A stretch of DNA of 24,000 nt from an uncultured Acidobacteriota bacterium. GTDB lineage: Bacteria; Acidobacteriota; Terriglobia; Acidiferrales; UBA7541. Below the pieces are notes generated by a model. The model was not told where the DNA came from. It worked only from the letters and a program-made list of their open reading frames with translations, and did not search any database. This document shows, one piece after another, positions 1-24,000 of this stretch; positions within the stretch are counted from its first letter, which is position 1, and each line of letters opens with the position of its first letter. The DNA is taken from positions 151,506 through 175,505 of the forward strand of contig CAWIPA010000006.1 of the NCBI GenBank assembly GCA_963837855.1, written 5' to 3'. The position numbers and the translations under genes were made by a program.

Positions 1-56
1 ATGCCGTAAATCCCACCGATCACATTTGGCTTTAGCCGCTGAGGTTTTGTTTTTCG
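1..56 (+). repeat. Repeat family A, 3' part (cut by the window edge)
   Basis: atgccgtaaat...ggctttagccgctgaggttttgttttt aligns with 9301-9356 and 17158-17212. All three share the core ggctt[t/c]agcc[g/a]ctgaggttttgttt. Confidence 0.7.
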
Positions 57-150
57 AAGACCCACACCGGTTCATTCGCTACTGCGGAATCTCCAACTCC
101 CTCAGCGAAAAAACCTGCACGGCCTGCGATAAATCTGGAATCGGACGAGC

Positions 151-801
151 TTAGGTAGGCCCCAAAGGCAGAAAATACTGCGTCCCCTTCACCGGCAAAC
201 GCACCCGCTGCAACAATTCCTGCAAATCCTGATTCCGTTCCACAAAATCAATCTCCGAAGTATCCACCACCAACAGGTTCGAAGCCGAATAACGAAAGAA
301 AAAATGCTCGTAAGCCTGCGAAACCGCCTCCAAGTATTCCGGCGAAATATCACTCTCCGCAGGCACGCCACGTTTAGAAACGCGCTTCAGCAAAACCTCC
401 GGCTTAGCCTGCAAATAAATCACCAAATCAGGCGCCGGCACCGAAGGCGCAAAAATCTCATAGTAGCGTTCGTAAAGTTTCAGCTCTTCATTATTAAGAT
501 TGATGTAAGCAAAAATCTTGTCCTTCTCAAAAAGAAAATCGCTAACCACCGGCGCCGCATTCTCCTCCAAACGCAATTCATTCAATCGCCGGAACCGCTC
601 GATCAAAAAATACATCTGCGAACTAAAAGCCGATCCAGCCTTCTCCGCATAAAAATCCGCAAGAAACGGATTATCTTCGCAATCAAAAACCCGCCGCGCG
701 TGCAAGCTCTCCGCCAAAGCCTTAGCCAAGGTAGATTTCCCCACGCGAATAGGCCCTTCAATCACAATGTGCCGCGGAGTTTTGAAAGCAGGCGTAGTCA
801 C
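151..801 (-). CDS. Deoxynucleoside kinase (dAK/dGK/dCK family)
   Basis: 216-aa ORF with P-loop IVIEGPIRVGKSTLAKAL near the N-terminus and a LID-like LLKRVSKRGVPAE. Length and layout are typical of bacterial deoxynucleoside kinases. GTG start at 801. Confidence 0.85.
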   Translation of the reverse strand: MTTPAFKTPRHIVIEGPIRVGKSTLAKALAESLHARRVFDCEDNPFLADFYAEKAGSAFSSQMYFLIERFRRLNELRLEENAAPVVSDFLFEKDKIFAYINLNNEELKLYERYYEIFAPSVPAPDLVIYLQAKPEVLLKRVSKRGVPAESDISPEYLEAVSQAYEHFFFRYSASNLLVVDTSEIDFVERNQDLQELLQRVRLPVKGTQYFLPLGPT

Positions 802-1043
802 GGGCCGCGATTATAGCAAACGCCGCAACGCCCGATTGTAACGAAGCAAAGTAGCGCCGGCGTCCCTGCCGGCATCCGGCGAGCGCGACCCCCCGCAAAA
901 AGCGAACGCGCGAACGGACCGTGAAGTCAATTAAAGAGTGCAGCGGCCTCCGCCCGCAAATTCACATTCAAGCCCAATCAAAAGCACGATACGATGTGCC
1001 ACCCAAGCAATGTCGTTGCAATCACGTAAAAAGGAATTTCCCC

Positions 1044-1520
1044 ATGAGCCATTTTCAAGTACTGCTTCTAGCTTTTCTCATCGGCGCCGTCTGCGGCCTG
1101 CGCAGCCTCACCGGCCCCGCCACGGTAGCCTGGGGCGCTCATCTGCATTGGCTCAGCATTAGCAATTCCATCGTCGCGTTCATAGGCTCAAAAATCGCTC
1201 TCGTAATTTTTACTCTACTCGCTCTAGTCGAACTGGTGCTCGACAAACTCCCCTCCACTCCCAGCCGCCTCAGTGCTTTCCCTCTGACCGCGCGCATAAT
1301 CACCGGCGCACTCTGCGGCGCGTGCGTAGCCTACTCAGGTGGCCAGTCACTGTTGCTCGGCGCCATAGTAGGAATCGCCGGTGCCGTAGCCGGCGCCTAC
1401 GCAGGAAATAAAATCCGCGCCCGCCTGGTGAACGCCCTAAAAGTCCCCGATTTCGTAATAGCAATCCTAGAAGACGCCACAGCAATAGCCGCCGGCTTTT
1501 TCATCGTGTCAAGGTTCTAA
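1044..1520 (+). CDS. Small polytopic membrane protein (DUF4126-like)
   Basis: Internal ATG at 1044 is preceded by AAGGAA (1031-1036). The first 41 codons of the 921 ORF are Arg/Gln/Cys-rich and not protein-like. From MSHFQVLLLAFLIGAVCGLRSL onward there are about 4 hydrophobic Gly/Ala-rich spans. Confidence 0.6.
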   Translation: MSHFQVLLLAFLIGAVCGLRSLTGPATVAWGAHLHWLSISNSIVAFIGSKIALVIFTLLALVELVLDKLPSTPSRLSAFPLTARIITGALCGACVAYSGGQSLLLGAIVGIAGAVAGAYAGNKIRARLVNALKVPDFVIAILEDATAIAAGFFIVSRF

Positions 1521-1683
1521 GCGAACGAAGAAGCGGGATCGAGCTAAGGGCAAGCAGCGATGTTGTACCGCTGGCGTCCCTGCCGGCTCTTACGATCTCG
1601 CTGTCGCTAAATGGCGCGATGATGGACGGCGCGACTGCGAAGATTCAATGTGCACTTAAGAATTGCCAAGAAACGTGAGCCGC

Positions 1684-1782
1684 TGTCATCCCGAATCCCC
1701 TTCAGGGGTGAGGGATCTGCGTTTGTACTTGCCTTTGCCGTCTCTTCAATCTGAAATTTCAAATCTGAAATCTGAAATTTCC
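1684..1782 (+). repeat. Repeat family D: hairpin core plus tctgaaat module
   Basis: Core ctgtcatcccgaatcccc-ttca-ggggtgagggatctgcgtttg (1684-1726), followed by caatctgaaatttcaaatctgaaatctgaaatttcc (1747-1782). The same composite occurs inverted at 9427-9495 and 14216-14286, and the core alone at 21224-21267. Confidence 0.75.
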
Positions 1783-1820
1783 TGCGCCTTTGCCGCAGTA
1801 AAAGCGTTGCGCAACTTCTA

Positions 1821-2853
1821 TTACCAAGACCTAGCAATTGCAGCCACTATCCTCGCCAAAGCATCCGCATCCCGCACATCAATCACTTCCCCCGGCGAAT
1901 GCGAATACCGCAAAGGCCACCCCAGCGCAATATCCACCGATCCATACCGCACAAACGCCGACCCATCATTCCCCCCGCCAGTAGCCCCAAACTGCACAGG
2001 AATTTTATTAGCCACCGCAAGCTGCTTCACTTTTTCCACCAGCGCAGTCGGAACAATATTCGAATTATCCACCGCCCGAATCACAAATCCCTTGCCGATA
2101 GGCGCGTCAGCAAAGCGCTTCGACTCGAGAGGCGAATCGGAACTAACAAAAGTGTCCACAGCAAAAACAAAATCCGGCGCCCGTCCCTCGGCAGCCAGCC
2201 GTTTCGCCGCCCCAGCAGCCCCATTCAACCCAACCTCCTCGCGCGTAGACCAAACAAAAGTAACATCGCGATTCTCCAGCGGACGCCCCAGCGCCCACAC
2301 CGCCGAAACCAGCGCCGCATCCCCCACCCGATCGTCGAAGCTACGTCCGTTAGCGCGAGTGCCAAGCAGTGGCCGATATACTTTAGGAATGGTGACCCAG
2401 TCCCCAGCCTTCACGCCCAGCTTCGCCGCCTCCTCAGCACTGCGCGCCCCCACATCCACTCGCACCGCCGCATCCCGATCCTTCGGCCACTGAAATCCAG
2501 CCTGATCCCAAGCATTCGGCAATTCAACAACCGCCGCATAACTCGCCCCACTATCCGAATGCACGATCGCAGAATGCCCCGCAAAAAAGCTAACGTCCCC
2601 GCCGCCTTTCCAAGCCGCATCCAGATGCCCATCTTTCCCAATGCCGGTAATTTCAAATCCAATTTCATCCATGTGCGCCACAATCAAAATCCGCGGCCCC
2701 TTCGCCGCCGCCGCACCAAGATGCAAAATCAAATTCCCATCTTCGTCCGTTTCAGTTTTAGCCCAGGCAGGAAGTTCGTCGCTGAATTCGCTGCCGCACC
2801 GCCCCTTCATGCCCGCTCACGCCGTAAGTCTCAACCAACTCTTTCAGCAACAC
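1821..2853 (-). pseudogene. M42-family metallo-aminopeptidase (FrvX/TET-like), catalytically intact, interrupted by a one-base frameshift near 2781
   Basis: ORF 1821-2810 carries the full M42 ligand set: IVAHMDEIGF, SFDDRVG, TREEVGLNGA, FAVDTF, RYSHSPGE. The expected N-terminus (V)LLKELVETYGVSGHEGAVRQRIQ lies in the neighbouring frame, at the tail of ORF 2758-4050, with a possible GTG start at 2853. The junction reads ...RQRIQ|SDELPAWAKTETDEDGNLI. Confidence 0.75.
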
Positions 2854-3978
2854 CTCGATTTTCTGAGGACCGGGCGGCCTCCCAATTCCGACGTCAACCG
2901 TTTCACCGCTACCACTTCCTCCATCCGCTTTCGCTCCGGCATAAGCCTCCAGCAAATCGCTAAGATGCTCGAGATCCTTTTCGTCAATCATCTCCGCAGG
3001 CGTCGACGGCCATGCTGTCGCAATTCCCAGGTGCACCCATCGGCCAGGCAGCGCTGCCGCCGGCAAATAAGATTGCGGCAGCAATCCAGTAGAAAAATCC
3101 GCAACGATTGGAACCTTATTCAACTCAGCAATCTGCTTGATCTCCGCGGGAAAATCGACGACGGTTTCGCCAACTTGCGTGAGCCCAATTAACACGCCGC
3201 TACCCATCTCCTGCCGCGGCGCCCGCCGCACCGTTTGCATGCCGGGAACAACGCCGCCAGCAGTCAATCGCCCGACGTAGACCATTTCATCGGGCTTCAC
3301 GCGATCGAGAACTCGTTGCAATCCACGCGCGCCAGTCCATTGCTGCACAACAAAAGCCACGGTAAGCGTCCCTTTCAACTTCGCCCGATCAAGTTGGCGC
3401 AACGCTTCGATCACCGCGACAGCCCCATAGCGATCGCCAATTCCAGCCGCGTTCCAATGCCCGTTCACATTCGCCGCGCTGCGATCAATTCCGACCGGGC
3501 AGAGATTATCCACGCCAGCCCGCCGCACTTCTTCCGCCGAACCCGCGCCGATATCCACATATAAATTTTCGATATCGTTCATCTTCGGCGTCTCCGCCCG
3601 CCCCGGCTGCAAATGCACCGAAAGACCGGCCACCACGCCATCAATCCATTTGCCCTGCGCGGTCCGCACGCGCACCGGCTGCGCCGCATAGAGCTCTTCG
3701 AAAAGCGGAATGGTCCCATTCTGCGGCAGCCGCTGCAGCCGCAAATACCCATCTTCAGTAACGTCGCTGACCACAAATCCAGGTTCATCAAGCGCCGCAA
3801 CAATCAGCCGGTTCGGCGCGCCACTCCCAATCGTGATCGTGACGTCGCCGATGTTGTCAACCTGCGGCGAAAACGCCGAGAGTTCCTTCGCAATCCTCGC
3901 GCTAAGTTCCTGCTCGTATCCAGAAATCGCCGGCGTATAAGAAAATTCCCGTAAGTCACCCGAGCATGGACCCGCCAA
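2758..3978 (-). CDS. M42-like peptidase paralogue with degenerate active site (probable pseudoenzyme); both ends uncertain
   Basis: It aligns with the downstream M42 gene along its length, but four of five catalytic or metal positions are replaced: AALDEPG (H->A), VQQWTGARG (EE->QW), YVGRL (D->G), AWPSTPAE (H->S). Only GIGDRYG keeps its Asp. Candidate start is TTG 3978, with GGAG at 3989-3986 and a 7-nt spacer. There is no stop before the N-terminal segment of the next gene in the same frame. Confidence 0.6.
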   Translation of the reverse strand: MAGPCSGDLREFSYTPAISGYEQELSARIAKELSAFSPQVDNIGDVTITIGSGAPNRLIVAALDEPGFVVSDVTEDGYLRLQRLPQNGTIPLFEELYAAQPVRVRTAQGKWIDGVVAGLSVHLQPGRAETPKMNDIENLYVDIGAGSAEEVRRAGVDNLCPVGIDRSAANVNGHWNAAGIGDRYGAVAVIEALRQLDRAKLKGTLTVAFVVQQWTGARGLQRVLDRVKPDEMVYVGRLTAGGVVPGMQTVRRAPRQEMGSGVLIGLTQVGETVVDFPAEIKQIAELNKVPIVADFSTGLLPQSYLPAAALPGRWVHLGIATAWPSTPAEMIDEKDLEHLSDLLEAYAGAKADGGSGSGETVDVGIGRPPGPQKIEVLLKELVETYGVSGHEGAVRQRIQRRTSCLG

Positions 3979-4107
3979 CTTGAGTCTCCGCCGAAGATTG
4001 CGCCCGTCTCTGCAGCGCACAAGCAAGCGCACCCAGAAACGCAACAGCAAGTAATCGTGATTACCAGCGATTTTCGCTTCATTCCACCAACTCCTTCACC
4101 AATAAAT

Positions 4108-5826
4108 TCAGGAAGCCCGGCCGCCACCGGTAGCATCCGCGGACGCCCGGCAGATTTCCGCAACAAGAATCTCGCGCCGGTCCAAAGCCGCTCGCGCGCT
4201 CTTGTTCAAAATGATCCAGTAAATGAGGAACGTAACAGCAGCAAGTGGAAGAAACGCCATGCCCGCCAACCAAACACGCCCGAATCGATACGCTCCAAAA
4301 ATCACCACGAACGAAACTCCGATCACCAACGCCTGCACCAACATTCCCACGAAACCGGTAGCCGCACTCGCACGCTGCCGCCCAAACGCCGCCAGATCGT
4401 AGCGCTTCGGCGAATACACCGACATCAAATCCCCCGCCGCCAGATTCAAGGGAAACGCAAACAGCAGTCCAGCCAGCGTAATGAACACAATATCCGGCCG
4501 CGGCGGACGGTAAAGAAAACTGGTAGCCACAAAAACAATCACCGTATTAAGCGCCAGCACCGCCGCATGCGAAATATTTTTCCCCAACAGCACATCCCGC
4601 AGCGGTACCGGCGCGATCAAAAAAAATTGCAACCCGCTGCCATCCGCGCCAAATGAGTTGTACACAATGTTCGTCAGCATCAAGAGCGAATACGCGCAAG
4701 CCACCGGAAACGCCCAGTCCGGCGCGCTCGCCAAAAATCCGCCGCCGGCGCCGGGCCTCGCTGGACTCAGTCGAAATAGCACCAAAATCACCACCGGCAT
4801 CACGAACATGAAAAGCACCGGCCCGCTGCGCAACAAATACCGCGTTTCTTTTTCAAAAATCGCCGCAATCGGACTCGAAAGCCCGGGAACATCCCAGCCC
4901 TCGCGCAGTTTTCCGCCGCTGCGCACCGCCACCGGAGCCGCCGCCTCGCTCAAATTCTCGCCAAGAAATTGCGCCCGCAGCCGCCGGTTCACCAGCGTTC
5001 CGAGAAGCAAGCAGTAAGCACCCAAGCCCGCGCAGGCGTAAAGCCCCTCCAGCGCGTCCCTCCTATGGAATCGCTGAATTGCAAAGCTCGCCAGTCCCGG
5101 CGGAAGATAGCGCGCGACATTCTCGATGGACGTGATCGAATGCACCGCGCCGATCGGATGTTTTTCCAGGCGCCGAGCAAGCGGTGCCACGAATTGAAAT
5201 CCGATGATCAAGAAAAGAAACAGCACTCCCAGTATTTCGCGCGCCTTGCGTTGCGCCAGCCATCGTTCCAACCAAAGACTGACCGCCCGCGACAAAAGCA
5301 AATTCGCTAGCACGAATCCGCCCACCGCCAGCGCCGCCCCGGGCAATAACGCCGGCCCCGCCACCGCGATTCCTCCGAGCATCGCCAGCAACCACAAAAT
5401 ACTCACCAAGCAAACTGGTTCGATCAACCCGTAAAAAAATGCCAGCCACCAGTACGTCGAGAAAGTCATCGGAAATCGCAGCAACGTCGCGAATTCGAAT
5501 GGCACCGACGCCAGCGATCCCAACACCGGATAGAGCTGCCAGAATCCAAAAATCAGCCACAGCGCGATGGCCAGATATTCCGGATGATGTTCCGCCACCG
5601 CGAAATATGCCAGCGGCGCCATCAGCGCCGCGCCGCCCACCGCCAGCATCGTCACCGATAGCCCCACAACCACGCGCGACACCAGCTCCAGCCGCCCGCG
5701 TACCGTCCGCAGCGAATTCACCAGCATCCGCCAGCGCAGCTCCGCCACCGCGGAAAATAAATCGAAGTTTTTGGGACCGTGCGGCCGTTCGGCGACGCCG
5801 GCAGGCAACGGACTCACGCCAGCCAT
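4108..5826 (-). CDS. ABC-2-type transporter permease (large polytopic membrane protein)
   Basis: 572-aa ORF with at least 10 hydrophobic spans. ATG 5826 overlaps the stop of the upstream ABC ATPase by 13 nt, which suggests translational coupling. Confidence 0.7.
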   Translation of the reverse strand: MAGVSPLPAGVAERPHGPKNFDLFSAVAELRWRMLVNSLRTVRGRLELVSRVVVGLSVTMLAVGGAALMAPLAYFAVAEHHPEYLAIALWLIFGFWQLYPVLGSLASVPFEFATLLRFPMTFSTYWWLAFFYGLIEPVCLVSILWLLAMLGGIAVAGPALLPGAALAVGGFVLANLLLSRAVSLWLERWLAQRKAREILGVLFLFLIIGFQFVAPLARRLEKHPIGAVHSITSIENVARYLPPGLASFAIQRFHRRDALEGLYACAGLGAYCLLLGTLVNRRLRAQFLGENLSEAAAPVAVRSGGKLREGWDVPGLSSPIAAIFEKETRYLLRSGPVLFMFVMPVVILVLFRLSPARPGAGGGFLASAPDWAFPVACAYSLLMLTNIVYNSFGADGSGLQFFLIAPVPLRDVLLGKNISHAAVLALNTVIVFVATSFLYRPPRPDIVFITLAGLLFAFPLNLAAGDLMSVYSPKRYDLAAFGRQRASAATGFVGMLVQALVIGVSFVVIFGAYRFGRVWLAGMAFLPLAAVTFLIYWIILNKSARAALDRREILVAEICRASADATGGGRAS

Positions 5827-6635
5827 GTAAGTTCCTGGCCGGTAAGCCGCGCGCCTCCGACAATTTCGAGGAAAATTTGCTCCAGCGTAAGTTTTTCGTG
5901 CGGCCGCGCGGCAGAATCCCCATCGCCCGCGCCAACGCCCGCCACGCGCGCCTCCACCCCGCTGCGCAATTCATCAATCGAGCCCTGCGCCACCAGCCGC
6001 CCCTGATGAATAATCGCCACGTGGCTGCAAAGCCGCTCCACAATCTCCAGCACATGCGACGTCAAAAAAATCGTAGCCCCGTGCGCGATCATCCGTTGCA
6101 ACATCGCCTTCAAAGTTCCCGAAGCAATCGCGTCCACGCCTTCAAACGGCTCATCCAGAAATAAAATCTTCGGCCCGTGAATCACCGCCGCAGCCATCGC
6201 CAATTTCTTCTGCATGCCATGCGAGTAATCGGTCACCAAAGCCTTCGGCCGGTCACTCAACTGCATAAAATCCAGCAACTCAGCCGCCCGCTGCGCCGCA
6301 GTTTTGCGATCCAACCCATACATCCGCCCAACAAAATTCAAATACTCCGCTCCAGTAAGCCGCCCAAAAAGCGCCAACCCTTCCGGCACCACTCCAATCT
6401 GCCGCTTCACCGTCACCGGATCGGCCACCAGATCCGTTCCAAGAATCGTGATGCGCCCCTCGCTAGGTGCAAGCAGCCCAGTAAGCATTTTAATTGTGGT
6501 AGATTTTCCAGCTCCGTTCGGCCCAAGAAATCCGAAAAATTGCCCCGGTGCCACGCTCAAATTCACATGGTCCACCGCAAGAAGCTGGCCGAATCGGCGG
6601 GTAAGATTTTCTGTAGCGATAGCCGGCGCGGACAT
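5814..6635 (-). CDS. ABC transporter ATP-binding protein
   Basis: Walker A GPNGAGKSTT, Q-loop, signature-like YSHGMQKKLAMA, Walker B ILFLDEPFEGVD and H-loop LTSHVLE. Confidence 0.9.
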   Translation of the reverse strand: MSAPAIATENLTRRFGQLLAVDHVNLSVAPGQFFGFLGPNGAGKSTTIKMLTGLLAPSEGRITILGTDLVADPVTVKRQIGVVPEGLALFGRLTGAEYLNFVGRMYGLDRKTAAQRAAELLDFMQLSDRPKALVTDYSHGMQKKLAMAAAVIHGPKILFLDEPFEGVDAIASGTLKAMLQRMIAHGATIFLTSHVLEIVERLCSHVAIIHQGRLVAQGSIDELRSGVEARVAGVGAGDGDSAARPHEKLTLEQIFLEIVGGARLTGQELTWLA

Positions 6636-6666
6636 AAGCGCCTAAATGTAGCACAAGCAGAAACGA

Positions 6667-8488
6667 TCAGCGCGAATGCGCCGCCGGCGAACTCACCGCC
6701 GCAAGTTGCGGAAGCAAAGCCAGCACCGCGGGCAATTCGATCCGGAAAGTAGCGCCGCCATCGACGCGATTGAATCCGGTAATCGTCCCGCCGTGCTCCT
6801 GAATAATCCCGTAGCAAATACTCAAGCCCAGCCCGGAGCCTTTACCCACCGGCTTGGTCGTATAAAAAGGATCGAATACGCGCTCCGGCTCCGAGAGCCC
6901 CGGCCCCGTATCCGAAAATTCGATCACCACGTTGGCCCGCTCGCGCTCGGTGCGCACAGTAAGCACGCCCCCGCCAGTCGCTTCCATCGCGTCCACCGCA
7001 TTGCTGATCATCTGAAAGAAAACCTGCAGCAATTGATTCGGATCGCCGCGCACCGCCGGCAAAATTCCGCGATTCTGCACGTCGATGCGAATATTTTTGC
7101 TGCGCAGATCCAGCGTGCGCAACTGCACCGCGCCATTCAAAGTGGAAGTCAAGATCCAGCAACTGTTTTTCCGCCGGCACCTGCCGCGCAAAACTCAAAA
7201 GATTCGTCACCAACACGCGAGTCCGCCGCGCCTGATCGCGAATCTTCTCCGCCAAACTACGCGCCCGCGCCCCCGCCGATTCCTCATCCACCAGCAAATC
7301 CGAATAACCCAAAATCGCCGTCAGCGGATTATTAATTTCATGCGCCGCTCCGGCAGCGAGTTGCCCGAGCGATGCCAATTTCTCCGATTGCACGAACTGG
7401 CTCTGCAACCGCTTCAAATTATCGAGCGAATTCTGCAGCGTCTTCACCAGTTTTTGGCGGTCCCGATTAATCAGCTGCTGCCGGAAAAACACCAGTCCCA
7501 TTCCCACCATCAGCGCCACCAGCGTAAGCATCAGCCGGAATTCGCGCACCGCAGAAGGTGCGCCGCTCAGAAACACGCTCCATGCCGCAAGAAATGGAAT
7601 GAACAAAACGCCCACGATCGCCAGCCATTGCGGCCAGTGCCGCCCGAATTCTTCCCCCACAGGATTCTGATCGGGCGCCAAAGTCATCCGCCGCGCCATC
7701 ATTCCCAACATCCCCAGCCAAAGAAACGTCACCACGTAAGCCAGATCGTAAATGCCCCCGGAAGAATAAGTCCCCGCCAGCGACGCCCACGCAATCACCA
7801 AAAATCCCGCCGTATGCACCACCGCAATCCCCAGCAAGTTCCCATAAATTTTCCGCCAAGCGCTGCGCGTCTGAAAAATCAAGAAAATCAATCCGCAGAT
7901 GTAAACAATATTTTCGCCAATATAAGCCTGCCATCCGCGAATCAAATAAAGCTGCGGATTCGGCGCCACATAAATCCACGGCAACGTCGAAAACGCATAA
8001 ACATAAATCCAGGTAGTAGCCAGCAGCGATAAATCGATAATCCCGTACCGCAAAGTCTCGCGCAGCCCGCGCGCATGCGGCTGCAAAGCCAGCGCCGCCA
8101 TAAACGGCACCGGATGCAAAAAATAAGCAATATTTCCAAGGTAGGTGTAGCCTGACGAATGCCCCAGCACCAGCCCGGTATACGTCCACATCAACGAGCC
8201 AATCAGCCAAAGCCCGCATCCCGCCGCCATCAAAATCCAAAATGAATTCGTCCGCCGGTAAGGCGTCCCCGCATTAGCCAGCAGCGCCGCATTCGCCAGC
8301 AACGGCAGCAAACACAAAAAAATGTCCCCGAAAGTAGTCTGCGAATGTCCGCGCGGCAAAATCAGCGCCACCACCGCAAACCCCACTCCGAGCACAAGCC
8401 ACGGCGCGACAACCGACACGGACGGCGTTCGAGAGGAATGGGCCCCAGATTCCATTTCCTTCGACTTTAGCGCACAGTTGCCCGGCAA
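6667..8488 (-). pseudogene. Membrane sensor histidine kinase, interrupted by a one-base frameshift near 7150
   Basis: Frame 1 (8488 to about 7150) holds roughly 330 aa of polytopic membrane domain, a linker, and the H-box [22 protein letters not shown]. Frame 2 (ORF 6667-7191) holds the HATPase_c boxes [37 protein letters not shown] and GSGLGLSICYGII. The junction is ...PAEKQLLDL|[11 protein letters not shown]. The start is uncertain (TTG 8488 or ATG 8455). Confidence 0.8.
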
Positions 8489-8648
8489 GTTCCGTTCATC
8501 GCAGCGCGTTCATACGAAAAGATTACGGGTGCAATGAATTCCAGTCATCCAGAGTCGAGTTCGTCATCCGAATTGATACGTAGTACGGTGGGAGCGCGTG
8601 GAAGCTCGCCAACGATCCGAGACCGGTACGCAACCAAAAAGAACGGTC

Positions 8649-8882
8649 TTATTTAACGGCGGCAATGCAATCCACTTCGATATCAAACCCGCCATTCCAA
8701 GCAGGAACATTGATAAAGATGCGCTCGATCGCGCCCTTGAAGATTCCTCCTGTTTGGGGATCGAACGGCGGGGAACCTGAGACGTAGATTGTGTCGCCGT
8801 GCTTCGTCACGGTTGAAGCCGGGGCCTTGTATTTTTCGAGATAGGTTGACAGCGGCTCAACGCGAATGATTTCCCGTTTCAT
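8649..8882 (-). CDS. RidA/YjgF-like protein, abnormally short (77 aa); probable remnant
   Basis: The N-terminal two thirds match RidA family features (KHGDTIYVSGSPPFDPQTGGIFKGAIE), and the C-terminus resembles the family end (PAW...FDIEVDCIAAV). The roughly 50 residues normally between them are absent. Confidence 0.45.
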   Translation of the reverse strand: MKREIIRVEPLSTYLEKYKAPASTVTKHGDTIYVSGSPPFDPQTGGIFKGAIERIFINVPAWNGGFDIEVDCIAAVK

Positions 8883-8986
8883 AGTTTTTTCCTCCGATCG
8901 CCAGGTGCAGCTCTGAGGAACCAGGAGCCGCGAAAATTCGAGGGCAAAAGTAAGACCAAACTAGGAAGAAATTTCAAATTTCAGAC

Positions 8987-9158
8987 GGCTCTGTTGACTT
9001 CCTCCGAAGCCGTTGAATTTGTCCGCGTAGGGGCGACGGCTTGCCTCGCCCGCCCGTGTAACACGCACGAAAATGTGGCCTATTTGTGCCGACGTAACGC
9101 GATCCAGCATTCTCCACGTTCCATCGTTCTCGTAAATACGCATGATGTCAACAGAGCC
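8987..9158. mobile_element. 172-bp MITE-like element (repeat family C), copy 1
   Basis: 12-bp terminal inverted repeats GGCTCTGTTGAC (8987-8998) and GTCAACAGAGCC (9147-9158). Flanking 9-bp direct repeats ATTTCAGAC (8978-8986) and ATTTCAGAT (9159-9167). About 90 percent identical by eye to 21459-21630. Internal hairpin GGGCGA-cggcttgcc-TCGCCC. No transposase. Confidence 0.8.
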
Positions 9159-9280
9159 ATTTCAGATTTGAGATGAACTCATCTCATAAATACTCTTTAG
9201 GGGGTCGGTGCTCTAGCTCCGACATAGATTCGCCCCTAAAATCGCGGGCTTTAGAGTCTATGTGATGACTGCAATGATTT

Positions 9281-9356
9281 GTCAGGGCATGACTTTAGTC
9301 ATGCCGAAAGTGCTGCAAAATCAGTGCGGCTTTAGCCACTGAGGTTTTGTTTCTCG
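9281..9356 (+). repeat. Repeat family A, full copy
   Basis: gtcaGGGCATGACtttaGTCATGCCgaaagtgctgcaaaatcagtgcggctttagccactgaggttttgtttc is homologous to 17137-17212. The hairpin arms differ by compensatory changes. Confidence 0.75.
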
Positions 9357-9426
9357 AGTTCTCACACACACTCTTTAACCCCTGAGTACACTCCGATCCG
9401 CTGTTCAAATTATTTTGAGATGGCTT

Positions 9427-9495
9427 AATTTCAGATTGAAGAAACGCCAAATGCAAATGCAGATCGCTCAACCTGAAAAACGGGTTCCCGATGAC
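9427..9495 (-). repeat. Repeat family D, inverted and diverged copy
   Basis: aatttcagattgaagaaacgccaaatgcaaatgcagatcgctcaacctgaaaaacgggttcccgatgac is the reverse complement of the family D core plus the tctgaaat module. Confidence 0.55.
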
Positions 9496-9740
9496 TGCGC
9501 GAAAGAATGCGGAGAATGGATGGAACGAACACCCGAACCAAACCGGGCGGGAGATGAATCCCCACCCCTACGAAGAAAGCTGCGACGGTTGCGAACTGAT
9601 GGATCTTTGCTTTTTCGAATTGTTTGGGCGTGCACAGGCAGGAGTGCCTGGGCAACACGAATCACGCTACTGGTTCGATGAGCGCTTCGAGGCGGTCCCA
9701 ACTTTTCTCGCGCGCAGTGCGCTTCTTCGGCAACCGGGCA

Positions 9741-12700
9741 TCAAGACGAGCAAGGATGGGCGCCCAGGTTTCTTCCAGGGGGCAGGGGCGATGTAGAGGC
9801 TCGAGCCTTACCAGCGGGAGCGGGCGTCATGATTCGAGAGATTTGCCTGGCGCGAGGGCTGCCGGTGCGGCGAACGTGTTCGCGCAACGCGGCGCGCAGA
9901 CGGATTTCTTCGCCCGGCTCGAGCGCGCCCTCATTTGCCGGGCGAACGAATTCTTCACTGTAGGTCGCAGCGGTGGCGAATTCTTTTTGGATATACGCGA
10001 GGCCGCCGGTCATGCCGCTGGCCACGTTGATTCCGGTTGGGCCGAGGATAATTACCACTCCGGCGGTCATGTATTCGCAACCGTGCTGGCCCACGCCTTC
10101 GACGACCGCCAGCGCCCCGCTGTTGCGCACCGCGAATCGTTCGCCAGCCCGGCCTGCGATGTAAAGCTCGCCAGAGGTAGCGCCGTAGAGAGCGGTGTTC
10201 CCGGCCAGCAGATCGCCGCGCAGAGAGGCATCAGCGCCGGCTTCGATGGCGATCGTTCCGCCGCTTAGGCTTTTCGCGACGTAGTCGTTGGCTTCGCCGT
10301 GCAAGCGGAAAATTAGGCCATCGATCAGGAAGGCGCCGAAGCTTTGGCCGGCGGCGCCGTAGAAATCGAATTGCGTTGGCTCGCTGGCAGAGGCTGCGAA
10401 ATTTTTCCGGCGCAGGATGTGCCCGCTGAGATTTGCGCCGATGCTGCGATCCGAATTTTCGATCGGGAACGAGAGCGGATAACTCGAGTGCAGCTCGTAG
10501 CCCTGGATCAAGGCGGTTTCCAGCGAGCCTTTTGAGTTGGCGAGAATGGTTGCGGGATGCGCGGCTTCCGGGCGCGTTTCGGGCGAGGGCTCCAAGAGTT
10601 GCTCGACGGCGCGCGCGTTTGCCGCCGCGCGTGGGCGCAAACGCTCGACGGCGCCCTGCGCGTCGGCTAGCGAGCGCAGGCCCAACGCGGCCAGACGCTC
10701 GCGGACTTCGCCTGCCACGCCGCGGAAATAATTCATCGCCATTTCCGGATCGCCGGCGAAACGCGCGCGCAGATTTTCATCCTGCGTGGCGATGCCGACC
10801 GGGCAGGTGTTGAGATGACACTGCCGCGCCATGACGCAACCGATTGCGAGCAGCGATGAAGTGCCGAACCCGAATTCGTCGGCGCCGAGTAACGCAGCAA
10901 TTACGACGTCGCGCGCGAATTTGAAGCCGCCGTCCACGCGCAGGCTCACTCGATCGCGAAATCCCATCTGCAGCAGCGTAGTGTGCACTTTGCGCAGGCC
11001 CGCTTCCCACGGCAAGCCGGTATTTTTTATGGAGGTAAGCGGCGACGCCCCGGTGCCGCCATCGAAGCCTGAAATGGTGATCACTTGCGCGCCGGCTTTG
11101 GCCACTCCCGCGGCGATGATGCCGATGCCGGAATTAGAGACCAGCTTCACGCCGATTCTCGCCCGCGGATTTACGGCCCGCAGATCGTGAATGAGCTGCT
11201 CGAGATCTTCGATGCTGTAAATATCGTGATGCGGCGGCGGCGAAATCAGCGACATCCCCGGCACGGCGTGCCGCAGTCGCGCGATGAGCGCCGTAACTTT
11301 CTTCGCGGGAAGCTGGCCGCCCTCGCCAGGCTTCGAGCCTTGCGCCATTTTGATTTCAAGTTCGTCGGCGCGCACCAAATATTCCGTAGTCACCCCGAAG
11401 CGCGCAGAAGCCACTTGCTTCACGCGATTCGCGGCCTCAGGTTCCAGTTCGTAAACGTCAGGATCTTCGCCGCCTTCGCCAGTGTTGCTGCGCGCGCCCA
11501 TTCGATTCATCGCGATGGCGAGAGTGCGATGCGCTTCCGGGCTCAGCGCGCCAAGAGACATCGCTTGCGTGCTGAATCGGCGCAGGATTTCGGATTCGCT
11601 TTCCACCTCGTCGAGTGCGATGGCGTCGCTAGCGGCAAAATCCAGCAGGTCGCGGACGGCCACTGGCTCGCGCGATTCCGCCAGCGCTTCGTAGGCCCGA
11701 TAATTTTCCGGCGTCGGCGCGCCAATGTAGCGATGCATGCTGCGGACCAATGCTGGCGAACTCGAATGGCGCTCGCCGGCGTGGCGAAAACGGTAGAGGC
11801 CGTCGTCGCGCAAATCGTTGAGTGTGGCCGCCGGCGCGTAAGCGGCTTGATGGCGATCCAGGGCATCCTGCAATAAATCTTCGAGCGACTTGCCGCTCAG
11901 AACCGCGCCGGCATCTTCGAAAAAAGCTTCGCGGACTTCTTCGTCGAGCCCGACCAATTCGAAGAGCTGGCTATTGCGATAGCTGGCGATCGTGCAGATT
12001 CCCATGCGGGCCAGCACTTTGCGCAGCCCGGTTTCAACGGCGTCGCGGTAGCGCGCGCGTCCGCCGGCTTTTAGATTTCCGGCGAATTCGAGTGCCAGGT
12101 ACGGCAGCACCGCGCTGGCTCCCGCTGCGATCAGCATAGCCAGGTGATGCGTTTCGATGACTTGTCCGGTTTCGATGAGCAGCGGGATCTCGTAAGCGCC
12201 CGCGCGGACTTGAGATTTCCAGGCGGCGGCGACTCCGAGCAGAGCCGGTAACGCTGCTCTGCTCGGCCCTACTTTTCGATCGCTCAGCAGAATTATTTCC
12301 GGCGGATTCTCGCGCCACTCGCTGACTTCATCGCGAATTTTTTCTAGCGCGATTGCGGCTTCTTCTACTCCCGCGGCCGCTTCGTAGGTGATGTCGATGC
12401 GCTGCACTCGGCCTTGATGCTCAGACTCGAGCGCGGCTAGCTGGCTTTCGTCTAGCAGCGGTGAGGCAATTTTTGTGGATTTGCCGAGATGAACTTCGAG
12501 CGACATAACGTGGCCTTCGCGCAATGGATCGATCGGGGGATTTGTCACTTGGGCGAAGCGCTGCTTGCAATAATCCCAGAGTGGTCGGCGCATGGCGGAC
12601 ATGAATGCTGGAGGGGCGTCGTCGCCCATGCTCCAGACGGATTCTTTGGCTTCCGTCGCTAATGATTCGAAGAGCAGCCGGAATTGATCTTCGGTCCAAC

Positions 12701-14056
12701 CGAGCGCGGCTGCCGCTTTGCGTGGTTCGTTTGTTGGTTTCGATAAAACTGTGACTCGTTTTAGGCGCTTGGTGGCTGGCTCATTTTCTTCGCGATTGGG
12801 AGTCGCCAGCAACTTTGCGATTTCTTTTTCGGTTAGAACTTTCTTGCCTTGCGTGTCGACTACCAGCATTTCGCCGGGGCCCAGTCGTTGGCGGGCCTGC
12901 ACAGCCAGAAGTGGCTGTGCGACTGGGGCGTGATCCACCAGGCCGGCTTCAGAACCTAGAATTATCAGGCCGTCGGCGGTGATGGTGTAACGCAGCGGGC
13001 GCAAGCCGTTGCGATCCAGTTTTGCGCCCACATAGCGGCCGTCGGTGAAGACTAGCGCCGCTGGGCCGTCCCAGGGTTCTTGCGCAATGGATTCTCGGCG
13101 CAGAAAACGCCGCACCGCGGGATCTAGATTCGCGATTGGTTTCCCAGGCTGGCGGGACCATTCGCAACATGGCCGCCGGGATTTTGTACCCTTGGTGCAG
13201 CGACATTTCCAGCGCGTTATCGAAGCTCGCGGAATCGCTGACTCGCTCTTCGAGAGTGTGGAACCAATCAGCGGCTGCCAATTTTTTGCGCGTGGATTCT
13301 TCGCGAGCGCTCGTCCAGCGGCGATTGGCGCTGATGGTGTTGATTTCACCGTTGTGCGCGGCGTGGCGGAAAGGCTGCGCCATCGTCCAGCTGGGCTGCG
13401 TGTTGGTGGAATAGCGCTGATGGAAGATAGCGAAATTGGCGGCAAATTCCGGGTGGCTTAGGTCCCGGTAGAATTGGCGGAATTGCCGCGGGGTGAGCAG
13501 ACCTTTGTAGACGATGGTGCGCGTCGAAAGCGAGCAGAAGTAGGTGCCCGGCTCGCCTTCAAATTCCACTTGCTTGCGGAAGAAATACAGCGCGCGCTCC
13601 AGGTCGGCGACCGGTTGCATCGCGCTGAAAAAACATTGGCGGACGCGTGGTTGCGTAGAAAGCGCGCGGGCGCCCAGCGTGGCAGTTTCGATCGGCACTT
13701 CGCGCCAGCCCAAACATTCCAGATTATTTTTTCGCGCCAGCGATTCGATGGCTTGCCGGGCTTCCGTTTCTTTTTGCGGCGGAAGAAAAACCATGCCCAC
13801 CGCGAAAATTTCCGGCAGAGCGATATTTTCTTCCTGAGCGCGATTGCGAAAGAAATCTTTAGGGATCGGCAGGAGCAGGCCCGCACCGTCGCCGCTCATG
13901 CCGTCGGAATCGACGCCGCCTCGGTGCGAAAGGCGCTCCAGCGCGTTCAAAGCCAGTTGGATAATTTCGCGCGAGGATTCGCCATGTAGCGCGGGCGATG
14001 AAGCCCACCCCGCAGGCATCATGATCCAATCCCGGATTGAGGGCGGCTTCGCGCAT
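9741..14056 (-). pseudogene. gltB: Glutamate synthase large subunit, interrupted by at least two one-base frameshifts (near 13990 and near 13128)
   Basis: Three co-linear pieces. (1) 14056 to about 13990: MREAALNPGLDHDACGVGFIA, the Ntn amidotransferase Cys motif. (2) About 13990 to 13128: LHGESSREIIQLALNALERLSHRGG ... HQRYSTNT ... NGEINT ... VPPAWETNRE. (3) About 13128 to 9741: LDPAVRRFLRRESIAQEPWDGPAA, the central and FMN/Fe-S domains (...LNTCPVGIATQD...), and the C-terminal beta-helix domain (GTIAIEAG...LYGATSGELYIAGRAGERFAVRNSGA). No gltD follows. Confidence 0.9.
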
Positions 14057-14215
14057 GTTACTTAACTAACCTAGCGGTCCGCGGTAAGTACAATCGAAAG
14101 AGTCGATGCGTCGCATCACTTTTTAGGGGTCGAGGCGATCGTCCAGCATTCTGGACCCTCCGAGAGGGCTGGCGAGCCTATTGGAAACGGCGAAGAAAAC
14201 TGCGAGGGATTACGG

Positions 14216-14286
14216 AATTTCAAATTTCAGATCGGGAAACCGCAAATGCAGGTCCCTCACCCGTAGAGGCGGGTTCCGTATGACAG
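14216..14286 (-). repeat. Repeat family D, inverted copy
   Basis: ggaatttcaaatttcagatc...gcaaatgcaggtccctcacccgtagaggcgggttccgtatgacag is the reverse complement of the ctgtcat[c/a]c[c/g]gaaccc...ggtgaggga[t/c]ctgcatttgc family. Confidence 0.7.
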
Positions 14287-14367
14287 TTTGAAACAGCGTC
14301 GAAATTTCGCCTGCGGAAATAATTCCGGCAACTTACCTGATTTGCGGGAAAAATATGGCCGAACGGC

Positions 14368-14394
14368 GGGAGGGTCTAGAATTCAGACCCTCCC
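14368..14394 (-). terminator. Stem-loop 8 nt downstream of the rsr stop (possible terminator)
   Basis: GGGAGGGTCT-agaattc-AGACCCTCCC forms a perfect 10-bp stem. A T-run follows only after about 14 nt on the minus strand, so it is not a textbook intrinsic terminator. Confidence 0.45.
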
Positions 14395-14401
14395 CCTACG
14401 G

Positions 14402-15704
14402 TTATTGCTCCATCGCGCGGATGTAGTGCGTGATTGCTTCGCTCCAGCCGTCGATGTGCGTCCAGGGCCCGTACCCTACGCCGTTTTTGTTGCTGGCGGT
14501 GTTGATCATGTAGCCGCGGGCGCGGGGGCCCGGCACTTGATCGTGGGACTGCTCGTCGGTAATTACGATAATGCGATCGTATTTCTCCTTGATCTTCCCG
14601 AGCGCGCGGCCTAGATAAGTTCCGCCGTGCGGTCTGGCTGGCATCTAGCGCGTCGCGCAGTGCGAAGCCTCGCCGCGGTGGAACCTGGACCAGATCGTTC
14701 GAGAACGAGTACACGATGGCCTTCTCGCAGATCTCGCGCAGCAGAATGGCCAGACCGTAAGCCGCGTCCGTGCGGAGCATTTCCGAACGGCGCGAGAGTG
14801 CGGCGGTCATGCTGCCGGAAACGTCCACGAGTAGAGCCGTGCGGCCCGGCAGCTTCTCCTGCTCCTTGAGCGAGCTGAGCATGGCGCGCTCCAGCGCCTC
14901 TTCCAACTGCGGGGCGTGGCGTGCCGCCGCGATGAAGCGAAACGGCAGGACGCGGCCCGTTTTCATTTGCTCGAGGCCTGTGAGAATTAGCTGCTCGTCC
15001 ACTCCGGCTTGCTGCATGTTGCGCAGGTTGCGGAGCAGCGCGAGTGCGCCGAGCTTGCGCTCGCGGAGCAAACGCTCCCAGGCTTCGTGTTTGTCGGCGC
15101 CAGACGAAAGCGCTACCTCCCAGGTGTCGGGAGTTTCTAGCCTCCCTTCGATGAGGCGCTTCCAGAGCGCGTTCTGCTCGGCGTCACGCGGCTTGGCGTG
15201 GCAGAGGAACAGGACGTCGCGCAGGCGAATGGGCCCGGAGCGATCGTATTTCGCGAGCTGATACTCGTCGAATTTGCGGAAGGCTTGGGCCAGCCCCTTT
15301 TTCACCTGTGCGGAGAGCGGGACTTTGCCTTCCTTCCAATAAATGGCCACAAATTCGGCCAGCTCATCGGCGCGCTGGATGACTTGCGCCAGCGTGCGAG
15401 CGACCGCCTCGCGATGCGTTTTGTGACGCGCCATTTCGCGGACGAGCAGTAACGGAGCGTGACGCAGCTTCATCTGCTCGCGGGCTTCGACGGCCAGCGC
15501 GGCCACGGCCTCGGCTTTCACCTTGGGCACGAGTTCCTGGATGCGCCCGCCGATTTCCACGCCGTCTTCGTAGAACTGATCCTCCCAGAGCAGGCAGGCG
15601 AGGACCGAGCGGCGAAGCTGCAGCTCGACGGAAATATTTCGAGCAGGAGCGCCTTCGTGCGTGCGCGGGCCGTAGGGAATTTTTAGAATGTTGAGTCGCG
15701 CCAT
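14402..15704 (-). pseudogene. rsr: Ro60 orthologue Rsr (TROVE domain plus vWA domain), interrupted by a one-base frameshift near 14625-14645
   Basis: TROVE-type N-terminus (PRTHEGAPA, LLWEDQFYEDG, helical repeats). The vWA MIDAS motif LLVDVSGSM is in the 15704 frame. The continuation RPHGGTYLGRALGKIKEKYDRIIVITDEQSHD...IDGWSE lies in ORF 14402-14644. After the junction the 15704 frame turns into Arg-rich nonsense. AGGAGG (15718-15713) sits 8 nt before ATG 15704. Confidence 0.85.
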
Positions 15705-15735
15705 TTTGGTGCCCTCCTTTTTGCTGTTGTGATAA

Positions 15736-15884
15736 TTGCCGGGGAATAATTGGTGACGGATCCAGCTTGCGCTGGCGGATGCTCTGCCATTGAGCTACGC
15801 GACGCTGCACTGCAGCAGCGCCACGGCAGGATTCGAACCTGCGTCTTTCCGAGCCGAAGTAACCGTGACCTGCGCCACCGGCAA
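15736..15884 (-). ncRNA. Y-RNA-like module 1 (YrlA-like, with a permuted tRNA-like domain)
   Basis: Stem1 UUGCCGG (15884-15878) pairs with CCGGCAA (15742-15736). 5' loop UGGCGCA. Stem2 GGUCACGG (15870-15863) pairs with CCGUCACC (15759-15752) with one C-C mismatch. 3' loop AAUUAUUCC. The apex holds a T arm GCAGG-UUCGAAU-CCUGC (15842-15826), a capped 11-bp acceptor-like helix (15825-15798), a D arm GCUC-AAUGGCA-GAGC (15795-15781) and a hairpin CCAGC-GCAA-GCUGG (15775-15762). Confidence 0.75.
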
Positions 15885-15909
15885 ACTTTTTGATGCTTGT
15901 TGCGATCGA

Positions 15910-15979
15910 TCGCCGGGGAAAAATCGAGAGCGGTGCTTGCTTCGTCACAGGAAGTAACCGCGCTCTTCGCCACCGGCGA
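15910..15979 (-). ncRNA. Y-RNA-like module 2 (minimal)
   Basis: Stem1 UCGCCGG (15979-15973) pairs with CCGGCGA (15916-15910). 5' loop UGGCGAA. Stem2 GAGCGCGG (15965-15958) pairs with CCGCUCUC (15933-15926) with one C-U mismatch. UUACUUC follows stem2. Small apical hairpin CUUC-CUGUGAC-GAAG. 3' loop GAUUUUUCC. Confidence 0.6.
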
Positions 15980-15991
15980 AGCTTTTCAACA

Positions 15992-16315
15992 TCAATCGGG
16001 GTCGTTCAATACGAGTTTGAACTCGTGCTCGTTGTCGGCAGCATCCTCCACGGCCGCGAACCCCGTGGTGCGCTTGCCTCCGTGCGGCACAACGACCCAG
16101 GCGATCTTTTCCATCTCGAGGAGCGTTTGGCGCTGGGCCTCGACGTGGGACGAACATTCGCGCACGTGGAACGGCACGCGATGTTCCGGCCACGTGGCGC
16201 GGCAGATTACCAGCTCTTCGCTTTCGCGGAAGCCGCGTTCGACGTGCGCGTGCGTGCACGTGTAGCAGAGCGACGCGCGCTGCGACTGCGGATCGGTTTT
16301 GAAATTGACGCCCAT
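15992..16315 (-). CDS. Small Cys/His-rich protein of unknown function (107 aa), embedded in the Y-RNA-like array
   Basis: ATG 16315 has AAAGG 8 nt upstream (the ORF track starts at GTG 16324). Composition is balanced and protein-like: MGVNFKTDPQSQRASLCYTCTHAHVERGF...VICRATWPEHRVPFHVRECSSHVEAQ...KIAWVVVPHGGK. The overlapping 287-aa plus-strand ORF is Arg-rich antisense noise. I do not recognise the family. Confidence 0.55.
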   Translation of the reverse strand: MGVNFKTDPQSQRASLCYTCTHAHVERGFRESEELVICRATWPEHRVPFHVRECSSHVEAQRQTLLEMEKIAWVVVPHGGKRTTGFAAVEDAADNEHEFKLVLNDPD

Positions 16316-16392
16316 GCGCGTCACCTTTCTAGAAGCGCGCTCAAATGCGCTTCGGAATGCGCGCTTGCTGTTGCCGCGCGCGGGTTAAATCA

Positions 16393-16556
16393 TTCGCCGG
16401 GGAACAAGCGCCCAGGGTATGTCTCAAGGCGGTATCCAGTGGGTACCTTTTGCTTCGGGGCTACGCCCCCGTCCCCACTGTTCCGTTCCTTGGCAGGGTT
16501 TCCGGCCCTGCGCGACGTTGGCGGAGGAAGTAACCCTCGACTACGCCACCGGCGAA
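16393..16556 (-). ncRNA. Y-RNA-like module 3 (large apical domain)
   Basis: Stem1 UUCGCCGG (16556-16549) pairs with CCGGCGAA (16400-16393). 5' loop UGGCGUA. Stem2 GUCGAGGG (16541-16534) pairs with CCCUGGGC (16417-16410) with one G-G mismatch and one G-U pair. UUACUUC follows stem2. 3' loop GCUUGUUCC. The apex has hairpins GCAGGG-CCGGAAA-CCCUGC, CAGUGGG...CCCACUG (16480-16437) and GGGGC-GUA-GCCCC. Confidence 0.6.
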
Positions 16557-16563
16557 AATTTTG

Positions 16564-16672
16564 GCCAGGGAAAAATCGGCGCGGTGAAAAACGGGGACTC
16601 GAACCCCATCGCTCATCGCTTCCGCGACTTGCGACTTCTCCATGCGAAGTATCCGCGTCGTGCGCCACTGGC
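16564..16672 (-). ncRNA. Y-RNA-like module 4 (with T-arm-like hairpin)
   Basis: Stem1 GCCAG (16672-16668) pairs with CUGGC (16568-16564). 5' loop UGGCGCA. Stem2 CGACGCGG (16660-16653) pairs with CCGCGCCG (16584-16577) with one A-C mismatch. AUACUUC follows stem2. 3' loop AUUUUUCC. The apex has ACUUC-GCAUGGA-GAAGU (16650-16634) and AUGGGG-UUCGAGU-CCCCGU (16609-16591). Confidence 0.6.
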
Positions 16673-16678
16673 ACATTT

Positions 16679-16750
16679 TCCCGGGGGAATAACCGTTCGC
16701 GGTCGTGCATGCTTAACAGGCGATGGAACCGCGAACTACGCCACCCAGGA
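16679..16750 (-). ncRNA. Y-RNA-like module 5 (minimal)
   Basis: Stem1 UCCUGGG (16750-16744) pairs with CCCGGGA (16685-16679), including one U-G pair. 5' loop UGGCGUA. Stem2 GUUCGCGG (16736-16729) pairs perfectly with CCGCGAAC (16702-16695). 3' loop GGUUAUUCC. It ends only 6 nt from module 4. Confidence 0.55.
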
Positions 16751-16909
16751 TGAAAAACTATTCAGGGCAAACGGTTGAGATTGCGGGATTTACTGCCGTG
16801 GGGATCCGGTTAAGGTTCGGCCACAATCCCGGAGCAGCGTCAGAGCCGCTTGCCTGACTTCCGAATTGTGTTTGACTTGGTGCATTCCGAACTTTCTCCA
16901 GAGTTCGGG

Positions 16910-16938
16910 ATAGTAAAGTAGGTTGATGATTTATGCAA
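16910..16938 (-). promoter_or_regulatory. Candidate sigma70-type promoter for the Y-RNA-like array and rsr unit
   Basis: On the minus strand, TTGCAT (16938-16933), a 17-nt spacer, then TACTAT (16915-16910). It lies in the only AT-rich stretch upstream of module 5. This is sequence resemblance only. Confidence 0.3.
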
Positions 16939-17017
16939 CAACAAAATGCGAGGTTTTTAAATTATTTTTCGGGGATGACGAAAAAAGTCGACGGCTTTGG
17001 ATGACTGTCGAGTAGGC

Positions 17018-17080
17018 CGTCGTAGGGGCCGGGGTTTACGACCGGCCCGGTGTAGCCTTGGGTTTGCGCCCCTGACGTTT
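17018..17080 (+). repeat. Repeat family B
   Basis: gccgtcgtaggggccggggtttacgaccggcccggtgtagccttgggtttgcgcccctgacgttt is nearly identical (3 differences) to 21268-21331. It contains the hairpin GGCCGG-ggtttacga-CCGGCC. Confidence 0.8.
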
Positions 17081-17136
17081 CGGTAGCAAGCTCTAACGCA
17101 GCCTCTTCAGACTCTGTGTGAGTACTCGGACGCCCT

Positions 17137-17212
17137 GTCAGGGCACGGTTTTAACCGTGCCGTAAATGCCGCAAATTCAATACGGCTTCAGCCGCTGAGG
17201 TTTTGTTTTTTC
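17137..17212 (+). repeat. Repeat family A, full copy
   Basis: gtcaGGGCACGGTtttaACCGTGCCgtaaatgccgcaaattcaatacggcttcagccgctgaggttttgtttttt. See 9281-9356. Confidence 0.75.
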
Positions 17213-17569
17213 AGGTGGGAGCCTCCTGCTTTAGCAGGGGGAGGAGCGCTTCAGCGCTCCGAAAACGCTGGCGATTTTTAATGCGCTTGAGCGCCTGGCT
17301 TCCACAGCGCCGTTCGCGGCGCGACCCGTAGTATTCGAGGTGTCGAGGGCACTCCAATCCGTTCAATCTATCGAGTGAATTGTGATCGGTAGTTGTTCGT
17401 TGCGGCGGACACAGCCAGCAGTGGCTGTGCTACTGGAACCGGCATCGAAGCCCGCGCGCAATTACGGCGCATGGTGCAGCCGGCGTCCAGCATGCTGGAC
17501 GATGCGTATTTGCGTTGTGTGGACTATTGCGCGGGCTTATGATGCGCCGCTTGGATGGGAGGATTGACT

Positions 17570-19315
17570 ATGCGCGCTGTGGTTCGGGGTTGGGCTTGGC
17601 GGGTGGCGATTTATTTTGCGGCGCTGACTGCGATTGCGATTTTTTCTTCCGGGGTTGCTTGGGGTCGCGGGCAGACATTTGAGATTTCGTTTCCGGCTGC
17701 GGCGCACGCTGCGCCGATTACTGGGCGCGTGTTCGTGGCCATCACGCGGCACGCCGATTCCGAGCCGCGTTTGCAGATTGCCGGGTGGCAGCGGTGCACC
17801 CCGCTTTTTGGCGTGGACGTCGAGCAGCTTCAGCCTGGGGATGCGGCGCGGATTGATGGCGCGACGCTTGGGTATCCCTTGCATAGTTTGAAGGATTTGC
17901 CTGCGGGAGATTATTACGTGCAGGCGATTGTAAATGTTTATACGGAATTTCACCGCAAGGGCGTCCCGGTGATTTGGGCGCATAACGATCAATGGGAAGG
18001 GCAGCGCTTCAATCGTTCGCCGGGAAATTTAATCAGCGAGGTGCAGTTGGTGCATTTGGATCCGGCCGCTGGCTACGCGATCAAGCTTAGCGCGGGGAAA
18101 GTAATCCCCGCCGTTGAGGTGCCTGCGGATACGGAATGGGTGAAGCACATCAAGATTCAGAGCAAATTGCTTTCTGATTTTTGGGGAACGCCGATTTATC
18201 TAGGAGCGGTGGTTTTGCTGCCGAAAGGCTATGACAGTCATCCGGAAGTGAAATATCCGGCGGTTTATGTCCAGGGGCATTTTAGTTTGAATCCGCCGTT
18301 TGCTTTTTCCACAGAGAATGTTGCGGAGACCGACGCGCAGCGGATTGCGCGGGAATCACGCGGGACGGAATCCGCCTACGAGTTTTATAAATCTTGGAAT
18401 TCTGAGAATTTTCCGCGAATGATTGCGGTCAGTTTTCAGCATCCCACTCCATTTTTTGATGATTCTTATGCGGTGAATTCCGTGAATGACGGGCCGTATG
18501 GCGACGCGATCATGACGGAATTGATTCCTTATATCGAATCGCATTTTCGAACCATCGCGCAGCCTTACGCGCGTTTGCTGACTGGCGGATCCACCGGCGG
18601 TTGGGAGGCTATGGCTTTGCAGGTTTTTCACGCAGATTTTTTCGGAGGGGCGTGGGTTTTGTTTCCCGATCCGCTCGATTGGCACCGCTATGGGCTTACC
18701 GATATTTATGACGACGAGAATGCATTTTTGGTGCAGAAGGAACACCGCGAGCTCGATTCGAATTACGGAGATCACGAGTGGCAGGTGCCGGAGCGATCGT
18801 TTGAGCGCTCACCGGACGGTCAATCGGAAAACACCGTGCGGCAAGTCAGCCAGCTCGAGGACGTGCTCGGCAGCCACGGCCGATCGGCGCAGCAGTTGGA
18901 AGTTTTCGAGGCGGTGTTTAGTCCGATGGGAGCGGACGGTTACCCGAAGCCGCTTTGGGATAAGCAGACGGGCGTGATCGATCACGAGGTGGCGAATTAT
19001 TGGCGGGCGCACGATTACGACTTGCGGGATTACATGCAGCGGAATTGGACTTCGCTGGGGCCGAAGCTGGCGGACAAATTATATTTTGCTGTGGGCGATA
19101 TGGATCATGGCTATTTGAATTTGTCGGTTTATTTGATGCAGGATTTTTTGAAAGCTTCGAAGAATCCGCATGTGGACGCAACTTTTGTCTATGGGCGGCC
19201 GATGAAGGGGCATGGATGGCACGCCATGACACAGGCGGAGCAGATTCGAGTAATGGCGAAATTTGTTTCCGCGCATGCGCCCGCCGGCGCGAAAACCGCG
19301 GATTGGAGTTATTGA
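17570..19315 (+). CDS. Secreted alpha/beta-hydrolase, putative esterase (esterase D / enterochelin-esterase-like), paralogue 1
   Basis: GGGAGG (17557-17562), 7 nt, then ATG 17570. Signal-peptide-like MRAVVRGWAWRVAIYFAALTAIAIFSSGVAWG. The C-terminal half has the nucleophile elbow LLTGGSTGGWEAM (GxSxG) and LLPKGYD...YPAVYVQGH, as in the putative-esterase family. Confidence 0.75.
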   Translation: MRAVVRGWAWRVAIYFAALTAIAIFSSGVAWGRGQTFEISFPAAAHAAPITGRVFVAITRHADSEPRLQIAGWQRCTPLFGVDVEQLQPGDAARIDGATLGYPLHSLKDLPAGDYYVQAIVNVYTEFHRKGVPVIWAHNDQWEGQRFNRSPGNLISEVQLVHLDPAAGYAIKLSAGKVIPAVEVPADTEWVKHIKIQSKLLSDFWGTPIYLGAVVLLPKGYDSHPEVKYPAVYVQGHFSLNPPFAFSTENVAETDAQRIARESRGTESAYEFYKSWNSENFPRMIAVSFQHPTPFFDDSYAVNSVNDGPYGDAIMTELIPYIESHFRTIAQPYARLLTGGSTGGWEAMALQVFHADFFGGAWVLFPDPLDWHRYGLTDIYDDENAFLVQKEHRELDSNYGDHEWQVPERSFERSPDGQSENTVRQVSQLEDVLGSHGRSAQQLEVFEAVFSPMGADGYPKPLWDKQTGVIDHEVANYWRAHDYDLRDYMQRNWTSLGPKLADKLYFAVGDMDHGYLNLSVYLMQDFLKASKNPHVDATFVYGRPMKGHGWHAMTQAEQIRVMAKFVSAHAPAGAKTADWSY

Positions 19316-19333
19316 TCACGGGGAGGAACCACT

Positions 19334-21106
19334 GTGGGATTTGATTCAGTAGCGGTTGGGGATCGAGTTCGAGCGCGCCTTGTGTCACCGGCAATTGTTT
19401 TCGCCGCGATGGTACTGTGCGTTTTCTTTTTTGCTTCGAGCGCAGGCGCTCAGAGTGCCGGGCCTCGATTTGAGATTTCGTTTCCGGCTGCAGCTCATGC
19501 CGAGGCGATTACCGGGCGTGCTTTTGTGATGATCACGCGGGATGCCTCGCGCGAGCCGCGGCTGCAAGTCGGGAATTGGGCCGATAGCGCGCCATTTTTC
19601 GGCGTTGATGTGGATTCGCTGAAGGCCGGCGAGGCGGCGGTAATTGACGCGGGGACGCTCGGCTATCCGTTGCGCAGTCTGAAGGATTTGCCGGCGGGCG
19701 ATTATTACGTGCAGGGGTTGATGCAGATTTATACCGACTTTCACCGGTCGGATGGCCATGTGCTCTGGATGCACATGGATCAATGGGAGGGCCAGCACTT
19801 CACTCGCTCGCCGGGAAATTTAATCAGCGAGGTCCAGCGAATTCATCTGGATCCCGCCGCTGGCTACTCCGTGAAATTGAGTTTGGCGAAAGTGATTCCG
19901 CCGATTGTGGTGCCAGCAGATACGGCCTGGGTCAAGCGCGTCAAGATTCAAAGCAAGTTGATGACCGCATTTTGGGGCCGGCCAATTTATTTTGGGGCTA
20001 CCGTTTTGCTGCCGAAGGGCTATGACGAGCATCCGAACGTCTCTTATCCGGTGGTTTATTTGCAGGGCCATTTTAGTTTGGCCGCGCCCTTTGGATTTCA
20101 GACCGAGCCTTCCACCGAAACCGATTTTCAGCGGATCGCCCGGGAAAATCGCGGGACCGAGACTGGCTATGAGTTTTACCAGGCTTGGAACTCGGAAAAT
20201 TTCCCGCGGATGATCGTGGTTACGTTCCAGCATCCCACTCCTTACTTCGACGATTCTTATGCAATCAATTCGGCGAATGACGGCCCGGCCGGCGACGCCG
20301 TCATGACGGAATTGATTCCTTACGTGGAGGAGCATTTCCGGATTATTCGCGAGCCTTGGGCGCGTTTGCTCACTGGCGGATCCACCGGCGGATGGGAATC
20401 ACTTTCTTTGATGGTCCATCATCCCGATTTTTTTGGCGGGACGTGGACTTTTTTCCCGGACCAGATCGATTTCCGGCGCTATGGGCTTCTGAATATTTAT
20501 GAAGACGAGAACGCGTTTTTTGTGACCAAGGAGCACACCGAGCAGAATTTGGTTTATGCGAATCACGAATGGTTCCAGCCGGAGCGGCCTTTCGAGCGCG
20601 CCCCGGATGGGCAGCCGGAGCGGTCGTTCCGGGATGTCAGCCAGTTGGAATTGGTGCTTGCGAGTCACGGCCGATCCGGGCAGCAGGTAGGAATTTTTGA
20701 CGCGACGTTCGGGCCGGTGGGAGCGGACGGCTATCCTCGCGGACTTTGGGACAAGACCACCGGGAAAATTGATCGCGAGGTCGCGCTTTATTATCGCGAT
20801 CATGGATATGACTTGAGCAATTATGTCGCAACACATTGGTCTGAGATTGGGAATCAGTTGAATGGCAAGCTCTACTTGGGCGTCGGCGAGATGGATCACG
20901 GGTCATTTAATTTGGCGGTCGGTCTGCTGCAGGATTTCTTGAAGACGTCGGAGAATCCTCATTACGAGGGGACATTTGTGTTCGGGCGCCCGTTGAAGGG
21001 GCATGGCTGGCATCCCATGACGCAAGCAGAATTGATGCGCATGATGGGGAAGTATCTGGGAGAACATTCGCCGAGTGGGGCTTTGGCGGCGTCGCAAGTT
21101 CCGTGA
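19334..21106 (+). CDS. Secreted alpha/beta-hydrolase, putative esterase, paralogue 2
   Basis: GGGAGG (19321-19326), 7 nt, then GTG 19334, 18 nt after the stop of paralogue 1. Signal peptide ...VFFFASSAGAQS. Collinear with paralogue 1 over the full length (roughly two thirds identical by eye) and carries the same LLTGGSTGGWES motif. Confidence 0.75.
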   Translation: MGFDSVAVGDRVRARLVSPAIVFAAMVLCVFFFASSAGAQSAGPRFEISFPAAAHAEAITGRAFVMITRDASREPRLQVGNWADSAPFFGVDVDSLKAGEAAVIDAGTLGYPLRSLKDLPAGDYYVQGLMQIYTDFHRSDGHVLWMHMDQWEGQHFTRSPGNLISEVQRIHLDPAAGYSVKLSLAKVIPPIVVPADTAWVKRVKIQSKLMTAFWGRPIYFGATVLLPKGYDEHPNVSYPVVYLQGHFSLAAPFGFQTEPSTETDFQRIARENRGTETGYEFYQAWNSENFPRMIVVTFQHPTPYFDDSYAINSANDGPAGDAVMTELIPYVEEHFRIIREPWARLLTGGSTGGWESLSLMVHHPDFFGGTWTFFPDQIDFRRYGLLNIYEDENAFFVTKEHTEQNLVYANHEWFQPERPFERAPDGQPERSFRDVSQLELVLASHGRSGQQVGIFDATFGPVGADGYPRGLWDKTTGKIDREVALYYRDHGYDLSNYVATHWSEIGNQLNGKLYLGVGEMDHGSFNLAVGLLQDFLKTSENPHYEGTFVFGRPLKGHGWHPMTQAELMRMMGKYLGEHSPSGALAASQVP

Positions 21107-21223
21107 GAATGCGCGAATGGCCTCGGCGTTTCGCCGGCAGGATCGCCGGGTGTGCGCGTCGATTGCGTCGCAAACGCTGCAAAATCCCAACAACTTTCCA
21201 GGCCGCGAAAAAAATCTACCCCG

Positions 21224-21267
21224 CTGTCATCCCGAACCCGCTTTAGCGGTGAGGGATCTGCATTTTG
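21224..21267 (+). repeat. Repeat family D core copy
   Basis: ctgtcatcccgaacccgctttagcggtgagggatctgcattttg, abutting a family B copy. Confidence 0.7.
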
Positions 21268-21331
21268 CCGTCGTAGGGGCCGGGGTTTACGACCGGCCCG
21301 GTCTAGCCTTGGGTTTGCGCCCTTGACTTTT
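21268..21331 (+). repeat. Repeat family B
   Basis: ccgtcgtaggggccggggtttacgaccggcccggtctagccttgggtttgcgcccttgactttt. See 17018-17080. Confidence 0.8.
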
Positions 21332-21333
21332 CG

Positions 21334-21458
21334 CGTAGGGGCGACGGCTTGCCTCGCCCGCCCGTGTAACACGCACGAAAATGTGGCCTACTTGCGTCGA
21401 CGTAACGCCATCCCGCATTCTCCGAGTTCCATCGGCCTCGTAAATGCTGAACTCATCT
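21334..21458. repeat. Family C element, truncated copy lacking both terminal inverted repeats
   Basis: cgtaggggcgacggcttgcctcgcccgcccgtgtaacacgcacgaaaatgtggcctacttgcgtcgacgtaacgcc...ctcgtaaatgc then joins directly to tgaactcatct. That sequence is what lies a few nt beyond the right end of copy 1, at about 9176-9186. Confidence 0.7.
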
Positions 21459-21630
21459 GGCTCTGTTGACTTCCTCCGAAGCCGTTGAATTTCTCCCCGT
21501 AGGGGCGACGGCTTGCCTCGCCCGCCCGTATAACACGCACGAAAATGTGGCCTACTTGCGTCGACGTAACGCCATCCCGCATTCTCCGAGTTCCATCGGC
21601 CTCGTAAATGCGCACGATGTCGACAGAGCC
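21459..21630. mobile_element. 172-bp MITE-like element (repeat family C), copy 2
   Basis: Terminal inverted repeats GGCTCTGTTGAC (21459-21470) and GTCGACAGAGCC (21619-21630, one mismatch). 9-bp flanking direct repeats AACTCATCT (21450-21458) and AATTCATCT (21631-21639). Confidence 0.8.
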
Positions 21631-21875
21631 AATTCATCTCATAAATACTTCTGAGAGTTTTTTCTCCCTCGCTTAGCCGCTGAATTTTCGTTGTTTGGGT
21701 AGCAGCCCCTGCGTTCAGTCTCGCGGCATCCTTTACAATCCCTTTGCATCTATCCCAACCTTCGCACTCAGTTCTAGCCCAACCGTACCATTGCTTAACC
21801 TTCAACCTACCCTCACAATAACTGCGCGGCCCGCTCCGCAGGAGCGCCAGAAACTCCTGCGTCCCCGCCGCACGC

Positions 21876-22186
21876 GGCCGGCCCACGCACCATCAAGCGC
21901 CTCGCGAACCAAGGAGACAGCGCAAAAGAATCGGGACACTAAAATATTCTTGCAGGGCCTAAGTCATTGATTTCAAAGGACGGGTACCTCAAAGAATCGG
22001 GACACTTTCGGGATTCTCGGCGGGGGGCCCAGCGTGGCCGGCCCGCGCACCATCAAGCGCCCCGCGAACAAAGGAGACAGCGCAAAGAATCGGGACACTA
22101 AAATATTCTTGCAGGGCCTAAGTCATTGAATTCAAAGGACAGGCACCTCAAAGAATCGGGACACTTTCGGGATTCTCGACGGGGGC
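21876..22186 (+). repeat. Tandem direct duplication, 2 x about 160 bp
   Basis: Unit 1 starts ggccggcccacgcaccatcaagcgcc at 21876, and unit 2 starts ggccggcccgcgcaccatcaagcgcc at 22036. They are near-identical apart from a few substitutions and 1-nt indels. Each unit holds two copies of agaatcgggacact, at 21927, 21993, 22086 and 22152. Confidence 0.85.
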
Positions 22187-22242
22187 GTTTTACCTCGTTC
22201 TCCCCCGCACTTTCCGAAGGGGCCGAATCCGGTGCTGATCGG

Positions 22243-24000
22243 TTACTTCACGAAGGTCAGCCCGTGCGGTACCAGGTGCGGAACTACGTAGGCGTAAAGC
22301 ATTACGATTATTCCTACGAGGCTGCCTAACGCGATCGAGTGCCAGAAGACGAACCGGAAGATCTGGCCTTCGTTGCCGACCTGCTCGGTGGCCGCCGTCG
22401 CGATCGTGATCGATTGCGCGTCCACCATTTTGCCCATCACGCCGCCCGCACTGTTGGCCGCGCACATCAGGATCGGATCGATCCCCAGTTGCTGCGAAGT
22501 GATTTTTTGCAGGCTGCCAAATAGGGCGTTGGATGACGTATCGCTTCCCGTCAGGGCTACTCCTAGCCAGCCTAGGAATGTGCCGAAGAAGGGGTAGAAC
22601 CAGCCGGTGCGCGTGAAGGCTAGGCCTAACACCGCATCCAGGCCCGAGTATCTCGTTACGAATCCCAAGCCCAGCATGAAAGAAATCGCGATCATCGCCA
22701 GCCGCATGCGCACAAGCGTCCGCCAGAAAATTTTCATCAGGGCGATCGGGCTTAGACCTAGTAGCAAGCCGGAGACGATAGCTGCCAGGAAGCATCCGCT
22801 GCCCGTGGCCGATAGCCAATTGAAATCGTAACGCGCAGCTTCGGGCGTGGGCTTGGCCACCACTGGAGCGTTGCGGGAAATTTTATTGTGCAGGTAGGGC
22901 CAGTCCCAACCGGGGGCGCCTGGGCGAGGCTTGCCGTCGGCTTGAATTACTTTGAAGGCTGGGGTAGTGGCTTGGTTCATGGCCAATTTTATTTTTGGCA
23001 GGCCCCACAGGAGGACGAAGACCGAGAGTATCGCGAAGGGCATCCAGGCTTTTAGCACTTTGCTGGCGGGATATTTTTTTGCGGCTACGTAGCCGTCGTA
23101 TTCCTTGGCGGGCCATTGGCCGCCCATGTCGTCGGAGACCTCACCGTGAGCCGGTTCAACTGGCGAAGTTGCAGGCGCGGTTTTTTCATAATCGAAGCGC
23201 CAGATTTTTTTGGGCTTCCAGAAACGCAGGAAAACTATGGTGACGATGATCGAAACTACCGCAGCGGCGATGTCGACGAGGTTGCTGTCCACGTGATTGG
23301 CCCAGAAGAATTGGGTCAGCGCGAAACTTACGCCCACTACGATTATTGCCGGGAGGACTTCGAAAGTTTCTTGCCAGTTGACCATGGTGCGGACGAGCCA
23401 GAGCGGAACAATCACCGCGGTGAATGGCAGGATGCGGCCAACCATGGCGCTCAGATCGGATTCCGGCAGCCCGGAGACGGCAGCCAGCGCATGGACGGGA
23501 GTGCCAATCGCGCCCCATGCTACTGGCGCCGTGTTGGCGATCAAATTTAGCGCGGCGGCGTGGAAGGGGCGGAAGCCGAGGCCGATCATGAAAGCACCGG
23601 CGATGGCAACTGGCGCTCCAAAGCCTGCCGCGCCTTCGATGAAAGCGCCGAAGCAAAATGCCACGAGCAGGACTTGCAGTCGCCGATCGGGGGTGATGCC
23701 GGCGATCGATTCTTTCATGATTTCGAATTGGCCGGTTTCTACGGAAATGTCGTAGAGGTAGACGGCGGCCAGGACGATCCAGGCGATTTTTAATACGCCG
23801 TAGGCGACGCCGTAGCCGAAGGCTGAGGCGGCAAGAGCGAGCGGCATGTGGAAGACTACGATGCCTACGAGGATGGCGGTGGCGGCTGCTGCGATCGCGC
23901 ACCAGTGCGGCTTTACCCGGAGGCCTGCGAGCAAGGTGAAGAGGACGATGATCGGCAGGGCTGCTACTAGCGTGGAGAGCCACCAGTGGCCTAGAGGATC
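22243..24000 (-). CDS. lctP: L-lactate/glycolate permease (LctP family), 5'-partial at the window edge
   Basis: The 563-aa ORF has LctP-family features (FGYGVAYGVLKIAWIVLAAVYLYDISVETGQFEIMK, FIEGAAGFGAPVAIAGAFMIGLGF, ANTAPVAWGAIGTPV, SAGGVMGKM). The frame stays open from 23934 to 24000 (DPLGHWWLSTLVAALPIIVLFT), so the true start is outside the window. Confidence 0.9.
   Translation of the reverse strand, partial: DPLGHWWLSTLVAALPIIVLFTLLAGLRVKPHWCAIAAAATAILVGIVVFHMPLALAASAFGYGVAYGVLKIAWIVLAAVYLYDISVETGQFEIMKESIAGITPDRRLQVLLVAFCFGAFIEGAAGFGAPVAIAGAFMIGLGFRPFHAAALNLIANTAPVAWGAIGTPVHALAAVSGLPESDLSAMVGRILPFTAVIVPLWLVRTMVNWQETFEVLPAIIVVGVSFALTQFFWANHVDSNLVDIAAAVVSIIVTIVFLRFWKPKKIWRFDYEKTAPATSPVEPAHGEVSDDMGGQWPAKEYDGYVAAKKYPASKVLKAWMPFAILSVFVLLWGLPKIKLAMNQATTPAFKVIQADGKPRPGAPGWDWPYLHNKISRNAPVVAKPTPEAARYDFNWLSATGSGCFLAAIVSGLLLGLSPIALMKIFWRTLVRMRLAMIAISFMLGLGFVTRYSGLDAVLGLAFTRTGWFYPFFGTFLGWLGVALTGSDTSSNALFGSLQKITSQQLGIDPILMCAANSAGGVMGKMVDAQSITIATAATEQVGNEGQIFRFVFWHSIALGSLVGIIVMLYAYVVPHLVPHGLTFVK

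What the first reader, a model, noticed from the sequence alone, without database searches (positions are those of the whole stretch)
15736..16750. Five tandem Y-RNA-like modules on one covarying scaffold, directly upstream of a Ro60/Rsr gene
Five minus-strand segments share the same architecture: 16750-16679, 16672-16564, 16556-16393, 15979-15910 and 15884-15736. Each reads stem1 (5-8 bp), a 7-nt 5' loop UGGCGNA, an 8-bp stem2 ending in GG, then UUACUUC, AUACUUC or UUCCAUC. A variable apical module follows, then stem2' starting with CC, an 8-9-nt 3' loop NNUUNUUCC, and stem1'. The helices differ in sequence but stay complementary. Stem2 is GGUCACGG:CCGUCACC, GAGCGCGG:CCGCUCUC, GUCGAGGG:CCCUGGGC, CGACGCGG:CCGCGCCG and GUUCGCGG:CCGCGAAC. 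Stem1 is UUGCCGG:CCGGCAA, UCGCCGG:CCGGCGA, UUCGCCGG:CCGGCGAA, GCCAG:CUGGC and UCCUGGG:CCCGGGA. Four of the five stem2 helices keep a single internal mismatch at position 3 or 4. A terminal stem formed by the 5' and 3' ends, plus a conserved asymmetric internal loop, is how Y RNAs present the Ro60-binding site, and bacterial Y RNAs are known to sit next to rsr. Described bacterial loci carry one to a few Y RNAs. Five paralogues with different apical domains on one strand suggests a cassette of alternative Rsr adaptor RNAs. That last step is inference.
Basis: partly seen in the sequence, partly recalled or inferred. Interest (0 to 1): 0.88.

Follow-up and report, generated by a model that had tools for sequence, protein, structure and literature searches.

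The report
Five-gene bacterial Y RNA array beside rsr
Five small structured RNA genes of the known Y RNA kind sit in a row just upstream of the Ro60/Rsr gene of a soil acidobacterium; such arrays of 3-7 turn out to be common in this lineage and in some phages, so this extends a known system rather than founding a new one.

Summary
It is far beyond chance: the 5' motif occurs 5 times against 0.01 expected.

The five minus-strand modules share one scaffold: stem1, UGGCGNA, stem2 ending in GG, a UUACUUC-type box, a variable apical domain, stem2', NNUUNUUCC, stem1'. In 88-150 homologous modules from relatives, about 91% of cells pair against about 70% in shuffles, and 14-15 of the 15 pairs show compensatory changes.

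The gene 31 nt downstream is a TROVE/Ro60 (Rsr) protein. Module 5 carries a YrlA-type tRNA-like domain, with an Rfam YrlA E-value of 7e-6 that is below the gathering score. Modules 1 and 4 are YrlB-like hairpins. Module 2 has a T arm only. Module 3 has a conserved 109-nt domain that matches nothing known. The best reading is an operon of Y RNA paralogues that load one Rsr ring with different effector modules.

This is not exceptional. Among 80 Terriglobia rsr loci, 27 have 3 modules, 18 have 4 and 9 have 5. A close relative has 6, and Caulobacter phages CcrColossus and CcrPW have 7.

Expression and Rsr binding remain untested.

The parts
16910..16938 (-). Putative sigma-70-type promoter, TTGCAT-17 nt-TACTAT
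   Evidence: Read from the sequence. Hexamers of the form TTGCNT/TAYNNT at a fixed 17-nt spacing are conserved in L001, L003, L005 and L010 (alignment A5). The consensus scanner did not call it. Inferred, not shown.
16751..16908 (-). Conserved leader of about 155 nt between the putative promoter and M1; contains GGGAUUGUGGCCGAAC
   Evidence: Its sequence blocks are conserved in L001, L003, L004, L005, L006 and L010 only. Its fold is not unusually stable (z -1.14). There is no Rfam match. Its role is unknown.
16679..16750 (-). M1: short Y RNA (72 nt), YrlB-like hairpin with apical loop CUGUUAA
   Evidence: My covariance model R1 scores it at 58.2 bits. The fold has z -3.0. Orthologues in most Terriglobia loci carry compensatory changes.
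16564..16672 (-). M2: Y RNA (109 nt) with AUACUUC box and a T-arm-like hairpin GGGGUUCGAGUCCCC
   Evidence: R1 scores it at 42.7 bits. Orthologous modules of about 107-113 nt, with GGCCAG stem1 in most and GUGCCAG/GAGCCAG in the nearest relatives, occur in many loci.
16393..16556 (-). M3: Y RNA (164 nt) with a 109-nt structured apical domain of unknown type
   Evidence: The scaffold is parsed. The apical structure is conserved in L003, L004, L010 and L064, with 11 compensated pairs in the whole-module consensus (3 of them in stem2, the rest in the apical domain). It is also present in L206-L209. No Rfam match at E<=10.
15992..16315 (-). Conserved 107-aa Cys-rich ORF embedded in the array
   Evidence: Translation is. 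C17, C20 and C38 are invariant and C54 nearly so. A profile HMM built from alignment A4 finds it in 46 of 80 Terriglobia rsr loci, always on the rsr strand. The family has 959 representatives at E<=1e-3. It has no Pfam, NCBIfam or PHROG family.
15910..15979 (-). M4: short Y RNA (70 nt) with exact GGCGAAG motif and apical loop CUGUGAC
   Evidence: R1 scores it at 63.8 bits. The same module is found in the nearest relatives L206 and L209.
15736..15884 (-). M5: YrlA-type Y RNA (149 nt) with a tRNA-like domain (T arm, acceptor-like stem, D arm)
   Evidence: Rfam YrlA RF02553 matches 15752-15867 at 36.4 bits, E 7.1e-6, below the gathering score of 69. The fold has z -2.9. Orthologues next to rsr occur in many loci.
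14376..15704 (-). rsr: Ro60/TROVE protein gene (442 aa as the ORF is read)
   Evidence: Pfam TROVE E 1.4e-19 and weak vWA_Ro60. PHROG 850 'RNA-binding protein' E 1.9e-44. Homologues of 80-89% identity are named TROVE or 60 kDa SS-A/Ro by their sources.
14368..14394 (-). 10-bp GC-rich hairpin overlapping the rsr stop codon; possible 3' end of the operon
   Evidence: Read from the sequence. No U run follows directly, and the terminator scan did not call it. Inferred.

Best explanation
The region is an operon of five paralogous Y RNA genes, plus one small protein gene, followed by rsr. All are on the minus strand.

Each RNA closes its 5' and 3' ends into stem1. It then presents an asymmetric internal loop (5' UGGCGNA opposite 3' NNUUNUUCC, with GG:CC probably pairing), then stem2, which often carries one mismatch.

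By analogy with characterised Y RNAs, this constant module is the docking site for the Rsr ring. Its GGCGNA(G) corresponds to the published 5'-strand motif GNCGAAN0-1G.

The variable apical module is the effector end:
- a tRNA-like domain in M5 (YrlA type);
- a T-arm-containing domain in M2;
- small hairpins with a CUGUNNN loop in M1 and M4 (YrlB type);
- a 109-nt domain of unknown type in M3.

The likely working model is as follows. One transcript starts about 155 nt upstream of M1. It is cut in the short A/U-rich spacers (6-25 nt) into separate RNAs. These compete for Rsr, either gating it or tethering it to different partners, as the RNA Yrn1 tethers Rsr to PNPase in Deinococcus.

Shown here: the sequence architecture, covariation, linkage to rsr, and conservation of each module class.

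Inferred: transcription as one unit, processing, Rsr binding, and different partners for different modules.
For: - **Architecture and chance.**: 5 hits against 0.01 expected.
- **Covariation (alignment A1).** On 88 scaffolds from 57 loci plus the window, 91.4% of cells pair against 69.6% in shuffles (0 of 500 shuffles reach it). All 15 pairs have changes on both sides. When the 3' partners are slid by 1-3 columns as a control, only 30-53% of cells pair.
- **Covariation (alignment A7).** On 150 hits of my covariance model R1 the figures are about the same: 91.7% paired, with compensatory changes at 14 of 15 pairs.
- **De novo fold.** RNAalifold on 44 short modules recovers stem1, GG:CC and stem2 without being told.
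- **Decoy test.** 83 of 104 5' motifs have a matching 3' half, against 47 of 2080 when the stems are permuted.
- **Linkage to rsr.** 208 R1 hits in 80 Terriglobia rsr loci all lie on the rsr strand. Every one of the 207 hits in the 80 loci starts upstream of rsr (the other hits are in the window itself).
- **Phage loci.** In viral contigs the same scaffold sits next to TROVE genes in 29 loci.
- **The neighbouring gene.** It is TROVE/Rsr.
- **M5.** It matches Rfam YrlA across the T arm, acceptor-like stem and D arm.
- **Literature.** Y RNAs lie within 4 kb of rsr on the same strand, carry GNCGAAN0-1G on the 5' strand, number at least two per species, and are made from a polycistronic precursor in D. 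radiodurans (PMC4201824). They are modular, with a Ro60-binding stem plus an effector module (bioRxiv 10.1101/312249).
- **Orthologues.** Each module class is kept in relatives, e.g. M1-M5 in L209 and six modules in L206.
Against: - No module reaches any Rfam gathering score. The YrlA match of M5 scores 36.4 bits against 69.
- Only M4 has the exact CGAA motif. The others read CGUA or CGCA.
- M1 and M4 (70-72 nt) and M3 and M5 (149-164 nt) fall outside the 80-130 nt quoted for characterised Y RNAs.
- The minimum-free-energy fold of M3 does not form stem2.
- No promoter or terminator was called by the consensus scans.
- There is no evidence of transcription, processing or Rsr binding.
- The A1 set was selected for pairing and A7 was fitted to the model, so the 'percent paired' figures lean towards the structure. 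The compensatory counts and the decoy test are less affected.
Confidence: 0.85

Rival explanations
1. The modules are not released as separate RNAs. They act in cis as repeated Rsr-binding sites in a long rsr leader, letting Rsr feed back on the stability or translation of its own mRNA.
For: - All elements share one strand with short spacers, and no internal promoters or terminators were called.
- M5 ends 31 nt before the rsr start codon.
- In relatives, protein genes (the small ORF, rtcB, an AAA ATPase) are interleaved with the modules, so a long mRNA must exist.
Against: - Characterised bacterial Y RNAs in the same genomic arrangement are processed out of polycistronic precursors (PMC4201824).
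- Each module closes its own 5' and 3' ends into a stem, the hallmark of a free RNA.
- The distinct apical domains, kept class by class across species, are hard to explain for mere binding sites.
- In many loci the modules lie 1-3 kb from rsr.
Confidence: 0.08
2. Only some modules are working Y RNAs (for example the YrlA-like M5). The rest are decaying tandem duplicates without function.
For: - Module number changes between close relatives: 5 in the window and L209, 6 in L206. It ranges from 0 to 5 across the 80 loci.
- M4 was seen only in the nearest relatives.
- M3 and M4 have the same stem1, UCGCCGG.
Against: - Classes M1, M2, M3 and M5 are each kept at the same relative position in species whose Rsr is only 73-89% identical, and their stems carry compensatory changes.
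- The invariant loop bases (UGGCG.A and the terminal CC, plus the nearly invariant U and C before it) are retained in all five.
- Decaying copies would lose pairing, yet 91% of cells pair.
Confidence: 0.05
3. The repeats are a tRNA-derived or mobile repeat family (tRNA pseudogenes, or a REP/MITE-like element) that lies near rsr by accident.
For: - M2 and M5 contain tRNA-like T and D arms.
- Annotators have called tRNA genes over such modules in phages: tRNA-Gln in CcrColossus and tRNA-Thr next to TROVE in a Xanthomonas phage.
Against: - ARAGORN finds no tRNA in the window, and Rfam tRNA does not reach its gathering score.
- M1, M3 and M4 have no tRNA-like arms.
- Among about 1 Mb of flanking DNA, the R1 hits at E<=1e-3 occur only on the rsr strand and start upstream of rsr.
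- In viral contigs, 5' motif hits without a TROVE gene mostly lack the 3' half and look like chance.
Confidence: 0.02

Closest known systems
Salmonella Typhimurium rsr-yrlBA-rtcBA operon (YrlA and YrlB; Rfam RF02553)
   Same: - Y RNAs lie on the rsr strand next to rsr.
- One RNA has a tRNA-like T arm, acceptor-like stem and D arm (M5).
[quoted passage not shown]
- RtcB is linked: it is present on the rsr strand in 18 of 80 related loci, for example between the last module and rsr in L003.
- The 5'-strand motif is of the GNCGAA type.
   Different: - There are five RNAs, not two.
- They lie upstream of rsr.
- No rtcB or rtcA is in this window.
- The 3' strand of the Rsr-binding loop (UUNUUCC) is also conserved, whereas the literature says only the 5' strand is conserved among bacteria.
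- The Rfam YrlA score is about half the gathering score.
- Extra effector domains (M2, M3) have no counterpart.
Deinococcus radiodurans Yrn1/Yrn2 with small RNAs a, b and d upstream of rsr
   Same: - Several small RNAs are encoded in a row upstream of rsr.
- Yrn2, tRNA-Asp and Yrn1 are made as one polycistronic precursor.
- The RNAs are modular, with a Rsr-binding stem plus an effector end that tethers PNPase.
   Different: - Only two of the five Deinococcus RNAs have the Ro-binding stem, while here all five share it.
- The Deinococcus binding helix resembles the metazoan one.
- No tRNA gene is interleaved here.
Caulobacter phages CcrColossus and CcrPW (TROVE gene with YrlA-like RNA)
   Same: - The scaffold is identical (UGGCGNA, stem2, NUACUUC box, GNUUGUUCC).
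- Modules are tandem, directly upstream of a TROVE gene.
- tRNA-like domains are mixed with other apical domains.
- Rfam YrlA scores are a similar 30-42 bits.
   Different: - There are seven modules and no interleaved protein gene.
- The setting is a phage genome.
- The arrays are unannotated in the records apart from a tRNA-Gln call.
- I found no paper describing them as arrays.
Thermus phage phiLo Yrl1/Yrl2 with phiRo60 (PMC12135203)
   Same: - Two Y RNA-like genes lie upstream of a Ro60 gene.
- A 5'-3' stem flanks an internal bulge with a CGAA motif.
- Binding to Ro60 and a ternary complex with host PNPase were shown experimentally.
   Different: - There are two RNAs, not five.
- I did not compare the sequences.
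- Binding is shown there and untested here.
Vertebrate Y RNAs (Y1, Y3, Y4, Y5)
   Same: - Two to four paralogues per species share a Ro60-binding stem formed by the two RNA ends.
- They differ in the loop that recruits other proteins.
   Different: - They are separate RNA polymerase III genes, not an operon.
- They have no tRNA-like domain.
- The binding helix has a different sequence.

Membership tests
Bacterial Y RNA (criteria of Chen et al. 2014, PMC4201824) | Encoded within about 4 kb of rsr on the same strand | tested here: met
   All five lie 31-1046 nt upstream of the TROVE ORF 14376-15704 on the minus strand. The same holds for 207 model hits in the 80 related loci.
Bacterial Y RNA (criteria of Chen et al. 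2014, PMC4201824) | Long stem formed by pairing of the 5' and 3' ends | tested here: met
   Stem1 and stem2 are recovered by folding. They are supported by compensatory changes at all 15 pairs and at 14 of 15 pairs.
Bacterial Y RNA (criteria of Chen et al. 2014, PMC4201824) | 5'-strand Ro60/Rsr-binding motif GNCGAAN0-1G (CGAA in an internal bulge) | tested here: met
   M4 reads GGCGAAG exactly. M1 and M3 read GGCGUAG, M5 reads GGCGCAG and M2 reads GGCGCAC. G, G, C, G and A are invariant in 88 homologues and the fifth position varies freely. So the clade motif is GGCGNA, one position looser than published.
Bacterial Y RNA (criteria of Chen et al. 2014, PMC4201824) | Discrete stable small RNA that binds Rsr and depends on it for accumulation | not testable with these tools
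   No expression or binding data are available here.
YrlA (Rfam RF02553) | Score at or above the curated gathering threshold (69 bits) | tested here: not met
   There are no gathering-level hits in the window. M5 scores 36.4 bits, E 7.1e-6, and the other modules do not match. The modules of phage CcrColossus, the phage in which a Y RNA-like RNA was reported, also score only 30-42 bits.
YrlA (Rfam RF02553) | tRNA-like effector domain: T arm, acceptor-like stem and D arm in that order | tested here: met
   M5 aligns across all three elements: GCAGGUUCGAAUCCUGC, a long stem, then GUAGCUCAAUGGCAGAGC. M2 has only the T arm. M1, M3 and M4 have none.
[quoted passage not shown] | Rsr-binding stem continued into a simple hairpin with a small loop | tested here: inconclusive
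   M1 and M4 fold as long hairpins with 7-nt loops CUGUUAA and CUGUGAC. The CUGU loop start recurs in most short homologues. No curated model or reference sequence was available, so the resemblance rests on shape only.
tRNA | Cloverleaf recognised by ARAGORN or Rfam tRNA at the gathering score | tested here: not met
   ARAGORN finds 0 genes. Rfam tRNA matches only the T arm of M5, at 16.1 bits against 29.
Ro60/Rsr protein | TROVE (HEAT-repeat ring) domain followed by a vWA domain | tested here: met
   TROVE scores 71.1 bits against a cut-off of 23. vWA_Ro60 scores 21.4 bits, below its cut-off of 27.7. The precomputed Pfam annotation of the 100%-identical protein P0001 lists both domains.
Ro60/Rsr protein | NCBIfam equivalog 'RNA-binding protein Rsr' (NF041674, cut-off 900 bits) | tested here: not met
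   It scores 24.6 bits. The protein is a shorter form of about 440 aa. It matches PHROG 850 at E 1.9e-44 and is 58.7% identical to TROVE proteins of Xanthomonas phages.

The most novel reading that the evidence does not exclude
The array is a programmable adaptor set. One Rsr ring is loaded by any of five to seven Y RNAs, and each apical domain docks a different partner. Candidates are PNPase, tRNA-handling enzymes, RtcB, the BCS1-like AAA ATPase and the small Cys-rich protein that are interleaved with the modules in relatives. The 109-nt domain of M3 would then be a new class of structured effector RNA. The rapid gain and loss of modules (5 against 6 in near relatives, 7 in jumbo phages) would reflect host-phage conflict over RNA damage and repair.
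Probability: 0.3. Interest if true: 0.7.

Novelty: new variant of a known kind. Interest (0 to 1): 0.5.

Why it matters
What Y RNA effector modules do, and why cells keep several Y RNAs, is still largely open. It has been worked out only for Yrn1 and PNPase in Deinococcus.

This lineage offers a natural panel for the question. Hundreds of Y RNAs share one well-defined Rsr-binding scaffold in which both strands are conserved. They carry at least five distinct, separately conserved apical domains, and they are linked to RtcB, an AAA ATPase and a small Cys-rich, possibly zinc-binding, protein.

The same scaffold occurs in cultivable Caulobacter phages, which have seven tandem copies. That makes the question testable in a model host.

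On the practical side, the current Rfam YrlA model misses all of these RNAs. Gene callers also lay spurious ORFs or tRNA genes over them.

Tried and rejected
- **Rfam at gathering score, whole window:** nothing. The permissive mode gave only the sub-threshold YrlA hit on M5 plus chance-level hits.
- **ARAGORN:** no tRNA or tmRNA.
- **Promoter and terminator scans:** no promoter; the terminator-like hits were uninformative.
- **Covariance model R1 with filters off:** it could not span long apical inserts and truncated M3 and M5. With default filters it spanned up to about 165 nt but still missed M3 and M5. I recovered those with a regex and pairing parser.
- **Coding explanation for the array:** rejected. 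The overlapping ORFs 15890-16753(+), 16390-16710(-), 16419-16778(+) and 15364-15948(-) have no Pfam family, and the substitution pattern is compensatory in RNA stems.
- **Small ORF:**
  - No Pfam, NCBIfam or PHROG family.
  - AlphaFold with 5 sequences failed, at pLDDT 35. With 103 sequences it reached pLDDT 71.
  - Foldseek against the PDB gave no match, and a profile search of PDB sequences gave none.
  - Distant family members are not next to rsr or Y modules, so the link to rsr is lineage-specific.
- **Leader upstream of M1:** conserved in sequence, but its fold is not significant (z -1.14) and RNAalifold gave little covariation.
- **Literature:**
  - The supplements of Chen 2014 are not held.
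  - The 2019 and 2020 Wolin reviews and Burroughs & Aravind 2016 are not held.
  - I therefore cannot exclude that multi-copy arrays are mentioned there.
  - Searches for arrays of Y RNAs found none.
- **Xanthomonas phage 10KY502B (L204):** my parser found no scaffold there despite a TROVE protein 58.7% identical.
Full report
**What is in the window**

Read on the minus strand, 16750-15736 contains five segments built to one plan. The plan is:
- a 5-8-bp stem1;
- the 7-nt loop UGGCGNA;
- an 8-bp stem2 ending in GG;
- a 7-nt box (UUACUUC in M3, M4 and M5; AUACUUC in M2; UUCCAUC in M1);
- an apical insert of 17-109 nt;
- stem2' starting with CC;
- an 8-9-nt loop NNUUNUUCC;
- stem1'.

The pattern TGGCGNA-N6-GG-NTNCNTC occurs five times in 24 kb, all here and all on one strand. 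Shuffles give 0.01 expected.

Single-sequence folding recovers stem1 and stem2 for M1, M2, M4 and M5, with z-scores from -2.0 to -3.0. The minimum-free-energy fold of M3 keeps only stem1.

**The neighbouring gene**

The ORF 14376-15704(-) starts 31 nt after M5. It has a TROVE domain (71 bits against a cut-off of 23) and a weak Ro60 vWA match. Its close homologues, at 80-89% identity, are named TROVE or 60 kDa SS-A/Ro proteins and come from Acidobacteriota (Candidatus Acidiferrales, Terriglobales).

It is a short form of about 440 aa. It fails the NCBIfam Rsr equivalog but matches PHROG 850, and it is 58.7% identical to TROVE proteins of Xanthomonas phages. The flanking genes are ordinary chromosomal genes (glutamate synthase, esterases, lactate permease), not a prophage.

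**Comparative evidence for the scaffold**

I fetched 80 rsr loci from Terriglobia genomes. The strict 5' motif occurs 99 times in them. All 99 are on the rsr strand and upstream of rsr; none is on the other strand.

A parser that looks for a complementary 3' half found complete modules in most loci. With the stems permuted as decoys, only 47 of 2080 trials passed, against 83 of 104 real motifs.

On an alignment of 88 distinct scaffolds (A1):
- 91.4% of cells form standard pairs, against 69.6% in shuffles;
- all 15 pairs have changes on both sides;
- 310 cells are double changes, against 114 expected;
- sliding the 3' partners by 1-3 columns as a control drops pairing to 30-53%.

I built a covariance model (R1) from A1. 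It gave 208 hits at E<=1e-3 in the 80 loci and the window. All are on the rsr strand, and every hit in the 80 loci starts upstream of rsr. The 150 best give about the same covariation figures: 91.7% paired, with compensatory changes at 14 of 15 pairs. RNAalifold on 44 short modules finds stem1, GG:CC and stem2 de novo, with 13 of 15 pairs compensated.

Caveat: A1 was selected for pairing and A7 was fitted to the model, so the 'percent paired' figures lean towards the structure. The number of pair types, the slid controls, the decoy test and the de novo fold do not depend on that selection.

**Identity of the modules**

The literature defines bacterial Y RNAs by several features:
- they are encoded within about 4 kb of rsr on the same strand;
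- they have a long stem formed by the two RNA ends;
- they carry a 5'-strand motif GNCGAAN0-1G;
- in at least one RNA per species there is a tRNA-like effector domain;

Here GGCGAAG (M4) fits the motif exactly. The others differ at one position, which varies freely in the clade.

The five modules sort as follows.
- **M5:** aligns to Rfam YrlA over the T arm, acceptor-like stem and D arm (36.4 bits, E 7e-6). This is below the gathering score of 69.
- **M2:** has a T arm only.
- **M1 and M4:** long hairpins whose 7-nt loops begin CUGU, a feature shared by most short homologues.
- **M3:** carries a 109-nt domain with two hairpin systems. It is conserved in L003, L004, L010 and L064, with 11 compensated pairs in the whole-module consensus, 3 of them in stem2. 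It has no Rfam match.

ARAGORN finds no tRNA.

**How unusual is five?**

It is not unusual in this lineage. Combining model hits and parser hits gives this distribution for the 80 loci plus the window itself:

| Modules per locus | Loci |
|---|---|
| 0 | 6 (five have a cut or very short upstream flank) |
| 1 | 7 |
| 2 | 14 |
| 3 | 27 |
| 4 | 18 |
| 5 | 9 (including the window) |

The nearest relatives found through the embedded ORF confirm this. L209 has the same five modules in the same order, with compensatory differences. L206 has six, including a second tRNA-like module.

Outside the phylum, I scanned viral contigs for the 5' motif. The result was many chance hits without a 3' half, plus 29 loci with complete modules of the same scaffold beside a TROVE gene on the same strand.

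Caulobacter phages CcrPW and CcrColossus carry seven tandem modules directly upstream of their TROVE gene. Three of these score 30-42 bits on Rfam YrlA. In the CcrColossus record one module is annotated as tRNA-Gln and the rest are unannotated; the CcrPW record has no annotation over the array beyond a small hypothetical ORF on the opposite strand. A 2025 paper states that Y RNA-like RNAs were reported earlier in CcrColossus. I found no paper that describes arrays of five or more. Key reviews and the 2014 supplements were not available to me.

**Operon context**

A conserved 107-aa ORF (15992-16315, minus strand) lies between M3 and M4.
- It has invariant Cys17, Cys20 and Cys38 and a nearly invariant Cys54.
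- It belongs to a family with 959 representatives.
- It occurs in 46 of 80 Terriglobia rsr loci, always on the rsr strand, and in none of the viral loci.
- It has no known family or fold match.
- Distant members are not linked to rsr.

In relatives, rtcB (18 of 80 loci) and a BCS1-like AAA ATPase (34 of 80) sit on the rsr strand. They are interleaved with the modules in most loci and lie downstream of rsr in a few. Neither is in this window. The RtcB link echoes the Salmonella rsr-yrlBA-rtcBA operon.

Upstream of M1, hexamers TTGCAT and TACTAT at 17-nt spacing and a leader of about 155 nt are conserved in the closest clade. The spacers between modules are short and A/U-rich. A 10-bp hairpin overlaps the rsr stop codon. 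Together these suggest one transcript that is processed into separate RNAs, as shown for Yrn2, tRNA-Asp and Yrn1 in Deinococcus. This step is inference.

**Verdict**

Mechanistically, the constant stem1-loop-stem2 module most likely docks Rsr, and the five apical domains provide alternative effector ends.

The finding is a variant of a known kind: multi-copy Y RNA arrays on a scaffold conserved on both strands, with new effector domains and an embedded small protein gene. These arrays are widespread in Terriglobia and present in some phages, and current Rfam models do not detect them.

It is of moderate interest. It is not a new kind of system, but it is a useful natural panel for asking what Y RNA effector modules do.

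Noticed in passing
window 15992-16315 (-): A conserved 107-aa Cys-rich ORF (CxxC...C...C) lies inside the Y RNA array, between M3 and M4. It has no Pfam, NCBIfam or PHROG family and no PDB fold match. Its family has 959 representatives. It occurs in 46 of 80 Terriglobia rsr loci, always on the rsr strand. Distant members are not linked to rsr.
   Followed up: yes
window 16751-16938 (-): A putative promoter (TTGCAT-17-TACTAT) and a leader of about 155 nt with highly conserved blocks (e.g. GGGAUUGUGGCCGAAC, which contains a GNCGAA-like string) lie upstream of M1. They are conserved only in the closest clade (L001, L003-L006, L010). The fold is not significant and the function is unknown.
   Followed up: partly
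window 9741-14022 (-): The glutamate synthase large subunit is split into two overlapping reading frames: a 357-aa piece with the first three quarters of GATase_2, and a 1234-aa piece with the rest. This is a frameshift, either a pseudogene or an assembly error.
   Followed up: no
L003 4477-5808; L013 4457-5842; 80 Terriglobia loci: In related rsr loci an RtcB RNA ligase (18 of 80) and a BCS1-like AAA ATPase (34 of 80) sit on the rsr strand, interleaved with the Y RNA modules in most loci. Neither is present in this window. The ATPase link to Rsr and Y RNAs appears undescribed.
   Followed up: partly
L205 (JX100810.1, CcrColossus) 1329-2432; L203 (MH588545.1, CcrPW) 1833-2933: Seven tandem Y RNA modules with the same scaffold lie directly upstream of the TROVE gene of two Caulobacter jumbo phages. 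In the CcrColossus record one is annotated as tRNA-Gln and the others are unannotated; the CcrPW record has no annotation over the array beyond a small hypothetical ORF on the opposite strand.
   Followed up: yes
L206 1424-1577: The nearest metagenomic relative (embedded ORF 92% identical) has a sixth module, a second tRNA-like Y RNA, between the ORF and M4. The gene caller placed a 66-aa ORF over it.
   Followed up: partly
L204 (OQ622092.1) 2292-2359: Xanthomonas phage 10KY502B has the phage TROVE protein most similar to the window's Rsr (58.7% identity). It has an annotated tRNA-Thr about 100 nt upstream of that gene, but no module with this scaffold. This could be a divergent YrlA-type RNA or a real tRNA.
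   Followed up: no
L003 3202-3247 (+); L033 4276-4322 (-): The Rfam Acido-Lenti-1 RNA motif (62 and 42 bits, above its gathering score of 37) lies in rsr neighbourhoods. In L003 it is a few hundred nt upstream of the Y RNA array; in L033 it is inside the array, on the opposite strand. It is absent at gathering score from the window.
   Followed up: no
window 14368-14394 (-): A perfect 10-bp GC-rich hairpin (GGGAGGGUCU/AGACCCUCCC) overlaps the rsr stop codon. It may be a 3'-end or processing signal. No U run follows directly.
   Followed up: no
window 17555-19315 (+) and 19334-21106 (+): Two adjacent paralogous genes of about 590 aa, each with a putative esterase domain, are transcribed divergently from the Y RNA operon.
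   Followed up: no

What the first reader, a model, noticed from the sequence alone, without database searches (positions are those of the whole stretch)
15776..15852. The rsr-proximal module carries a circularly permuted, end-capped tRNA mimic
Reading the minus strand 5' to 3', the elements are as follows. CGGA (15851-15848) comes first, then AAGAC, which has variable-loop length. Next is a T arm GCAGG-UUCGAAU-CCUGC (15842-15826). An 11-bp acceptor-like helix follows: CGUGGCGCUGC, loop UGCAGU, GCAGCGUCGCG (15825-15798, two G-U pairs). Then come UA (the U8/A9 positions) and a D arm GCUC-AAUGGCA-GAGC (15795-15781) with the GG dinucleotide. Finally an A, and UCCG (15779-15776), which pairs back to CGGA. 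All tRNA elements are therefore present, in the order anticodon-stem 3' strand, T arm, acceptor, D arm, anticodon-stem 5' strand. The acceptor end is closed by a hexaloop, so there is no CCA end, and the anticodon stem opens into the Y-RNA stem. This matches the published description of YrlA-type bacterial Y RNAs as tRNA mimics whose tRNA-like domain is joined to the Ro-binding stem. It strongly supports the Y-RNA interpretation of the whole array.
Basis: partly seen in the sequence, partly recalled or inferred. Interest (0 to 1): 0.7.

Follow-up and report, generated by a model that had tools for sequence, protein, structure and literature searches.

The report
tRNA-mimic Y RNA beside rsr
This is a bacterial Y RNA of the already described YrlA type, whose core folds like a tRNA opened at the anticodon end and sealed at the acceptor end; it lies just upstream of the Ro60 (rsr) gene of an acidobacterium and is a real but ordinary, previously unannotated example.

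Summary
On the minus strand, 15851-15776 reads CGGA, AAGAC, a T arm, an 11-bp helix capped by a hexaloop, UA, a D arm, A, UCCG. The 77 nt fold that way on their own (z = -3.3).

The segment is the core of a 145-nt module (15882-15738) that ends 33 nt before a TROVE/Ro60 gene. The same module occurs upstream of rsr, on the same strand, in 60 of 73 related Acidobacteriota loci.

- **Covariation:** 95% of cells pair, against 35-53% in slid controls.
- **Compensatory changes:** 25 of 34 pairs change on both sides, including all four pairs of the CGGA/UCCG stem.
- **Levitt tertiary pair:** G15:C48 in 55 modules and A15:U48 in 32, of 97.
- **Un-permutation:** ARAGORN then of 97 modules a tRNA, including the window's; 3 of 97 are called in native order.

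Rfam's YrlA model matches end to end (E = 1e-5), but at 36 bits it is below its curated cut-off of 69.

Local peculiarities are the long capped helix, an extra GNRA hairpin, an A15·C48 mismatch and a 5' motif one base off consensus. Expression and Ro60 binding are inferred, not shown.

The parts
15738..15882 (-). Whole Y-RNA module E (145 nt), YrlA-type. It has an outer stem, an inner stem, a junction and a tRNA-like core.
   Evidence: Clade covariance model R1 scores it 112.2 bits over the full model. Rfam YrlA scores 36.4 bits, E = 1e-5. Fold shown.
15875..15882 (-). Outer Y stem, 5' strand, GCCGGUGG. It pairs with CCCCGGC at 15744-15738.
   Evidence: Helix 1: 99% of cells pair across 97 modules and 3 pairs change on both sides.
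15870..15876 (-). GGCGCAG, at the position of the published Ro60-contact motif GNCGAAN0-1G (one base off).
   Evidence: Motif census: the clade has GGUGAAG in 65, GGCGAAG in 18 and GGCGCAG in 1 of 97 modules. Motif definition from Chen 2014.
15862..15870 (-). Inner Y stem, 5' strand, GGUCACGGU. It pairs with 15760-15752, with one C·C mismatch in this copy.
   Evidence: Helix 2: 92% of cells pair and 6 of 8 pairs change on both sides. Present in the MFE fold.
15856..15862 (-). Conserved UUACUUC. It contains the YUAY motif (UUAC) at the start of the junction.
   Evidence: These columns are invariant or nearly so in 97 modules. UUAC occurs in 60 and UUCC in 25 of 97. YUAY, and the UA kink in the crystal structure, are described.
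15848..15851 (-). CGGA, the anticodon-stem-like helix, tRNA 3'-strand equivalent.
   Evidence: Helix 3: 4 of 4 pairs change on both sides (for example CGGA/UCCG, CCGA/UCGG, CGAU/AUCG).
15843..15847 (-). AAGAC, a 5-nt variable loop. G46 is invariant. C48 (15843) faces A15.
   Evidence: G at position 46 in 97 of 97 modules. Levitt pair table.
15826..15842 (-). T arm GCAGG-UUCGAAU-CCUGC. The U55 equivalent is 15836.
   Evidence: Helix 4: 99% of cells pair. The T-loop U54, U55, C56 and A58 are near-invariant. The Rfam tRNA model matches just this arm, at 16 bits.
15798..15825 (-). Acceptor-like helix: 11 bp (2 G-U pairs) capped by the hexaloop UGCAGU. No CCA and no free ends.
   Evidence: The six junction-proximal pairs all change on both sides across 97 modules. 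This hairpin is 28 nt long, the second longest of 97; 6-8 bp is typical.
15796..15797 (-). UA, the equivalents of U8 and A9.
   Evidence: U in 96 of 97 and A in 90 of 97 modules.
15781..15795 (-). D arm GCUC-AAUGGCA-GAGC. A14 is 15791, A15 is 15790, G18 and G19 are 15788-15787, A21 is 15785.
   Evidence: Helix 6: 95% of cells pair. A14 in 97 of 97, G18 in 93, A21 in 96. The arm is identical to the Rfam YrlA consensus.
15776..15780 (-). A (position 26) followed by UCCG, the anticodon-stem-like helix, tRNA 5'-strand equivalent.
   Evidence: Partner of 15851-15848 in helix 3.
15762..15775 (-). Extra hairpin CCAGC-GCAA-GCUGG (GNRA loop) in the 3' junction strand. It is clade-specific.
   Evidence: Found in only 8 of 97 modules, the closest relatives. 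It is compensatory in L001 (GUGGC/GCCAC) and L002 (GCAGC/GCUGC). Present in the MFE fold.
15752..15760 (-). Inner Y stem, 3' strand, UCCGUCACC.
   Evidence: Helix 2.
15738..15744 (-). Outer Y stem, 3' strand, CCCCGGC.
   Evidence: Helix 1.
14376..15704 (-). rsr: a TROVE/Ro60-family protein of 442 aa, the presumed protein partner.
   Evidence: Pfam TROVE, E = 1.4e-19. The best solved relative is phage phiLo phiRo60, 9KOP/9L5Y, E = 8e-23.
15912..15977 (-). Module D: a 66-nt simple hairpin Y RNA (YrlB-like) with the exact GGCGAAG motif.
   Evidence: R1 scores it 49.8 bits. Fold.
16396..16553 (-). Module C: 158 nt, same frame, with a different conserved core.
   Evidence: R1 scores it 36.5 bits. 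In a 20-locus alignment, 22 of 38 pairs are compensatory.
16564..16672 (-). Module B: 109 nt, same frame, with a T arm only (GGGGUUCGAGUCCCC).
   Evidence: R1 scores it 29.2 bits. Fold.
16681..16748 (-). Module A: 68 nt, with a degenerate frame (CCUGGGUGGCG...).
   Evidence: R1 scores it 36.6 bits with filters off.

Best explanation
The segment is the effector domain of a YrlA-type bacterial Y RNA.

Shown here:
- A 145-nt module (15882-15738, minus strand) has its two ends paired into a two-part stem.
- That stem carries a four-way tRNA core: a 4-bp anticodon-stem-like helix, a 5-nt variable loop, a canonical T arm, an acceptor-like helix sealed by a loop, U8A9, and a canonical D arm.
- All the nucleotides needed for the tRNA elbow and the base triples are present.
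- This fold is under selection across an acidobacterial clade.
- It is always encoded upstream of the Ro60 gene (rsr) on the same strand.

Inferred from the family (D. radiodurans, S. Typhimurium, M. smegmatis, phage phiLo):
- The module is transcribed together with the other four modules and rsr, and is then cut out.
- Rsr binds the terminal stem around GGCGCAG and stabilises the RNA.
- The L-shaped tRNA-like domain is modified by tRNA enzymes, with TruB pseudouridine at 15836 likely.
- The domain acts as the docking or tethering surface that couples the Ro60 ring to another factor. That factor is PNPase in the studied species and is unknown here.
- The acceptor-like helix is an uninterrupted 11-bp hairpin with no CCA. 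It should therefore stay closed rather than be opened by RNase P, as the 7-bp M. smegmatis version is.
For: - **Sequence and fold:**
- **Rfam YrlA:** full-model match, E = 1e-5, with T arm, acceptor hairpin and D arm in register. Relatives score 44-56 bits with E down to 7e-10.
- **Independent consensus fold:** RNAalifold on a MAFFT alignment gives all six helices, 14 of 34 pairs compensatory. On that alignment 95.5% of cells pair against 35-53% when slid.
- **97 modules from 61 loci:** 95.2% of cells pair against 37-48% when slid, 25 of 34 pairs change on both sides, and 0 of 500 shuffles reach the observed values.
- **Tertiary signature:** Levitt 15:48 is G:C in 55 and A:U in 32 of 97. U8, A14, G18, A21, G46, U54, U55 and A58 are near-invariant.
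- **Un-permutation:** ARAGORN of 97 modules a tRNA, including the window's copy as a 75-nt cloverleaf. In native order it of 97, and 0 in the control (the printed denominator of 98 includes a parsing artefact).
- **Genomic linkage:** all of the 300 listed of 305 model hits are on the rsr strand. All 97 tRNA-like modules lie upstream of rsr, and 60 of 73 loci have at least one.
- **Partner protein:** it is TROVE/Ro60 family. Its closest solved relative is phiRo60, which binds upstream-encoded Y-like RNAs and PNPase.
- **Published definition and biochemistry of YrlA:**
Against: - There are no expression, end-mapping, Rsr-binding or modification data for this organism, so function is by analogy.
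- The Rfam YrlA score (36.4) is below the curated gathering score (69), and the same holds for all relatives tested.
- The 5' motif deviates by one base from GNCGAAN0-1G.
- This copy has A15·C48 instead of a canonical Levitt pair.
- The 4-bp stem is not in the MFE fold of the full module.
- The TROVE protein is divergent: 24.6 bits against NCBIfam Rsr, whose cut-off is 900.
- No rtcB or PNPase gene is nearby, so the effector is unknown.
- The sigma-70 consensus scan found no promoter.
Confidence: 0.88

Rival explanations
1. The module is a cis-acting part of the rsr leader rather than a stand-alone Y RNA. On this view the tRNA-like fold is a processing signal (tRNA-style punctuation by RNase P or Z that frees the rsr mRNA), or an Rsr-binding site for autoregulation.
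For: The module ends 33 nt before the rsr start, next to the ribosome-binding site. No terminator-like site lies between the modules and rsr on the minus strand, so co-transcription is likely. M. smegmatis YrlA is cleaved by RNase P, and Y RNAs there are processed from one precursor.
Against: The distance from the nearest tRNA-like module to rsr varies from 19 to 1464 nt, with a median of 134. Such modules also lie upstream of other modules and of the small ORF, so the position relative to the ribosome-binding site is not conserved. The acceptor-like helix here is a closed 11-bp hairpin, which is a poor RNase P substrate by the published 7-bp criterion. The closed-end stem frame is that of released Y RNAs. 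The two roles are not mutually exclusive.
Confidence: 0.08
2. It is a circularly permuted tRNA gene, or a tRNA pseudogene, that is processed into a functional or once-functional tRNA.
For: After un-permutation it is a near-perfect cloverleaf. Permuted tRNA genes exist in some algae (my own knowledge, not tested here).
Against: There is no anticodon loop: the 4-bp stem opens into the Y-RNA junction in all 97 modules. There is no CCA or discriminator context. ARAGORN and the Rfam tRNA model do not call it. It is always embedded in the Ro60-binding frame beside rsr.
Confidence: 0.02
3. It is a chance resemblance, or a structurally neutral repeat element that happens to contain tRNA-like hairpins.
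For: The frame GCCGGUGGCG...UUCCCCGGC is repeated five times in about 1 kb, as a repeat family would be.
Against: Covariation in every variable helix, and in a tertiary pair, shows selection on the fold. The strand and position are locked to rsr in 80 loci. The cores differ between modules while the frame stays constant.
Confidence: 0.01

Closest known systems
Salmonella Typhimurium YrlA (Rfam RF02553; crystal structure PDB 6CU1)
   Same: The element order is the same: stem, variable loop, T arm, loop-capped acceptor-like stem, UA, D arm, stem. The D arm (GCUC A..GG.A GAGC) and the T-loop are the same, as are the U8-A14-A21, A9-U12-A23 and C13-G22-G46 triple nucleotides. The YUAY motif is present. 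The RNA is encoded next to rsr on the same strand.
   Different: - The acceptor-like helix is 11 bp with a hexaloop, against 6 bp with a 3-nt loop.
- There is an extra GNRA hairpin in the 3' junction.
- The RNA lies upstream of rsr, not in an rsr-yrlBA-rtcBA operon.
- The 5' motif is GGCGCAG.
- This copy has A15·C48.
- It scores only 36 bits on the Rfam model.
Mycobacterium smegmatis YrlA and YrlB
   Same: The RNAs are encoded upstream of rsr and several Y RNAs come from one precursor. YrlA is about 147 nt, close to the 145 nt here. A second Y RNA has a T arm only, like window module B.
   Different: The M. smegmatis acceptor-like stem is 7 bp and is opened by RNase P, followed by CCA addition. 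The 11-bp closed helix here is not expected to be cleaved (inference).
Deinococcus radiodurans Yrn1 and Yrn2
   Same: Several small RNAs are encoded upstream of rsr, with T-arm mimicry, and the RNA acts as an Rsr-PNPase tether.
   Different: Yrn1 lacks a full D arm and has an anticodon-like arm. The window's module E has the complete YrlA-type core.
Thermus phage phiLo phiRo60 with Yrl1 and Yrl2 (PDB 9KOP, 9L5Y)
   Same: It is the closest solved relative of the window's TROVE protein (E = 8e-23). Its Y-like RNAs are encoded just upstream of the gene and carry a CGAA-type motif in a stem-bulge-stem.
   Different: No tRNA-like domain is reported for Yrl1 or Yrl2: the term occurs 0 times in that paper. 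It is a phage system, not a cellular one.
Other tRNA mimics: tmRNA, the TYMV 3' tRNA-like structure, and permuted tRNA genes of red algae
   Same: They share the L-shaped fold with a D-loop/T-loop elbow. The permuted gene order is shared with the algal genes and with two-piece tmRNAs (my own knowledge).
   Different: Those have a free CCA end and are aminoacylated or matured into tRNAs. This RNA has a sealed acceptor end and no anticodon loop.

Membership tests
YrlA-type bacterial Y RNA (Chen et al. 2014) | Encoded within 4 kb of a Ro60/TROVE gene, on the same strand | tested here: met
   The module's 3' end is at 15738 and the rsr ATG is at 15704, both on the minus strand. The same holds in 60 of 73 related loci.
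YrlA-type bacterial Y RNA (Chen et al. 2014) | Near-invariant T stem-loop with a tRNA T-loop | tested here: met
   GCAGG-UUCGAAU-CCUGC. It aligns to the model's T arm. 99% of cells pair, and U54, U55, C56 and A58 are conserved.
YrlA-type bacterial Y RNA (Chen et al. 2014) | Near-invariant D stem-loop with a GG dinucleotide | tested here: met
   GCUC-AAUGGCA-GAGC, identical to the Rfam consensus stem. A14, G18 and A21 are conserved.
YrlA-type bacterial Y RNA (Chen et al. 2014) | Variable-sequence hairpin between the T and D arms (acceptor-like stem), closed by a loop, with no CCA | tested here: met
   An 11-bp helix with the loop UGCAGU. All six modelled pairs covary. Long versions are already reported in cyanobacteria.
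YrlA-type bacterial Y RNA (Chen et al. 2014) | Levitt 15:48 tertiary pair maintained by compensatory change (G:C or A:U) | tested here: inconclusive
   At clade level it is met: G:C in 55 and A:U in 32 of 97 modules. The window copy itself is A15·C48, as are 3 others.
YrlA-type bacterial Y RNA (Chen et al. 2014) | GNCGAAN0-1G motif near the 5' end (presumed Ro60 contact) | tested here: not met
   Module E has GGCGCAG, one base off. The strict motif is met in 18 of 97 clade modules, and the clade's main form is GGUGAAG. Window module D has the exact GGCGAAG. The motif is short and degenerate, and the partner protein is itself divergent.
YrlA-type bacterial Y RNA (Chen et al. 2014) | Conserved YUAY at the start of the variable or junction region | tested here: met
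   UUAC at 15862-15859. UUAC occurs in 60 and UUCC in 25 of 97 modules.
YrlA-type bacterial Y RNA (Chen et al. 2014) | Bound by Rsr in vivo, carrying tRNA modifications (pseudouridine 55, dihydrouridine) | not testable with these tools
   This needs RNA immunoprecipitation and CMC or alkali primer extension, as.
Rfam RF02553 (YrlA), curated membership | Bit score at or above the gathering score of 69 | tested here: not met
   The window scores 36.4 bits (E = 1e-5). Seven relatives score 43.6-55.7, and none of 15 loci reaches 69. The window's loss comes mainly from a 16-nt insertion in the acceptor-like hairpin, the extra hairpin and the divergent stem (alignment).
tRNA (Rfam RF00005 / ARAGORN) | Contiguous cloverleaf with an anticodon loop and free acceptor ends | tested here: not met
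   ARAGORN makes 0 calls in the window. The Rfam tRNA model matches only the T arm, at 16.1 bits and E = 8.6. A cloverleaf is called only after artificial un-permutation with an added anticodon loop.
Ro60/Rsr protein (the partner that makes an RNA a 'Y RNA') | TROVE HEAT-repeat ring plus a vWA domain | tested here: met
   Pfam TROVE at 71 bits, with vWA_Ro60 weak at 21 bits. The PDB phiRo60 match is E = 8e-23 over residues 11-322. It is far below the NCBIfam Rsr equivalog cut-off (24.6 against 900), so it belongs to a divergent subfamily.

The most novel reading that the evidence does not exclude
The tRNA mimic may be one member of a programmed repertoire. In this acidobacterial clade a single Ro60-binding frame (GCCGGUGG...UUACUUC...UUCCCCGGC) is reused in arrays: five modules in this window and several per locus elsewhere. 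The frame carries at least three different conserved effector domains:
- the tRNA-like core;
- a T-arm-only core;
- a roughly 100-nt core with no Rfam family, in which 22 of 38 pairs are compensatory.

On this reading one Ro60 ring would be directed to several different partners, some of them unknown. Within the tRNA-like module, the clade-specific GNRA hairpin and the 11-bp capped helix would be extra docking surfaces.
Probability: 0.4. Interest if true: 0.5.

Novelty: new member of a known kind. Interest (0 to 1): 0.25.

Why it matters
It adds little conceptually, because YrlA RNAs are already described as circularly permuted, end-capped tRNA mimics. It still has three practical values.

Annotation pipelines therefore leave these loci blank.

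2. The 97-module alignment gives independent comparative support for the tRNA tertiary fold of YrlA, including clean 15:48 covariation.

3. The loci display an unusually rich set of Y-RNA modules on one frame. This makes the clade a good place to ask what the effector domains of bacterial Y RNAs bind, which is still an open question for YrlA.

Tried and rejected
- **Rfam at gathering score and ARAGORN on the window:** nothing found. This is explained by insertions and by the permuted order, not by absence of the element.
- **Sigma-70 promoter scan of 14200-17400:** 0 sites. The by-eye candidate TTGCAT-N17-TACTAT near 16940-16908 fails the scan's criteria, so the transcription start remains unknown.
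- **Chen et al. supplementary tables, searched for Acidobacteria:** not held. A literature search for Y RNA, Rsr and Acidobacteria gave 0 papers. The 2020 Annual Review is not held. I therefore cannot say whether cultured Acidobacteria were in the 2014 list.
- **Small ORF in the array (16315-15992):**
  - No Pfam or NCBIfam family.
  - The AlphaFold model had pLDDT 51 and was discarded, so no fold search was run.
  - Only sub-threshold zinc-finger and eL34 hints.
  - The idea that it is an obligate Ro60-RNP subunit was rejected. Paralogues picked from the protein side lie away from any TROVE gene and have no Y modules nearby.
- **A GNRA hairpin docking onto the long capped helix:** the two features co-occur, but only in close relatives, so they are not independent. 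The geometry of an L-shaped tRNA also makes contact unlikely. I did not pursue this.

Full report
**1. Observation**

- CGGA, 15851-15848.
- AAGAC, 15847-15843.
- T arm GCAGG-UUCGAAU-CCUGC, 15842-15826.
- An 11-bp helix, CGUGGCGCUGC / UGCAGU / GCAGCGUCGCG, 15825-15798, with two G-U pairs.
- UA, 15797-15796.
- D arm GCUC-AAUGGCA-GAGC, 15795-15781.
- A, 15780.
- UCCG, 15779-15776.

Folded alone, the 77 nt adopt exactly this structure. The energy is -36.7 kcal/mol, the structure takes 64% of the ensemble, z = -3.29, and 2 of 200 dinucleotide shuffles fold as well.

In the full module (15883-15738, 146 nt folded), the MFE fold keeps the T arm, the capped helix, the D arm, an additional hairpin and the terminal stems. 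It does not keep the 4-bp CGGA/UCCG helix. That helix therefore needed comparative support.

**2. Context**

The segment is the core of a 145-nt module (15882-15738). The module's ends pair as GCCGGUGG.../...CCCCGGC, and it stops 33 nt before an ORF (15704-14376, minus strand).
- The ORF's product has a TROVE domain (Pfam E = 1.4e-19) and a weak Ro60 vWA match.
- Its closest solved relative is phiRo60 of Thermus phage phiLo (9KOP/9L5Y, E = 8e-23). That protein is a ring-shaped Ro60 homologue that binds Y-like RNAs encoded just upstream of its gene and recruits host PNPase.
- It is far from the NCBIfam Rsr equivalog (24.6 bits against a cut-off of 900), so it belongs to a divergent Ro60 subfamily.
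- The named homologues are Candidatus Acidiferrales and Terriglobales MAGs.

With a clade-specific covariance model and filters off, the intergenic region holds five modules that share the frame, all on the minus strand:
- A, 16681-16748.
- B, 16564-16672.
- C, 16396-16553.
- D, 15912-15977.
- E, 15738-15882.

Only E has both T and D arms.

**3. Comparative test**

Eighty related rsr loci were fetched. A MAFFT alignment of 13 rsr-proximal modules was given to RNAalifold without any structure. It returned all six helices: the outer Y stem, the inner Y stem, the 4-bp anticodon-like stem, the T arm, the acceptor-like stem and the D arm. Of the 34 pairs, 14 were compensatory. On that same alignment 95.5% of cells pair, against 35-53% when the 3' partners are slid by 1-3 columns.

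A covariance model built from this alignment found 305 matches in the 80 loci plus the window. Every one of the 300 listed is on the rsr strand.

The 97 matches with E ≤ 1e-15 carry the full tRNA-like core. On these:
- 95.2% of cells pair, against 37-48% when slid.
- 25 of 34 pairs change on both sides.
- The covariation score is 0.303, against at most 0.094 when slid.
- No shuffle out of 500 reaches any observed measure.

The 97-sequence alignment was fitted to the model, which favours the structure. The MAFFT-only result shows that the signal does not depend on that.

**4. tRNA-specific evidence**

- The nucleotides that build the tRNA core are near-invariant across the 97 modules:
  - U8 in 96.
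  - A9 in 90.
  - A14 in 97.
  - G18 in 93.
  - A21 in 96.
  - G46 in 97.
  - U54 in 95.
  - U55 in 97.
  - C56 in 92.
  - A58 in 97.
- The Levitt tertiary pair covaries: G15:C48 in 55 modules and A15:U48 in 32. Chen et al. used this same compensatory pattern as evidence for the YrlA fold. The window's own copy is A15·C48, one of four such exceptions.
I cut each module in the capping loop, kept 7 bp of acceptor, and closed the other end with one artificial pair and a 7-nt loop.
  - ARAGORN then of 97 a full-length tRNA, including the window's copy as a canonical 75-nt cloverleaf.
  - In native order it of 97.
  - With the artificial arm appended to the native order it (the printed denominator of 98 includes a parser artefact).
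- On the native window, ARAGORN finds nothing. The Rfam tRNA model sees only the T arm, at 16 bits.

**5. Identity**

Rfam's YrlA model (RF02553) matches 15752-15867(-) over its whole length, with the T arm, acceptor hairpin, GUAGCUCA...GG.AGAGC and closing stem in register (36.4 bits, E = 1e-5 for the 2.5-kb search). That is below the gathering score of 69, so the default search reports nothing. Seven relatives score 43.6-55.7 bits, with E down to 7e-10, and none of 15 loci reaches 69.

The published definition fits. It specifies near-invariant T and D stem-loops, a variable hairpin between them that corresponds to the acceptor stem, a YUAY motif, tertiary pairs, and a location within 4 kb of rsr on the same strand.

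**6. Differences from described YrlAs**

- The capped helix is 11 bp with a hexaloop. Its 28-nt hairpin is the second longest of the 97, where 6-8 bp is typical.
- A 14-nt hairpin with a GNRA loop (CCAGC-GCAA-GCUGG, 15775-15762) sits between the 4-bp stem and the inner Y stem. The 4-bp stem therefore enters a three-way junction rather than running straight into the Y stem. The hairpin occurs in only the 8 closest relatives and is compensatory in L001 and L002.
- The presumed Ro60-contact motif is GGCGCAG, not GNCGAAN0-1G. The strict motif is met in only 18 of 97 clade modules, and GGUGAAG dominates with 65 of 97.
- This copy has A15·C48.

None of these changes the architecture. They explain the low Rfam score.

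**7. Mechanism**

Shown:
- A conserved, selected L-shaped tRNA-type fold.
- The fold is embedded in a closed-end stem.
- It is genetically locked to a Ro60 gene.

Inferred from studied species:
- The array and rsr are probably co-transcribed. No terminator-like site on the minus strand separates them, apart from the module B T arm followed by a U run.
- The modules are excised, and Rsr binds and stabilises the terminal stem.
- TruB and Dus enzymes modify the T and D loops.
- The tRNA-like domain is the surface that tethers the Ro60 ring to another factor. That factor is PNPase in D. radiodurans, Salmonella and phage phiLo. For YrlA's conserved D and T stems the ligand is still unknown.
[quoted passage not shown] The uninterrupted 11-bp hairpin should therefore remain sealed.

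**8. Rivals**

- A purely cis-acting leader or processing signal is possible but less likely. The distance of tRNA-like modules to rsr varies from 19 to 1464 nt, and they can lie upstream of other modules.
- A permuted tRNA gene is excluded by the absence of any anticodon loop or CCA in all 97 modules.
- Chance or a neutral repeat is excluded by the covariation.

**9. Verdict**

The element is a new, unannotated member of a known kind, a YrlA-type Y RNA, in an acidobacterial lineage that falls below Rfam's threshold. The finding itself is of low interest. The surrounding multi-class Y-RNA array is of moderate interest.

Noticed in passing
window 15738-16748 (-): There are five Y-RNA-like modules sharing one frame (GCCGGUGGCG...UUACUUC...UUCCCCGGC) in about 1 kb upstream of rsr. 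In the 80 related loci the clade model gives 305 hits. All 300 listed are on the rsr strand, with several modules per locus and 1-3 of them tRNA-like.
   Followed up: partly
window 16396-16553 (-); L003:1708-1868, L060:1970-2129 and 17 others: Module C belongs to a conserved class of about 160 nt. It has the same Y frame but a different core: a hairpin GCAGGG-N7-CCCUGC and a long stem enclosing the invariant GACGGGGGCGUAGCCCCGAA. Of 38 pairs, 22 are compensatory. It has no Rfam family. It is possibly an undescribed Y-RNA effector domain.
   Followed up: partly
window 16564-16672 (-): Module B carries a T arm (GGGGUUCGAGUCCCC followed by U-rich sequence) but no D arm or acceptor-like hairpin. 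This resembles D. radiodurans Yrn1 and M. smegmatis YrlB. In many loci a T-only module of about 107 nt is directly followed by a module of about 160 nt.
   Followed up: no
window 15992-16315 (-): A 107-aa ORF lies inside the array, between modules C and D. It has four invariant Cys (C17, C20, C38, C54) and no Pfam or NCBIfam family. It is present in 39 of 80 rsr loci, with modules on both sides in 25 of 38. The family has at least 533 members. Paralogues elsewhere are not next to TROVE genes or Y modules. The AlphaFold model was unusable, with pLDDT 51.
   Followed up: partly
window 14376-15704 (-): The TROVE protein (442 aa) is much closer to phage phiLo phiRo60 (E = 8e-23) than to classical Ro60 (E = 0.008). 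It scores only 24.6 bits on NCBIfam Rsr, whose cut-off is 900. This divergent Ro60 subfamily coincides with the altered RNA motif (GGUGAAG or GGCGNAG).
   Followed up: partly
window 9741-14022 (-): The glutamate synthase large subunit downstream of rsr is split into two overlapping ORFs (12949-14022 and 9741-13445), with the GATase_2 domain broken at about profile position 310. This is either a frameshift or a sequencing error.
   Followed up: no
L009:5232-5687, L014:5383-5844, L015:5382-5842, L048:5382-5845 (opposite strand): In several related loci a cluster made up only of class II tRNAs (Leu-Tyr-Ser-Ser-Leu) lies just downstream of rsr on the opposite strand. L019 has a 13-tRNA array upstream.
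   Followed up: no
L003:1202-1247 (+): An Acido-Lenti-1 RNA (RF01687, 62 bits, above its gathering score) lies upstream of that locus's Y-RNA array.
   Followed up: no
window 17140-17259 (+) and 15918-15997 (-): There are two weak Rfam hits. One is HgcC-like (26 bits, E = 0.0023), in a run of hairpins between the array and the divergent esterase gene. The other is Fibrobacter-1 on module D (E = 0.074). Its consensus GG.UACUUUCC resembles the clade's GGUUACUUC, which hints that this orphan motif might be Y-RNA-related.
   Followed up: no
window 15762-15825 (-); L001, L002, L003, L005, L006, L010: The extra GNRA hairpin and an unusually long capped acceptor-like helix (hairpin of 24 nt or more) co-occur in the same close relatives. 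These sequences are phylogenetically close, so the co-occurrence may simply be inherited.
   Followed up: no

What the first reader, a model, noticed from the sequence alone, without database searches (positions are those of the whole stretch)
15992..16315. Small Cys/His-rich ORF embedded between Y-RNA-like modules 3 and 2
A 107-aa ORF with a plausible RBS sits inside the RNA array. Module 3 ends 77 nt upstream of its ATG, and module 2 starts 12 nt after its stop. It has clustered potential metal ligands: CYTCTHAH, then C at 40, H46, H51, C56 and H59 (numbering from the GTG at 16324; subtract 3 for numbering from ATG 16315). Its composition is normal, unlike the Arg-rich antisense ORF. I cannot assign it to a family from memory. 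Its position suggests a protein partner of the Rsr/Y-RNA machinery, for example a zinc-binding RNA-binding or adaptor protein. That is inference from gene context only.
Basis: inference. Interest (0 to 1): 0.6.

Follow-up and report, generated by a model that had tools for sequence, protein, structure and literature searches.

The report
New Cys4 protein in Ro60/Y-RNA cassette
The small ORF is a real gene for a 107-residue metal-binding protein of an unnamed acidobacterial family, and in many relatives it sits in the same cassette as the Ro60 (rsr) gene, its Y RNAs and sometimes the RNA ligase RtcB, which makes it a candidate new component of bacterial RNA quality control.

Summary
An intact 107-aa ORF (15992-16315, minus strand) has a conserved Shine-Dalgarno-like box and lies between Y-RNA-like modules, upstream of rsr.

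It is a real gene, here called X. A profile search found 619 representative clusters. Of the hits covering the core, 138 of 146 keep four Cys (CX2CX17CX15C). dN/dS is 0.12-0.36. X matches no Pfam, NCBIfam, PHROG or PADLOC family, no PDB sequence, and no reproducible known fold.

The partner-of-Rsr idea is partly supported.
- In a class-level sample of 401 genomes, 50 have X, 27 have TROVE and 18 have both.
- In 17 of those 18, X lies directly upstream of rsr on the same strand, usually beside a YrlA-like RNA. This occurs in three families and in mostly different flanks.
- The window's cassette (16904-14402) is colinear with one in another genus that reads Y modules-X-RtcB-YrlA-Rsr. Other loci show RtcB-X or X-RtcB.

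X is not an obligate partner. 32 of 50 X-bearing genomes lack TROVE, and 9 of 27 TROVE genomes lack X. X is acidic, which argues against a classic RNA binder. Its mechanism is still inferred, and the scan recorded no look-alike on other DNA.

The parts
15992..16315 (-). Gene X: 107-aa Cys4 (C17, C20, C38, C54) acidic small protein; stop codon included
   Evidence: ORF list. Homologues. Cys conservation. dN/dS 0.12-0.36 in relatives. AF2 core at pLDDT 84-97.
16321..16328 (-). Shine-Dalgarno-like box AAAGGTGA, ending 5 nt before the ATG. It contains the alternative GTG at 16324.
   Evidence: Sequence. The same TAGAAAGG-type box lies upstream of X in other genomes.
16389..16750 (-). Upstream Y-RNA-like modules 5-3, with repeated GCCGGUGGCG-N9-GGUUACUUC 5' boxes and UUCCCCGGCG 3' boxes
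   Evidence: Repeat families D1-D3. Colinear at 65-69% with the region upstream of X in G720 and G589.
15905..15986 (-). Y-RNA-like module 2, between the X stop codon and the YrlA-like module. RtcB occupies this position in the orthologous G720 cassette.
   Evidence: Repeat copies. Fold. blastn and tblastn maps.
15731..15891 (-). Module 1: YrlA-type Y RNA with a tRNA-like core
   Evidence: Rfam YrlA match at 15752-15867: 36.4 bits, E 7.5e-6, below the gathering score of 69. Fold z-score -3.0.
14402..15704 (-). rsr (Ro60: TROVE + vWA), read in two frames because of a 1-nt frameshift near 14631-14638
   Evidence: Pfam TROVE 1.4e-19 and vWA_Ro60. tblastn with the G720 Rsr switches frame at 14631-14638.
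14402..16904 (-). Whole cassette homologous to the Y modules-X-(RtcB)-YrlA-Rsr cassettes of another genus
   Evidence: blastn: window 16904-15951 matches L094 1175-2066, and window 15888-14436 matches L094 3587-5035. L095 gives the same pattern.

Best explanation
The ORF encodes a real, standalone 107-aa protein (X). Its core is built around four conserved cysteines that most likely hold one metal centre, either Zn or an Fe-S cluster. An amphipathic helix, a conserved GF motif and an acidic C-terminal tail follow the core.

In this genome X is an integral, co-oriented gene of a horizontally acquired cassette: Y-RNA-like modules, X, Y-RNA modules, rsr. It is most likely transcribed with them.

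I infer that X is an accessory factor of the Ro60/Y-RNA RNA-surveillance and repair module, and of RtcB where that is present. The most plausible role is a metal- or redox-dependent adaptor or regulator that contacts a protein partner (Rsr, RtcB or a nuclease) through its acidic tail. Direct RNA binding is less plausible.

Shown: the gene is real, the Cys4 signature, cassette membership and recurrent linkage to rsr, YrlA and RtcB.
Inferred: co-transcription, metal binding, physical partnership and mode of action.
For: Gene reality:
- Homologues at 92% and 59% identity.
- 619 representative clusters at E<=1e-3.
- All four Cys present in 138 of 146 unfiltered hits.
- dN/dS 0.12-0.36.
- Conserved SD box.
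- AF2 core pLDDT 84-97.

Linkage:
- Phylum sample of 401 genomes: X in 15, TROVE in 21, both in 7, all adjacent.
- Class sample of 401 genomes: X in 50, TROVE in 27, both in 18 against 3.4 expected if independent. One-sided Fisher p = 5e-12, not corrected for relatedness.
- In 17 of the 18, X lies directly upstream of rsr on the same strand. These span three families.
- Flanking genes mostly differ between the cassettes.
- YrlA-like Rfam hits lie next to X in Rsr-linked loci but not in X-only loci.
- The window cassette is colinear with G720 (Aas, modules, X, RtcB, YrlA, Rsr at 87% identity) and with G589.
- No other genome of the window's genus has X (0 of 18) or TROVE (0 of 18), so the cassette arrived as a unit.
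- RtcB is adjacent in G033, L012 and L108.
Against: - 32 of 50 X-bearing genomes have no TROVE gene. Most X genes of the 'Ca. Acidiferrales'-type clade sit alone between Aas and MlaD. X-only genes remain under purifying selection.
- 9 of 27 TROVE genomes lack X but still have YrlA-like RNAs.
- G000 has no RtcB.
- The Aas-MlaD site is a variable hotspot that also holds toxin-antitoxin-like genes, so some adjacency could be hitch-hiking.
- There is no expression or interaction data.
- No known fold supports any activity. The HiPIP-like hint (Z 3.5) did not recur with a second model.
Confidence: 0.6

Rival explanations
1. X is an independent small metalloprotein, for example a stress or redox protein, with its own function. 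Its adjacency to rsr and RtcB reflects shared residence in variable islands and hitch-hiking, not a functional partnership.
For: - Most X genes occur without TROVE: 32 of 50 X-bearing genomes.
- Aas-X-MlaD is the common arrangement, and that site also accepts toxin-antitoxin-like and other inserts.
- X-only genes show dN/dS of about 0.2.
- On the X tree, Rsr linkage needs at least 4 changes.
- Integron integrase and toxin-antitoxin-like genes neighbour X in other clades.
Against: - X directly upstream of rsr, co-oriented, in 17 of 18 co-occurring genomes, across three families and mostly unrelated flanks.
- X moved with the cassette into G000.
- There is a separate recurrent link to RtcB.
- YrlA-like RNAs flank X on either side.
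Confidence: 0.25
2. X is a small metal- or redox-sensing regulator that controls expression of the cassette, filling the role that RtcR plays in enterobacteria. It is not a subunit of the RNP.
For: - X is the first ORF of the cassette, and no RtcR-like activator lies in the cassette.
- Four Cys in a roughly 100-aa protein is a format used by small Fe-S or Zn sensor proteins (general knowledge).
- X is retained when rsr or rtcB are absent.
Against: - No DNA-binding or known regulator domain was found.
- The composition is acidic.
- Regulators are usually lost together with their target operon, yet X persists alone.
Confidence: 0.12
3. The ORF is a chance open frame inside a non-coding RNA array and is not translated.
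For: It lies inside an RNA array, and overlapping antisense ORFs exist in this GC-rich DNA.
Against: - A large conserved family.
- Invariant Cys.
- dN/dS below 0.4.
- Conserved SD and start codon.
- A confident AF2 core.
Confidence: 0.01

Closest known systems
Salmonella Typhimurium rsr-yrlBA-rtcBA RNA repair operon (Ro60/Rsr, YrlA/YrlB Y RNAs, RtcB, RtcA, regulator RtcR)
   Same: - A Ro60 (TROVE+vWA) gene is co-oriented with YrlA-type tRNA-like Y RNAs interleaved between protein genes.
- The orthologous cassette in G720 also carries RtcB between X and YrlA.
   Different: - The acidobacterial cassettes contain an extra conserved ORF (X) that matched no library family here. I could not check the main comparative survey of these operons (Burroughs and Aravind 2016), which is not held.
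- No RtcA or RtcR is seen in the cassette.
- G000 lacks RtcB altogether.
- The window carries five Y-like modules.
Deinococcus radiodurans Rsr-Y RNA-PNPase (RYPER) machine
   Same: It shares the concept of a Ro60-Y RNA RNP that recruits a protein effector. X is a candidate recruited or accessory protein by gene context.
   Different: X is a 12-kDa Cys4 protein with no nuclease or known RNA-binding domain, and no interaction has been shown.
Archease, the small accessory protein encoded next to RtcB
   Same: Like Archease, X is a small standalone protein repeatedly encoded next to RtcB (G033, L012, L108, G720).
   Different: There is no sequence or fold similarity. X carries a Cys4 metal site, and X is linked more often to rsr than to rtcB.
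HiPIP-like small [4Fe-4S] domains (HiPIP 1isu; 4-hydroxyphenylacetate decarboxylase gamma 2y8n_B; benzylsuccinate synthase beta 4pkf_B)
   Same: - One CX2C followed by two single Cys, with a spacing that resembles (from memory) the HiPIP pattern.
   Different: - The Z-scores are far below significance.
- The hits did not recur with a second model.
- No sequence-level match was found.
- X shows no obvious signal peptide by eye.

Membership tests
Unnamed X family (~105-aa Cys4 proteins, mostly Acidobacteriota) | Significant profile match over the whole length | tested here: met
   The window protein seeds the family. 83 representative clusters score E<=1e-10 and 619 score E<=1e-3. Genome hits score E 1e-25 to 1e-38.
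Unnamed X family (~105-aa Cys4 proteins, mostly Acidobacteriota) | The four cysteines CX2C...C...C | tested here: met
   C17, C20, C38 and C54 are present in the window protein. All four are present in 138 of 146 unfiltered hits.
Rsr/Y-RNA(/RtcB) RNA repair operon | Ro60 gene with TROVE and vWA domains | tested here: met
   PF05731 at 1.4e-19 and PF25045 at 2.6e-4. The gene carries one frameshift.
Rsr/Y-RNA(/RtcB) RNA repair operon | YrlA-type Y RNA adjacent to rsr | tested here: inconclusive
   RF02553 scores 36.4 bits, E 7.5e-6, over the full model length, but falls below the gathering score of 69. Relatives score 36-56 bits.
Rsr/Y-RNA(/RtcB) RNA repair operon | RtcB ligase in the operon | tested here: not met
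   No PF01139 match anywhere in G000, which is 91% complete. RtcB is present in the orthologous G720 cassette.
Rsr/Y-RNA(/RtcB) RNA repair operon | RtcR-type sigma54 activator | not tested
   No large ORF of that kind lies inside 14402-16904. The genome was not searched for RtcR.
HiPIP-like [4Fe-4S] proteins | Fold similarity to solved HiPIP-like domains | tested here: inconclusive
   Model 1 gave Z 2.2-3.5 to 2y8n_B, 9pzj_E, 4pkf_B, 9o8u_B and 1isu_B. Model 2 did not reproduce them. Foldseek found nothing.
HiPIP-like [4Fe-4S] proteins | Bound iron-sulfur cluster | not testable with these tools
   This needs UV-vis or EPR spectroscopy, or metal analysis of purified protein.
Classical zinc ribbon | Two CXXC/H knuckles | tested here: not met
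   Only one CX2C is present, and the other two Cys are single. Zn-ribbon Pfam models hit single members only, at E>0.01.

The most novel reading that the evidence does not exclude
X is a previously unrecognised protein subunit of the bacterial Ro60-Y RNA RNP. It could be the effector or gate held by the Y-RNA modules, or an Fe-S or redox switch that couples oxidative stress to Ro60- and RtcB-mediated RNA surveillance and repair. Its fold is a small metal-binding fold with no solved relative found.
Probability: 0.15. Interest if true: 0.8.

Novelty: new variant of a known kind. Interest (0 to 1): 0.6.

Why it matters
What bacterial Ro60-Y RNA particles recruit, apart from PNPase in Deinococcus, is an open question. 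So is what the tRNA-like and other Y-RNA modules bind.

X is an unannotated protein embedded among the Y RNAs, kept directly upstream of rsr across three acidobacterial families, and sometimes joined by RtcB. That makes it a concrete, testable candidate component. It also defines a sizeable protein family (at least 619 clusters at 50% identity) with a Cys4 site and no known fold or name, so it could seed a new family entry.

If X turns out to be unrelated to Rsr, it is still a widespread, conserved small metalloprotein of soil Acidobacteriota.

Tried and rejected
- Pfam, NCBIfam, PHROGs and PADLOC scans of X and relatives found no family.
- A PDB sequence-profile search gave 0 hits at E<=10.
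- Foldseek against PDB and BFVD gave nothing at E<=1e-3.
- VIA-align wide gave weak HiPIP-like hits for model 1 that model 2 did not reproduce. I keep this only as a lead.
- The ESM Atlas returned only unnamed hypothetical clusters.
- A search for longer, fused forms found none at 217 aa or more; this is weak evidence.
- The gathering-threshold Rfam scan of the window found nothing, and the tRNA scan found none.
- The promoter/terminator scan was uninformative.
The metagenome scan did not return them either.
- Burroughs and Aravind 2016 and the Sim et al. 2020 review are not held. Whether X was already noted there could not be checked. Full-text searches found no paper on it.
- I rejected His as ligands because they are not conserved.
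- I rejected the chance-ORF reading.
- I rejected the obligate-Rsr-partner reading.

Full report
**1. The observation**

The minus strand carries an ORF at 15992-16324 (GTG start, 110 aa) or 15992-16315 (ATG start, 107 aa). The sequence AAAGGTGA (16328-16321) ends 5 nt before the ATG and contains the GTG. An equivalent TAGAAAGG-type box precedes the ATG of homologues from several clades, and the closest homologue starts at the same Met. I therefore take the ATG as the start.

The 3' box of the upstream module is at 16389-16410. The 5' box of the next module is at 15949-15986, just after the stop. Counted from the ATG, the residues are C17, C20, H22, H24, C38, H45, H50, C54 and H57.

**2. It is a real gene (X)**

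- The word-index search found proteins of 92% and 59% identity.
- A full HMMER profile search of 1.84 billion representatives gave 619 clusters at E<=1e-3 and 83 at E<=1e-10. Nearly all are 95-130 aa.
- My family alignment A2 was filtered for the Cys motif, so I re-checked without that filter. 138 of 146 hits that cover the core have all four Cys, and most of the rest are truncated.
- Other near-invariant positions are L16, G28, F49, V51, A72, G85 and F86. The histidines are not conserved.
- Nei-Gojobori dN/dS between moderately diverged orthologues is 0.12-0.36. This includes loci that lack rsr.
- AlphaFold2 gives a confident core. In the window protein residues 11-70 have pLDDT 84-97. In an f11 orthologue residues 11-70 have pLDDT 81-92. 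The core has two short beta hairpins and a helix at 65-71, followed by a less confident C-terminal part and a disordered acidic tail.

**3. No known family or fold**

- Pfam, NCBIfam, PHROGs and PADLOC give nothing.
- The profile search against PDB sequences gives nothing at E<=10.
- Foldseek against PDB and BFVD gives nothing significant.
- The ESM Atlas lists only unnamed hypothetical clusters, most commonly from Acidobacteriota.
- VIA-align of model 1 ranked five small HiPIP-like [4Fe-4S] proteins first (2y8n_B Z 3.5, 9pzj_E, 4pkf_B, 9o8u_B, 1isu_B). From memory, the Cys spacing CX2CX17CX15C resembles the HiPIP pattern. The second model did not reproduce these hits. I keep Fe-S versus Zn open.
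- The classical two-knuckle zinc-ribbon signature is absent.
- No fused forms were found; this is weak evidence.

**4. Composition**

Most members are acidic, with pI about 4.8-6.2 (the window protein is 5.8). The C-terminal third has pI 4.4-5.8 and often ends in a run of D/E. This argues against a typical basic RNA-binding protein. It fits a protein-contact or nucleic-acid-mimic tail, but that is inference.

**5. Gene context: the key test**

TROVE is rare in this lineage. Among 61 relatives only the window's genome has it, and none of 18 same-genus genomes has X or TROVE.

| Sample (401 genomes each) | X | TROVE | Both |
|---|---|---|---|
| Phylum | 15 | 21 | 7 |
| Class | 50 | 27 | 18 |

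- In the phylum sample, all 7 genomes with both have X immediately upstream of rsr on the same strand.
- In the class sample, 3.4 co-occurrences would be expected if independent. The one-sided Fisher p is 5e-12, which overstates significance because kin are not independent.
- In 17 of the 18, X lies upstream of rsr on the same strand within about 0.1-1.8 kb. The exception, G650, has them on different contigs.
- The 17 come from three families: f1 (G000, G589, G720), f7 (G611, G694) and f11 (twelve genomes).
- Among six f11 cassettes and the window, flanking genes are mostly not shared. The pair has therefore been kept together in many genomic sites.
- YrlA-like Rfam matches (36-56 bits, all below the gathering score) lie directly beside X in Rsr-linked loci. 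The order is either YrlA, X, rsr or X, YrlA, rsr. X-only loci tested show none.

**6. The window's cassette is orthologous to one in another genus**

| Genome / locus | Gene order | Notes |
|---|---|---|
| G720 (record title MFD09286.bin.1.244) | Aas, Y-like modules, X, RtcB, YrlA-like, Rsr, then MlaD on the opposite strand | Rsr is 87% identical to the window's |
| G589 | Aas, modules, X, YrlA-like, Rsr, MlaD | X is frameshifted; Rsr is 83% identical |

blastn shows that window 16904-15951 is colinear with G720 upstream of and through X at 65%. Window 15888-14436 is colinear with G720 YrlA plus Rsr at 79%. RtcB occupies in G720 the place of the window's module 2.

In G000 the cassette lies between gltB and esterase genes, not between Aas and MlaD. 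The cassette was therefore acquired as a unit that included X. G000 has no RtcB.

**7. Links to RtcB**

- RtcB followed by X occurs in G033 and in metagenome contig L012.
- X followed by RtcB without Rsr occurs in L108.
- X, RtcB, YrlA, Rsr occurs in G720.
- In G020 the same site has X without RtcB (unpublished genome).

**8. Limits of the partnership**

- 32 of 50 X-bearing genomes lack TROVE.
- In the 'Ca. Acidiferrales'-type clade the usual arrangement is Aas, X, MlaD. That intergenic site is variable and also holds toxin-antitoxin-like inserts.
- Three f11 genomes have X alone in a syntenic AsnRS context.
- Nine TROVE genomes lack X. No X-like ORF lies upstream of rsr there, although YrlA-like RNAs are present.
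- On the X tree, Rsr-linked genes fall in at least three well-supported clades mixed with unlinked ones.
- X evolves much faster than Rsr. The window shares 34-46% (X) and 68-73% (Rsr) identity with f11.

X is therefore a frequent but dispensable companion of rsr, and it has a function that survives the loss of rsr.

**9. Interpretation**

The best reading (confidence about 0.6) is that X is an accessory metal-binding factor of the Ro60/Y-RNA/RtcB surveillance and repair module. The main rival (about 0.25) is an independent small metalloprotein that shares islands with these genes. A regulator role (about 0.12) is a variant of the best reading. A chance ORF is excluded. Mechanistic details remain inferred: the identity of the metal, the partner and the role of the acidic tail.

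**10. Caveats**

- rsr is split by a 1-nt frameshift near 14631-14638. gltB is also split. The assembly probably carries indel errors; X itself is intact.
- Some claims rest on unpublished genomes:
  - the L003 context (G020);
  - the L005 context (G027);
  - the L020 tree row (G210);
  - the tandem copies L072 (G787) and L080 (G708).
- Those genomes are also counted in the tallies. The main conclusions do not depend on them.
- Literature searches found no description of this protein. The most relevant comparative paper, Burroughs and Aravind 2016, is not held.

Noticed in passing
window 14402-15704 (frameshift near 14631-14638); also gltB 9741-14022: rsr is read in two frames, and the true C-terminus lies in ORF 14402-14644. 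The gltB ORFs also overlap as if frameshifted. This is probably an indel error of the assembly rather than pseudogenisation.
   Followed up: partly
L014:7641-8555(-) (G033) and L091:2290-3126(+) (G522): A second conserved hypothetical family of about 280-304 aa with no Pfam match. It follows RtcB-X in G033 and lies directly upstream of rsr in G522. The two copies are 49% identical (E 9e-91). It is another candidate RNA-repair-associated protein.
   Followed up: partly
L094 / L099 (G720, MFD09286.bin.1.244), L095 (G589), L108: The Aas-MlaD intergenic site of 'Ca. Acidiferrales'-type genomes is a variable hotspot. It holds X alone, X-RtcB, X-YrlA-Rsr or X-RtcB-YrlA-Rsr, and elsewhere toxin-antitoxin-like genes (L114) or larger inserts (L106, L107).
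   Followed up: partly
L070, L072, L079, L080, L103, L105, L107, L115, L116, L068: Tandem duplicated X genes (X plus a more divergent X') occur in several genomes. L072 and L080 come from unpublished genomes.
   Followed up: no
L021:164-1144(+), L023:1982-2962(+): In another family of the phylum (f59), X lies next to an ORF that by eye resembles an integron/tyrosine integrase. Toxin-antitoxin-like ORFs neighbour X in L013 and L019 (judged by eye, not tested). This suggests X often resides in accessory regions.
   Followed up: no
window 17140-17259 (+): A weak Rfam match to HgcC (26 bits, E 0.0016, below gathering) overlaps a hairpin and terminator-like element just upstream of the cassette boundary.
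   Followed up: no
L063 / L029 (G316): In G316 the rsr next to X is degraded into several short frames with one in-frame TGA, at about 39-43% identity, while X remains intact.
   Followed up: no
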